Positions 1 to 64,000 of a stretch of 64,000 nucleotides of DNA are shown here, piece by piece; the first letter of the stretch is position 1, and every line of letters starts with the position of its first letter. The notes below the pieces were generated by a model. The model was not told the DNA's origin, searched no databases, and was given only the letters and a program-made list of their open reading frames with translations. The position numbers and the translations under genes were made by a program. Source of the DNA: Orbicella franksi (lineage: Eukaryota); contig OZ116707.1 of NCBI GenBank assembly GCA_964199315.1, positions 30,504,001 through 30,568,000 of the forward strand, read 5' to 3'.

Positions 1-509
1 GATATGAGGAAAAGAGTTCGCAGTGTATGTTAAGTTTGATTTACGACAGTTTTCAGAAACATAGGCTGCATGATTTAAATACAAACTTTTGATGTATTGA
101 CCACTATAGAGTGAAGATAGTTCAAATGTTAATAGTCTTTTTATTACATTTTTTTTTTCTGAAAAAAAGGACATATTTTCTTTTTGGATTATAGAAACGC
201 TCCTGAAAGCTGTGAAAATCACTTAATGATATCTCTTATTATATCTCTCAGTTAGTAGGCACGCAGTGATTGGTCAATTTAGCGGGCCGTACTCTACTGT
301 AAGGCCCGCTAAATTCAAAAGTTTGTTTTAGTCGCCATGTAAAATGTCTCTTGAAGAAAACTTTGAAACATATTTTAACTAAAAGTACGCCGACGAAGAA
401 AAAGAACAAAACACAGAAACAGATAACCAAAACTTTCGAGTTGGTTTCTTAGAGTTTTTACAGATAGACGAGCACGAAGAGGATAACTCGAGTCAAGAAC
501 TAAATTTAT

Positions 510-793
510 TATATGGCTAGCTCCGTGAGCTGGTAAGATGAATCAAATCCTGCGCTGTGATTGGCTACCCGAGCGGGTCTACCCGCCGTGTCCTGCAAGA
601 AAAATTTCCACGAAAGCCAGATAATAAATCCTTTATTGACCAAGCTTGTTTGGCCAAGATGGCTGGATATTGGCCTCGTTCTTTTTTTGCGTGTTTATGG
701 ACCTCGACTCTGTCTCGGTCCATAAACACGCAAAAAAAGAACTTGGCCAATATCCAGCCATCTTGGCCTCACACTTGGTCAATAACCCATATA
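510..793. repeat. Palindromic interspersed repeat with hairpin core at 632-785
   Basis: GGCCAAGATGGCTGGATATTGGCC and GTTCTTTTTTTGCGTGTTTATGGACC each paired with their exact reverse complements. Confidence 0.8.
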
Positions 794-1630
794 ACTTCAT
801 CGCAGCCGAAAGGTCGTCAAACACAGTGAAAAAGACAACGTACGAGTGGAAAAAAAGAAGCTTCAGCTTCCAAGCGATGCCACGTCCTTCTCTCTTCGCA
901 TCAGTAAACATCGGCTCAATTTCCAACTGTCTTTAATCTTGCTCAGTCTGCTGACCAAGTGATGCATCTGGCAGCTTACATTGAAACGCCGCAAAACACC
1001 AAAAACTGGATTCTAATCGTTGAAAATTTTCCTCATGTTGTTTTCGTTCACACTGATAAAATTAATTAATTCATTTGACGCTGACATTGAACAAAGTTTG
1101 CACTTTCTACGTTTTGCCCTTCATAATTCGCGCATTTGAAAATACTCTTGACGACAATGGGAGTTACTTGCAAAACGTTTTATCACTATTCGTTACAGAA
1201 AATCTTTGTAAACTTAACTGTTGTAATTATCTTGTCTTATTAGTTTGAAGTTTGAATGAACGTTTTGACGACTCAAGTCACTTTTTGTGGAAACCAATAT
1301 ATTGTCCTCACGTTTAGGATTCGACGTGTGTCAATCGTCAATGGCTGTTCTGCTTGATTGAAATCTTCTCCATCTCTTTGAGCCCAGAGATATAATAAAT
1401 ATCTTACTAACCTCGTTTTCTCGGTTAGTAAGAGGTATATATTCCCACAGCATTTCTTGTTCTCACAAACTGCTGTTTATGTTCTGTAACTTGAAAAGTG
1501 TTCTATTTGGAAAGTCTCTTTCATATGTAATGTTTTTATGACTAATAGCCAGGTTAATGGTAGTAGAAGCATACTTAGTATGATTTATAGATTTTAATGT
1601 TAGTCATTAATAAAATGTTATTACACACAG

Positions 1631-1887
1631 GTTACTACATGTACATTGAAACCTCCTCTCCTCGCTCAAAGGGGCACAAAGCCTGGCTTATAAGCCCTCA
1701 GTTCAAATCCACCAATGGAAGATGCCTCCAATTCTGGTACCACATGTATGGCGCAACTATCGGTACATTGAATGTCCTTCTCCTGCAAAACAAAACTCGT
1801 TCCTCGCCCATCTGGAGTCTCTCTTCCAACCAAGGCAACATATGGCGAATTGCCCAGGTCACCCTTAAAAGTCCTGCTGACTTCAGT
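1631..1887 (+). CDS. exon 1, MAM1 core
   Basis: AG/GT, phase 1-0; [16 protein letters not shown]. Confidence 0.92.
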
Positions 1888-2404
1888 GTAAGTGTTTCAT
1901 AAACCAAGTGCAATTATTTTAAATGTTTTCCAGTTTACCTGGGGTACTTCCCCAAGAGCATGACCTTTTTCTGTTACAGGCAGGCAAGCTTAATGTGCAT
2001 TACGTGTTCGTTACTTGACACTTCCCCCCAAAAATGCAAAATGAGAGCAAAAATACAGCAAAAGGCTTTTCGAGAAGCATCAGTGAATTTTAAGGTTTAA
2101 GTGTCTTGATCAGGGATGTAANNNNNNNNNNNNNNNNNNNNNNNNNNNNNNNNNNNNNNNNNNNNNNNNNNNNNNNNNNNNNNNNNNNNNNNNNNNNNNN
2201 NNNNNNNNNNNNNNNNNNNNNNNNNNNNNNNNNNNNNNNNNNNNNNNNNNNNNNNNNNNNNNNNNNNNNNNNNNNNNNNNNNNNNNNNNNNNNNNNNNNN
2301 NNGAACCAATGAATCAATGAATCAATCATTCAGTCAGTCAGTCAGTCAGTCAGTCAGTCAGTCAGTCAGTCACTCACTCACTCAATCAATCAATCGATCG
2401 ATGG

Positions 2405-2442
<38 letters not shown>

Positions 2443-5400
2443 CGATCAAGTGATGTGTACGTTAAGTGGGTTATTTTTGCTTTCTGCATTTCTGAAGAGA
2501 AAAATATAGAAACAGATAACTCAAATAAATTTTGTGCTTATAGATTGCTCATTTATTAAAATAAGCTATTACTGTTCTTTGTCCATAGGTAATCTTTGAA
2601 GGAGTCACAGGCACAAGCTATACAGGAGACATTGCAATTGACGATGTAGAAACCGTTGATGGTACCTGTCCCCTCCCAGGTAGACCAATGATTCAATGTC
2701 AATCATGCTTGATCATTCACACTTGTGTTACACCAGTATGTTATTGTTTCACTGCTTGCATCAATTTTACCACCTAGGCTCATTTTAATGAAAGCACAGA
2801 TATCTCTATGCACCTCCATGCATTTCCATGCATCTCCATGCATATTGAAGGGTGCACGAGCATTACACAGTCTACCTTCTCGCAATGGACATCCCTGTAA
2901 TGTGGACGCCTCTTTATTACTGACACTTTCCTTTGGTCTGACAAAAAGACCTTAAATTCTCTACTAAAACCCACCCACTAAATCTCCATCCCAGAGAACT
3001 AATTGTATTATTTTCTAATTTCCACACATGTGTCTTTGATAAATTAAAGTGAAAGTCCATCGGAAATGTTGAGGTAGAAGTATGAAACTAAAACATGGGA
3101 ATGCGTGGGAAGAAGAACTCTTTATTAGTCATGACATTATATGATAATTATTTCAGTCACCTTTGATGTTATCAATTACCAGAGTGATACATTGACTTCA
3201 TTTGTCTGGCAGGTGATTGTGATTTTGAGAATGGATTGTGCACTTGGGTTAACTCACCGAATATTTTGGAAGACGAGTTTGATTGGACAAGGGGTAGTGG
3301 TTCAACACCAAGTAATTTTACAGGACCACCAACTGATCACACAACAGGCACAACGAAAGGTTGGTACTTTTTCATATATTTTTTTCTTTCTCCTTTCGTT
3401 ACATCTCTTTTTGATTTCTTCCTGCGAAGTGCAGTGTATGTTGTCAAGAAGATTCTAGCACTGGCCAGCCTACTTTGGCTTTGGTGTTACGTTAAAATGG
3501 TAACTAATCTCTAATAAGTACTGGGTGTATCTTTCACCTGCAGTTTGAATGGATAATAATTATATGAAGTAAATATTTGGATTTAACAGGTTTTCGTAAC
3601 ACTTTCAAAGCCAAAATCAAATCAAGCATTGGTGTTCACTTGCTATTGTCTTGTTCATATTGGAAAGTTAGGAGTTTAGTCAAGCCATTGTCACTACGGT
3701 TGATTTATGTTATTTATAATCATAACAACTTCATCTCTTTTTGTTTCCACAGGAAACTACATGTTTATTGAGACATCATACCCAAGGAAGTTCCGTGACC
3801 GTGCAAGACTAGAAAGTGAAGTCTTCGCTCCAACTCCCAGCAGTGGAAGATGTATGTCATTTTGGTATCACATGCAAGGAGGTCACATTGGGTCCCTGTC
3901 AGTGTACATGAGAGTGTATGGACAATCAGAGACAAAGTTATGGTCTGTCTCTCTTGATCAGGGAAATAAGTGGAACTCTGCAGTAGTGCCAATTCTCAGT
4001 GGTAATCGCTTCTATCAGGTAAGCTAGCTATAGTAGAGTAGAAAGCGATATGAACGTCAGACATAAACTGTACAAAACTTCAAAAATTAGTGTGAGTGCA
4101 GTTTACGATTTACAAAATTCTCTAAAATTTGCATGAGCTTTTGGCAAGTTGGATTTGAGAATTTTCAAATTTCATATCTATTGTAAATCCTTAATTGTTC
4201 CAACTTGCTGCAGTGTGATTTGTACTGCAGTGCAAAGAAAAAAATGCACTGGAAAAGAAATCATGGTCAATGATTCCATTACCGCAATGTTAGGTTTCAG
4301 AAGAATTTATTCCTTGTCGCCAAGCATTGCTTTCTCTGTAATTTAGCGCAAAACATAGATTATGTGAGGTTTTATCTTGTTTTTATTAAGCAAACTGTTT
4401 TGTATCCCATTCAAGGTGTGCATAAACTGTTTTAAATATGTTCTTTTTATTGTAGATCATTTTTGAAGGGACTCGTGGATCATCGTACCAAGGCGACATT
4501 GCTATTGACGACATTTCATTCACGGCAACTGTTGGTAAATGCCTGTTGTCCCCATCTAAGGCAACACCATTCGACTGCAACTTTGAGAGTGGTTTATGTT
4601 CCTGGACTCAGGACAGGACTGACCAGTTTGACTGGACAAGACACAGAGGTTCTACTGGTAGTGTTCTAACCGGTCCTAGCATTGATCACACATCAGGCAC
4701 ACGTTAGTATAACATTTGAAATGTATAGATGATATTAGATGATAAATTGCAGTCATACCTGTATTGAGCAGACTCCATTAAGTGGATGGTAGCCAATTTC
4801 TACGTTGTTGGTCATTTTGATTGATACTTGTAATTAGATTATAACAGCAAATGTGCCTGCTACTGGAAAATTCAGATGAGTCTCATTTGACAAGATGCTC
4901 ACCACCATGAAAAGAAGGACTGACTTATCGGTAGCCATCTGTAAAGTTGTGACTTGCTTTCAACACTATGCCAGAGAAATTTGAAAACGCAGTTTTATTT
5001 CTACAGTTAGGCCTACTGTCCACACTAATCCGTCACAAAAACGGAGCTTTTCTGATCTAAAATGCCCTTCAAACTGGAGCTCTTGTCGATTTGAACTTGC
5101 ATCCAGTTGAAGGATTAATTTAGACACATATTCTGCTTGTACGGAATTTTGGGCTGAAAATGTAATCACTAAATTAATATATTGCTGATAAATGGTTGTT
5201 ATTTGTACAGTTCAAGGTTGGTATATATACATAGAGACATCTTTTCCAAGACGACCTAATGACACTGCTCGTGTCACCAGTCCAACAATAAAAGGCAATG
5301 GTTCCAGCAAAGCCATTCACTGTGTGTCATTCTGGTACCACATGTATGGTCCTCATGTTGATGTACTACGTCTATACAAGAAACAGGGCTCCTCCCTTGG

Positions 5401-8400
5401 GAAACCTCAATGGATGAGACAGGGCGATCAAGGCAATAAGTGGGTACAAGGAGAATACACTTTGGAGCATGTGAATGATGTTCAGGTAAGGAAACTTGTG
5501 CCCTTCTTATCTACCTTCCAAGAATTACCTCTGTATTTACCCATAACATGATTTCGTTTTCCCTCATGGCTTAGTCGGTAGAGCACTGGTGATCTAATAT
5601 GGAAGTTAGGGCTTCAAATCCCACCAATATCAATTTTTATTCCGTACCTTGTGTGGTGCCCCATTTGCTTTCCAGGGTTAACGCTCAGAAAGAAATACGT
5701 AGGTCGATTTCAAGTGCTCTAAACTACTTCAGAGTTAATTCTCTGCACTACTCTGCAGTTTTCGTACTTCTTATGAACACTTTTGCAGATTGTTTTTGAA
5801 GCTGTTCGTGGCGTAAGTTACCGTGGTGATATCGCACTTGATGATATTGCTATAAGAGACGGCAGCTGTCCAACATCAGGTACATTTTCTTAAAAATGGA
5901 ACAGTTTTCAAATGAATGATATTTAGTGTGTAAATGTAACGTAACGTAAGCTAAATTTAAAAAGGAAATAGCACAAAAGCAAATAACAAAAAAAAAGAAG
6001 TCCTTGGGTGAGAACCTAAATACCTTTTTCCCAAATGTGTTCAGTGGTTTCCATGGCTACCATTGTCTTTACTAAAAGACAGAGCTGATTTATTTTACAA
6101 TATAATGAGTCATACCTGTACTTGGTTTAGATGCTGTGCGTATATTTATAGTTGATTGTAGTGTTCAAAGTTAAACTAAAGTTGGTAACTTCCTACAAGG
6201 GTCACAATTAACTGTCACAGAGTAATGCACCGATACTTCTCACCTTAGGAATGTGCAGCTTTGAGGCATCTGACATCTGTGGGTATACACAAGACTATGA
6301 TACTGATGATTTTAATTGGGTGCGCAGTAGTGGTCCAACTTCTAGCATTAGCACTGGACCAGTGGTAGATCACACATATGGCACTTTGTATGGTAAGTCT
6401 TGCGTGATTGTTTAGGCCTGGGTGTACTAAGTGGAAATATACCACAAAGTTCCTCCACGTTCAATGGCTGAGGGTTATTGTCTATTACAATATAGACAAT
6501 AAAATAATAACCTGTAGCGTAATGCAAGATAACTTGGTTTCATAGAACTTTGAACACACTGTAGGGGAAATGAATGTATTCCGTTGTCTTCAAGCAGAAA
6601 AATAGGAACCTTTGATCTAAACTGAAATGCTTTTGTAACAGAGAAATCGGCCTCGTTTCCCCAAGGGTGTGCACTTAAATTGACTGTAGAAATGATGCCA
6701 TTAAGTGCCTAACTTTGCGTTGAAACACTCAATTCCTTGTACTTGAGTTTTGAACATTTTATGGCGTCACTTCCGCAGTCGATAGGAAGGTAGGGCACAT
6801 AGAATTGGTAGCTACATCTATAAAGGTTGAAACCAGAGTTATAGCAAAGTTAAGTTCCACCCATTATATGTAGTTGTATGGCAAGTTGTTTTTTTGTCAT
6901 GATTGTCTATCAGTTTCATCCTGAATGCTTGTCAACCAAACTTATCTCTTTGCTTTTTGTAGGCCATTACATGTACACAGAGGTATCTCCCACCAGCTTA
7001 CAAAAGGGTGCCAAGGCTCGTCTGCTGAGTCCAAGGTACCCAGCTACCCAGGGCTCATGCCTGCAGTTCTGGTACCACATGTACGGCCGTACAATTGGAA
7101 CACTCAATGTCTATATTAGGGGTTTTTCTTGGTCTCAGACCAAGGTATGGAGCAAGACTGGTAATGACACTAACATCTGGAATGTAGCTCAAGTCAGCAT
7201 CAGCAGTCGTTATAGATATCAGGTATGTTTCTGGCTGTGGAGTAGCCTGGGTAGCAGGTGTTAAACAGGGGTGGGGGGAGGCAAAGCACGGATAGATGGA
7301 ACGGGACTGGAAGAAAGGAATTCCTTCCCCTTCTTCCTCCCACTTTTAGGCGCTCTCCCTTCTTCGTTTACGCTTGCAACGCAGGCTAGCTGTGGAGTGG
7401 CGTGCTTAACTCATTGACTCCCGAACTTTCCCCTAAAACTGTCATTTAGCACTATGCTTGCCTATTGTAATTACTAATTTATTGTCATCAATAGGATAAC
7501 AAATAAATAGGTGATTTTTGCCAAGACAGCGCTGCCGCTAAATGACTCTAAGCTTCATTTGAGCATGCAAACTAACAAATTCCCATTTGGTTTTTCTTTT
7601 GGGTATCAAATATATCACAAATGTAAACAACAGCCTCCATTTAGCACGAAACGTACGCTCGGACATCTGTTCCAAGAAGCCAACAGAGCAGAGCTCGAGG
7701 AAAATTGTGAACTTTGAGGAACAGATAATCATTCAGATCCAATCATTCAGACCCAATATATGTCTAAGGGTAAATATCCAAGCATGTTTTGGTTATGAAC
7801 TGGTCCATTTGTAGATTTTTTACCAGGGGTGAAGAAAACTCTTGTAAAAACTTTTTTGCGAGTTTCCAGACTGCATACGTACATCAATTTGGTTGTGGTA
7901 CAGGGATGAAATAAGACATGTTCACTCTGAAATTTTGTCAAACCTCTGTAATTTCGTATTTCACAAGGTTGTTTTTGAAGGAATTAAAGGAACAAGTTAT
8001 ACCGGTGATATCGCCATTGATGATGTCAAGATAATGAATGGAAGTTGTCCAACACCTGGAGATTGTTCATTTGACGACGGCATGTGCACCTGGACTAACA
8101 GCCGAACAGGTGACGTCTTTGACTGGATTATTGGAGGTGGAGGAACACCTAGCTTCTTTACTGGACCTTCCAGTGATCACACCACCGGCAATGGTAGGTT
8201 TGCATTTTAACAACAGTCATAACATCGAATTTCTGTTACAGTGATTGTAGTTTTTTCGGTTTATGGTTTTGTTTGTCTTGGTCGTTAAACCTCGTAGAAG
8301 TGGTGGTGAATTCAGTATGGTTTTGGGCTCATGTTATGCTTCCTGGATTTTGGTTTAATAACCTTATCAGGAAGTTGTGAGGAACTTTGTCGTGCATCAA

Positions 8401-8966
8401 TGAAACACCGACATGGTGGGAACCCTCGATTTTTCGCATTACCTGATTACTTGACGCAATTTTTCACTGTTCACTTGGGTGGTTTAGAAAATTTATGATT
8501 CCTCTACATGCAAATGCTCTCTTACTATATTTTACTGGTAGTTGCATTATATATGATCATTGAATAATGGTCATACCAACAAATTTGAATCTTAACCAGT
8601 GACCTTTTCCTTATAACAGTCATTGGACTAAAGATCAACCCACTCACTCTTTCTTGTTTTTTTCTTACTGACACCTTACTCTAACAGCTTCCTCATTATA
8701 AAGGCAAGTTGATTGGGTCTTTGCGGTGTATATTGCGTGGCAAAATATTCAACTGTAATTGCATCATGTTGATAGATAGTTTCTTGAACTCTGCATACAC
8801 ACAATGGTGTCTTACTGTATAATCCTGTCTTTGTGTAGCTGTGTGATTTAGGTAAAGCCAGCGAACAAGTTCACTCTCTTTTATTGCCCTTATTTGTTGG
8901 GAACCTTCAAAAATTTTATATTGTTACGATTTCCGCCGTTATGTTTTGATTTGTTTAAATTTTATA

Positions 8967-8997
<31 letters not shown>

Positions 8998-11900
8998 TTC
9001 ACTTGTAGGTCAGTATATGTTTATTGAGACCTCATCTCCACGCCAGCCAGGAGATAATGCTTACCTGCTCAGCCAGCCATTTGACCCAACTGTTAGTAGT
9101 GGAAGATGCTTGAAGTTCTGGCATCATATGAAAGGAGCTTCAATTGGAACTTTGAATGTCTATCTGTACACTGGGAACTTCTCTACAATGTATCTGCTTT
9201 GGCAGAGAAAGGGCAACAAAGGTGATAAATGGATGTTTGGACAACTTCCAATACGAAGCAGCGTTAAGTACCAGGTAAAGTACCATTCTTTGTAGCCATT
9301 AACCCTTTGAATACCAAACTTTCGCCAAAAAATACCGTTTTTAACCATTTAGTCAGGTTTTTTAGCTGCCAGACGCTAAGAGAGCTTTTTTTTACTAATA
9401 GGAGAGATTTTTCGAGGATTAGGTACAAAATTGAGAAAAATTTCAATTCCGGGCATGCGCATAAGACAAAATTTGGACTTCTTGCACCAAAACTGATAAC
9501 GTTGTTTTTCGATTTGCGACGTCGGAATGTCGTCGATATCTAAACCTGACCATTGTGCGGAAAGGGCTAGCCTAGTACTACTATCTGCTTAGCAAGAATA
9601 TCTGATGACATTTAAATTGATGACGTCAAAAGTGGTACAAAGAGCACGACCATTAATTACGCATATATGCGTAGTTGGTATTCAAAGGGTTAACATGTGG
9701 TGTCATACACATATCTTGTTTGAGTAATCTTTCTCCTGACCAATCCCATATGGTTGCCAAACGGACATACCATTGAGAGAACCGCATTACACTACACCAT
9801 GTAAGTGTGCAATCCCATCTTAGAAAACTCACTCGATGCCCTTGACTTCATGCGAGTTAGAATGTTGAAAAATTCTTTCAAATAGGTCGTGTTTGAAGGA
9901 ATCCGCGGGAACAGTTATGCTGGTGACATAGCTCTAGATGACATCAGCTTCACTGTCAGTGCGGCAAACTGCATATACCAACCATCTGATGCCCTTCCAC
10001 CTAATATGACAACTGCAGCACCGCCTGTAACCACCACGTCCTCTGTCAGCCCAACCACTATAGGTACGAACGGGTTGTCATGGCTTCCAGTTCACTGTAT
10101 TTTGTTTTGCAGCTATATAACATAAGAGTTACTTATCTGGCTCTGTATACTTTATTTAAGAAACAGGAAACATTTTCCGTCCTTCTACCGAGTTATAGAA
10201 ACACAAGTAGAAGTTGGATCTTTTTTGCAACACTTTATGGATCAACAGCCACTTTGACAATATGTTACGATAAGATAAAGTGGAACCCCACCTTACGGCC
10301 ACCTCGTTCTTACGGCCACTTTATTCTGGCTCGGACAAAACCTCAGTCAGATTTTTTCCTATATTCACTCACATATTGTTACTGTCTGTTGTTTCACTGA
10401 GAATGTAGTAATATTACTGAAAGCATAGAAGGCTTACTAAAATAATATACAGCATTCGCAAAAAGTGCAAGGTTTTGATCTTATGGTTGTTTATTTCTTT
10501 TTTGTTTATTTAGGAAATCAAGGAAATGACTGTAATTTTGAAGCTGGAATATGCAAGTGGACGTTTGATTCAACTGGAAAATTTAACTGGACTCGTCACA
10601 AGGGCTCCACAGGATCGAGTGGGACTGGGCCAAAGTTTGATCATACATTTGGCAATACAGGTTTGTTTTGTTGTTTCACTTTGTTATAACATTAAGGCCA
10701 TTTATACGAGAAAAATAAGCCGCGACTTACACGTATAAATAGCCCTAATGTCTTGACGTGGCGAGTATACATGAAATGTACATGTGTTTGAAATAGACAA
10801 ACACAACAAGTTGATAACAGAATTAACTGAGTTCCATCACTTTGCACCTTCTGTCAACTTTGTCTTAGGTGATTATTTAGCTGTGTTGTTTTGGTAGTTT
10901 TAAATTTTTGCTACTTGTACCTACTTTCAGGAAAGGGTTGGTACATGTATATCGAGACATCATATCCCCGTAAACCAAATGACACAGCTGGATTAGTCAG
11001 CCCTGCCATTCAGAAGTCAGGTTCATCTGCTTGTGTCTTGTTTTGGTATCACATGTTTGGACCACACGTGAATGCACTCAATGTGTACATGAAGGTGGGT
11101 AACTAAACTCCAGTGATCGTAAAGAAGAATAAAGACATTACGAGCTGTCTCTCAGAGGGTTTAGAAAGCGTCAGAAATTTTGCCTCACGTGCTAAGCGAA
11201 TTAACCTACAATCCTGGTCAATAGTCTTGGGACACTTTGTACTTTTGCCAACATATGGTCCTTCCGTCTACCTCCCCTTCCCCCTCCCCACCCCCCACCC
11301 CCCAACACACAATGTTGATGTTGATTCACCCAAAGTAGACCTACTATTCCAACATTGCTTGGAGAGTGGGGCTCGGAAAATGAAATAATGACTTCCCATT
11401 TAAAAATAATGCGTCACCAGTTGGCATTTTGTCAAGTGTCCCAAGGACTTTTGGCTAGGATTGTAGATTTGCCCCTTGCTTTCTCTGGCAATAACATAGA
11501 ACGAATAATAAAGTGTATTATCGTTTGTCACACGATGTAGTCACTTTAGATGTAGATCGCTACAGTGACTAAATCGTGTGACAAGCGATAATACACTTTA
11601 TTATTGCATCTACCACGATGAATAACAACAACCTTTTCCTCGACAACATAGAACGAATTTAACTTTTTGGCCCTCTGCTTAAAACGTTATTGGAATGCTT
11701 GGTCTCTGTTGTTTAATTTAATGATAGAACGTTCTTTTCTTCATCGGTGCAATTTGCTTTTATCAGTCAAATGGCAGATGTGAGAAATGACACGATAGAT
11801 TTATGACTTCTTCGTGTGCCTTTTACATAGTTTTGTCGTTTGTCAGGAAATGTAACCTATGGTATGTTATGCTACAGGGAAAAGTCTTAGAGACTAAAAT

Positions 11901-14537
11901 GTGATAACTTTCGTTTTTCAGGATGGAGGCCAGGCAAAGACTTTGATGTGGCAAAAAATAGGTTCTCAAGCTGACGAGTGGAAACAAGGACTTGTCCAGC
12001 TGTCTCCGAGTCAAAGTTCTTACCAAGTAAGGAAACAAAGTGTACCAAGGGAACCTATAGCCTGCGAACACCCACGTATTTCTGGCTGTCACTTAGTTCC
12101 GCCGAAAATAGCGGAACCAAGTGACAGCCGGAAATACGTCTGCGTTCGCAGGCTAGGGAACCTGAGGATTAGCTGTTTTTTTTTTGTCTTTTTTTTCGCT
12201 TTGGTTTGATGTTATCAGATAGTTAAGAATTTTTTTTTCGCTTTGGTTTGATGTTAAGAGATAGTTAAGAAGCAGGTTTCTATGATTGTACAATTTATGA
12301 CTGCCATGTTGGGCTTCTGATTCTCAATATTTGTTACAGAATATGTTCAGCGGTGGTTATTTAACTAGACTTAAATGGTGAAAACTGTATTCATTCATAG
12401 CTGCAATCAATCTCTAGTTTTCCTGACTGAATTTTTTTTACATATTTTGCTGAAAGGTTATCTTTGAGGGAGTGCGTGGCTCAAGTTACCAAGGCGACAT
12501 CTCATTGGACGATATATCTTTCCAGAACAATCAATGTCCACCCTCTAGTAAGCCCTATTCTTGTTCTTTTAACAAAAGGAGCTACAGGAATATATAAGAA
12601 ATGTGTGGTCATGCTTAAGTTTGATAATTAATTTGCTGATTGGTCAGTTACATCACAATTTAAGTGAAAAATCACGTGATTGTCTTTAGATGTCAGTCGA
12701 CATATTTGTGATTCGTTCTTGTGATGACACTTTAACTGGTGGAAACAAAAGGAAGCTGCAGAATATAAGCATTTGAAACTCAATTCTCAGTTTGTGAGAC
12801 ACTGGAAACAAAAAAACCCAGTCACGTCTTTTTGTATATGAAACATCAGCAAAGTTGCTCTGCAAAACTATTTCTAAGTGCAATGATCTAGTATAAATGT
12901 AGTGACATGGGTTTTAGTGAAAAATGTTAGGTATTTTGTAAATAATATTTTATTGCTTTATTGCTTTTTAAATGGTTACATAAAAGTAGTACTAGTGATT
13001 AAGGCTTACTAATTTTAACAAGGCAATTTGTTTTGTTCTGCCCACATGATTAGCACTTAAGGTTACAAGTTAACTTTCATATTCCTGTCAAGCTCTAACA
13101 TAAGACTGTTTTGACAGCTGAATGTACCTTTGAGTACTTTGTGGGCTCACAGTCATCTGTGTGTGGCTGGAATCAAGATCACTCTGGTGCTGATAACTTT
13201 GACTGGACTCGCGCTAGTGGTTCCACTGCTAGTTATCAAACAGGACCATCATTTGACCATACCTATGGAACAAAACAAGGTACTCCAAATATTCCATTAA
13301 TACCGTAACTTCCGTAAGTAACGACCCCCGGAAAGTAACGTTAAAAAGTTTTGGCCACTGGTGAATTCCGAGTGAAGCAACCCTCCCCCCCTCCCAACGA
13401 AAGAAATGGACCCCCTTCCCGAAAGCAGCAACCTTCCTGACCTTCCCAGCGATTATTCACTTCATGCAATATAGGGGTGAAGATAAAACGAACAAATGGC
13501 AGCAAACGGGATGCTATTACAGTGCGCCATGTGCCTGATAGCGTAGTAAAAACTCTGTACAAGCCATTGCTCAGGGCTCGAAAAAAGTGCCGTCCCATTG
13601 CCCCGGACAAGTAGATTTTCCTTCTGGGCAAGTAACTTTACATTCTCACTTGCCCAATGGGCAAGAGACCAAGCAAGTCATCTGCCAACTAAATCATTAA
13701 AAGGGCAAACTAAGACTTGCCATGGGCAAGCAAAATTTGAGAGATACTTGTCCCAAGGGCAAGTTGGAATTCAAGTTTTTTTCGAGCCCTGTTGCTGCAA
13801 AATAATATCAAGACGTGATGCCGCATTCCGGTCAAAGCAGGCCTGAGGGTGTGTGGGTGGCTGTGTGTACAGTTAAAGAAATTGCTAGTGCAAAGATATA
13901 AAATATTATATTAAGATTTTTCACGTGAATTGATTTGTTGTGCTTATTTTGAAGGGTTCTATATGTACATCGAGACATCTTATCCAAGGAAAAAGGGAGA
14001 CAAAGCAAGGTTTATAAGTCCAACGCATGCTCCTGTGAAGGGAGGGCAGTGCTTCCAGTTCTGGTACCACATGTATGGCCAAGACATTGGACAATTGAAT
14101 GTTTACATCAAAACAGGAGTAAATCTGAGCAATCCACTGTGGATAAGGTCTGGCAACCGTGGAAATGTTTGGAAAATTACCCAGATCTCCATTACCACCA
14201 GCTCCAGTTTTAATGTATGTGCTCAGTTTTGACTTGTTTGTAATGAAATGGTTTTGCTTTTCTTCAGGAACAACTCATCAAGAAACACAGTAAGTCTCGT
14301 TAAGTTAGAATGTATGTTTTTTATTTTCTCGGCAGATTGTCTTCGAAGGTGTTGTTGGGAAAAGCTATCAAGGAGATATCGCCATTGATGATCTCAAGTT
14401 AATCAAGAGTCCATGCCCATATCCAGGTGACTATATTGTTTTTATTTTAACCTTAATGAGTCGGTTTATCACATTCCTTCCGATGTGGTCAGTGAAAAAT
14501 TGCACAGCACTCCTTTAGAGAAGAAGAGACTGTACTT

Positions 14538-14581
<44 letters not shown>

Positions 14582-17500
14582 AATTTGGCTATTATACTTT
14601 TTTCAGAGCATGTCAAAACGAAGGAAATCACTCTGAAATCGCTTAAGATAATTAAACATACTTCCAGGAACATATACTACAGTAAATCAACAAGATTTCG
14701 CTTCACCATGCAATGTCAATAATTTCGATGGCATCGCAACTGCTGGAGGCTGACTAGGGGCCCGTAAGGTCATGAAACCAATATTTAGATACAAGGTCAA
14801 GTCAAGGCCCTGATGACTTAAAACTCAACCTTTGCTGTATAGTCCAAAGTTAGTAAATTCACATGTGCGATCGTTTTTCTTCACTGAAATCTGTGATGGC
14901 GGAAGAAAGGTTAATGTTCCTGTGGAAAGAATTAGAACAGAAAGTTAATGAGATGGATGGCAGTAATTGGTTTTATGTTATAATTTGTTTTCTGATCTTT
15001 CAAGGGGACTGTGATTTTGAGAGTGGAATGTGCACCTATAGCAATACTCAAGCTGAAGACCAGTTTGACTGGTTAAGGAATGCAGGAACTACACCAAGCT
15101 GGCAGACAGGACCAAAGGTTGATCATACTCTAGGAAATGGTTTAGGTAAATTGTCAAGTTGATTGATTCCGTCTTTTGTTCGTATGTGACTCTCACTCGT
15201 GCTTAAGTACACTAGTAATTTATTGATACGAGTGAAAATATGAAAGAGTTTTATCTGAACTGCAGGGAAAGATGTAAAAGATGAATTATCATCGCAGTAA
15301 TATACACAACTTACGTGAATGTGAAGTTAAAGCCTGAAAAAAAAATTAGGCTGAACAGGATTCGAACCCAAGTAGTCATCACCTCTGCTATACTGGAACC
15401 TAAACAGCCTGATTTTTTGCAGGCTTTGTGAATATAGGGGTTCTTATAAGCGGACTTTTACTGTTATCAACTATAAGTCTGTAAAGTAAGTTATAAACGA
15501 TTGGAATATGCAGCCAATCAAACAAATTCGGAAGGTTTCAGGAGATCTGTTGGGCGACCACGCACCGTTTACAAGGGTCTTCACGATTCGCCAAACGAAA
15601 CAATGGGTATACAACACAAACAATGCCCCTAGCCCTAAAAACAAAAGAGGTGCAGAGTAACAAGAGCGAATCAAAATAGAAGTTTTAAAGAGCTGCAGGT
15701 CATCGGGATCTGTTCAATCTTTTGGGTATCCTGTAGTATTCAAAGATGCCCGATGGCATTGGGTAGATTATTATCGACAGATTATGTTGTTTTCACAGAA
15801 GGTAAATGTTTGTGTTTCAGGTCATTACATGTACATTGAAACATCCGCACCACGCAAGCAAGGTGATAAGGCCCGTCTTCTCAGTGAAGATTTTGGACCA
15901 ACCACAATCCAGGGAAGATGTGTGAAGTTCTGGTATCACATGTATGGTGCCACGATTGGCACGCTTAGAATTCTGGTCAAGACAGGCCCAGGAAACCAAT
16001 CAGAAACTGCCATTTGGGAGCTTAGTGGAAACTTTGGCAACCAGTGGTATAGTGGCCAGGCCCCTGTGACGAGTGGAGTTATGTACCAGGTAACACATTA
16101 AAAAGGAAACGCCGTTACTGTTCTGTTAATTTCTCTGTATCTAAAAATTATTTATCTTCTGCTACAGGTTGTATTTGAAGCCGTTCGTGGAAAAAGCGTC
16201 AGTGGTGACATTGCAATTGATGATATTACATTTGTGACATCTAAGTGCTCTGTTGTACCATCTTTAGCAATACCACCCACACCCCCTCCCACAACACCTC
16301 CGCCAATCATTAACAACTGCACTTTTGAAGGAGGATTCTGCTCTTGGACAAACCTCAAAGGCGACAACTTTGATTGGACAAGAAGTAGAGGTGGAACAGC
16401 GTCATGGAGCACTGGACCAACTGTCGACCACACCCTAGGAACTGCAAAAGGTACACTTTATTAATGACCTACAATGTATAAGTTATGCATGCACTGAGAT
16501 TCTGGTTGCAATTGAAAAAGTCGGACAGCCTTTTTCAACTTCTGGCCGTGCATCTCAGGAAAATCACAAAACCTAAGTAGGATTTGCTATCCCTTTGGCA
16601 ATCCACTCGGTTCTCTAAGCTCATTTTGGGTGTAAGTGAAAGTACCATGCCATATTTTAAGCACCGCTTTGTGTAGAAATGCAGTAAAATATCTGGTATA
16701 GTATTTAAACCATAGTATGATTATTTGTACTTCTCACATTTCTCTTCAGGTTACTACGTATACATTGAAACATCTTCACCCCGTAAGTTCAAGGACAAGG
16801 CTTTGCTTAGAAGTGGGCTGATCCAACCAACAACTGTCACCAATGGAAGGTGCTTAAAGTTTTGGTTCCACATGTGGGGTGACCATGTAGACACACTGAA
16901 TGTCTACCGCAAAGTTGGTTCTTCACAATCGAGGTGAGCCATTAAGACTTAAAAGACTCAAGCTCTTTATGATGTGCATTATTACATGTTATGTACTTAT
17001 ATTGGAGTTAAAGAAGTGCGTTAGAGTTTGATTAATTACACGCGGTTAATCGTAGTGTATTTTCTAACAATTGACAAACTTTGCACGAGGTTGAGCGTAT
17101 ATAACAGTTACAGTTGTCGAGATTGAGATATATTTTTGCCTAATCTCCCACAACCGTGTAACATACTGCAGTTTTGATTTGATTTAACTGCCAAACAGAG
17201 ACAGTTCGAGGGGAACAATTTTGCAAAATGTTCTTTAAAAATTGCCTTTGTAGGGAAGCTTTTGTGATCATAGAATAAGGGCCTACAAACTAATAGTTTT
17301 ATTATTATTATTTTTTTCATTTATATTGGACAGTCTCTGGTCTCGCAAAGGCACACAGGGGAACAAGTGGCGCTACGCTCAAATCAACCTGATCAGTAAC
17401 CAGCCCTTTTATATCATATTTGAGGGTGTTCGTGGATGGAGCTACAGGGGAGATATTGCCCTTGATGACATTGATGTTGCTGATGGGCCATGTCCGCCTC

Positions 17501-20500
17501 CACAGGCCTGTGATTTTGAAACTGATACATGCACCTGGCAAAATACAGGTGGAGACCAGTTTGATTGGACACGTGACAGTGGAGGGACACCCTCTTTAGG
17601 CACAGGGCCTACCACTGATCACACAACTGGAACAAGAAATGGTTTGTTGTGACTCTAGTTTCAAAATTTTAGTCCATCAAAACAAATTGCTGAAAATCAT
17701 AGATTCCTGCTGCTATTCCGAGGCGTACTAGGTTGGTCAATTTTTCTGCTCTATATTCCTTCACAGGTTACTACATGTACATTGAGACATCTTTACCACG
17801 CAAACTAAATGACAAAGCATGGTTCCTTAGTCCTCAATATCCTGCAGCTCCAAATGGCAAATGCTTAAACTTCTGGTATCACATGTCCGGCAGCCACATT
17901 GGTACAATGAATGTTTATATCAAAGATGGTTTAACCATCGGTACCAAGGTGTGGAATGAGACTGGCGATCAAGGCAATTTCTGGCTGCATGCCAGAGCCC
18001 CCATCAAAATAAATAATAAATTCCGGGTACGGTTTGTGATTCATGCTGTTGTTTCCTTTTTGTGTTATTCAGTATGCTCATGTGCCATGTGTTACTGGTT
18101 TTCAACATATCTTCTTTTTCCTAAAGATTGTAATTGAAGGAATCAGAGGACAGAGCTACAAAGGTGACATTGCCATTGACGACTTGAGGATTGATGACAG
18201 CCCGTGTCCGCCAGAAGGTCACTTTTTTTTTTTCGCTTGACTTTGCATTATCGGTTTCTGAACTGATTTTTTTTTTTTAAAAATACTGTTAAGGTTCGTA
18301 TTTTATAACTGTAACGTTAACCGTTATTTTATAAACACAGGAAGTTGCGACTTCGAACAAAAAAGTTTCTGCACCTGGCTCAATGTACCCAACGGAAACA
18401 GATCAGTGGGTCTGGATGATTTTGATTGGACACTGGGAAGTGGGTCAACACCAAGCTTTCGAACGGGACCATCAAGTGACCATACTACAGGAACAGCTGT
18501 GGGTAAGTTAGAAAAAAACGTCTACTAATGTTGGCAGTGTGAAAATGTAATTTCTCTTGCAGTAACTGCTGAACAATGTTGCCACCGGATTCAGTTTTGG
18601 TGAAATTGGATGCAAAGTGGATGCTTGTTGTTGTAGTCATTTACTTGTGTGGTGAAAAAAAGGACAATGATGAGTAAAACTCATTCAATTAATTATTAGC
18701 ACCTTTCGTGACATTTAAGCATATGTGGTGCCATATCTAAGGTTCAGTGGTAAATTAATTTGAAAATTTATTCTTACAGTGGAATTTTTTGTCCTCCATT
18801 CTTGTAAGGAACGTACGCATTTATTGAAACATCAAGTCCACGGAACAACGGTGAAGTTGCTAGGCTGAGAAGTCGAATATTTTCTTCCACAACTGGGAAA
18901 TGCATGTCATGGTGGTTCCACATGTATGGTGCTACTGTTGCAAACCTGAACGTCTACATGAAGCAAGTTGGCAAGCCAGAATCCTTGGTTTGGAACCTCA
19001 ATGGCTCACAGGTGTATTTGATTTCCACGTATTCTTAGGATGGAAAATGTTTACTTAGTTATACTATTAGAGCAGTTATAAGTAAATCACATTTGCTAAA
19101 ACTCGCATATTTTTCTGTTGCAGGGCAATGTCTGGAAAAAAGCAGAAGTAACGATTACCAGCAGAACCAACTATCAAATGATTTTTGAAGGTGTCACTGG
19201 AAAAGACTACCGCAGCGACATTGCAATAGATGATATTTTGTTCTCTGATGGCTACTGTGTAGGACTGTGTTCCTCTGTGAATGCATACAAACGAGTTGAC
19301 TGTGGCTATGTGGGAATCAGTAAGGCTACATGTGTGGGTCTGAGAAGATGTTGTTGGGATGACTCTGTTCCAAATGTTCCATACTGCTTTTATCATCCCA
19401 GTGCATGCAAGAGCATCAATTCAGCCAAAAGGTATAATCTACGCTAGTTTCATTTAGGTTTCAGACGATTGGAAGTTGTTGTCGTGTGTATGAACTGTTC
19501 TTGTGGCATATTAACACCTTTTAGTTACATATGTGGTATGGATCAAGTTTTTCCCTTTTAGTTTGAAGTTTGTATGGGAAGTTAAAATAGGGCGGTGACA
19601 AGAAACAGTTTGCAGCTTACTGTACGGCTTGGGAAAACAGCCTTAATTTGTTTATTACAATCATTCCAGTATAATGAACCTGCATGAATAAGGGAACCTT
19701 TTAAGTGAAATTGGCCAATGACCATGCAGCAACAGCAAGAGCTAAAAAGCATTAGTAGATGTACGTTGACATGCATATTCAATTGACAGTCTTTAGAGAC
19801 ATGCTTTCTTTTGTGAACGTCAACTGAGTGACATACCAGCGATGTAAATTGAACAATCTTATGATAAGTTGAAACGTTAGACCAGCGCTTTCCTAATAGA
19901 AATACTCTTTTTCACTTTGCTATCTGGTATTAATTCCCATTTTTTTCATGGCTTCACCTTTCAGGCAAGACTGTGGCTTCCTCGGAATCACTTCTGTTCA
20001 GTGCCAGTCTCGTGGATGTTGTTGGGACAATTCTGTTCCTAATGTCCCTTGGTGCTTCCATGGACCTACTAGGCCAACACCCTTCCCCACCACATCAGCT
20101 CCGCCAACTACACTGCCTCCAACCAAATGGGACTGCACATTTGAGCAAGACTTTTGCAACTGGAACAACTCCAAGGAAGATGACTTTAATTGGAATAGGC
20201 AGTCTGGTAATTCACCATCAAGTGGGACAGGTCCATCATCTGACCACACAACTGGAAGTCAAAAAGGTCAACACATTAATCAGATTATCTAAAGTAATCC
20301 TCTAAGAAGGTTTTTTCCCCATAAGGTATTGACCTTACCTAGCGCTACGATCAGCACAAAGCAACTTGTCCTTTTAACTCGTCTCTTCCCTGCAGTGTTT
20401 TAACGAGGGAGCAAGTTGGTGCAACAAGTTACCTTGTGTGTGTAGAGGGCAAGTCAAGAGGTTGAAGCACAAACGAACGATTTCTTTTACTTTAGTCCCT

Positions 20501-23500
20501 TGCTTGAAACATGTTATAATTTGCATATTTCAAAATTGGCTTGTTCGTGCCGCAATTTACAGAGAATTCACATGTCCATGCACATTGCAAGATTTGTTGG
20601 CAAGAAAGGGCACTTGACATGGCATAGCTGGTGTAGTTAAAACCATATAGCCAAGCGTATTGTCTACGTTAAATAAAGTTATGTTCAGTATTGCATTGCA
20701 TTGTATTTTAAAGGACAAGTCTCCTCGGATGTGCCAACCTTTTCATAAACCTATTTTGTTTTGTACAGGTTTTTACGTGTACATTGAGACCTCTTGGCAG
20801 TCTCCTAATGACACCGCTGTCCTGTATAGTCCAGCAGTTCCTACAACATCGGGAAAACCCAACAACATGGTTTGTTTGCAGTTCTGGTATCACATGTATG
20901 GACAGCATGTAGACACGTTGAATTTGTTTATGAAACGAGGGCAGCAACTTCCTCCATCACCAATCTGGACTAAAAGTGGAACCCAGGGTAACAGGTGGAG
21001 ACTTGGGCAGATTGCTGTGACAAGTACAACTCCATTCCAGGTGTGCTAGTAAGGTTATGATAGTGTCTCTGCAAAGAATATAAGGTTTGTGCACTCGCTC
21101 GCCAAAGTTTTTATGGCTGCTTGCCTCGTTAAAAGTTAGTTTTAGCATATAGTAAAACCCTAATACCCTAAAAACCTTAAGCGTGTTTAGACAATTTAGC
21201 AAGGTGTATTTTTAACTTTTTCTTTGTTGTTGTTCTTATTTGTTGAAACTTTTATCATGTAAATTATTATTTTCATCAATGGTTTTATTCTTAGTTTTAG
21301 AGGACCCTTTTGTAAATCACTAGCTCATAGTGAAGTCGGCATCCTCAATAAGATTATTATCATTCATCCACATAATGTCAACGTACATGTATGATTACTG
21401 TAGAAACACAGGTATGAGATGCTTGCACTTACAGCTCTATCGTACAGGACTAATTTCTGTCAATAAAGGCTGACTCGCATTTTGTTTCTGCAGTTTGCCT
21501 TCCAAGGTACACGAGGAGTAAGTTACCAAGGTGACATTGCGCTAGATGATATCCGGCTGTTAGATGGTTCCTGCCCTCAATTGCGTAAGCTAAAATCTTT
21601 AATGTTTTGTGCTTTAGTATCCTTATGGTAGTTATTGTAAGATCCTGCCTCTCAGAGATAATTTATGTTAAGGAATAATCTCACTCTCTAAAAAGAGGTA
21701 AGGTTTTTTGGCAGATGTTAATGCGAAAAAGCATGTAGAACAATTTTAGAAAGTCGAGGAAAAGGTTGTTGTTATTCATCGTGGTAGATGCAATAATAAA
21801 GTGTATTATCGTTTGTCTCACGATGTAGTCACTTGAGATGTAGATCGCGGTCTACATCTCAAGTGACTACATTGTGAGACAAACAATAATACACTTTTGA
21901 TTTTAGAATACTTATAAAGTAATCAAAGTGTCATTAGATTGCTGTTTGTATTGTTTCGGCTGAAACTGAAGACATTTAAATCTGCATATTTTCATAGAGT
22001 TTGCTGGAGTTTCTTTCTTGTTGTTGCTGTTTTTTTTTTTTGGCTGAGATTAATTTTGTTTTTTGTTTGTTAAAGCTTACTGTGACTTTGAGGATCCCAA
22101 AATCTGTGGCTTCACTCAAGATCAGGGAGACATCTTTGACTGGACTAAAGGAAGTGGTAACACCACCTCAATTAAAACAGGGCCGCCTTATGATCACACT
22201 TACGGCACTTCTTTTGGTAAGTCAGTACAGCTCCTCGTTTATCAAATGAAGGAAACATTAAAATGTCCTTCCATGTTCAACAATTTATAAAAGAGTCCGA
22301 TTGTTTTTTTTATCGTATTTACTTTTAGTGGTATTCGTGTTGTCCTAGTATGATTTATATGTTAAATAACGTAGGTGTAAGCCTCTAGCATGGTTCGTTC
22401 AGGTCATGGAAAACCTGGAAAGTGATGGAATTTAAGTGCGGGTCATGGAAAGTCATGGAAAAGCAATATGCTTTCTGAGAATAAAAAGGCAAAAAGACAA
22501 AAAATCGAAGTAAATAACAAATGAGTTTGAAACAGGCTTTGATTTCAGTACAAATAGACACGAGCACGCATTTTATCCATTATAATGCTGGAAAATACGT
22601 TAAATAAGTGATTGTTTTAATACTATGAGAATAGCTACTTAACTTTGGTCATGGGAAACTCAGAAAAGTCAAGAAAAAGGTCGTGGAAAGTCATGGAATT
22701 TGAAAAGATTACGAGAGTACGAACCCTGCTCTAGATGAATCCTTTGAGCTCTTAAGGCAAACATTTTTTGTGGATTGTGGAGCGTGTAAATCTTGCTGTC
22801 AGGCTAGGGGATGTTGTTTTTTAAGAGATTATGCTTGTAAGAATTTTTTTTAGGGGCGAGTGGGAATGACTTTGGGGCTAGTTCGTCATAGTTACACCTT
22901 TCCTCGGCTGAACGGCAAGATCTTCATCTGTTATAGGTTAACATTGTTTTGACGTGATAGTGCCCCTTCAGCATAACATTTTTGCCTTCTGCGTGTTGAG
23001 TTTCGTTATCCCATTGCAGGACACTACATGTATACTGAGACATCCGCGCCTCGTAAGCCAGGTGACTATGCTCGTCTGGAGTCTCCAGCATATCCCGCAA
23101 CTGATGGAAATGGAAAATGCCTGGAGTTCTGGTACCACATGTATGGCAGCGGTATTGGCAGATTGAATGTGTACATCAAACGTGGCAACACGCTTGGAAA
23201 TAAAGTTTGGTTCCAATCCGGTAACCAGGGAAACAAATGGTTGAGAGGAATGATAACAGTACAGAGCCCTAACACGCAGTGGAAGGTGAACAGTTATTAA
23301 CAAACCTTACAGCAGTAGACCTGTGTACCTTAACAACTCGTGTATTATTACAGAGACATCATTCAGTGATTTTGGCAGGGTGATAGTTTGCGACACTAAA
23401 TTTCCAGAGGTTTTTGAAACCAATTTACAGTTCTGTACATTTTTATGTTCCAGGTCAGATTTCAAAGGTGAAATTGTAAAGAACATAAATCAACTGAAAC

Positions 23501-26500
23501 AAATAAAGGCACATGCTTTGATTTAATTTTGCTCATACTTAATTCTGCAACATCTTTTGTGGCATCATGAATTGTAAAAAAAAAAAAAAAAAAAAAAAAA
23601 TGCAAAAATTGGTAGTCTACGATGCAGACGGTAACCATATAATGTAATGTCAACATATTGTATATGATTAAACAAGGGTATGTGCGTTGAAAAAGGAGTT
23701 CATTTTGCTGTAAGTGTAATGGAATTGTGGAAAGCGGGAGGGATTTTTCCAGTCAATAACTATTGTTTTGTCTTTGTCTGGCCATTCAGGCTGTATTTGA
23801 GGGTATTCGAGGGCGTGGATATCGTGGAGACATAGCCATTGATGATACAGTTGTCAAGAATGGTCCTTGCCCACCTCCTGGTTCTTGCGATTTTGAGAAA
23901 GGATTATGCGCCTATCAGAATGAATTGGCTGACGACGATTTCGACTGGGAGAGAAATACTGGTCGCACTGGAAGTGTTGGAACTGGGCCATCATCTGATC
24001 ACACAACTGGCTCTGCTGTTGGTAAGAATGTCATTCTGCTTCTGATGGGTCACGTACCTTTAAGGCTGGAACGTGTATTCTCAAATCATTAATAATTCAT
24101 CAAGTTGAAACAAAAGGAAATCTTGACCGTGACGGTGTTTGGATATGTGATCTTGGCATAGATTTCTTACGATTTTATTTCTTTGTTTTCTTTTTAGTGT
24201 ATTTCTTTGTTTTCTTTTTAGTGTGTAGTTTAGTTTTTACACTCGAGACAGTGTTTGACTACATTTCCAAACACCTCGAAGCTCGTCAAAAATACTCCGC
24301 TACGGGTCGTATTTTCAACTCTCTTCTCGGTGTTTGGAAATGTGGTCAAACAAGGTCTTTCGTGGGTGATACATTACTTCAAATGTCATTTGGAACACGT
24401 AATAAATGGTTTTTAAAAGTTAAAGTCTAAATATCAAGATTTGGAAAGTGAGAATTTACAACTTGTGTACCCGCAGGTCACTATATGTACATTGAAGCGT
24501 CTTCACCACGAGTAAAAGGAGATGCTGCCAGACTTGTTTCTGATCGATTTAAAGTATCCAATGGCCATAACTGGTGCTTGAACTTCTGGTATCATATGTA
24601 TGGCAACAGTGTTGGCTCGCTTAAAGTTAAACTCAAGGTTTATCCATTCAACCCCAGTAAACCTTACTATACAACCTTGTGGACGCAACAGCTAAACCAT
24701 GGAGATGTTTGGTTGATGGAGTACGTGCAGATGAACAGTCCAGACAACTTTGAGGTATGTTAGGGGATGACATCGAGGAAATGCCCCCCCCCCCCTGTTT
24801 CTCTTACGTCTATTACTGTTTACATGTACCTCTTTGACATTTTTGTGTTACATGCAGTGACGGGCAATAGTCATGTTGATTGGCAATCGTTGTTCTAAGG
24901 ACTTTGCTAAGGATTCTGGGACTTCGGAAAACGGAAACTAGAGTGATACCAAATGCTGAGCTAAAGGCTCCTTCCTCGCCTCCGTTTAATCGTTTACCCT
25001 TGTCACTCTTCTTTGTTGAAACTAGGGTAGCCCAATGCTTTATATTCTTCATAAGAAACGGCTTGCAGTTCCTGACTATATGATGGAAAGTTGTAGTTTG
25101 AATAGCTCGAAACACACGGCACTAGATTTTTCAAATATGAGTTTATTTGTCCTACATTCAGTAGGTAAAGAAAATATGATAGTTCATATTGAGTTACGAC
25201 TACAAAAATATGGAATAGTTTACCAATTAGACTTATTATATCACAAGGGATTTACCCGAGAAAATCACTGCAACACTTTCCAGAGCGCAAGTTAAATTGG
25301 CTGCTTCACTCAAATTAGTCTTGTCTTAGTTCGTGCCATTAGCTACTGTATAACTGGAATGAGAACCTCTTGCCTTTTCTCTTTTACCCCCTTTCAAAGT
25401 AGCTAGAAATTAAAAAAAAATCCTTTGTGGACTTGATTCAGCTTTTGGACTAATCTATTAATATATTGGTATATTGCAGATTGTGTTTGAAGCTACAGTG
25501 GGCGCATCATACGATGGTGATATAGCTATTGACGATATTGTTGTGACATCAGGAGTTTGTCCAAGTAAGTAACAGTGGCATTACTGTGGGTCGAGTCAGA
25601 CGTTTGCTGCATGCAGCCAACACCAAACCTCATGTTGTGTCCTTTAGCGTGTAATGAAAAAAAAGTCCTTTGGGGTCTTGGTATAGCTTGGTAAGCTTGG
25701 TACAGATTTCCCCAATTAGTAGTTAATACTAAATACGTTTGCACTTCAATAAAGCTGTTATTATTATATTTTTTTAATTAATAAGTGCAATTAAAGTTTC
25801 ATTTTGTCACAGATCTTTCAGATATGGAAACAGAAACCTGTCACATTTGCTTGGGTCTAGCCCGAGATGGTTTTCGTGATGGCTAGGCATCCTGTCTAGG
25901 GAAAACGTTACACAACTTAATCAAACTTATTTTCACAACTTTCAATATATTTTTGCAACTTGAGACTCGTGTATCACATGATACACCTAACAGTTTTTAT
26001 TAAATTACGGTTCTCTCCTTTTCTCTCCTCTTCTTTTTGTTCACTTGTTGAACACCAGTGAACAGTTTACTCTTACTCACTTAGTCAGTCCTGTGGAAGC
26101 TTGAGGTACCACTAAGTCAGCCTGTCATGTGGGCAATACAGGTGTAGTTCAAGTAGTTAATGCTTTTCCCTTCTGTGCTTTTAGCTCCTACACCCACTCC
26201 TTCACCCAACCCATGTGCTCTGAAATGCAAGTCTGGTACATGTGTGAGTTCAACCAAGGTCTGTGACTTCGTCAATGACTGTGGGTCAGGGGACAACAGT
26301 GATGAACAGAACTGTGGAGACTGTACATTTGAACAAGGTGAGAAGCCTCTGAATTAAAACAATAATATTTCTATCTTATTTACCAATGGACGGTGTTAAG
26401 AAACACGTGATATTGATGCACTGTAGAAAAGCAAGGTATTTGTCTGTCTGTTTGCATCACATTCTTCTTAAGAAGTCTATGGTAAGCTGCAGGAAGCTGG

Positions 26501-29500
26501 GAAATATGTATGACTGAATCCGTGAGACATTAACTGCACGAAGAATGCTCTGTAAAATGACGCGTTCTAAATGTTATTTGTTTTGGTCTTTCAAGGACTC
26601 TGTGGATGGAATGACACCAGCAAAGGTGCATATGATTGGAATAGAGATCGTGGAGGAACGCCGTCCAGTAACACAGGGCCAAGTGCGGATCACACACTAG
26701 GTAATCAACATTATTTTTTTGTCAGGTATCAGCTATTTACAAAGTCAACCATATTGCAAGCTGTTTTCGTCTGATATAACATAATTCTGCACAAAACAAC
26801 AGCGGTGTTTGAGCACGGTAACCAAGTGCAACCATTTTGCCGCCTTAAACGATAGTATTCTGTGATTTACATAACAGGTGAAATGGGGAAACTGATAAAA
26901 GATAAGATAAGATAAGAACTTAATTAACGTGTCGAAATCGCCAGCATACGATGTATGCTAATGTTTAGCGGGTTAGATGCTCAGTTCGCGCCAGTACCAA
27001 GAATTACATAAGCCAGCCTATGAAGAAATCATTACTATTACTCGAAACTAGAGAACTGTACAAGCACGTGTTTCTGAAATGCCACTAACAGTTGATCATT
27101 TTTAATATATGTTTTTCCTGGCTGAATTGTTCATTTTACATAACAAGCAATGTGATTGCTTTCAGGCACTGCTCTTGGATACTATGTGTATGTAGAAGCC
27201 TCTCAAGGAAGTTCATGGGATCTAGCCACGTTTGAGAGTACTTGGTTGAAACAGTCTTCATCAACCTGCGTTGTTAGCTTCTGGTACCACATGTATGGTA
27301 CTGGAATTGGAAGTCTGTATGGTTACGTCAAAGTTGGGCAGATTTACAGCAGATTGTTTGAAGAAGATGGTAACAAAGGTAAGGCAAATAAAATTCGGAT
27401 GTCTCTGTTTTGTCTGCTGGTGAAACTTTGACAAAATGTGGGAGAATGAAGAGTGAGATTTGACGAAATTCGTTAGCATTTGTTTTGCACAGTACTGTAC
27501 AGGATCATGCACTTTACGCTTCCAGGAGCTTGGTGTGAAAATGTTATGCACATTCACGATTGTTATATAGCTGAAAGTTTTTCTTTACAGCACGCGCTTT
27601 CGTTATTTACTTTGAGGCCACTTGGCATTTAAAAAATAAAACTGTTTCCCGCTAACATTCTCTGAGCGGGCAACATTGCAAAGTTGACGTACATTACTCA
27701 CTGTTGCTCACGAATGCTGACCGACAACTGCCGTTGAACATGAATTCTTTTAATGTTTTCGTTGTGCAGCCGGTTAATTTTGTTTCCCTCAAACTTCAAT
27801 GTTTCCCTTGGCTGCGCTTAGGGTAAGATCAAGATGAACTGTTTTCCTCAGGGCCAGGTATTAAGTGTTAATTATTTATTTAGTTCTTGTTGATAGAAGG
27901 CACAATGTTTTTTGCTATGCCATTGTTAGATTTTAACAGTTCCAATTTAGGTAGTCATGTAACAAAGAGAAGGCTAACTGAGGTTCTGTTATTTTCCCAG
28001 GCAAAAAGTGGCTGCAAGGAAAACTATATGTGGGTCGTCATGCTACACCCTTTAAAGTCATCTTCGAGGCAGAGAGGAGTTATAACGTATTTGGTGACAT
28101 TGCCATTGATGATATAAGCTTTGTAAACTGCACCCTCCCACCAGTTGTCGGTAACTGTAAAAGAGGCCAGCATCGCTGCGCTAGAGGCTCGTGTATTGAT
28201 CCTTCACGCCTTTGTGATTATACTGATGACTGTGGAGATAATTCAGACGAACTGAACTGTTACAGCTACAACTATAGGTAGTGTCTAAATGTGGTGTAAT
28301 ACTTTATGGTTTAAGTATTTAGTCTTTACTTTTTTGGATTTACGTTTTTGTTACTTTTATTTCTGTACAGATGTACTTTTGAGCGATCGTTATGTCAATG
28401 GAATCAATTACCTGATGATGATTTTGACTGGACTAGAAACCGAGGATCAACAGGTTCATATGGGACAGGACCCATGTTTGACCACACCTTGGGCAGCTCA
28501 GCTGGTAATCTATTAATTGTGTGAGCTTGGTTGTTAAAACCAGATTAACATTTTATCCTTTAACTAAAGTCATTTTAAATTAGTGGCCCGAAAATTGTAT
28601 CCACTTTTCTTCAGCTCCAATATGTTCACTAGGAAAGTTCTCTTCTGACTCTCTGCTTTGCTGTCTAGGATATTACTTGTACTCGGAAGCCTCTTGGCCG
28701 CGTAAAAAAGGTGACAAGGCTCGACTGGCCAGTGGGTTTATAAGCAGTCTACCTCAGGGTGACACCTCCTGCAGGCTTCGGTTCTACTTCCACATGTTTG
28801 GACCAGATATTGGCTCATTAAATGTTTACACTCGGCCATGTAATGGTTGTGCTGAGACTCTTGTGTACTCAAGATCAGGAAACGTGGGCAACTTCTGGGA
28901 TCGAGCTGAGGTTATTCTTAAGAGTACCGTGCCATTCCAGGTATGAACATTGTCTGTTCTAGTAATACGTGTGAAAATGCTCGAGATCATTAGTAGCTAA
29001 GAACATCCTCGAAGCGGAGAATTTTTTTAAAAAAAGTGTGGAAATGTTTTTGTTTATAGTGGTCAAAGCGCTTAGCTATACCAAGTTAGTTCATAGGCGT
29101 ACCACTTGATCTGAATGAAACAAATGTATCAACTAAAATAACCAAATGGCGGGAGGCAGACCAGTCGGCCTTATTAAAGCATGACCGAGGAGTTGAACTG
29201 GGGTCTACCGAGAAACAACTCCAGCTTAGCGGTCAGAGCGGGACTTGACCCGCGACCTCCGGATTTCAAGTCCGGCGCCCTAACCACTCGGCCATGCTGC
29301 CTCCCCTGTACTTACCCTGTAATTAGTAACGTATGTTGGATTGGGCGCCCACACGGCAATTTGTGTTTCTAAATTCAAGTACACCAAGCTAAGTTTGGTA
29401 AATTATTTTGATGTTACAGGTTGTTATTGAAAGTGTCCGCGGTTCTAGCTACCAAGGAGATATTTCCATCGATGACTTATCCATGACGCAGTTCTGTCGA

Positions 29501-41800: not shown

Positions 41801-44800
41801 CCTTCAAATATTCACTTGCATAAATAAAAAAAATCATCGCGCACCTCCAATGATTGCTTTCACCTAACCAAATAATATGCTTGATAGTTCCGCGTACAGT
41901 CTACTTCATCTGTCAGGTATGTAGTTATATTTGTTATCTCTTGCTTGTTCCAGGTATCAGAGGCAAGGGCTACAGGGGAGACATTGCTATTGACGATCTT
42001 AGCATTGCTCTTAAGCCGAGCTGTAGTTTGTATAGTGGATCACTGCCAGCGGCAGGCTCCACTGTTGCACCTGTCACCACAGCAGCCCCCAACAACTGCT
42101 TAGTATCTCAGTTTGCCTGCGTTGGTAACGGCAATTGTATTCAGCTTGGCCAGGTCTGCGACTTCAACTTGGACTGTGATGATGGCTCTGATGAAAGATC
42201 TTGCCGTAAGTACTACAACGTACTTTGTTCTGGAGGCATGAATCCTCTAGCTTTTGCTTTCTTAGTAGTCATATGCCCTAGTTAGGTAGCTATCGTGTCC
42301 ATCCCAAATTAAACACATTTTGCAATAGGTATAACCTCTTGTTATCACAAATGTGTCGTAGACAGTAAACGTGTCTTTCTTAACAGCTACCGTTTGCACA
42401 TTTGAGAAAAACCAGTGTGGCTGGGTGAACACCGACAGAGACAACTTTGACTGGCAGCGCAAGCAAGGCAGAACTCCAAGCATTGGAACAGGCCCCTCTG
42501 TTGACCACACAACTGGAACAAATCTAGGTTATTACTTGTATATAGAGACTTCATTTGGCAGTGTTGGTGACCGTGCCAGGCTGGTCAGTCCTCTTTTCCA
42601 AAAGGTAGGGAATGCATTTTGAAATTTGGAACAGGACATTGAGCAAAAATGGTATTTCTCGACCTTTTGTTTTTGATAAACGATTAACACCCCTAAATAA
42701 AAAGACCCACTAACTAAAATCAGCCAATACGAATGCTTCATTACCAGTCCAGAGTTTTATATTATTTGTCTGTAATTATTTTGTTATTCTTACCAGGCTC
42801 ATGCCAACTGCAAGATGACATTCTGGTACCACATGTATGGTTCATCCATTGGCTCTCTCAATGTCTACCTAAATGTTAGCAATAGATTGACTCTTTGGTG
42901 GCGGAAGTCTGGTAGCAAGGGCAATGTGTGGAAACAGGGGATGGTGGGAATCGGGAAGAAAACCCGGCCTTTCCAAGTTCTCTTCCAAGGTAAGAGGGGT
43001 TTGCCTTCAAAGTGCTTAGAGTTAAATACCTGTAATCACCCACATATTAGTGGAATATTAGGCCAGCTGCGCATGGTCAATATTTTGCCCCATAGAAGTG
43101 AAGATGTATACTTACTTTGTGATGACTGAGTGCAAGAGGAGTTTTAAGATACACTTATCTGTTGCTTTGGCAAAAAGTTGTAAGTGGGTCACACCTAAAC
43201 TATGCAGGACTTCAGTGAGTTTGTCTTTTGAAACTCAGCAGTGTCAGGACAAATCTGGAACAAAATAGCATCCCATTAAAGCAGAAGTATTGTATTCCTT
43301 TGTCAGGCACACGAGGCCGATCCTACTCTGGGGACATAGCTGTGGATGATATTCAGTTTGTTGATTGCGCGCTTCCTCCGGTTGCAAAGAGTTGTCCAGA
43401 ATTCACCTGTACCCGGAAATCTTGTGTGAAAAATGACTATGTCTGCGATTATAACGACGACTGTGGGGACAACTCTGATGAAAGAGCCTGTGGTACGACA
43501 ATTTGTTTGTTTTTGTTTTGAAAATCCTAGTGCAATGTAATTATGCTGAGCGTTTCAACTGATCATAACGTATGTTCATATATTTTTGTTAATTTGAGGT
43601 AGGAACTACTAAACGTTATTCATCGTGGTGGTCTGTAGGGACTATAACCACTGTCTTTGGTAACAGATTGTCACAAGGATCCATTTAAATTGGGATTTAG
43701 TGTATTTAATAGTACCAACTTCACATCTGTGGTATGTATCCTTTTATCTTAGGTGCTTACGCCACACGATGTGATTTTAGTCAAGGACCTTGCGATTGGA
43801 CTCAGAGTACTGAGGATGACTTTGATTGGTTACGAAGGCGGGGTAAGTGCTTCCAGAAAGTGTGACAATGACAATGGCAAAAACAGNNNNNNNNNNNNNN
43901 NNNNNNNNNNNNNNNNNNNNNNNNNNNNNNNNNNNNNNNNNNNNNNNNNNNNNNNNNNNNNNNNNNNNNNNNNNNNNNNNNNNNNNNNNNNNNNNNNNNN
44001 NNNNNNNNNNNNNNNNNNNNNNNNNNNNNNNNNNNNNNNNNNNNNNNNNNNNNNNNACAGTAACAGTAACAGTAACTTTATTTCCGTGTGACTGTATGTA
44101 GCTATACAATAAGCGACTCGTGGCAGTTGTCTTCCATTAACAAATGTCGGCCTTGTATGTTGTTTTTTACATACTTCAGGTGCAACAGCCTCGTGGAACA
44201 CTGGCCCACCATCAGATCACACCACACAGAATGGCTACTACATGTACATTGAAACCTCGTGGCCTCGTAAATATGGTGACAAAGCATGGATGGTGAGCCG
44301 AAACTTCCAAGCAATAGCTTTTGGCTCACCTCCTTGTAAACTTCGCTTCTTTTATCACATGTATGGCGACTCAGCAGAGAAACTGACTGTTTATATCAGG
44401 AATTACCAGAATGGCACTGCTCAGCAAAAAGTGTGGAGCCAAGTGGGCTCACAGGGTGCGATGTGGAACAGGGCAGTGGTGCAGTTGTCTTCCAACAAAA
44501 ACTTCCAGGTTAAATTCAATTCTCCTTCTTGTTATTTGAATTCCATTAATTTTAAATTTTAACCATACGTTTTTTTGACATAACGTTTGATGGGACTGGG
44601 ATTTGATGTGATTGCGCTGTATTGGGCTTTTCAGGTGATATTTGAAGGTGTTCGTGGTGACAGCTATACTGGTGACATTGGTTTGGATGATGTGTCCTTC
44701 ACTACTGGCTGTAATACATTTGGTGGAAATCTCCCGGTAGCTCCACCACCCACCCCAACTGCTCAGCCAGCAACCACAAGTCCACATCAGTGTAGCAGTG

Positions 44801-47800
44801 CAGAGTTCAATTGTGCCAAACAGGGCCCTGCTGCATGCATCCTTAGCACACAGGTGATAAGTTGATTAAACTTCACACATTCACAATTGTAGACAGAGTT
44901 CCTACTGATAGCAATGGGTTTACAGTTCTCTAATCTCGATAGAACCACCCACACGAAAGCCTAGTTAACCATCTTTGTTGTTGTTTAAGTGAACCCATTT
45001 AGTAGAGAATGAAACCGCTAGAACACCTATCAAATTATGACCTTGGTGACTTATGAGGTTCGTGCTCTGTTGGCCATCACGGGCACGTACACATGTAACA
45101 CTCACGCCAACAGATTTCCTCATTTTTGGTAATGTTTCTTTTTGCTCAGGTATGCAACTTCCAAAACGATTGTCAAGATGGTTCAGATGAAGGAAAGTGT
45201 GTTAACTCTCGCTGTACATTTGACAGTGGTGACCTCTGTAATTGGTATGTAGATAACCCCACTCGCAAGCGACGTGATGTAGGATATACCTGGCTGGCCC
45301 AGCAGGGATCTACAGGCACTGCTGGAACGGGACCCACCAAAGACCACACAACAGGTACTAGACATCTAACATCTGGATATTTGCAGTAGTCCTATGCTCT
45401 TGATTTGCTATGACATTGGTAGATAACTTGCACATTACAACGCGATGACAGGAAATGTTTGATTCTTTATTGGGGGTAAAGGACAGCTGTCCTCATCCAT
45501 ACATGTAGTCACTTATCCAGATCATGTAGCAATTGCAATTGTGTTATATGTGACAGGAAGCGTAGCTGGCTGGTATATCTATGCAGAAAGCTCTGGTGGC
45601 TCAGCTGACGATAGGGCACCATTGACAACACCTAGGATTGGACAAACAGGACCACAGTGCGTCCTATCTTTCTGGTACCACATGCGTGGCTCACATGTTG
45701 GAACACTCTCAGTAAAACTTGCCTTCCCGGACGGAACGAAACCGACTATATGGAGCAAAACTGGAAACCAGGGCGACAAATGGCAGAACAGCCGTCTGGT
45801 CATTGGCTCGAGGCAACTCTTCAAGGTATGGGTTTGGCAGCAGATATTGGAAATTGATGGTAATTTTCCCAATTGGGATTGTCAGCCACCAGTGTGTGAT
45901 ATTTCTGCAATGTGAAAATTCTTTTTTCTTTAATTTTTTTTTTTTTGGAAAAACGTTAAACTTTACTGGGTAAATCGAAATGTTACCAGTTACGACAGTG
46001 AAAATGACTATCAGAGCAAACCTTTGTCTCGTAAAGCCCTCGCTCTGTTCGTTGACCGACTGCTACTTCAAGTTCTAAGTTGTAACAAAAATTACACACT
46101 TGTAGTAAAGATTTCACAATCCGTCAAATGATCACGGCCCATTCTTATTCTTCGAATAATTATATGTTGTTTTGTACTTCGTAAATGTGATTTTAAGCTC
46201 TTCTGTGAAATATTCCTATAAACGGTTATTGCAGAACTGTTTGTAATTCAGGTGACTGCTTCTTTAGGTTATCTTTGAAGCGAGGAAAAATTCTGGTTAC
46301 AAAGGTGATATCGCTTTGGATGATGTTGAATTCCTAAAATGTCAGCCATTGGACACCACTAAGAAGTGCACTGCCGATCAATTCCAGTGAGTAGAAATCA
46401 CAGTATTTAGACAAAACATACCTGTACCGATTCCGTGTATTTCTTTTATAGATCCGAAGAAATGACTTGTGACTTTGTGACTTGTAAACTGCTTGCCAGA
46501 CTTTAAATGTTCTATGCAGCAACACTTCTGTATATCTCAGATTAACAGGGTATTCTTGTAGCCAATCTTTTAAGCTCGTAAATCAGACTGTTGCTGTTTC
46601 ACTGCTCGTGCTTTAACTCATTGCAAATAACGTATTCTAAAATTACGCACGGTAGGATTCAACGCTGTCACTGTTCTCAGTTGAGCCTGCATCCGTAAAA
46701 AGTAGTATTATTTTGGCCTTGCAATAGGTACTGCAGCGCTTCTGAAAGATTGTCTGTTGGCCATGTGCAACCTTGGAACACTCTATGCTAAAATGCAGTG
46801 GTCGAGAAAACGTTCCAAAGGCCTCTGCTAACCTCTTTTTCAAACTCTTTATTTTGCCAGGTGTGCTCAAGGTGGATGTATTCCTGTGACTTCTCTGTGT
46901 GACTTCAATGCTGACTGTATGTCTGGTGATGTATCGGATGAGACTAGCTGTGCTGCGTATCAATCTGGACAGTGTGATTTTGAGCATGGCTTGTGCCTGT
47001 ACTCACAGAGCTATGACGACAAGTTTGACTGGACTGTGGCTACTGCTGGAACATATTCGTATGGTACCGGCCCCTCCTTTGACCATACAACCATGACAAA
47101 CAAAGGTACCAGCATTTAGATGTCAGGTTCAACTTAAAAAATAAATATGTGGTAATTACATTAGAAGAACATTTATCCCATAAAAAAATGAAAACGAATG
47201 CTACATTTTGAAATGATGTGTTTTCCTGGAGGATGTTAGCAAAGAGACTAGTATGCACGTTAATGGGATGTAATGTAATTTTTCTGAGTTTCATTGTTAT
47301 TTGGTAAGCTCAGCAACAAGGAGAGAATGCGCGGTCACTTGTCCAGATTAGCGTTGTAGTTGTTGTTTTTATAGCCACTGCCAAAATTCAGTCCTAATTG
47401 AGCCTTAGCCGGGATGGAAACGTGTAGTCACTATGAAATGTTTTATATTAGTGATAATACCAAGTTACATCAGCTACCCTTGAAACCCTTGGTCAAACCC
47501 TTGGCTTCCCCTCTAAATATTGTAATTTATTTTTTTATTTGTTTATTTAATGTTTGTGGATTAACCTCTTTAGGTCGCTATATGTACATTGAGACATCAT
47601 GGCCACGTAAACCGGGAGACAATGCTCGTTTCAACTCACCGATCCTAAAGAGTACCTCTTCTAACTGCTACCTGCGATTCTACTACCACATGAAGGGTAA
47701 CCATATTGGTAGCCTGCTCGTTCGCATCCGCACAAGCTACTATTCAGGAGGCATCAACAGTCCTCTGTTGAACATTACCGGAGCTCAAGGTGACTTCTGG

Positions 47801-50800
47801 TATCGTGCCATGGTGCGAGCTCCATACAGTCGTGACGACTTCCAGTTCGTGATTGAAGGTGTACGAGGAAGTGGTTACCAGGGTGACATTGCTATTGATG
47901 ACGTTTCGCTGACAACTGGCTGTCAGATATGCAAAGACTGTACCATGCCAGGTAGGTTGTTTCGTTATATGACGATTTTCACAAATGACTATTACAATTT
48001 AATTGCCTTTAGGGAAGGAAAACTAACATCATATTCGTGCTTTCCCTCTAGGTCAACCAACATCGACTCCATTTGGTTTTCACACGCGGCCAACTGGTTC
48101 ATCTTGTGGTCTACAGCAGTATGTGTGTAAGAACCTCAGATGCGTTGACAAAGCTCAAATATGTAACTTCCAAGACGATTGTGGAGACAACTCGGACGAA
48201 ATTCCTTGTGGCTCAAATTGTACATTTGAGGGTGATTGCTATAAGGGCTGGAGACAGTCTGCAGGATCTGACAACTTTAACTGGAAGAGGAAAAATGGAA
48301 AGACACCGAGTGTGGGGACAGGACCCAGCGCTGATCACACCCTGGGAACACCGCAGGTACATTGTTACAGATCATGTTACGCGCAATGGTGAATGCAGAG
48401 AGGCCTCTGTACTTAACTGAGTCAAGACACTCGCCATGTCCCCTTCCCCATAACTTTTAAATGACCCTTCTTTTTCCAAGAAGTGATACAGATTCATTTG
48501 TAATGTGCGAAGTTTTAATTCGTACCCTTCTTCTCCCACTAGGGATACTACATGTACATTGAAACATCTTCTGGCAGTGTAGGAGACAAAGCAGAGCTTA
48601 CATCATACAGGTATTTTGTGTCAAGCCCTAACTGCAGGATGACACTTTGGTATCATATGTTTGGATCAGGGGTTGGACAATTGGACGTCAAGATAAAGAA
48701 ATCGGATGGAACCTATGAGCTCAAATACTCCGTGGCTCAATCTCAGGTAACATCATGGTTATTGCACTACTTGTGAACCATTTCTACGGCTTAAAGGCCA
48801 CACTGCGCGTCTACCTCTACAGAAACTATCACTCTCGTGCAAATCTCTCTCTATTCCTACTTTGGCGGCAAACATAACAACATTTACTGAAATGCTATGA
48901 TTTGCATACCAAATTTTTGACGATTGTACTTCACCTCATAGTTTGGTTTATAAGGCATTACATCCCACCCATCATACTTCAAAGTGTTATACACATTAAA
49001 ACGGATTCCGCTCAAAGTTCGAGCTATAAGTGCAAAAATGATATACTAAAAATCTACTAATAGCAAGGTAACTTTTGGAATACATTAGTTAACGCCCAAG
49101 TCGCTAGTGGAAGGAAGGTGCCTACGAAGCCCGGGGGCTGCAACCGCAGTCACATCCCCAAGGCGCTAGAACACCCGACTGGCCTGCCCAACCCGCAACC
49201 AAGCCACGAGCCTCCCCGCGCCAAGCCCCCTACAGGCACCCGTCACACTCAAGCCAGATGGCATTGGTGGAAAAAAAAAACGCTGAAAAGAGGGGGGGAT
49301 AGGGAGGGAACGTCGAGAACCGCTAAACTATAATTCAATCCACAACGCCACACTAACAGAGCGATGAACACACTGCGAGCACATGGGACGACAACACACG
49401 TACTAACCAAAAATACCGCTGGACAATGTCAGCCCCAGGGCTCTCACGACCATATGACTGCTGCAAACGCTACAGAACGCACCAAACGCTAAACAAACGC
49501 TAACAGATGGCCAAGGCACTATCAAACGCCTACAAAAAAACGCTACTGACCAGACTAGCTCCTGGTCATAAACTATGTAAAATTTCATTGAACTATATCA
49601 AACGCTACAGAACGCACCAAACGCTCACAGACGGCCAAGACACTAACAACCGCCTATAAAAACGCTACTGACCAGACTAGCTCCTAGTCGTTAACTATGT
49701 TAAATTTCATTTAACTATATTTAATTTCTCTAAGTGACCCCGTGATTAAATTCTCAAGCGTTCTCGAGAAAGTTAAAGCGAAACCTCGTAAGAATGCTTA
49801 GAGTGTGTGTTCTTGTGTTTTTTAACTAACGCGAAACGTCTGTGTAATTGAAATATGGATAACTTCAAGTTTAATTTTCTCTCTCGGGATCACCTTGAGA
49901 GATTTAGTCTCGATAAGTTCTTCTTTACTGTGTTCCAAAAAGTACCATGCTATCAGGTTTTTTTGGTAACTTAATTTTTGCCATTATTGCTCGAATGTTC
50001 TGCGGAAATCATCTTAACAGCTGCATGCACTAACAGTAAATATCAATAGGATGATTCTGCTAATTTGTATCCAGTTGTTGTCGCAAATAATGTACTCCTT
50101 GTACGCCACAGGGTAACAACTGGAAAAAGACGACGATTGATATTGGTACATACAAGGACTTTGTGATCATCATCCAAGCTACTCGTGGATCGAGCTGGCA
50201 GGGCGATATTGCTATAGATGACATATCTTTCAGCAACTGCTTTGCGGATGTTGCCAGGAACTGTACTCAGAGTGAAGTAGGTTTTTCCGTTATTTTTTGA
50301 CAACGAAAGACGTTTTACGTAGATACATACTGACGATTTTAAAAAGTGGTAATTAGAGAGGAGACAACACAAGTCAGTCGGTGTTTTAAGGATGTTTTGT
50401 TTTCTTCTTTGCGTCTATGACTCCTGTGAGCCATTCACTGGATTTTGCCATCGGATGAATTATTCCCTCTTTTCTTTACAGTGCAATTCAAGCATTTTCA
50501 TTTTGATTTGAAATTCACATTCGGTTACTTTGGGCAATGTGATGTGGTCTTCCCTTTAAAGGCAGCAGACTTGAACGAAAGCTTACATTTTGCACCCTTT
50601 CTGAAGGGTATTTTTACCCTAGATCCGGATGATGTCTGCAGCGTAATGTCTGCTTACAATAGACCAATCCTACACTCACACAGTGTTTTTCTTTGTTGCG
50701 TCATTCAAGGTCAAATGTGCCGATAGTGGCCATTGTGTAACGGAACAAAGAGTCTGCGATCATGTTAAGGACTGTAAGGATGGCACTGATGAAAGCTCAG

Positions 50801-53800
50801 CACTCTGCTCCAGTCGTAAAGCAAGTTGTGACTTTGAAATCAACTGGTGTAACTGGTTTAACTATTGGTCTGATGATTTTAATTGGTTGCGTGGAAGTGC
50901 CATCGGAACAACCGGAACAGGTATGGAATAGGATTTCAGCGGAAAGCCCAGTTAATGGTGATGAAAGACATACCGTTTTAAAATTTAAAATTCGGGTAGC
51001 CAGGGTTTGTATCTAGTTGTAAACACTTTCCACGTTGTAGGCAAAAATTATAAGTCGCAGGCTTGGTTTGCTCAAAGCAATTCATGTCATCGACCTTCCG
51101 AAAGCTTGTGGCAAAGTTGTACCGGTCCTTCATTTAGGAAGTAGCTTTCATAAGTTTGATTAGTTAACTTCTGTCCACACAAAATCAAGAGTATAGAAAT
51201 GAGCCCACATGGATGATGTGACGAGATTTGTAAAATTTGGGTTGCATTACATGTAAAATGATCTTTTTCAAAGTGAATAACACAGTAAGGTTGACTCTTT
51301 CTTAAGAGGGACATCATTGGTTGGTGCGTTGCTCCTGTCTGTAACTTAAAATAAACGCTTTGTAAAACGAACACGTATCTAAGATGGACAACTAGGGCCG
51401 GTGCTGAGAGTTTCTGTGCTTCTCAGAATTAATTGACACCTCACCTTACTGTGCGAACATTCGTACATATATATGTGGTTAATGAATGTCTTTGTAAATT
51501 TCACATAGGTCCAACAGGAGACCATACCACAGGAACTGGTTATTTCTTGTACATGGATTCATCAAGCCCCAGGCAACTGCTTGACCGCACGAGGCTGGCC
51601 CACCGTAATTTGTTCCCTGCTGGTCGCGGAGTATGTACTCTAAGATTTTACTACAACATGTACGGGTCAAAGCTGATGGGTTATCTCAAGGTGTACCTGT
51701 TGACGTCGGGCTACAGTCGCTGGGCAGAAGTTTGGAAAACAAGAGGTGCGTGCTATCAGAAACATGCTCGTCTACCATTCTTTTGTAACTACTTCAATTG
51801 GTTTTGCCTTCTTTGGTGTAGTATCCCATGATGGCTGACCCTTTCAGGACTCTTGCGGCTGATTGAAATTCAGTAGGCTTCAGTGTCTTTTTCACGAGCC
51901 TATAGACAGAGGAACTGATCTATGACACGTCAGTTTAGAATGATGTGGAGAAAAAGTAGTTATAGACAGTGACTTTCGCAAACGAAATCGTTACAGCAGG
52001 CAGCTGTGATTGAGAAAGGTGTCAAAACGTTTAAGCAACTATATTTATACAAGGTCGTGTTTACAGCAAAACAGGCGAGGTGTCTTGTACATAAAATAAG
52101 TAAGAGATTGAGACAAGTTGTCTTGTGTTTGCAGGTGATCCAACCAATAGGAACTGGGTTCGTGCTGAAGTTCAGTTGAACTCGGGCTCTTCCTTCAGGG
52201 TTGGATTTGAAGGTATTGTTGGAGGAGATGACAAGACAGATATTGCTTTGGACGATATCAGCTTTTCAGCTGGCTGTTACAAGGTACATCTGTTGCTTCA
52301 CTACGTAGACTTACCACAAGTCGACCTCATGAGTTTCAGGGTAGAATAGCTAAGCGAGCGGAGCGAGCTGAGCGAGCTGTGAGGTTTTAACCCTCGAAGC
52401 GGCGTTGTGAAGGTCGCGAGGCTGCCGAGCGAGCGACGAAGTCGCGGGAGGTACTGCGGGAACTGAATAAACAAGACGAAGGACTTTTCTGAAAGTCTAT
52501 TCACTACCGTGTTATCACGGTTGTCCAGTGGTAAACAGTAGAATTGTAAGGCCTGTATTAACATATACAGATATTTCTTAAGCTTGAGTGGCAGTCTCAC
52601 TTTCAGTATCAATGTTCAAACTAAAATCAGGTAGTACACCGTGCAATTTGACTTTTGGAAGAAATATGAGATTTTTTTAATTGCTGGATAGACTATGAAT
52701 ATTCAGGCACTCAGGACACAGATCTGTAGCAAAAACGCGAAATCGTGAAAGGAGAAGCTGCGTTTTGAAATATAGAAACGTATAGGTCTGGACAAGGCCC
52801 TTAAGCAAGTATCATCTTTTTAGGGAGGTAGCCCTCCAGCCCCAACAGGCTCTGCACAATGTGCCAGCAATGAGTTCTACTGTAAAGCAGATGACTTGTG
52901 CATCAACATCAACTGGAAATGCGACGGAGAAAGAGATTGCACAGATGGCGCTGATGAGGATCCGCTAAAGTGTCCATCTTCTACACAGCAACCTACTCCG
53001 CCTGCAGGGTCATCCCATCCTGGAGACTGCGACTTCGATAAAGACATGTGTCTCTGGAAGTCTGCCAGGTTCGCAGATTTGACATGGACACGAAATAAGG
53101 GCCAGACACCCAGCTATCAGACCGGCCCAGATGGCGATCACCCGTCAGGTTCAGGTAATCAAGTGGACATTGTCTACAGGTAGTGCAAAAATGTTACCGG
53201 TACTTAATAAATTGAGATTAACGGTGAGGTTAATGAGGGAAAGATCATGATATAAGCAAATTCAAGCCCTTGTCGTTCTGGGTAGTTGTTGAACGTAGGA
53301 ATGTCAGAATAGTTCTTAATTCTAATTTTACAAAATGCATGAAACGGACCATTTGACGCTAATTCACTGTGCTGTTCGTTATAGGATACTATGTTTACGC
53401 TGAAACCTCTGGCTATTATTTGGGCCACTTTGGAGAACTTTTGGGTCCCAACTTACGGCAATCTGCGACTTGCCAGATCTACTTCTGTTATAACATGAAC
53501 GGCAAAGACATGGGAACCCTAAATATCTACCAGCGCTTTACAGATGATCCCAAACCTGATCAGACACAGAAGAGAGTCTGGACGAAGAGTGGCGATCAGG
53601 GAAACAAATGGCGCTGCACTTACGTTAACATCCCAAGTAAGAGACAGTACTCCATTGTGTTTGAAGCTGTTCGTGGTAATGGCTATCGCTCTGACATCGC
53701 TATTGATGACATCAAGTTTGTTTACTGTTCTCCTCTTGGACCCACTCCTGGCCCAACACCTAGCCCCAAGCCTAATCTGATGGATGAAGATTTTGAGGAC

Positions 53801-56800
53801 TGCGTCAGTTGCTGGGTCAACGAAAACGATGGCCATGACCAAATGGATTGGATTATCGGACGCGGAGAAACTGCCAGTCTGGGTACTGGTCCCTCCTACG
53901 ATCACACCAATAAGAGCATATATGGACGATACCTGTACATTGATGCATCCAGCATTACCAGGCCCGGATGGAATCACGCTGATTTGGAGAGCAGGCTGCT
54001 TGTCGTGCAACGACGGTGTTACATGTCTTTCTGGTACCATATGTATGGCTCTGGGGTGGGTTCCCTGTGGATTGTGGCCTATGTGTATAATGATCCCAAA
54101 AATCTGGTTGGTAAGTTTCACTAGCACAAAATTTTTAAAGAAAACCGCATATGTCAAATAACTCTGTAGATGGATCGACTGAGGTTCCGACCTGACAGTA
54201 TGGAATTCCTTTTTTCTCTAGATCATAAACAAGTCAATCTATGGTACATGGGAGGTAACCGCGGTAATAAATGGCAGCCTGGAATGGTGAGCTTATTCAA
54301 TCCAGAAACAGCAAACAAGACATCCAAAATAGTGATCAGTGGAATTAGAGGAACGGACTTCAGTGGAGATATAGCAATTGACGACATCCAATTCCACAAT
54401 TGTGACTTTAAGGATGCTTTAACACCGTGCACAGAGAGGTTTCCCAAGTGTAATGATCAACCTTTCACCCGGCCAACACTGGGTACGTCTATAAATATGA
54501 TTTCACCCTGTTAGGATGTGTGCTGGTGAGACTGTCCAGTTATTTTGTGGAGATTTGTCAGTAGGTAAACTACCTCTTTCAACAAGAGCAAATCAGTGGA
54601 TCCCATATTAAACGAGCACGCCTTAAGGCAGCCAGAATTTTGTTCCTGAAATGTTCTTCCGCATAAGACTGCAAATAAGCGCCTAATGTCATGAAGAGGC
54701 CCCTTCTATTACGCTTCTGCTGGTACCTTTTAGCCATCCATGAGGACACTTCCACTTAATATTTCCTCTATTAAGCTGCCACCGGGAAGTTAGTGTACAT
54801 AGTGCGGCCTTGTTTCAAAAATCAAATAACCGATAGGTAGGAGAATCCAAATTAGAAGGCGAGTATTGATAAAGATGTTTTAACACACGTTCATCCTAAA
54901 GTGATACTGTTTTCACTAACCAAAGATAACTAGTGAAATCCTTATTTTCTGGCAGTAAATTGACGTGCCTAGCTTTCCTTTTGCTGATTTATTACATTAT
55001 AAGCGAGTACTAATCATTTTCCATGTACTAACCATGTCCAAAATTTGCATTTTTGAAACTGAAAAAGTAATCGTGCTCTCAATACAGGTCCATTGACTGG
55101 TAACTGCAATTTTGAACAAGGCAGCTGTCACTGGAATAACACAGCCGTAAGTGATATGCCGTGGTATCTAAGAGAGGGAGCAACAGGAAGTGCAAACACT
55201 GGTCCTGACATAGATCACACCACAGGCACCTCAAGCGGTAGGATGCACATTGTTATCGTTATCTAGCAATTGAATCTCTAAGACATGTTTTAAATGGAAA
55301 ACGAGAATGAGTAGTCAAATTGTTGTGTGGAACATCTCTTACGACTACTCGTTGGAATATGAACACGGCTATTTTCTACTTACAGCAGATGTTACGTTGT
55401 GTTACATTTAATTTTGTTTTTTTGTTATTTTTTGTGGGTTAGGATACTACATGCATATTGAAGCCAGTTACTACGTCAAAGGTTCCCTGGCTATCCTGGA
55501 GGGTCCTTACATGATGCCGACCAAAAATTGTAAAATGACATTCTACTACCACATGTTTGGTGGTGACTGCGGCTCACTGCTTGTCTACATCAACAGTGGT
55601 GATGACGTTCGGCTGGTATTCAATCGGACGGGTCCTCAGGGGAAAAACTGGTTGAAAGGAGACGTACAATTAACGAGCGACTATGCCTTCCGAGTTCACA
55701 TCACTGCTTCGCGAGGAAATAGTTACAAAGGCGACATAGCAATTGATGACATTTCATTTCAGGTAACACCACGCCAGAGGTCAGGGCCGGGTTGTTCAAA
55801 GCCCGATTACGTTAACCCAGGATTAGCCAGAATTTTGATTTCAGTTTTGTAACTTTTTGGTGAGGTGTTCTGTTTACATTGTTTGCCCTTCAGTTTTGAG
55901 CGGTAGTAATCTCAAACTACACCAAATATAAGAGGTGAAAAACATTTTTAAACGAGAAAAAAATAATACTTCAGTTAACGTTTAATCCTGGGTTAACGTA
56001 AACCGACTTTCGAACAAGCCGACCCCTGGGCCCGTTTCTCGAAGGTCCTGAAGAGTTTTCGAGCCCGGAAAGTCGTAGCAAAATCTCAAGCCTTATGATT
56101 ACAGAGCTGTTTTATTTGCATATTCGTAACATGAACAGAGCTTTTCTTCATACAAGGAGTTTCAGGCGTATACACTTCTCTGTTTTTAGATACAGATTAT
56201 CTAAAAATGGCTTTGCGGGCCCGAAAAGTTTCCGGGGCTTTCGAGAAACGGGACCCTGGTCTATAGGCTAATGATTCAGCTATTTTGTGTTTTGCATCAT
56301 CACTTTTGTCAAGATCATTTCAATTTCATTCTGCTCAGATGATTTGGCTCGATGTCCGTTGAATACTGTGATTAGTTGATACACTGTGGCAAGTACAATC
56401 AACACCTTGTTTTAAACTATCTTGTAGGGTCAATGCTTATTCACAGATGACAATGCGTTGAGGTATGGCGACAAAGCTTTAAATACAGGCTGCTCGGATG
56501 GTGCACGAGAAGGTTTCTTCACTCACCCTACTGTAGCAGGCTGTAAGGGCTGGTGGCAAGGTCGCAAGAACCTTAGAGCCCAACCCTCCTCTGCTGGAGC
56601 CAAATGCGGAGATGACGTCGGAAACTTGGGTCGTTCCTGCAGTCAGCCAGCTGACTTGTGCCAGACAGGGTGGCATGTCTGTGGAACGTTTGGAGACGTT
56701 TTTGAAATTACCAACCGAGTAATTGTTTTGTTGCATTTATTTATAAGTTATAAGACATTACCCATCCTGAATCGAACGCCACAATGCTACTGATTTATTA

Positions 56801-59800
56801 AACTCACACTACTTCATTAGTAGTACTGAGTACGTTTTATCAATCTATAGCTATTTTCTGTGCCAAGTTTAAACTAATTCAGTTTCCAGTCATGCTGTTA
56901 TGCCTTACAGACATTTTCTTGTGCGGTTTTAATAAGTCTGTTAACTATGCTTTCCTGTTTCTTCTGGCGTGTACTTTTCTATTTATCCTCAGCTTTGTAT
57001 TAACATTTAATGATTCTCTGATAAATTAGATCAGATTAATAATACCGACGGCAAGTAAGTTCAGACGTGCAGTTGCGGGAAACTCAGGCAACTTCGATGT
57101 TACTATTCATTTAGTGATATGGCGTGGGATAAATTGGAGTGCTTTCAGTCAATCAATCAAATGATATTACTTACAGTGGCGTTATAGTATACAAAAGTTA
57201 AATGACGCAAATGTTCATTTATTAATTTTTGATTTTTAAGAATCCGCTATGAAAATTATACTCAAAAATTATTGATGTCTGTGCTAAAAAGACAATTTTG
57301 CTTCTTTTTTAACTGGATAAAGCTCGTAAAATTAATGTTATTATTGTTGTTCAGACAAATGGAATCGACTGCCAAAGGGCTGGCTATGGCCATTTCAGTG
57401 CCGGTATCAACCACTGTAAGACCAACAGTGGGGGAGGTGATGGCTGCAAACGAGTGGTGCCTAGAGTTGATTATGGGTGTGGCCAATACCACGAAAGTTG
57501 CTCAGAACCCCTGTGTTGTGGCGCTACTTGCCAAGGTCCAGACTCCTGTGATTCAGGTAACGCGAAATAATGCAACAATTGTGTCATGTTAGGTCTGTTG
57601 TAGATTACGCATTGCACTTAAATATTTCACGAGTCCCATTCTTGAGTACTCGTGAATATCACAGATGTTCATCGCACATTGCGTAAAGTAAAATAATCTA
57701 ATTAATCACTTTGTTCAAGTGTGGAAGTGTTTAACACTACTTTAGTACATTAATTGGCGGACAAGCAAACAAATATTGTAAATTGAACAGAAACTTGTTA
57801 AAANNNNNNNNNNNNNNNNNNNNNNNNNNNNNNNNNNNNNNNNNNNNNNNNNNNNNNNNNNNNNNNNNNNNNNNNNNNNNNNNNNNNNNNNNNNNNNNNN
57901 NNNNNNNNNNNNNNNNNNNNNNNNNNNNNNNNNNNNNNNNNNNNNNNNNNNNNNNNNNNNNNNNNNNNNNNNNNNNNNNNNNNNNNNNNNNNNNNNNNNN
58001 NNNNNNNNNNNNNNNNNNNNNNNNNNNNNNNNNNNNNNNNNNNNNNNNNNNNNNNNNNNNNNNNNNNNNNNNNNNNNNNNNNNNNNNNNNNNNNNNNNNN
58101 NNNNNNNNNNNNNNNNNNNNNNNNNNNNNNNNNNNNNNNNNNNNNNNNNNNNNNNNNNNNNNNNNNNNNNNNNNNNAATTTCAGAGTAGCTTGACCAGCT
58201 AATATTTCCGAGCAACAAAATATTTGACAACGAAAAATTAAAATAGAAATTGTTATTTACATGTTTACAATTGACTTATGTTAACTAATTATAAAATTGT
58301 CATTTACATGTTTGATGAATTGGTTTTACTGATGTGCTTTTTGAAGTCTGAGAAGTTACATAACCTTATGAAATTGGGTAGAGAATTCCATTTTTTTGTT
58401 GCCAGATAAGTAAAGGAGTGGAGACCAAAAGTTGTAGTTTTAGGTTTGGGCATTTCCAGTATATAGTTTCCACGCATGTTGTATGAAGTAGAACGGAACG
58501 AGAACATGTTTCTCATATAGGCCGGATAGCTAGTGAAAAATAGACTTTTGTACAAGGTAGTAAGGAATTTACAGATGCGTTGATCATGAAGTTGGAGACA
58601 GTTTACCCTGTCTAGCAGCACATTATAAGGCGATTCAAAATCGCTTAGAATGAATCTCAGAATCCTTTTGTTAAGAGCTTCTATTTTGTCCCTGTTGTTT
58701 GCACTGCAAAAGTGCCAAACTGTTGAGCAATAATCAAAATGAGGGAGTATGTAGGCCTTATACAGTTTCACTAAAATGTCTTTGGAAATAAGGTTTCTGA
58801 ACCTAAGCATTACATTAAACTGGTTGTTGACTTTTTTGCAAATAAGAGAGATGTAATTGTGAAAATTTAAATTGTTATCAATGTTCATTCCCAAAATGTC
58901 AATTGAGTCCTTTGTAGGAAACGAGAAGGTGTGTTCCGATTTTCCCAGGATCAAAGCCTGATGTTTGCTTTCATTGGCCAACATTCCATTTTGCCGGTAC
59001 CACCGGTTTGCTGTCTCGACTGCGTTACGCATGCGCCCATCTAGCGCAACAGGATCACTGTCCGATGAATATATTTGGTGATCGTCTGCATAAGCATTTA
59101 ACTTAACATCCCCGCAAAACAAGAAAATGTCATTTATGAAAATATTGAAAAACATGGGACCGAGGACGCTTCCCTGAGGCACGCCTCGTCTTGCATGTAG
59201 CCACTCTGAAAAAGTATCCCCTATCTTGACCCTCTGATTCCTTGAGGAAAGGTAGTCCTTAATCAGGGCACAACTTGCCTGGTCCAATCCGTAGGCTTTG
59301 AGCTTCGCAAGAAGAAGAGAGTGTTGGATTACATCAAACGCCTTTGACAAGTCCATAGATACAACTGCCACAGTGTCCCCTTGATCTCTCATCCTTCTCC
59401 ATTCCTCCGTCATGCATAGCAGGGAAGTTTCACAGCTGTGAAATTTCCTATAAGAGCTGATATAGTCCGATAGAATCAAGCTATGGAAATCACCAAGTTG
59501 CGGTGCCAGGAGTCTTTCAAATATATTATTTAGCGCAGGAAGTACAGTAACCGGCCTGTAATTTGCTGACCAGTTGGCTATTTACTCCGGATCACAAATC
59601 CAGCGCCCTTAACCACTAGGCCACGCTGCCTCCCCGTGTATTCAAGTGTCCAAGACGTGTGCCTTGAATACTCTCGGATTCTACTCAGCTCGTTTAGTTC
59701 TTACTATTTTGAGTAGTTTTTTTGCTTATTTAAGTTTAATTTGTTTTTTGCTATGTGATATTCTATGTATTAAGCAAAATAAAATGGTTGTTGTTGTTGA

Positions 59801-62800
59801 TTCTATGGCATCACCGTTGCATATTCGAGGCTAGAATAATCTAGGAAATTTTGTGTTTGGCGCAGTGATTGACATTACAGTGTTTTTTTGCCAATTAATC
59901 GCTGTGTCCTTCCCAGGTGTGTTCAAGGGAATGACTCGCTACACTGCTGCTGCTGGCAGTCTGGAAGGTTGTTCATTCATGTCAGCTGGTAATGCCGGTG
60001 GGATCATGTGCTGCAAAGATGACAGTACTACCCCCACCTTCCCACCAACATCTGTACCTACTGGCGGGGCGTGTGACTTTGAAGGAGGCATGTGCAATTG
60101 GATTGTTAACCAGTTAGCACCGGGAAAGTTTACTCGTCGCAGAGGAGAGACGCCGAGCCGAAACACTGGTCCACGTTACGACAACACCAAACAAGATTCA
60201 ACAGGTAAACTGCTGACACATTCATTCATTCGTTTAGTTCTGAGGGGACGGGGAAAGGGGGGATACCAGACTGAAAGGGGAGTCGAGATGGGGGTTAAAA
60301 GGGCGCTTTTTTCGATATGGAAGTATTTCCTACTGCAATCACACCTGCTGTCGTCATTTTAATGACATTTTCTGATCATTCCCAACTGCTTGAATGGAAT
60401 TTCTCACAGTAGCACAAATCGTATGGCTACTTAAGTCTTTCTCACCCAACTATTCATAGTCAAAGAGAACATTTACTTGATTTTTACCAATTGCTTATCT
60501 TTCTGTTTGTTTCCTTTAGGGTATTACCTGTATATGGATGCAACAAATTTAAATCCCAAAGACACAGCGGAAGTGTCATATCACTTTTCGGACGTGTCAC
60601 AGTCGTACTGTCAGATCAACTTCTTCTATTTTATGTATGGCGCTGGTCTGGGTGTTTTACGTTTGATAGTAAAGCCAAAAGGTGGACAAAGCGAAGAGGT
60701 ATTGTATAGTTGTTTTATTTACATACATGTAGGTTCAGTTGAGTGTGTTACTATAGTTCTGTCTTGTCCAAGACGGACTGTGGAGTGTGGAGTGTTGTAA
60801 ATTACTACAAGATTGAAGTTTCTTGCTAAACCGGGACAGCCATCACGGGTGATGCCTCTCACTAACTATGGGGCTCTCCTTGGTTTCCCTTACCATCCAT
60901 TGCCATTTCAGTGACCCTCCTTCTCTTTCGTTAGGTTTGGAAGGTTGCTGGAAATCAGGGTGATGGCTGGATTAGGGGTGTGCACAACTTCAGCGATCTT
61001 ATCAAGAACAAGACGTCTTTTACAGTCACCTTTGAGGCAGAACGTGGCCCGACCGATGAGAGCGATATTGCCATCGACGACATCACATTTACACCATGTA
61101 CCCATGGTAAGTCTAATCCATACTTCTCTGGGAATACGAAAACGTATTTTGAAAGCTGGAAAGGTTCGCCAGTCATTGTAGAAATTATAGAGTGAGATCA
61201 AATGAAAGGGCAATTTAAAAGTGCTTTCCATTTTAATTTCTTAGTGAACACAGGTCAGTGTAGGCGAGACCAGTTCCGATGCAGAAGTGGTGAATGCATC
61301 AAATCAAGCTTCGTTTGTGACCGTTTCCCAGATTGTTTAGATCATTCAGATGAAGGAGCAAACGCCAACTGCCGTAAGTATTCTATTCCTTAAAATGCTG
61401 TGTACTTTGTGGTGTGCAGTTCATAGCATGAGCAGGTCACTGAAAAACATGATGTGATTGGCATTAAACGTTACACGTGATTTGTTATCACTCATTTCAA
61501 ATTTGTCAAACCTTAGCATAAACTTTTGCTCCCGAGGTACAGCACAGTTGGTCTCCTTTTGAATTAAATATTTTCGATAAATAAGCACAAAGGAAGCTAC
61601 ACACTTATTTTTTGTCTGTGGAACTCCCGGGTTTACTGAAGGGCGTGAAGTTCGCGTAACTGTTCTGCCAAACTTCAATTTGTTGGCAAATCATGCAACG
61701 ACCGCAGCATTGTACAGAAGTCCAAGTATTTTTTACAGTTGATGTTCTTGCCTAATACTTTATTTATTTGAATTCGCAGCGAACCGAGATTGTGGTAATC
61801 TCCAGATATACTGTCCAAAGAATGATAAATGTCTGAACAAGTCTTTGCAGTGCGATGGCAGGAAAGACTGTGATGACTGGAGCGATGAGGCACATTGTGG
61901 TAAGCGGAATGCATGTGACACCCTTCACACAGCTCTACCTTTTACGCACTTTTCATCAACAGTGACAAATTTTCAGTTTTCCTCAGAAATTATTCAGTTG
62001 TGAATATATATGTGTAAATCATTGTAATAGACAGGATCGCTTAGGGCCACGAGAAAAACCTTTCGTATTTTTCATTTGATAAGACCATTTTCGAGTTGCC
62101 TTTTGCCTCCGTGCCAAGACGAGTCTTCGAACGAAAATATTCAAACAATTTCATTTTCATGCAAATCAAACTCATTTTCATATGAAACATTTTACACGAG
62201 GACTCGTTTTGAAACAGAGGCAAGGGGTAGTGCGGAAATGTGGTGTGATAGCCGGCAGGAATCAACTACTCACACACTGAGGAGAAATGTTACATGTAGA
62301 TCTATGTTTGTCAGAACGTGGTGGACACATGATGTTTAAAGAGAGCAAGGATTCAAGAACTGACATTATAACATAACTAAAGCAAAGCGCGCGCTCTGAT
62401 TGGTTAATTTAGCGTCTACTATTTGCCCATGGGTGTACGCTGCTGACGTGTGTGCTAATGTTTACAAAGCAAATCTTTTGACAGACATTGTTTCCAAAGT
62501 AATGGCCGACGTCCTTCTGCCAGAAATGCGAAATTGTCTTCATAGTTGTCTGGAGATGAAACTTTATCGAGTTACTGGTGTGCAGTCGGTTGTCATGAAT
62601 GAATTTTCGCGCGGTTGTTTTCTCTTGTCATGCAAGACTACACGAACATTTTTTTGTGATGTAGCTCAATGAAAGGACTTCTATAGTTCCAATGTCTCAA
62701 TGTTATGTTATAAAACAAATGGTAAACGCCATAGCGTGCACTATTGAGTTATGGATGCACGCGGGAGGTTGCTAAGCACGAAAGAAGCTCTAGCTTCTTG

Positions 62801-63663
62801 AGTACTTAGCAAACCTCCCAAGTGCATCCATAACTCAATAGTGCACGCTATGGCGTTTACCATTTGTTAATTAATAGTTTGTGATATTTACTTCATCTCC
62901 AGCATGTACTCAGGGATATTGTGTCAATGGAAAGTGCCAGTTAGACAACCAGGGACGCCCAGACTGTGTGTAAGTGTCGACAACTAGTGCACATACCTGT
63001 AAGTTTTGGGGTTTTCTAAGCTGTGTATCACTTTCATGGAGCGTCGTGCAACGTCATATTGGAGGGGCGGATTCGCGCCACTGTTAATGTTTTTAGATAC
63101 ATATTTTTAAAGAAATAATAAAACTTTAAATTATCCACTTTATTGCTGGAACAGTGAATATTACTGGGGAAGCAGTGATAGCGCAGTGGTGAAAGTACTC
63201 GTTTCTCATCGAACTGGGTTGAGTTTGTTGTTGGTTCTCGCCCTGCTCCAAGAGTATTTCTCTGGATTCTCGTCTCCCACCGAAGAGGGTTCATTTTTTT
63301 TTTTGTTGGTTTTCGCCTTGCTCCGGTTTTCCTGCCTCCTGAAAAACCAACATTTTCAAATTCCAATTCGAGCAGCAGAGTTAGGGCTGATGTGGCTTCC
63401 TCTCTAAACATTGTAATTAAGTCATTTATTTGCTGCAAAGAATATAGTTTTATCGAACTTACCGGAGTTACCGTTTTCGTTGTTTCCTAGTTGCAACGCT
63501 AATTACGCTGGTACGAGATGTCAAAATTGCACCAATTGTAAGTGTCCTGCCGATCAGATTCAGTGTAAAGTGGGTCAGTGGTTCTGCGCAAAGAAAGCCG
63601 ACATCTGTAATGGAATAGTGAAGTGTGGTCTCAGTCCAGATGACTTTGTAAAACTTTGCAATG
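1631..63663 (+). CDS. MALRD1-like: Giant multi-exon gene, partial at both ends: MAM and LDL-receptor class A domain-containing protein (32 MAM, 18 LDLa-like, 2 trefoil, 1 EGF, 1 unassigned Cys-rich domain); 93 exons, about 6,560 aa in window
   Basis: Repeated MAM motifs (CxFExxxCxW, TGPxxDHT, GxYx[19 protein letters not shown]) and LDLa motifs (CDFxxDCxDxSDE) lie in AG/GT-bounded exons. Exon phases chain without a break and sum to 19,683 nt. No start codon, signal peptide, TM segment or stop codon is in the window. Confidence 0.95.
2122..2302. other. Assembly gap (N run), intronic
   Basis: N run. Confidence 1.
2303..2445 (+). repeat. Tetranucleotide microsatellite (TCAA/TCAG/TCAC)n beside an assembly gap
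   Basis: Directly visible. Confidence 0.95.
2589..2679 (+). CDS. exon 2, MAM1 end
   Basis: AG/GT, 91 nt; [19 protein letters not shown]. Confidence 0.9.
3213..3359 (+). CDS. exon 3, MAM2 start
   Basis: AG/GT; [20 protein letters not shown]. Confidence 0.92.
3753..4018 (+). CDS. exon 4, MAM2 core
   Basis: AG/GT; [16 protein letters not shown]. Confidence 0.92.
4456..4702 (+). CDS. exon 5, MAM2 end / MAM3 start
   Basis: AG/GT; [24 protein letters not shown]. Confidence 0.9.
5211..5485 (+). CDS. exon 6, MAM3 core
   Basis: AG/GT; [17 protein letters not shown]. Confidence 0.9.
5560..5745 (+). mobile_element. tRNA-derived SINE (degenerate)
   Basis: A box TGGCTTAGTCGG at 5567; B-box-like GCTTCAAATCC at 5611. 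Confidence 0.6.
5789..5879 (+). CDS. exon 7, MAM3 end
   Basis: AG/GT, 91 nt; [12 protein letters not shown]. Confidence 0.9.
6249..6392 (+). CDS. exon 8, MAM4 start
   Basis: AG/GT; [19 protein letters not shown]. Confidence 0.9.
6963..7222 (+). CDS. exon 9, MAM4 core
   Basis: AG/GT; [13 protein letters not shown]. Confidence 0.92.
7243..7388. mobile_element. MITE with TAGCCTG..CAGGCTA ends and 9-bp TSD
   Basis: TSD GCTGTGGAG at 7234-7242 and 7389-7397. Confidence 0.8.
7968..8193 (+). CDS. exon 10, MAM4 end / MAM5 start
   Basis: AG/GT; [22 protein letters not shown]. Confidence 0.9.
9009..9274 (+). CDS. exon 11, MAM5 core
   Basis: AG/GT; [15 protein letters not shown]. Confidence 0.92.
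9303..9689. mobile_element. piggyBac-like MITE
   Basis: TIR CCCTTTGAATACCA / TGGTATTCAAAGGG flanked by TTAA on both sides. Confidence 0.85.
9886..10063 (+). CDS. exon 12, MAM5 end + Thr/Pro-rich linker
   Basis: AG/GT; [20 protein letters not shown]. Confidence 0.9.
10514..10660 (+). CDS. exon 13, MAM6 start
   Basis: AG/GT; [21 protein letters not shown]. Confidence 0.9.
10931..11094 (+). CDS. exon 14, MAM6 core a
   Basis: AG/GT; [18 protein letters not shown]. Confidence 0.9.
11507..11644. mobile_element. Hairpin element, copy 1
   Basis: Internal palindrome plus asymmetric tail; flanked by 14-bp direct repeat AACATAGAACGAAT. Confidence 0.75.
11922..12026 (+). CDS. exon 15, MAM6 core b
   Basis: AG/GT; [16 protein letters not shown]. 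Confidence 0.87.
12058..12155. mobile_element. Palindromic MITE TAGCCTGCGAAC..GTTCGCAGGCTA
   Basis: 12-bp TIR; flanks GGGAACCTA / GGGAACCTG (9-bp TSD with one mismatch). Confidence 0.8.
12457..12547 (+). CDS. exon 16, MAM6 end
   Basis: AG/GT, 91 nt; [12 protein letters not shown]. Confidence 0.9.
13118..13279 (+). CDS. exon 17, MAM7 start
   Basis: AG/GT; [15 protein letters not shown]. Confidence 0.9.
13572..13791. mobile_element. MITE with CAGGGCTCGAAAAAA TIRs (hAT-like ends)
   Basis: 15-bp perfect TIR; internal repeated GGGCAAG motifs; only 5 bp (TTGCT) of flank duplicated. Confidence 0.7.
13955..14214 (+). CDS. exon 18, MAM7 core
   Basis: AG/GT; [16 protein letters not shown]. Confidence 0.92.
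14336..14426 (+). CDS. exon 19, MAM7 end
   Basis: AG/GT, 91 nt; [12 protein letters not shown]. Confidence 0.9.
14540..14763. mobile_element. Kolobok-like MITE
   Basis: TTAA-GGGCCCTAGTCAGCC..GGCTGACTAGGGGCCC-GTAA (degenerate TTAA). Confidence 0.6.
15005..15145 (+). CDS. exon 20, MAM8 start
   Basis: AG/GT; [18 protein letters not shown]. Confidence 0.9.
15230..15400 (-). mobile_element. Partial tRNA-derived SINE
   Basis: B box GGGTTCGAATCC on the minus strand at 15358-15369 followed by a non-tRNA body. Confidence 0.55.
15821..16089 (+). CDS. exon 21, MAM8 core
   Basis: AG/GT; [16 protein letters not shown]. Confidence 0.92.
16168..16450 (+). CDS. exon 22, MAM8 end, Pro/Thr linker, MAM9 start
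   Basis: AG/GT; [23 protein letters not shown]. Confidence 0.92.
16750..16933 (+). CDS. exon 23, MAM9 core a
   Basis: AG/GT; [17 protein letters not shown]. Confidence 0.9.
17334..17641 (+). CDS. exon 24, MAM9 end / MAM10 start
   Basis: AG/GT; [22 protein letters not shown]. Confidence 0.9.
17767..18026 (+). CDS. exon 25, MAM10 core
   Basis: AG/GT; [16 protein letters not shown]. Confidence 0.92.
18127..18217 (+). CDS. exon 26, MAM10 end
   Basis: AG/GT, 91 nt; [12 protein letters not shown]. Confidence 0.9.
18341..18502 (+). CDS. exon 27, MAM11 start
   Basis: AG/GT; [21 protein letters not shown]. Confidence 0.9.
18809..19011 (+). CDS. exon 28, MAM11 core
   Basis: AG/GT; [16 protein letters not shown]. 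Confidence 0.9.
19124..19431 (+). CDS. exon 29, MAM11 end, trefoil 1, start of trefoil 2
   Basis: AG/GT; [34 protein letters not shown]. Confidence 0.92.
19965..20266 (+). CDS. exon 30, trefoil 2, Pro/Thr linker, MAM12 start
   Basis: AG/GT; [40 protein letters not shown]. Confidence 0.92.
20769..21040 (+). CDS. exon 31, MAM12 core
   Basis: AG/GT; [15 protein letters not shown]. Confidence 0.92.
21494..21584 (+). CDS. exon 32, MAM12 end
   Basis: AG/GT, 91 nt; [12 protein letters not shown]. Confidence 0.9.
21752..21899. mobile_element. Hairpin element, copy 2 (opposite orientation to copy 1)
   Basis: 40-bp tail identical in reverse complement to the copy at 11507-11644; flanked by 9-bp direct repeat ATTTTAGAA. 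Confidence 0.75.
22076..22216 (+). CDS. exon 33, MAM13 start
   Basis: AG/GT; [18 protein letters not shown]. Confidence 0.9.
22389..22728. mobile_element. MITE with CAGGGTTCGTAC-type ends (hAT-like)
   Basis: Right end GTACGAACCCTG; degenerate left end CATGGTTCGTTC; internal GTCATGGAA repeats; CTCTAG on both flanks. Confidence 0.65.
23020..23285 (+). CDS. exon 34, MAM13 core
   Basis: AG/GT; [16 protein letters not shown]. Confidence 0.92.
23790..24021 (+). CDS. exon 35, MAM13 end / MAM14 start
   Basis: AG/GT; [16 protein letters not shown]. Confidence 0.92.
24253..24351. repeat. Palindromic repeat core
   Basis: 23-bp arms GTTTGACTACATTTCCAAACACC / GGTGTTTGGAAATGTGGTCAAAC (one mismatch). 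Confidence 0.7.
24477..24754 (+). CDS. exon 36, MAM14 core
   Basis: AG/GT; [16 protein letters not shown]. Confidence 0.92.
25480..25564 (+). CDS. exon 37, MAM14 end
   Basis: AG/GT; [19 protein letters not shown]. Confidence 0.9.
26185..26337 (+). CDS. exon 38, LDLa1 + MAM15 start
   Basis: AG/GT; [25 protein letters not shown]. Confidence 0.9.
26596..26700 (+). CDS. exon 39, MAM15
   Basis: AG/GT; [13 protein letters not shown]. Confidence 0.9.
27166..27378 (+). CDS. exon 40, MAM15 core
   Basis: AG/GT; [17 protein letters not shown]. Confidence 0.9.
28001..28277 (+). CDS. exon 41, MAM15 end + LDLa2
   Basis: AG/GT; [23 protein letters not shown]. Confidence 0.92.
28371..28504 (+). CDS. exon 42, MAM16 start
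   Basis: AG/GT; [18 protein letters not shown]. Confidence 0.9.
28669..28940 (+). CDS. exon 43, MAM16 core
   Basis: AG/GT; [16 protein letters not shown]. Confidence 0.92.
29100..29306 (-). mobile_element. tRNA-derived SINE
   Basis: A box TGGCCGAGTGG; anticodon arm CCGGA-CTTGAAA-TCCGG; degenerate B box GGTCAAGTCC; non-tRNA 3' body. Confidence 0.8.
29420..29669 (+). CDS. exon 44, MAM16 end + LDLa3
   Basis: AG/GT; [24 protein letters not shown]. Confidence 0.92.
30042..30179 (+). CDS. exon 45, MAM17 start
   Basis: AG/GT; [18 protein letters not shown]. Confidence 0.9.
30490..30750 (+). CDS. exon 46, MAM17 core (probable GC donor)
   Basis: AG acceptor; donor AAG/GCAAGT; [12 protein letters not shown]. 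Confidence 0.8.
31116..31270 (+). CDS. exon 47, MAM17 end + LDLa4 first half
   Basis: AG/GT; [23 protein letters not shown]. Confidence 0.82.
31293..31678. mobile_element. hAT-type MITE
   Basis: TIR CCCG(n)ACTCCCATATGGA; perfect 8-bp TSD ATTCTAGT. Confidence 0.9.
32030..32225 (+). CDS. exon 48, LDLa4 second half + MAM18 start
   Basis: AG/GT; [22 protein letters not shown]. Confidence 0.92.
32850..33068 (+). CDS. exon 49, MAM18 core
   Basis: AG/GT; [17 protein letters not shown]. Confidence 0.92.
33095..33340 (+). mobile_element. Degenerate Penelope-like 3' end with hammerhead-like motif
   Basis: Decayed [11 protein letters not shown]-type C-terminal coding remnant followed by CTGAAGA..GAAACATGTC at 33270-33303. 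Confidence 0.55.
33440..33659 (+). CDS. exon 50, MAM18 end + LDLa5 start
   Basis: AG/GT; GEQGDIW..GCNSGQY. Confidence 0.9.
33987..34219 (+). CDS. exon 51, LDLa5 + MAM19 start
   Basis: AG/GT; [22 protein letters not shown]. Confidence 0.92.
34344..34415 (+). repeat. 27-bp tandem repeat, about 2.7 copies
   Basis: AAAATATGATGTGTAGAACATGATGTG. Confidence 0.9.
34827..35086 (+). CDS. exon 52, MAM19 core
   Basis: AG/GT; [14 protein letters not shown]. Confidence 0.92.
35111..35720. mobile_element. Penelope-like element 3' remnant with an inverted 5' segment
   Basis: Minus strand: [16 protein letters not shown] (GIY-YIG region). Plus strand: [36 protein letters not shown]. 31-bp perfect inverted repeat at 35111-35141 / 35385-35415. 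Confidence 0.85.
35721..35880 (+). repeat. Tri/hexanucleotide microsatellite (TAA, TGATAA, TGACAG)
   Basis: Directly visible; follows the Penelope-like 3' end. Confidence 0.95.
35917..36143 (+). CDS. exon 53, MAM19 end + LDLa6
   Basis: AG/GT; [20 protein letters not shown]. Confidence 0.92.
36326..36459 (+). CDS. exon 54, MAM20 start
   Basis: AG/GT; [16 protein letters not shown]. Confidence 0.9.
36602..36861 (+). CDS. exon 55, MAM20 core
   Basis: AG/GT; [16 protein letters not shown]. Confidence 0.92.
37459..37558 (+). CDS. exon 56, MAM20 end
   Basis: AG/GT; [19 protein letters not shown]. Confidence 0.9.
37731..38220. mobile_element. Tc1/mariner-type MITE
   Basis: TA-CAGCCGAACCTCC..GGAGGTTCGACTG-TA; internal GTGGTCGCTTA repeats. 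Confidence 0.8.
38524..38799 (+). CDS. exon 57, 4-Cys LDLa7 + MAM21 start
   Basis: AG/GT; [28 protein letters not shown]. Confidence 0.9.
38914..39105 (+). CDS. exon 58, MAM21 core
   Basis: AG/GT; [15 protein letters not shown]. Confidence 0.9.
39162..39247. mobile_element. Short MITE TAGGCTCGATT..AATCGAGCCT abutting another GC-rich repeat
   Basis: 10-bp terminal inverted repeat; GC-rich relative to the intron. Confidence 0.55.
39498..39684 (+). CDS. exon 59, MAM21 end + LDLa8 start
   Basis: AG/GT; [19 protein letters not shown]. Confidence 0.9.
40490..40725 (+). CDS. exon 60, LDLa8 + MAM22 start
   Basis: AG/GT; [21 protein letters not shown]. Confidence 0.92.
40967..41104. mobile_element. 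Harbinger-like MITE (degenerate)
   Basis: Ends CCCCAGTTGTTCGA / TCGAACAACCGGAGCC; internal GGATAG/TATCC repeats. Confidence 0.55.
41347..41613 (+). CDS. exon 61, MAM22 core
   Basis: AG/GT; [14 protein letters not shown]. Confidence 0.92.
41954..42205 (+). CDS. exon 62, MAM22 end + LDLa9
   Basis: AG/GT; [23 protein letters not shown]. Confidence 0.92.
42387..42604 (+). CDS. exon 63, MAM23 start
   Basis: AG/GT; [13 protein letters not shown]. Confidence 0.9.
42797..42989 (+). CDS. exon 64, MAM23 core
   Basis: AG/GT; [16 protein letters not shown]. Confidence 0.9.
43307..43492 (+). CDS. exon 65, MAM23 end + LDLa10
   Basis: AG/GT; [23 protein letters not shown]. Confidence 0.92.
43753..43842 (+). 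CDS. exon 66, MAM24 start
   Basis: AG/GT; [15 protein letters not shown]. Confidence 0.9.
43887..44056. other. Assembly gap (N run) within a hexanucleotide microsatellite, intronic
   Basis: N run flanked by GACAAT and CAGTAA repeats. Confidence 1.
44180..44508 (+). CDS. exon 67, MAM24 core
   Basis: AG/GT; [14 protein letters not shown]. Confidence 0.92.
44635..44853 (+). CDS. exon 68, MAM24 end + LDLa11 start
   Basis: AG/GT; [22 protein letters not shown]. Confidence 0.9.
45150..45354 (+). CDS. exon 69, LDLa11 end + MAM25 start (RKRR motif)
   Basis: AG/GT; [27 protein letters not shown]. Confidence 0.9.
45557..45825 (+). CDS. exon 70, MAM25 core
   Basis: AG/GT; [16 protein letters not shown]. 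Confidence 0.9.
46268..46386 (+). CDS. exon 71, MAM25 end + LDLa12 start
   Basis: AG/GT; [14 protein letters not shown]. Confidence 0.9.
46861..47105 (+). CDS. exon 72, LDLa12 + MAM26 start
   Basis: AG/GT; [21 protein letters not shown]. Confidence 0.92.
47574..47951 (+). CDS. exon 73, MAM26 core and end
   Basis: AG/GT; [22 protein letters not shown]. Confidence 0.92.
48052..48356 (+). CDS. exon 74, LDLa13 + MAM27 start
   Basis: AG/GT; [23 protein letters not shown]. Confidence 0.9.
48543..48746 (+). CDS. exon 75, MAM27 core
   Basis: AG/GT; [15 protein letters not shown]. Confidence 0.9.
49464..49720 (+). repeat. Imperfect tandem duplication (about 135 + 122 bp)
   Basis: Two units starting CAAACGCTACAGAACGCACCAAACGCT at 49464 and 49599. 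Confidence 0.85.
50112..50276 (+). CDS. exon 76, MAM27 end + LDLa14 start
   Basis: AG/GT; [19 protein letters not shown]. Confidence 0.9.
50710..50920 (+). CDS. exon 77, LDLa14 + MAM28 start
   Basis: AG/GT; [17 protein letters not shown]. Confidence 0.9.
51509..51745 (+). CDS. exon 78, MAM28 core
   Basis: AG/GT; [21 protein letters not shown]. Confidence 0.9.
52135..52283 (+). CDS. exon 79, MAM28 end
   Basis: AG/GT; [18 protein letters not shown]. Confidence 0.9.
52824..53154 (+). CDS. exon 80, LDLa15 + MAM29 start
   Basis: AG/GT; [21 protein letters not shown]. Confidence 0.9.
53385..54110 (+). CDS. exon 81 (726 nt), MAM29 core/end + most of MAM30
   Basis: AG/GT; [29 protein letters not shown]. 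Confidence 0.92.
54222..54482 (+). CDS. exon 82, MAM30 end + Cys-containing linker
   Basis: AG/GT; [23 protein letters not shown]. Confidence 0.88.
55088..55237 (+). CDS. exon 83, MAM31 start
   Basis: AG/GT; [20 protein letters not shown]. Confidence 0.9.
55443..55762 (+). CDS. exon 84, MAM31 core/end
   Basis: AG/GT; [20 protein letters not shown]. Confidence 0.92.
55785..56255. mobile_element. Two abutting Harbinger-like MITEs (55785-56025 and 56029-56255)
   Basis: TIRs GGCCGGGTTGTTCAAA and GGCCCGTTTCTCGAA; separated and flanked by CAG/CTG/CTG trinucleotides. Confidence 0.7.
56428..56718 (+). CDS. exon 85, unassigned Cys-rich domain, part 1
   Basis: AG/GT, phase 0-0; [28 protein letters not shown]. 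Confidence 0.87.
57355..57556 (+). CDS. exon 86, unassigned Cys-rich domain, part 2
   Basis: AG/GT, phase 0-1, in a frame not shown in the ORF track; [38 protein letters not shown]. Confidence 0.85.
57804..58176. other. Assembly gap (N run), intronic
   Basis: N run. Confidence 1.
58304..59570 (-). mobile_element. 5'-truncated non-LTR retrotransposon (CR1/L2-type) reverse transcriptase; ORF 58304-59479 runs to its stop codon, frameshifted upstream
   Basis: RT motifs [19 protein letters not shown] and YADD; C-terminal [13 protein letters not shown] and WNSLP; NYRPVTVLP motif just upstream in a shifted frame; no endonuclease domain. Confidence 0.92.
59565..59635 (-). mobile_element. Internally deleted tRNA-derived SINE head fused to the LINE 5' end
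   Basis: GGGGAGGCAGCGTGGCCTAGTGGTTAAGGGCGCTGG matches the SINE at 29100-29306; B box deleted. Confidence 0.75.
59636..59799 (+). mobile_element. Probable LINE 3' UTR with (GTT)n tail, opposite strand to the RT
   Basis: AT-rich stretch ending AATAAAATG(GTT)4G; 3'-end style typical of L2/CR1 elements (inference). Confidence 0.5.
59917..60204 (+). CDS. exon 87, Cys-rich domain end + MAM32 start
   Basis: AG/GT; [28 protein letters not shown]. Confidence 0.88.
60520..60698 (+). CDS. exon 88, MAM32 core
   Basis: AG/GT; [13 protein letters not shown]. Confidence 0.9.
60935..61106 (+). CDS. exon 89, MAM32 end
   Basis: AG/GT; [19 protein letters not shown]. Confidence 0.9.
61254..61373 (+). CDS. 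exon 90, LDLa16
   Basis: AG/GT; [27 protein letters not shown]. Confidence 0.92.
61780..61899 (+). CDS. exon 91, LDLa17
   Basis: AG/GT; [30 protein letters not shown]. Confidence 0.92.
62080..62240. mobile_element. Degenerate MITE
   Basis: Inverted arms TTGCCTCCGTGCCAAGACGAGTC / GACTCGTTTTGAAACAGAGGCAA. Confidence 0.5.
62714..62868. repeat. Long palindrome (47-bp perfect arms)
   Basis: AACAAATGGTAAACGCC..GGATGCAC and its exact reverse complement, plus further near-perfect inner pairing. Confidence 0.9.
62903..62969 (+). CDS. exon 92, EGF-like domain first part
   Basis: AG/GT; [21 protein letters not shown]. Confidence 0.88.
63166..63420 (+). mobile_element. tRNA-derived SINE (rearranged)
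   Basis: A-box-like TAGCGCAGTGG; body GGGTTGAGTTTGTTGTTGGTTCTCG..CCGGTTTTCC..AAAAACCAAC; B box missing. Confidence 0.6.
63491..63663 (+). CDS. exon 93, EGF end + degenerate LDLa-like repeat
   Basis: AG/GT; [26 protein letters not shown]. Confidence 0.85.
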
Positions 63664-64000
63664 GTGAGAATTTCATGGATTGAAATACTTTTAAATTGCA
63701 TATGAAGCCAGAAAAGTTCACTGGATACTTCGACATTTATCACTTTTAAGACGTGATTCCAAAGGTTAAAACGTGTTAGAAGGAAAGCCGTTTTATACTG
63801 TCTGGAAATTGTGCTGTTTTTTTTCTTACAGTTAGTAACAGGTTTTCAAATGGCGCAACCAAAATGCGACATGAAAACGGCATTGATTTACAGGAAATGT
63901 CCAATCCGTGATCACCTGACAATATATCAACTCAGTTACAATATTATAGGGTCTTGTAGCGGTTTTCAAGCTGACTCTGTGCTCTGGTGAACTTTCCAGT

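What the first reader, a model, noticed from the sequence alone, without database searches (positions are those of the whole stretch)
56428..60020. Unassigned 18-cysteine domain (about 180 aa) embedded between MAM31 and MAM32
Seen: three phase-compatible exons (56428-56718, 57355-57556, 59917 onward) encode [94 protein letters not shown]. It has 18 Cys and is not MAM, LDLa, EGF or trefoil. The middle exon is in a frame absent from the ORF track, so it is easily missed. Inference, from memory and unverified: the GCxDGxREGF / DLCxxGWHVC / GxxCC signature resembles secreted Cys-rich modules of some invertebrates and myxobacteria. That would make it a candidate unnamed domain family, possibly with a history of horizontal transfer, and the most likely ligand-specific module of this giant protein.
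Basis: partly seen in the sequence, partly recalled or inferred. Interest (0 to 1): 0.75.

Follow-up and report, generated by a model that had tools for sequence, protein, structure and literature searches.

The report
Unnamed 18-cysteine domain, corals and myxobacteria
Three spliced coral exons encode a real, expressed, single-copy 180-residue cysteine-rich domain from a large family with no name in any database I could search; it occurs only in a giant receptor of corals and sponges and in secreted proteins of myxobacteria, so it points to an old gene exchange between bacteria and early animals.

Summary
RNA contigs from four coral metatranscriptome studies join 55762|56428, 56718|57355 and 57556|59917 at GT..AG borders. 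The assembly gap (57804-58176) therefore lies in an intron and the mRNA skips it.

The spliced peptide has 18 cysteines after the last MAM cysteine. It aligns end to end, with no break at either exon junction, to more than 120 domain copies in which all 18 Cys columns are conserved. No member matches Pfam (E<=1), NCBIfam or any solved structure by sequence.

Members occur in:
- Myxococcota: 62 of 301 sampled genomes, against 1 of 201 in a control phylum. More than 1,500 protein clusters are all called 'hypothetical protein'.
- Giant MAM/LDLa transmembrane proteins of Sycon, Oscarella and Corticium sponges, and of corals.

The coral genome holds one copy. Corals and sponges share the flanking MAM domains, a phase-0 intron position, and a tail with two NPxY motifs. 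The domain was therefore already in this receptor before sponges and cnidarians split.

Most likely it is an extracellular ligand-recognition module. Binding is inferred, not shown. An interdomain transfer is very likely, but its direction is unresolved.

The parts
55443..55762 (+). Last exon of the upstream MAM domain. It ends in phase 0 with ...[10 protein letters not shown].
   Evidence: Pfam MAM E=7e-22, profile positions 44-152. Spliced to 56428 in four RNA runs.
56428..56718 (+). Exon 1, 97 codons. The first ~17 residues are the MAM tail (GQC) and a linker. From G21/C22 (56488) onward it is the N-terminal half of the module, with motifs [31 protein letters not shown] and 6 of the 18 Cys.
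   Evidence: phmmer gave 335 hits. The family profile matches this exon at E=1e-22 in the own-genome scan.
56719..57354 (+). Intron 1, phase 0. Its position is shared with other corals, a homoscleromorph sponge and other unnamed animal contigs.
   Evidence: GT..AG joint in four runs. Gene-call fragments from other animals leave the alignment at the same column and read on with Val (GTN).
57355..57556 (+). Exon 2, 67 codons plus 1 base. It is the cysteine-dense middle of the module (..[29 protein letters not shown], 9 Cys).
   Evidence: Family profile E=5e-6.
57557..59916 (+). Intron 2, phase 1. It holds the assembly gap 57804-58176 and a retrotransposon fragment.
   Evidence: mRNA contigs join 57556 to 59917 directly in four runs.
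58304..59479 (-). 5'-truncated reverse-transcriptase ORF (391 aa) of a retroelement inside intron 2. It is not part of the gene product.
   Evidence: ORF list. Pfam RVT_1 E=2e-24, profile positions 37-205.
59917..60020 (+). First part of exon 3, the C-terminal strand region of the module (..[18 protein letters not shown], last 3 Cys).
   Evidence: It aligns to the family's GVLCC end.
60021..60204 (+). Rest of exon 3: a Pro/Thr linker and the start of the next MAM domain ([10 protein letters not shown]..).
   Evidence: Weak MAM hit at profile positions 1-40. The following exons hit MAM, then two LDLa repeats.

Best explanation
The three exons encode one folded extracellular domain of about 180 residues, held by nine predicted disulfides. 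It belongs to a large family that no database I could query has named.

In the coral it is a single-copy insert between two MAM domains in the membrane-proximal part of a giant type-I receptor. That receptor has MAM and LDLa arrays, one transmembrane helix, and a cytoplasmic tail with NPVY and NPLY motifs. The same domain sits at the same place in the same kind of receptor in calcareous and homoscleromorph sponges.

Outside animals it is found almost only in Myxococcota. There it occurs either as the sole globular part of tethered lipoproteins or at the C-terminal end of secreted proteases, sulfatases, VWD proteins and adhesins.

Most likely mechanism (inferred): it is a lectin-like recognition module. 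It would present a fixed binding surface built from the invariant Asp/Arg/Glu/Phe of GCxDGxREGF and the Asp/Trp of PADxCxxGW. In bacteria this would aim enzymes or adhesins at a target. In the animal receptor it would capture a particular ligand for NPxY-driven endocytosis.

Shown here: splicing, expression, family membership, taxonomic distribution, domain architectures, a confident fold model.
Inferred: ligand binding, the binding site, endocytic function, and that the family passed between bacteria and stem animals.
For: - The gene is real and spliced, with the gap in an intron.
- The spliced peptide aligns over residues ~19-199 to 121 domain copies, and all 18 Cys columns are conserved. 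Ten Cys are invariant. The others are lost in pairs (C60/C71, C118/C146, C151/C156), as expected for disulfides.
- The coral copy keeps every invariant non-Cys residue.
- No member matches Pfam, NCBIfam or PDB sequences.
- Bacterial range: 62 of 301 Myxococcota genomes against 1 of 201 in a control phylum. A pattern scan of 185,579 species returned almost only Myxococcota. There are 1,546 clusters, all called 'hypothetical protein'.
- Standalone bacterial members: 65 of 115 start with a lipobox-like signal and 42 more with a hydrophobic signal.
- Bacterial fusions: Peptidase_S8+VWD, Peptidase_M4+VWD, Sulfatase, Laminin_G_3+FGE-sulfatase, Stig1, Lectin_C+MopE+fibrinogen_C, cadherin-like+OmpA. 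The module is usually at the very C-terminus. This is the usual pattern for a targeting or binding module.
- Animal hosts: Oscarella, Corticium and Sycon 'MAM and LDL-receptor class A domain-containing protein 2-like' proteins, each with a signal peptide, a TM helix and NPxY tails.
- The coral gene continues past the window into a TM exon and exons encoding GVGNPVYDSF and ANPLYQDPY.
- The coral genome holds one copy.
- Two AlphaFold models from divergent members are confident: pLDDT 87.4 / pTM 0.85 and pLDDT 95.0 / pTM 0.92. Both give top-50 structural lists made almost only of C-type-lectin-like folds.
Against: - No binding, ligand or localisation data exist for any member.
- Profile-profile comparison with 30 coral C-type lectin domains scores no better than a reversed control.
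- The conserved Asp/Arg/Glu/Asp/Trp/His set could equally be structural or catalytic.
- I could not fold the coral sequence itself. A spliced peptide has no reference, so the models are of homologs that are 47% identical or less.
- I could not read model coordinates, so the proposed binding site is a guess from conservation alone.
Confidence: 0.6

Rival explanations
1. The domain is a rigid, disulfide-locked spacer or architectural element that sets the geometry of the membrane-proximal region or of a tethered lipoprotein. It has no ligand of its own.
For: It is very Cys-rich, with 9 disulfides in 180 residues. It sits at a fixed position 300-420 residues before the TM helix in sponges and coral. 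There is only one copy per coral receptor.
Against: Spacers rarely keep invariant charged and aromatic residues across bacteria and animals at ~45% identity. In many bacterial lipoproteins it is the only globular domain, behind a disordered linker. In enzymes it is a terminal add-on, not a linker.
Confidence: 0.15
2. The domain is an enzyme, for example a hydrolase or a redox/metal-dependent catalyst on a C-type-lectin-like scaffold as in formylglycine-generating enzyme. The conserved Asp, Arg, Glu, Asp, Trp, His residues would form an active site.
For: There is an invariant polar set in two motifs. The ESM Atlas shape search lists an FGE-sulfatase cluster at TM 0.38. Some bacterial members stand alone as whole proteins.
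Against: There is no sequence or significant fold match to any enzyme family. It is repeatedly fused behind domains that are already catalytic (S8, M4, sulfatase, FGE-sulfatase). The TM 0.38 match is below the fold-level threshold.
Confidence: 0.1
3. It is a highly diverged member of an already named family (C-type lectin / Link module), so not a new family.
For: In two independent models, 48 of 50 and about 50 of 50 top VIA-align rows are CTLD-superfamily structures, and they cover both termini. Weak Foldseek rows are also snake-venom and NK-cell CTLDs.
Confidence: 0.1
4. The exons are bacterial contamination or a mis-assembly, not coral DNA.
For: The closest bacterial sequences are as similar to the coral peptide (44-46%) as the sponge ones are (45-50%).
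Against: The module is split by two spliceosomal GT..AG introns. It is spliced in phase to MAM exons on both sides in mRNA from four studies. It lies at 30.5 Mb on a 31-Mb contig. It shares an intron position with sponges. Intron 2 carries an animal retroelement fragment.
Confidence: 0.01

Closest known systems
C-type lectin-like domain superfamily (e.g. CLEC5A 2yhf, LYVE-1 Link module 8ox3, tunicate TC14 1byf)
   Same: It is the only fold class that recurs in structure searches of both models, with about 90-105 residues superposed and both chain ends included. Both are extracellular, disulfide-stabilised and typically ligand-binding. Both are used as appended recognition modules in animals and bacteria.
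[quoted passage not shown]
   Same: The host protein is of this type, a very long array of MAM and LDLa modules. NCBI names the sponge proteins carrying the module after these coral proteins.
   Different: The published descriptions I read list repeats and modification sites but no such Cys-rich module. I did not test whether the window's gene is the ortholog of either protein. From memory, MALRD1 is much shorter and has no comparable domain; this was not tested.
LDL-receptor-family endocytic receptors
   Same: The host protein has LDLa repeats, a single TM helix and a short tail with two NPxY motifs.
   Different: No YWTD propeller or EGF-precursor region was seen. MAM domains dominate. Endocytosis is inferred from the motifs only.
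Carbohydrate-binding modules and tip domains appended to secreted enzymes and fibres of bacteria (e.g. Bdellovibrio Bd2740 C-terminal domain, 8oks)

Membership tests
Unnamed 18-Cys family defined here (Myxococcota plus sponge/coral receptors) | End-to-end alignment of ~175-185 residues with significant E-value | tested here: met
   The spliced coral peptide aligns over residues ~19-199 to 121 copies, at domain E-values down to 1e-44 for full-length homologs. Exon 1 alone gives 49 hits at E<=1e-10 in 1.84 billion proteins.
Unnamed 18-Cys family defined here (Myxococcota plus sponge/coral receptors) | The 10 invariant Cys plus motifs GCxDGxREGF, PADxCxxGW.xC and the C-terminal G(V/I)(L/M)CC | tested here: met
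   All are present in the coral sequence: [29 protein letters not shown].
C-type lectin domain (Pfam Lectin_C, PF00059) | Match to the family profile | tested here: not met
   No hit in the coral exons at E<=10 or in any of 110 members at E<=1. hhalign against 30 coral CTLDs gives probability 0.2%, equal to the reversed control.
C-type lectin-like fold (superfamily level) | Significant structural superposition on solved CTLDs | tested here: inconclusive
C-type lectin-like fold (superfamily level) | Ca2+/sugar-binding signatures (EPN/QPD, WND) at equivalent positions | not testable with these tools
   No reliable residue-level alignment to CTLDs could be made, and model coordinates are not returned.
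MAM, LDLa, EGF, trefoil (the host protein's own module types) | Pfam profile match | tested here: not met
   No Pfam family matches exon 1 or exon 2 at E<=10. The only MAM hit lies in the part of exon 3 after the module.
Curated bacterial families (NCBIfam, including myxobacterial Cys-rich repeat models) | Match to any NCBIfam model | tested here: not met
   Six bacterial and two animal members gave no relevant family at E<=0.1.
LDL-receptor-type endocytic receptor (host protein) | LDLa repeats, a single TM helix, a cytoplasmic NPxY motif | tested here: met
   Two LDLa hits follow the next MAM domain. A TM exon and exons encoding NPVY and NPLY lie 4-7 kb past the window. The same tail occurs in Sycon and Oscarella. 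Endocytic function itself was not tested.

The most novel reading that the evidence does not exclude
A single ancient transfer from a myxobacterium-like donor gave stem animals a new disulfide-rich recognition fold. It was built into a giant MAM/LDLa/NPxY endocytic receptor before sponges and cnidarians diverged, was later lost (or changed beyond recognition) in most animals, and represents a fold class with no solved representative.
Probability: 0.35. Interest if true: 0.75.

Novelty: new variant of a known kind. Interest (0 to 1): 0.58.

Why it matters
It adds a sizeable, unannotated domain family to the list of extracellular modules. The family has more than 1,500 protein clusters, is found in about a fifth of sampled Myxococcota genomes, and sits in a conserved receptor of sponges and corals.

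It is a concrete, datable case of domain sharing between predatory soil and marine bacteria and the earliest animal lineages. The shared receptor architecture and the shared intron place the event before the sponge/cnidarian split.

It also marks the one non-repetitive module in a giant coral MAM/LDLa protein. NCBI names the sponge proteins that carry this module after the Acropora MAM/LDL-receptor proteins reported in the coral skeletal matrix; whether the window's gene is their ortholog was not tested. That makes it the obvious target for finding what this receptor binds.

The confident structure models match nothing solved, so an experimental structure would probably be informative.

Tried and rejected
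- Pfam on the three exon peptides, on 110 family members and on whole homologs found nothing for the module. NCBIfam found nothing. A PDB sequence search with the family profile found nothing.
- Foldseek against the PDB with both models gave no match below E=1.6.
- Foldseek against Swiss-Prot models gave nothing significant, only C-type lectins at E>2.
- A feature search of the ESM Atlas restricted to named clusters gave no usable hit.
- hhalign of the family against 30 C-type lectin domains from the same coral genome scored the same as a reversed control. I therefore do not file the module under Lectin_C.
- The search for related loci with the 110-sequence alignment failed because no conserved 7-10-column stretch was found. 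A 12-sequence bacterial alignment worked.
- Searches for giant named animal proteins with Oscarella and Sycon domain regions returned only Sycon. The coral's own annotated protein and other cnidarian proteins were not retrieved, probably because of the length window and the word filter. The animal range is therefore a lower bound.
- Gene neighbourhoods in Nannocystaceae show conserved tatA/B-like, tatC, rhomboid and sigma-54-activator genes around the lipoprotein gene. I read this as family-level synteny, not as a functional clue.
- Literature searches found no paper describing the module.
Homologs were folded instead.
- Contamination was considered and rejected.
Full report
**1. The observation**

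The upstream MAM exon ends in phase 0 at 55762. Exon 1 (56428-56718) has 97 codons. Exon 2 (57355-57556) has 67 codons plus one base. Exon 3 (from 59917) completes that codon and reads on into a Pro/Thr linker and the start of the next MAM domain.

The scan's program asked that the assembly gap at 57804-58176 be tested first. I laid contigs of four coral metatranscriptome runs from four studies on 55400-60300. In every run one contig covers 55442-55760, 56426-56718, 57355-57553 and 59914-60205 in a row. The joints are GT..AG with no letters between, and no joint skips any of the three exons. The gap is therefore inside intron 2 and the mature mRNA does not depend on it. I did not try to fill it. 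Intron 2 also holds a 5'-truncated reverse-transcriptase ORF on the minus strand.

The spliced peptide has 19 Cys up to CCKDD. The first closes the preceding MAM domain, leaving 18 in the module.

**2. What it is**

Neither exon 1 nor exon 2 matches any Pfam model even at E<=10.

A phmmer search of exon 1 alone against 1.84 billion representative proteins gave 335 hits at E<=1e-3 and 49 at E<=1e-10. I compared the whole spliced peptide with those proteins in a script. It aligns over residues ~19-199, straight across both exon junctions, to 121 domain copies. All 18 Cys columns are conserved.

The family consensus reads GCaDGxREGF..AGC..W..LR..CGdd..C..PADxCaxGWHvCG..C..f.aa.sHC..C..C..c.EPvCCG..C..C.dGvW..T..GC..GVLCC. 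Ten Cys are invariant. The others drop out together in pairs (C60/C71, C118/C146, C151/C156 in spliced numbering), which is the signature of disulfide partners. The continuous alignment across the exon 2/3 junction also argues against a hidden exon in the gap.

None of 110 members matches any Pfam family at E<=1. NCBIfam gives nothing. A PDB sequence search with the family profile gives nothing. A profile search of 5.8 billion proteins, limited to lengths of 110-350 aa, found 1,546 clusters at E<=1e-5. Every name given by a source is 'hypothetical protein', and no precomputed Pfam domain covers the module.

**3. Who has it**

Bacteria:
- A pattern scan of one genome for each of 185,579 species returned 127 confirmed loci, almost all labelled Myxococcota (Nannocystis, Enhygromyxa salina DSM 15201, Kofleriaceae, Polyangia, Bradymonadia).
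- With the family profile, 62 of 301 evenly drawn Myxococcota genomes have a match at E<=1e-5, often several.
- In the phylum of the one Planctomycetota-labelled hit, only that genome matched, 1 of 201.

Animals:
- Named members are 'MAM and LDL-receptor class A domain-containing protein 2-like' proteins of Oscarella lobularis (4,327 and 4,875 aa), Corticium candelabrum and Sycon ciliatum (5,142 aa, two copies).
- Unnamed members include MAM-flanked proteins from metagenomic and metatranscriptomic contigs and coral exon-1 fragments at 93, 78 and 73% identity.
- The coral genome itself has exactly one copy. The family profile hits only exon 1 and exon 2 of this locus in 497 Mb.

**4. Context in animals**

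The sponge proteins have a signal peptide, one TM helix near the C-terminus, and a tail with GNPVY and NPLY..DPY motifs. The module lies 300-420 residues before the TM helix, between MAM domains.

In the coral the module is followed by a MAM domain and two LDLa repeats inside the window. In the 10 kb past the window's end I found:
- a TM exon at about L085:4073-4161 (..VYIGVGVAAGIILIVVVLVVAYFVMKSKK, then GT);
- an exon encoding GVGNPVYDSF;
- an exon encoding ANPLYQDPY.

This is the same tail as in sponges. The whole receptor plan, including the module's place, is therefore shared by Calcarea, Homoscleromorpha and Scleractinia.

An intron is shared as well. Unspliced gene-call fragments from three corals, a Corticium-like contig (compare P0033 with the spliced NCBI model P0026) and three other animal contigs all leave the alignment at the column of the coral's exon 1/2 border, and all read on with Val, as a GTN donor would. 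In one unnamed animal the module is a single exon. The module was therefore already in this gene in the common ancestor of sponges and cnidarians.

A paper notes that MAM domains appear absent from demosponges (PMC6824150). This fits the sponge classes I found.

**5. Context in bacteria**

Of the 115 best standalone proteins, 65 start with a lipobox-like signal and 42 more with a hydrophobic signal. The module follows a low-complexity linker, and it ends the protein or is followed by a charged low-complexity tail.

In larger proteins the module is usually the last domain. It sits behind Peptidase_S8+VWD, Peptidase_M4+VWD, Sulfatase, Laminin_G_3 x3 + FGE-sulfatase, VWD alone or Stig1. It also occurs with Lectin_C+MopE+fibrinogen_C and with cadherin-like repeats plus OmpA. 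This is the behaviour of a mobile extracellular targeting or binding module.

**6. Fold**

I folded two members with family alignments. One was an animal copy 47% identical to the coral (pLDDT 87.4, pTM 0.85). The other was a bacterial copy from the most divergent subfamily (pLDDT 95.0, pTM 0.92).

- Foldseek finds no PDB match for either.
- AlphaFold DB clusters and the ESM Atlas return only unnamed family members at good scores.
- At the sequence-profile level there is no relation to 30 C-type lectin domains from the same genome.

I read this as a fold with no solved close relative and a faint, consistent C-type-lectin-like topology. It is a lead, not a membership.

**7. History**

In a maximum-likelihood tree of 96 domain copies the 11 animal copies form one side of a branch. 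Support is SH-aLRT 93 in the quick tree, 88/62 in the careful tree, and 84% of bootstrap trees. Coral plus Sycon copy a has 96/86 support. The animal group sits next to a 50-row bacterial subfamily, and both are separated by a 100/100 branch from a second, 35-row bacterial subfamily.

The root is unknown, so the direction of transfer is not shown. Vertical descent cannot explain one bacterial phylum plus a few animal lineages at ~45% identity with 18 shared Cys, so a transfer between domains of life is very likely. The greater depth, abundance and architectural variety in Myxococcota favour a bacterial donor. This is inference.

**8. Mechanism and verdict**

The best-supported reading is an extracellular recognition module. 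In myxobacteria it would tether or aim lipoproteins, hydrolases and adhesins. In the animal receptor it would supply one specific binding site next to the membrane, on a protein whose tail carries endocytosis motifs.

The invariant non-Cys residues are Asp, Arg, Glu and Phe of the first motif and Asp and Trp of PADxCxxGW. All are kept in the coral and are my candidate binding site. Nothing here tests binding.

Rivals are a purely structural spacer, an enzyme, or a very diverged C-type lectin domain. Contamination is excluded by the splicing data.

The family is unnamed in every library I could query, which makes this a new kind of extracellular module rather than a member of a known family. 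This stretch had been noted before only as the same finding in this scan.

Noticed in passing
L085 (G000:C10:30568001-30578000), about 4073-4161, 4525 and 6819: The giant gene continues past the window into a transmembrane exon and two exons encoding GVGNPVYDSF and ANPLYQDPY. This is the same two-NPxY cytoplasmic tail as in the Sycon and Oscarella giant MAM/LDLa proteins, so this looks like an ancient endocytic-type receptor shared by sponges and corals.
   Followed up: partly
window 56718/56719 (exon 1 donor): The phase-0 intron after ..EITNR sits at the same alignment column in three coral fragments, a Corticium-like contig and three other unnamed animal contigs. In another unnamed animal (L083/L084) the whole module is one exon.
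   Followed up: yes
window 57803 to about 59565-59568: Several low-depth contigs in the RNA runs join the last base before the assembly gap to about 59566, with 17-20 other letters between. These may be alleles without the retroelement insertion or other copies of a repeat. I did not pursue it, because it touches the gap.
   Followed up: no
window 58304-59479 (-): A 391-aa open frame with an RVT_1 match that starts at profile position 37. It is a 5'-truncated retroelement fragment inside intron 2.
   Followed up: yes
window 63417-63680 and L085:1837-2091: Two further Cys-rich open frames lie between the LDLa repeats and the TM exon. Neither has a Pfam hit at E<=0.01. They may be more unassigned membrane-proximal modules of the same protein. 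Their splicing was not checked.
   Followed up: no
AlphaFold DB clusters A0A210QQE7 (scallop), T1JH60 (centipede), A0A1S3HHK0 (Lingula): The N-terminal ~150-residue regions of bilaterian Ig-domain proteins match the model at Foldseek E 4e-5 to 6e-3 with 16-19% identity. They could be very distant bilaterian relatives of the fold. The sequences could not be fetched.
   Followed up: no
P0138 (119 aa) and many Myxococcota hits covering only profile positions 5-136: Shorter variants exist. One lacks the Cys-dense middle and keeps the N-terminal half plus the ..CC end. Many bacterial copies lack or have diverged in the last quarter. These might help to define the core fold or to root the tree.
   Followed up: no
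L010-L027 (Nannocystaceae loci): The standalone lipoprotein gene lies in conserved synteny, after tatA/B-like and tatC genes and before a rhomboid-domain gene and an FHA/sigma-54 activator gene.
   Followed up: partly
window 55638, 57462, 60117: All four RNA runs differ from the reference at these exon positions (A>G, T>C, G>A). 57462 is a synonymous third position (CCT to CCC). These are probably strain or population differences.
   Followed up: partly
G000, e.g. C8:29.8-30.2 Mb and C3:26.4-26.8 Mb: The coral genome holds at least 150 single-exon C-type lectin domain matches, many in dense tandem clusters.
   Followed up: no
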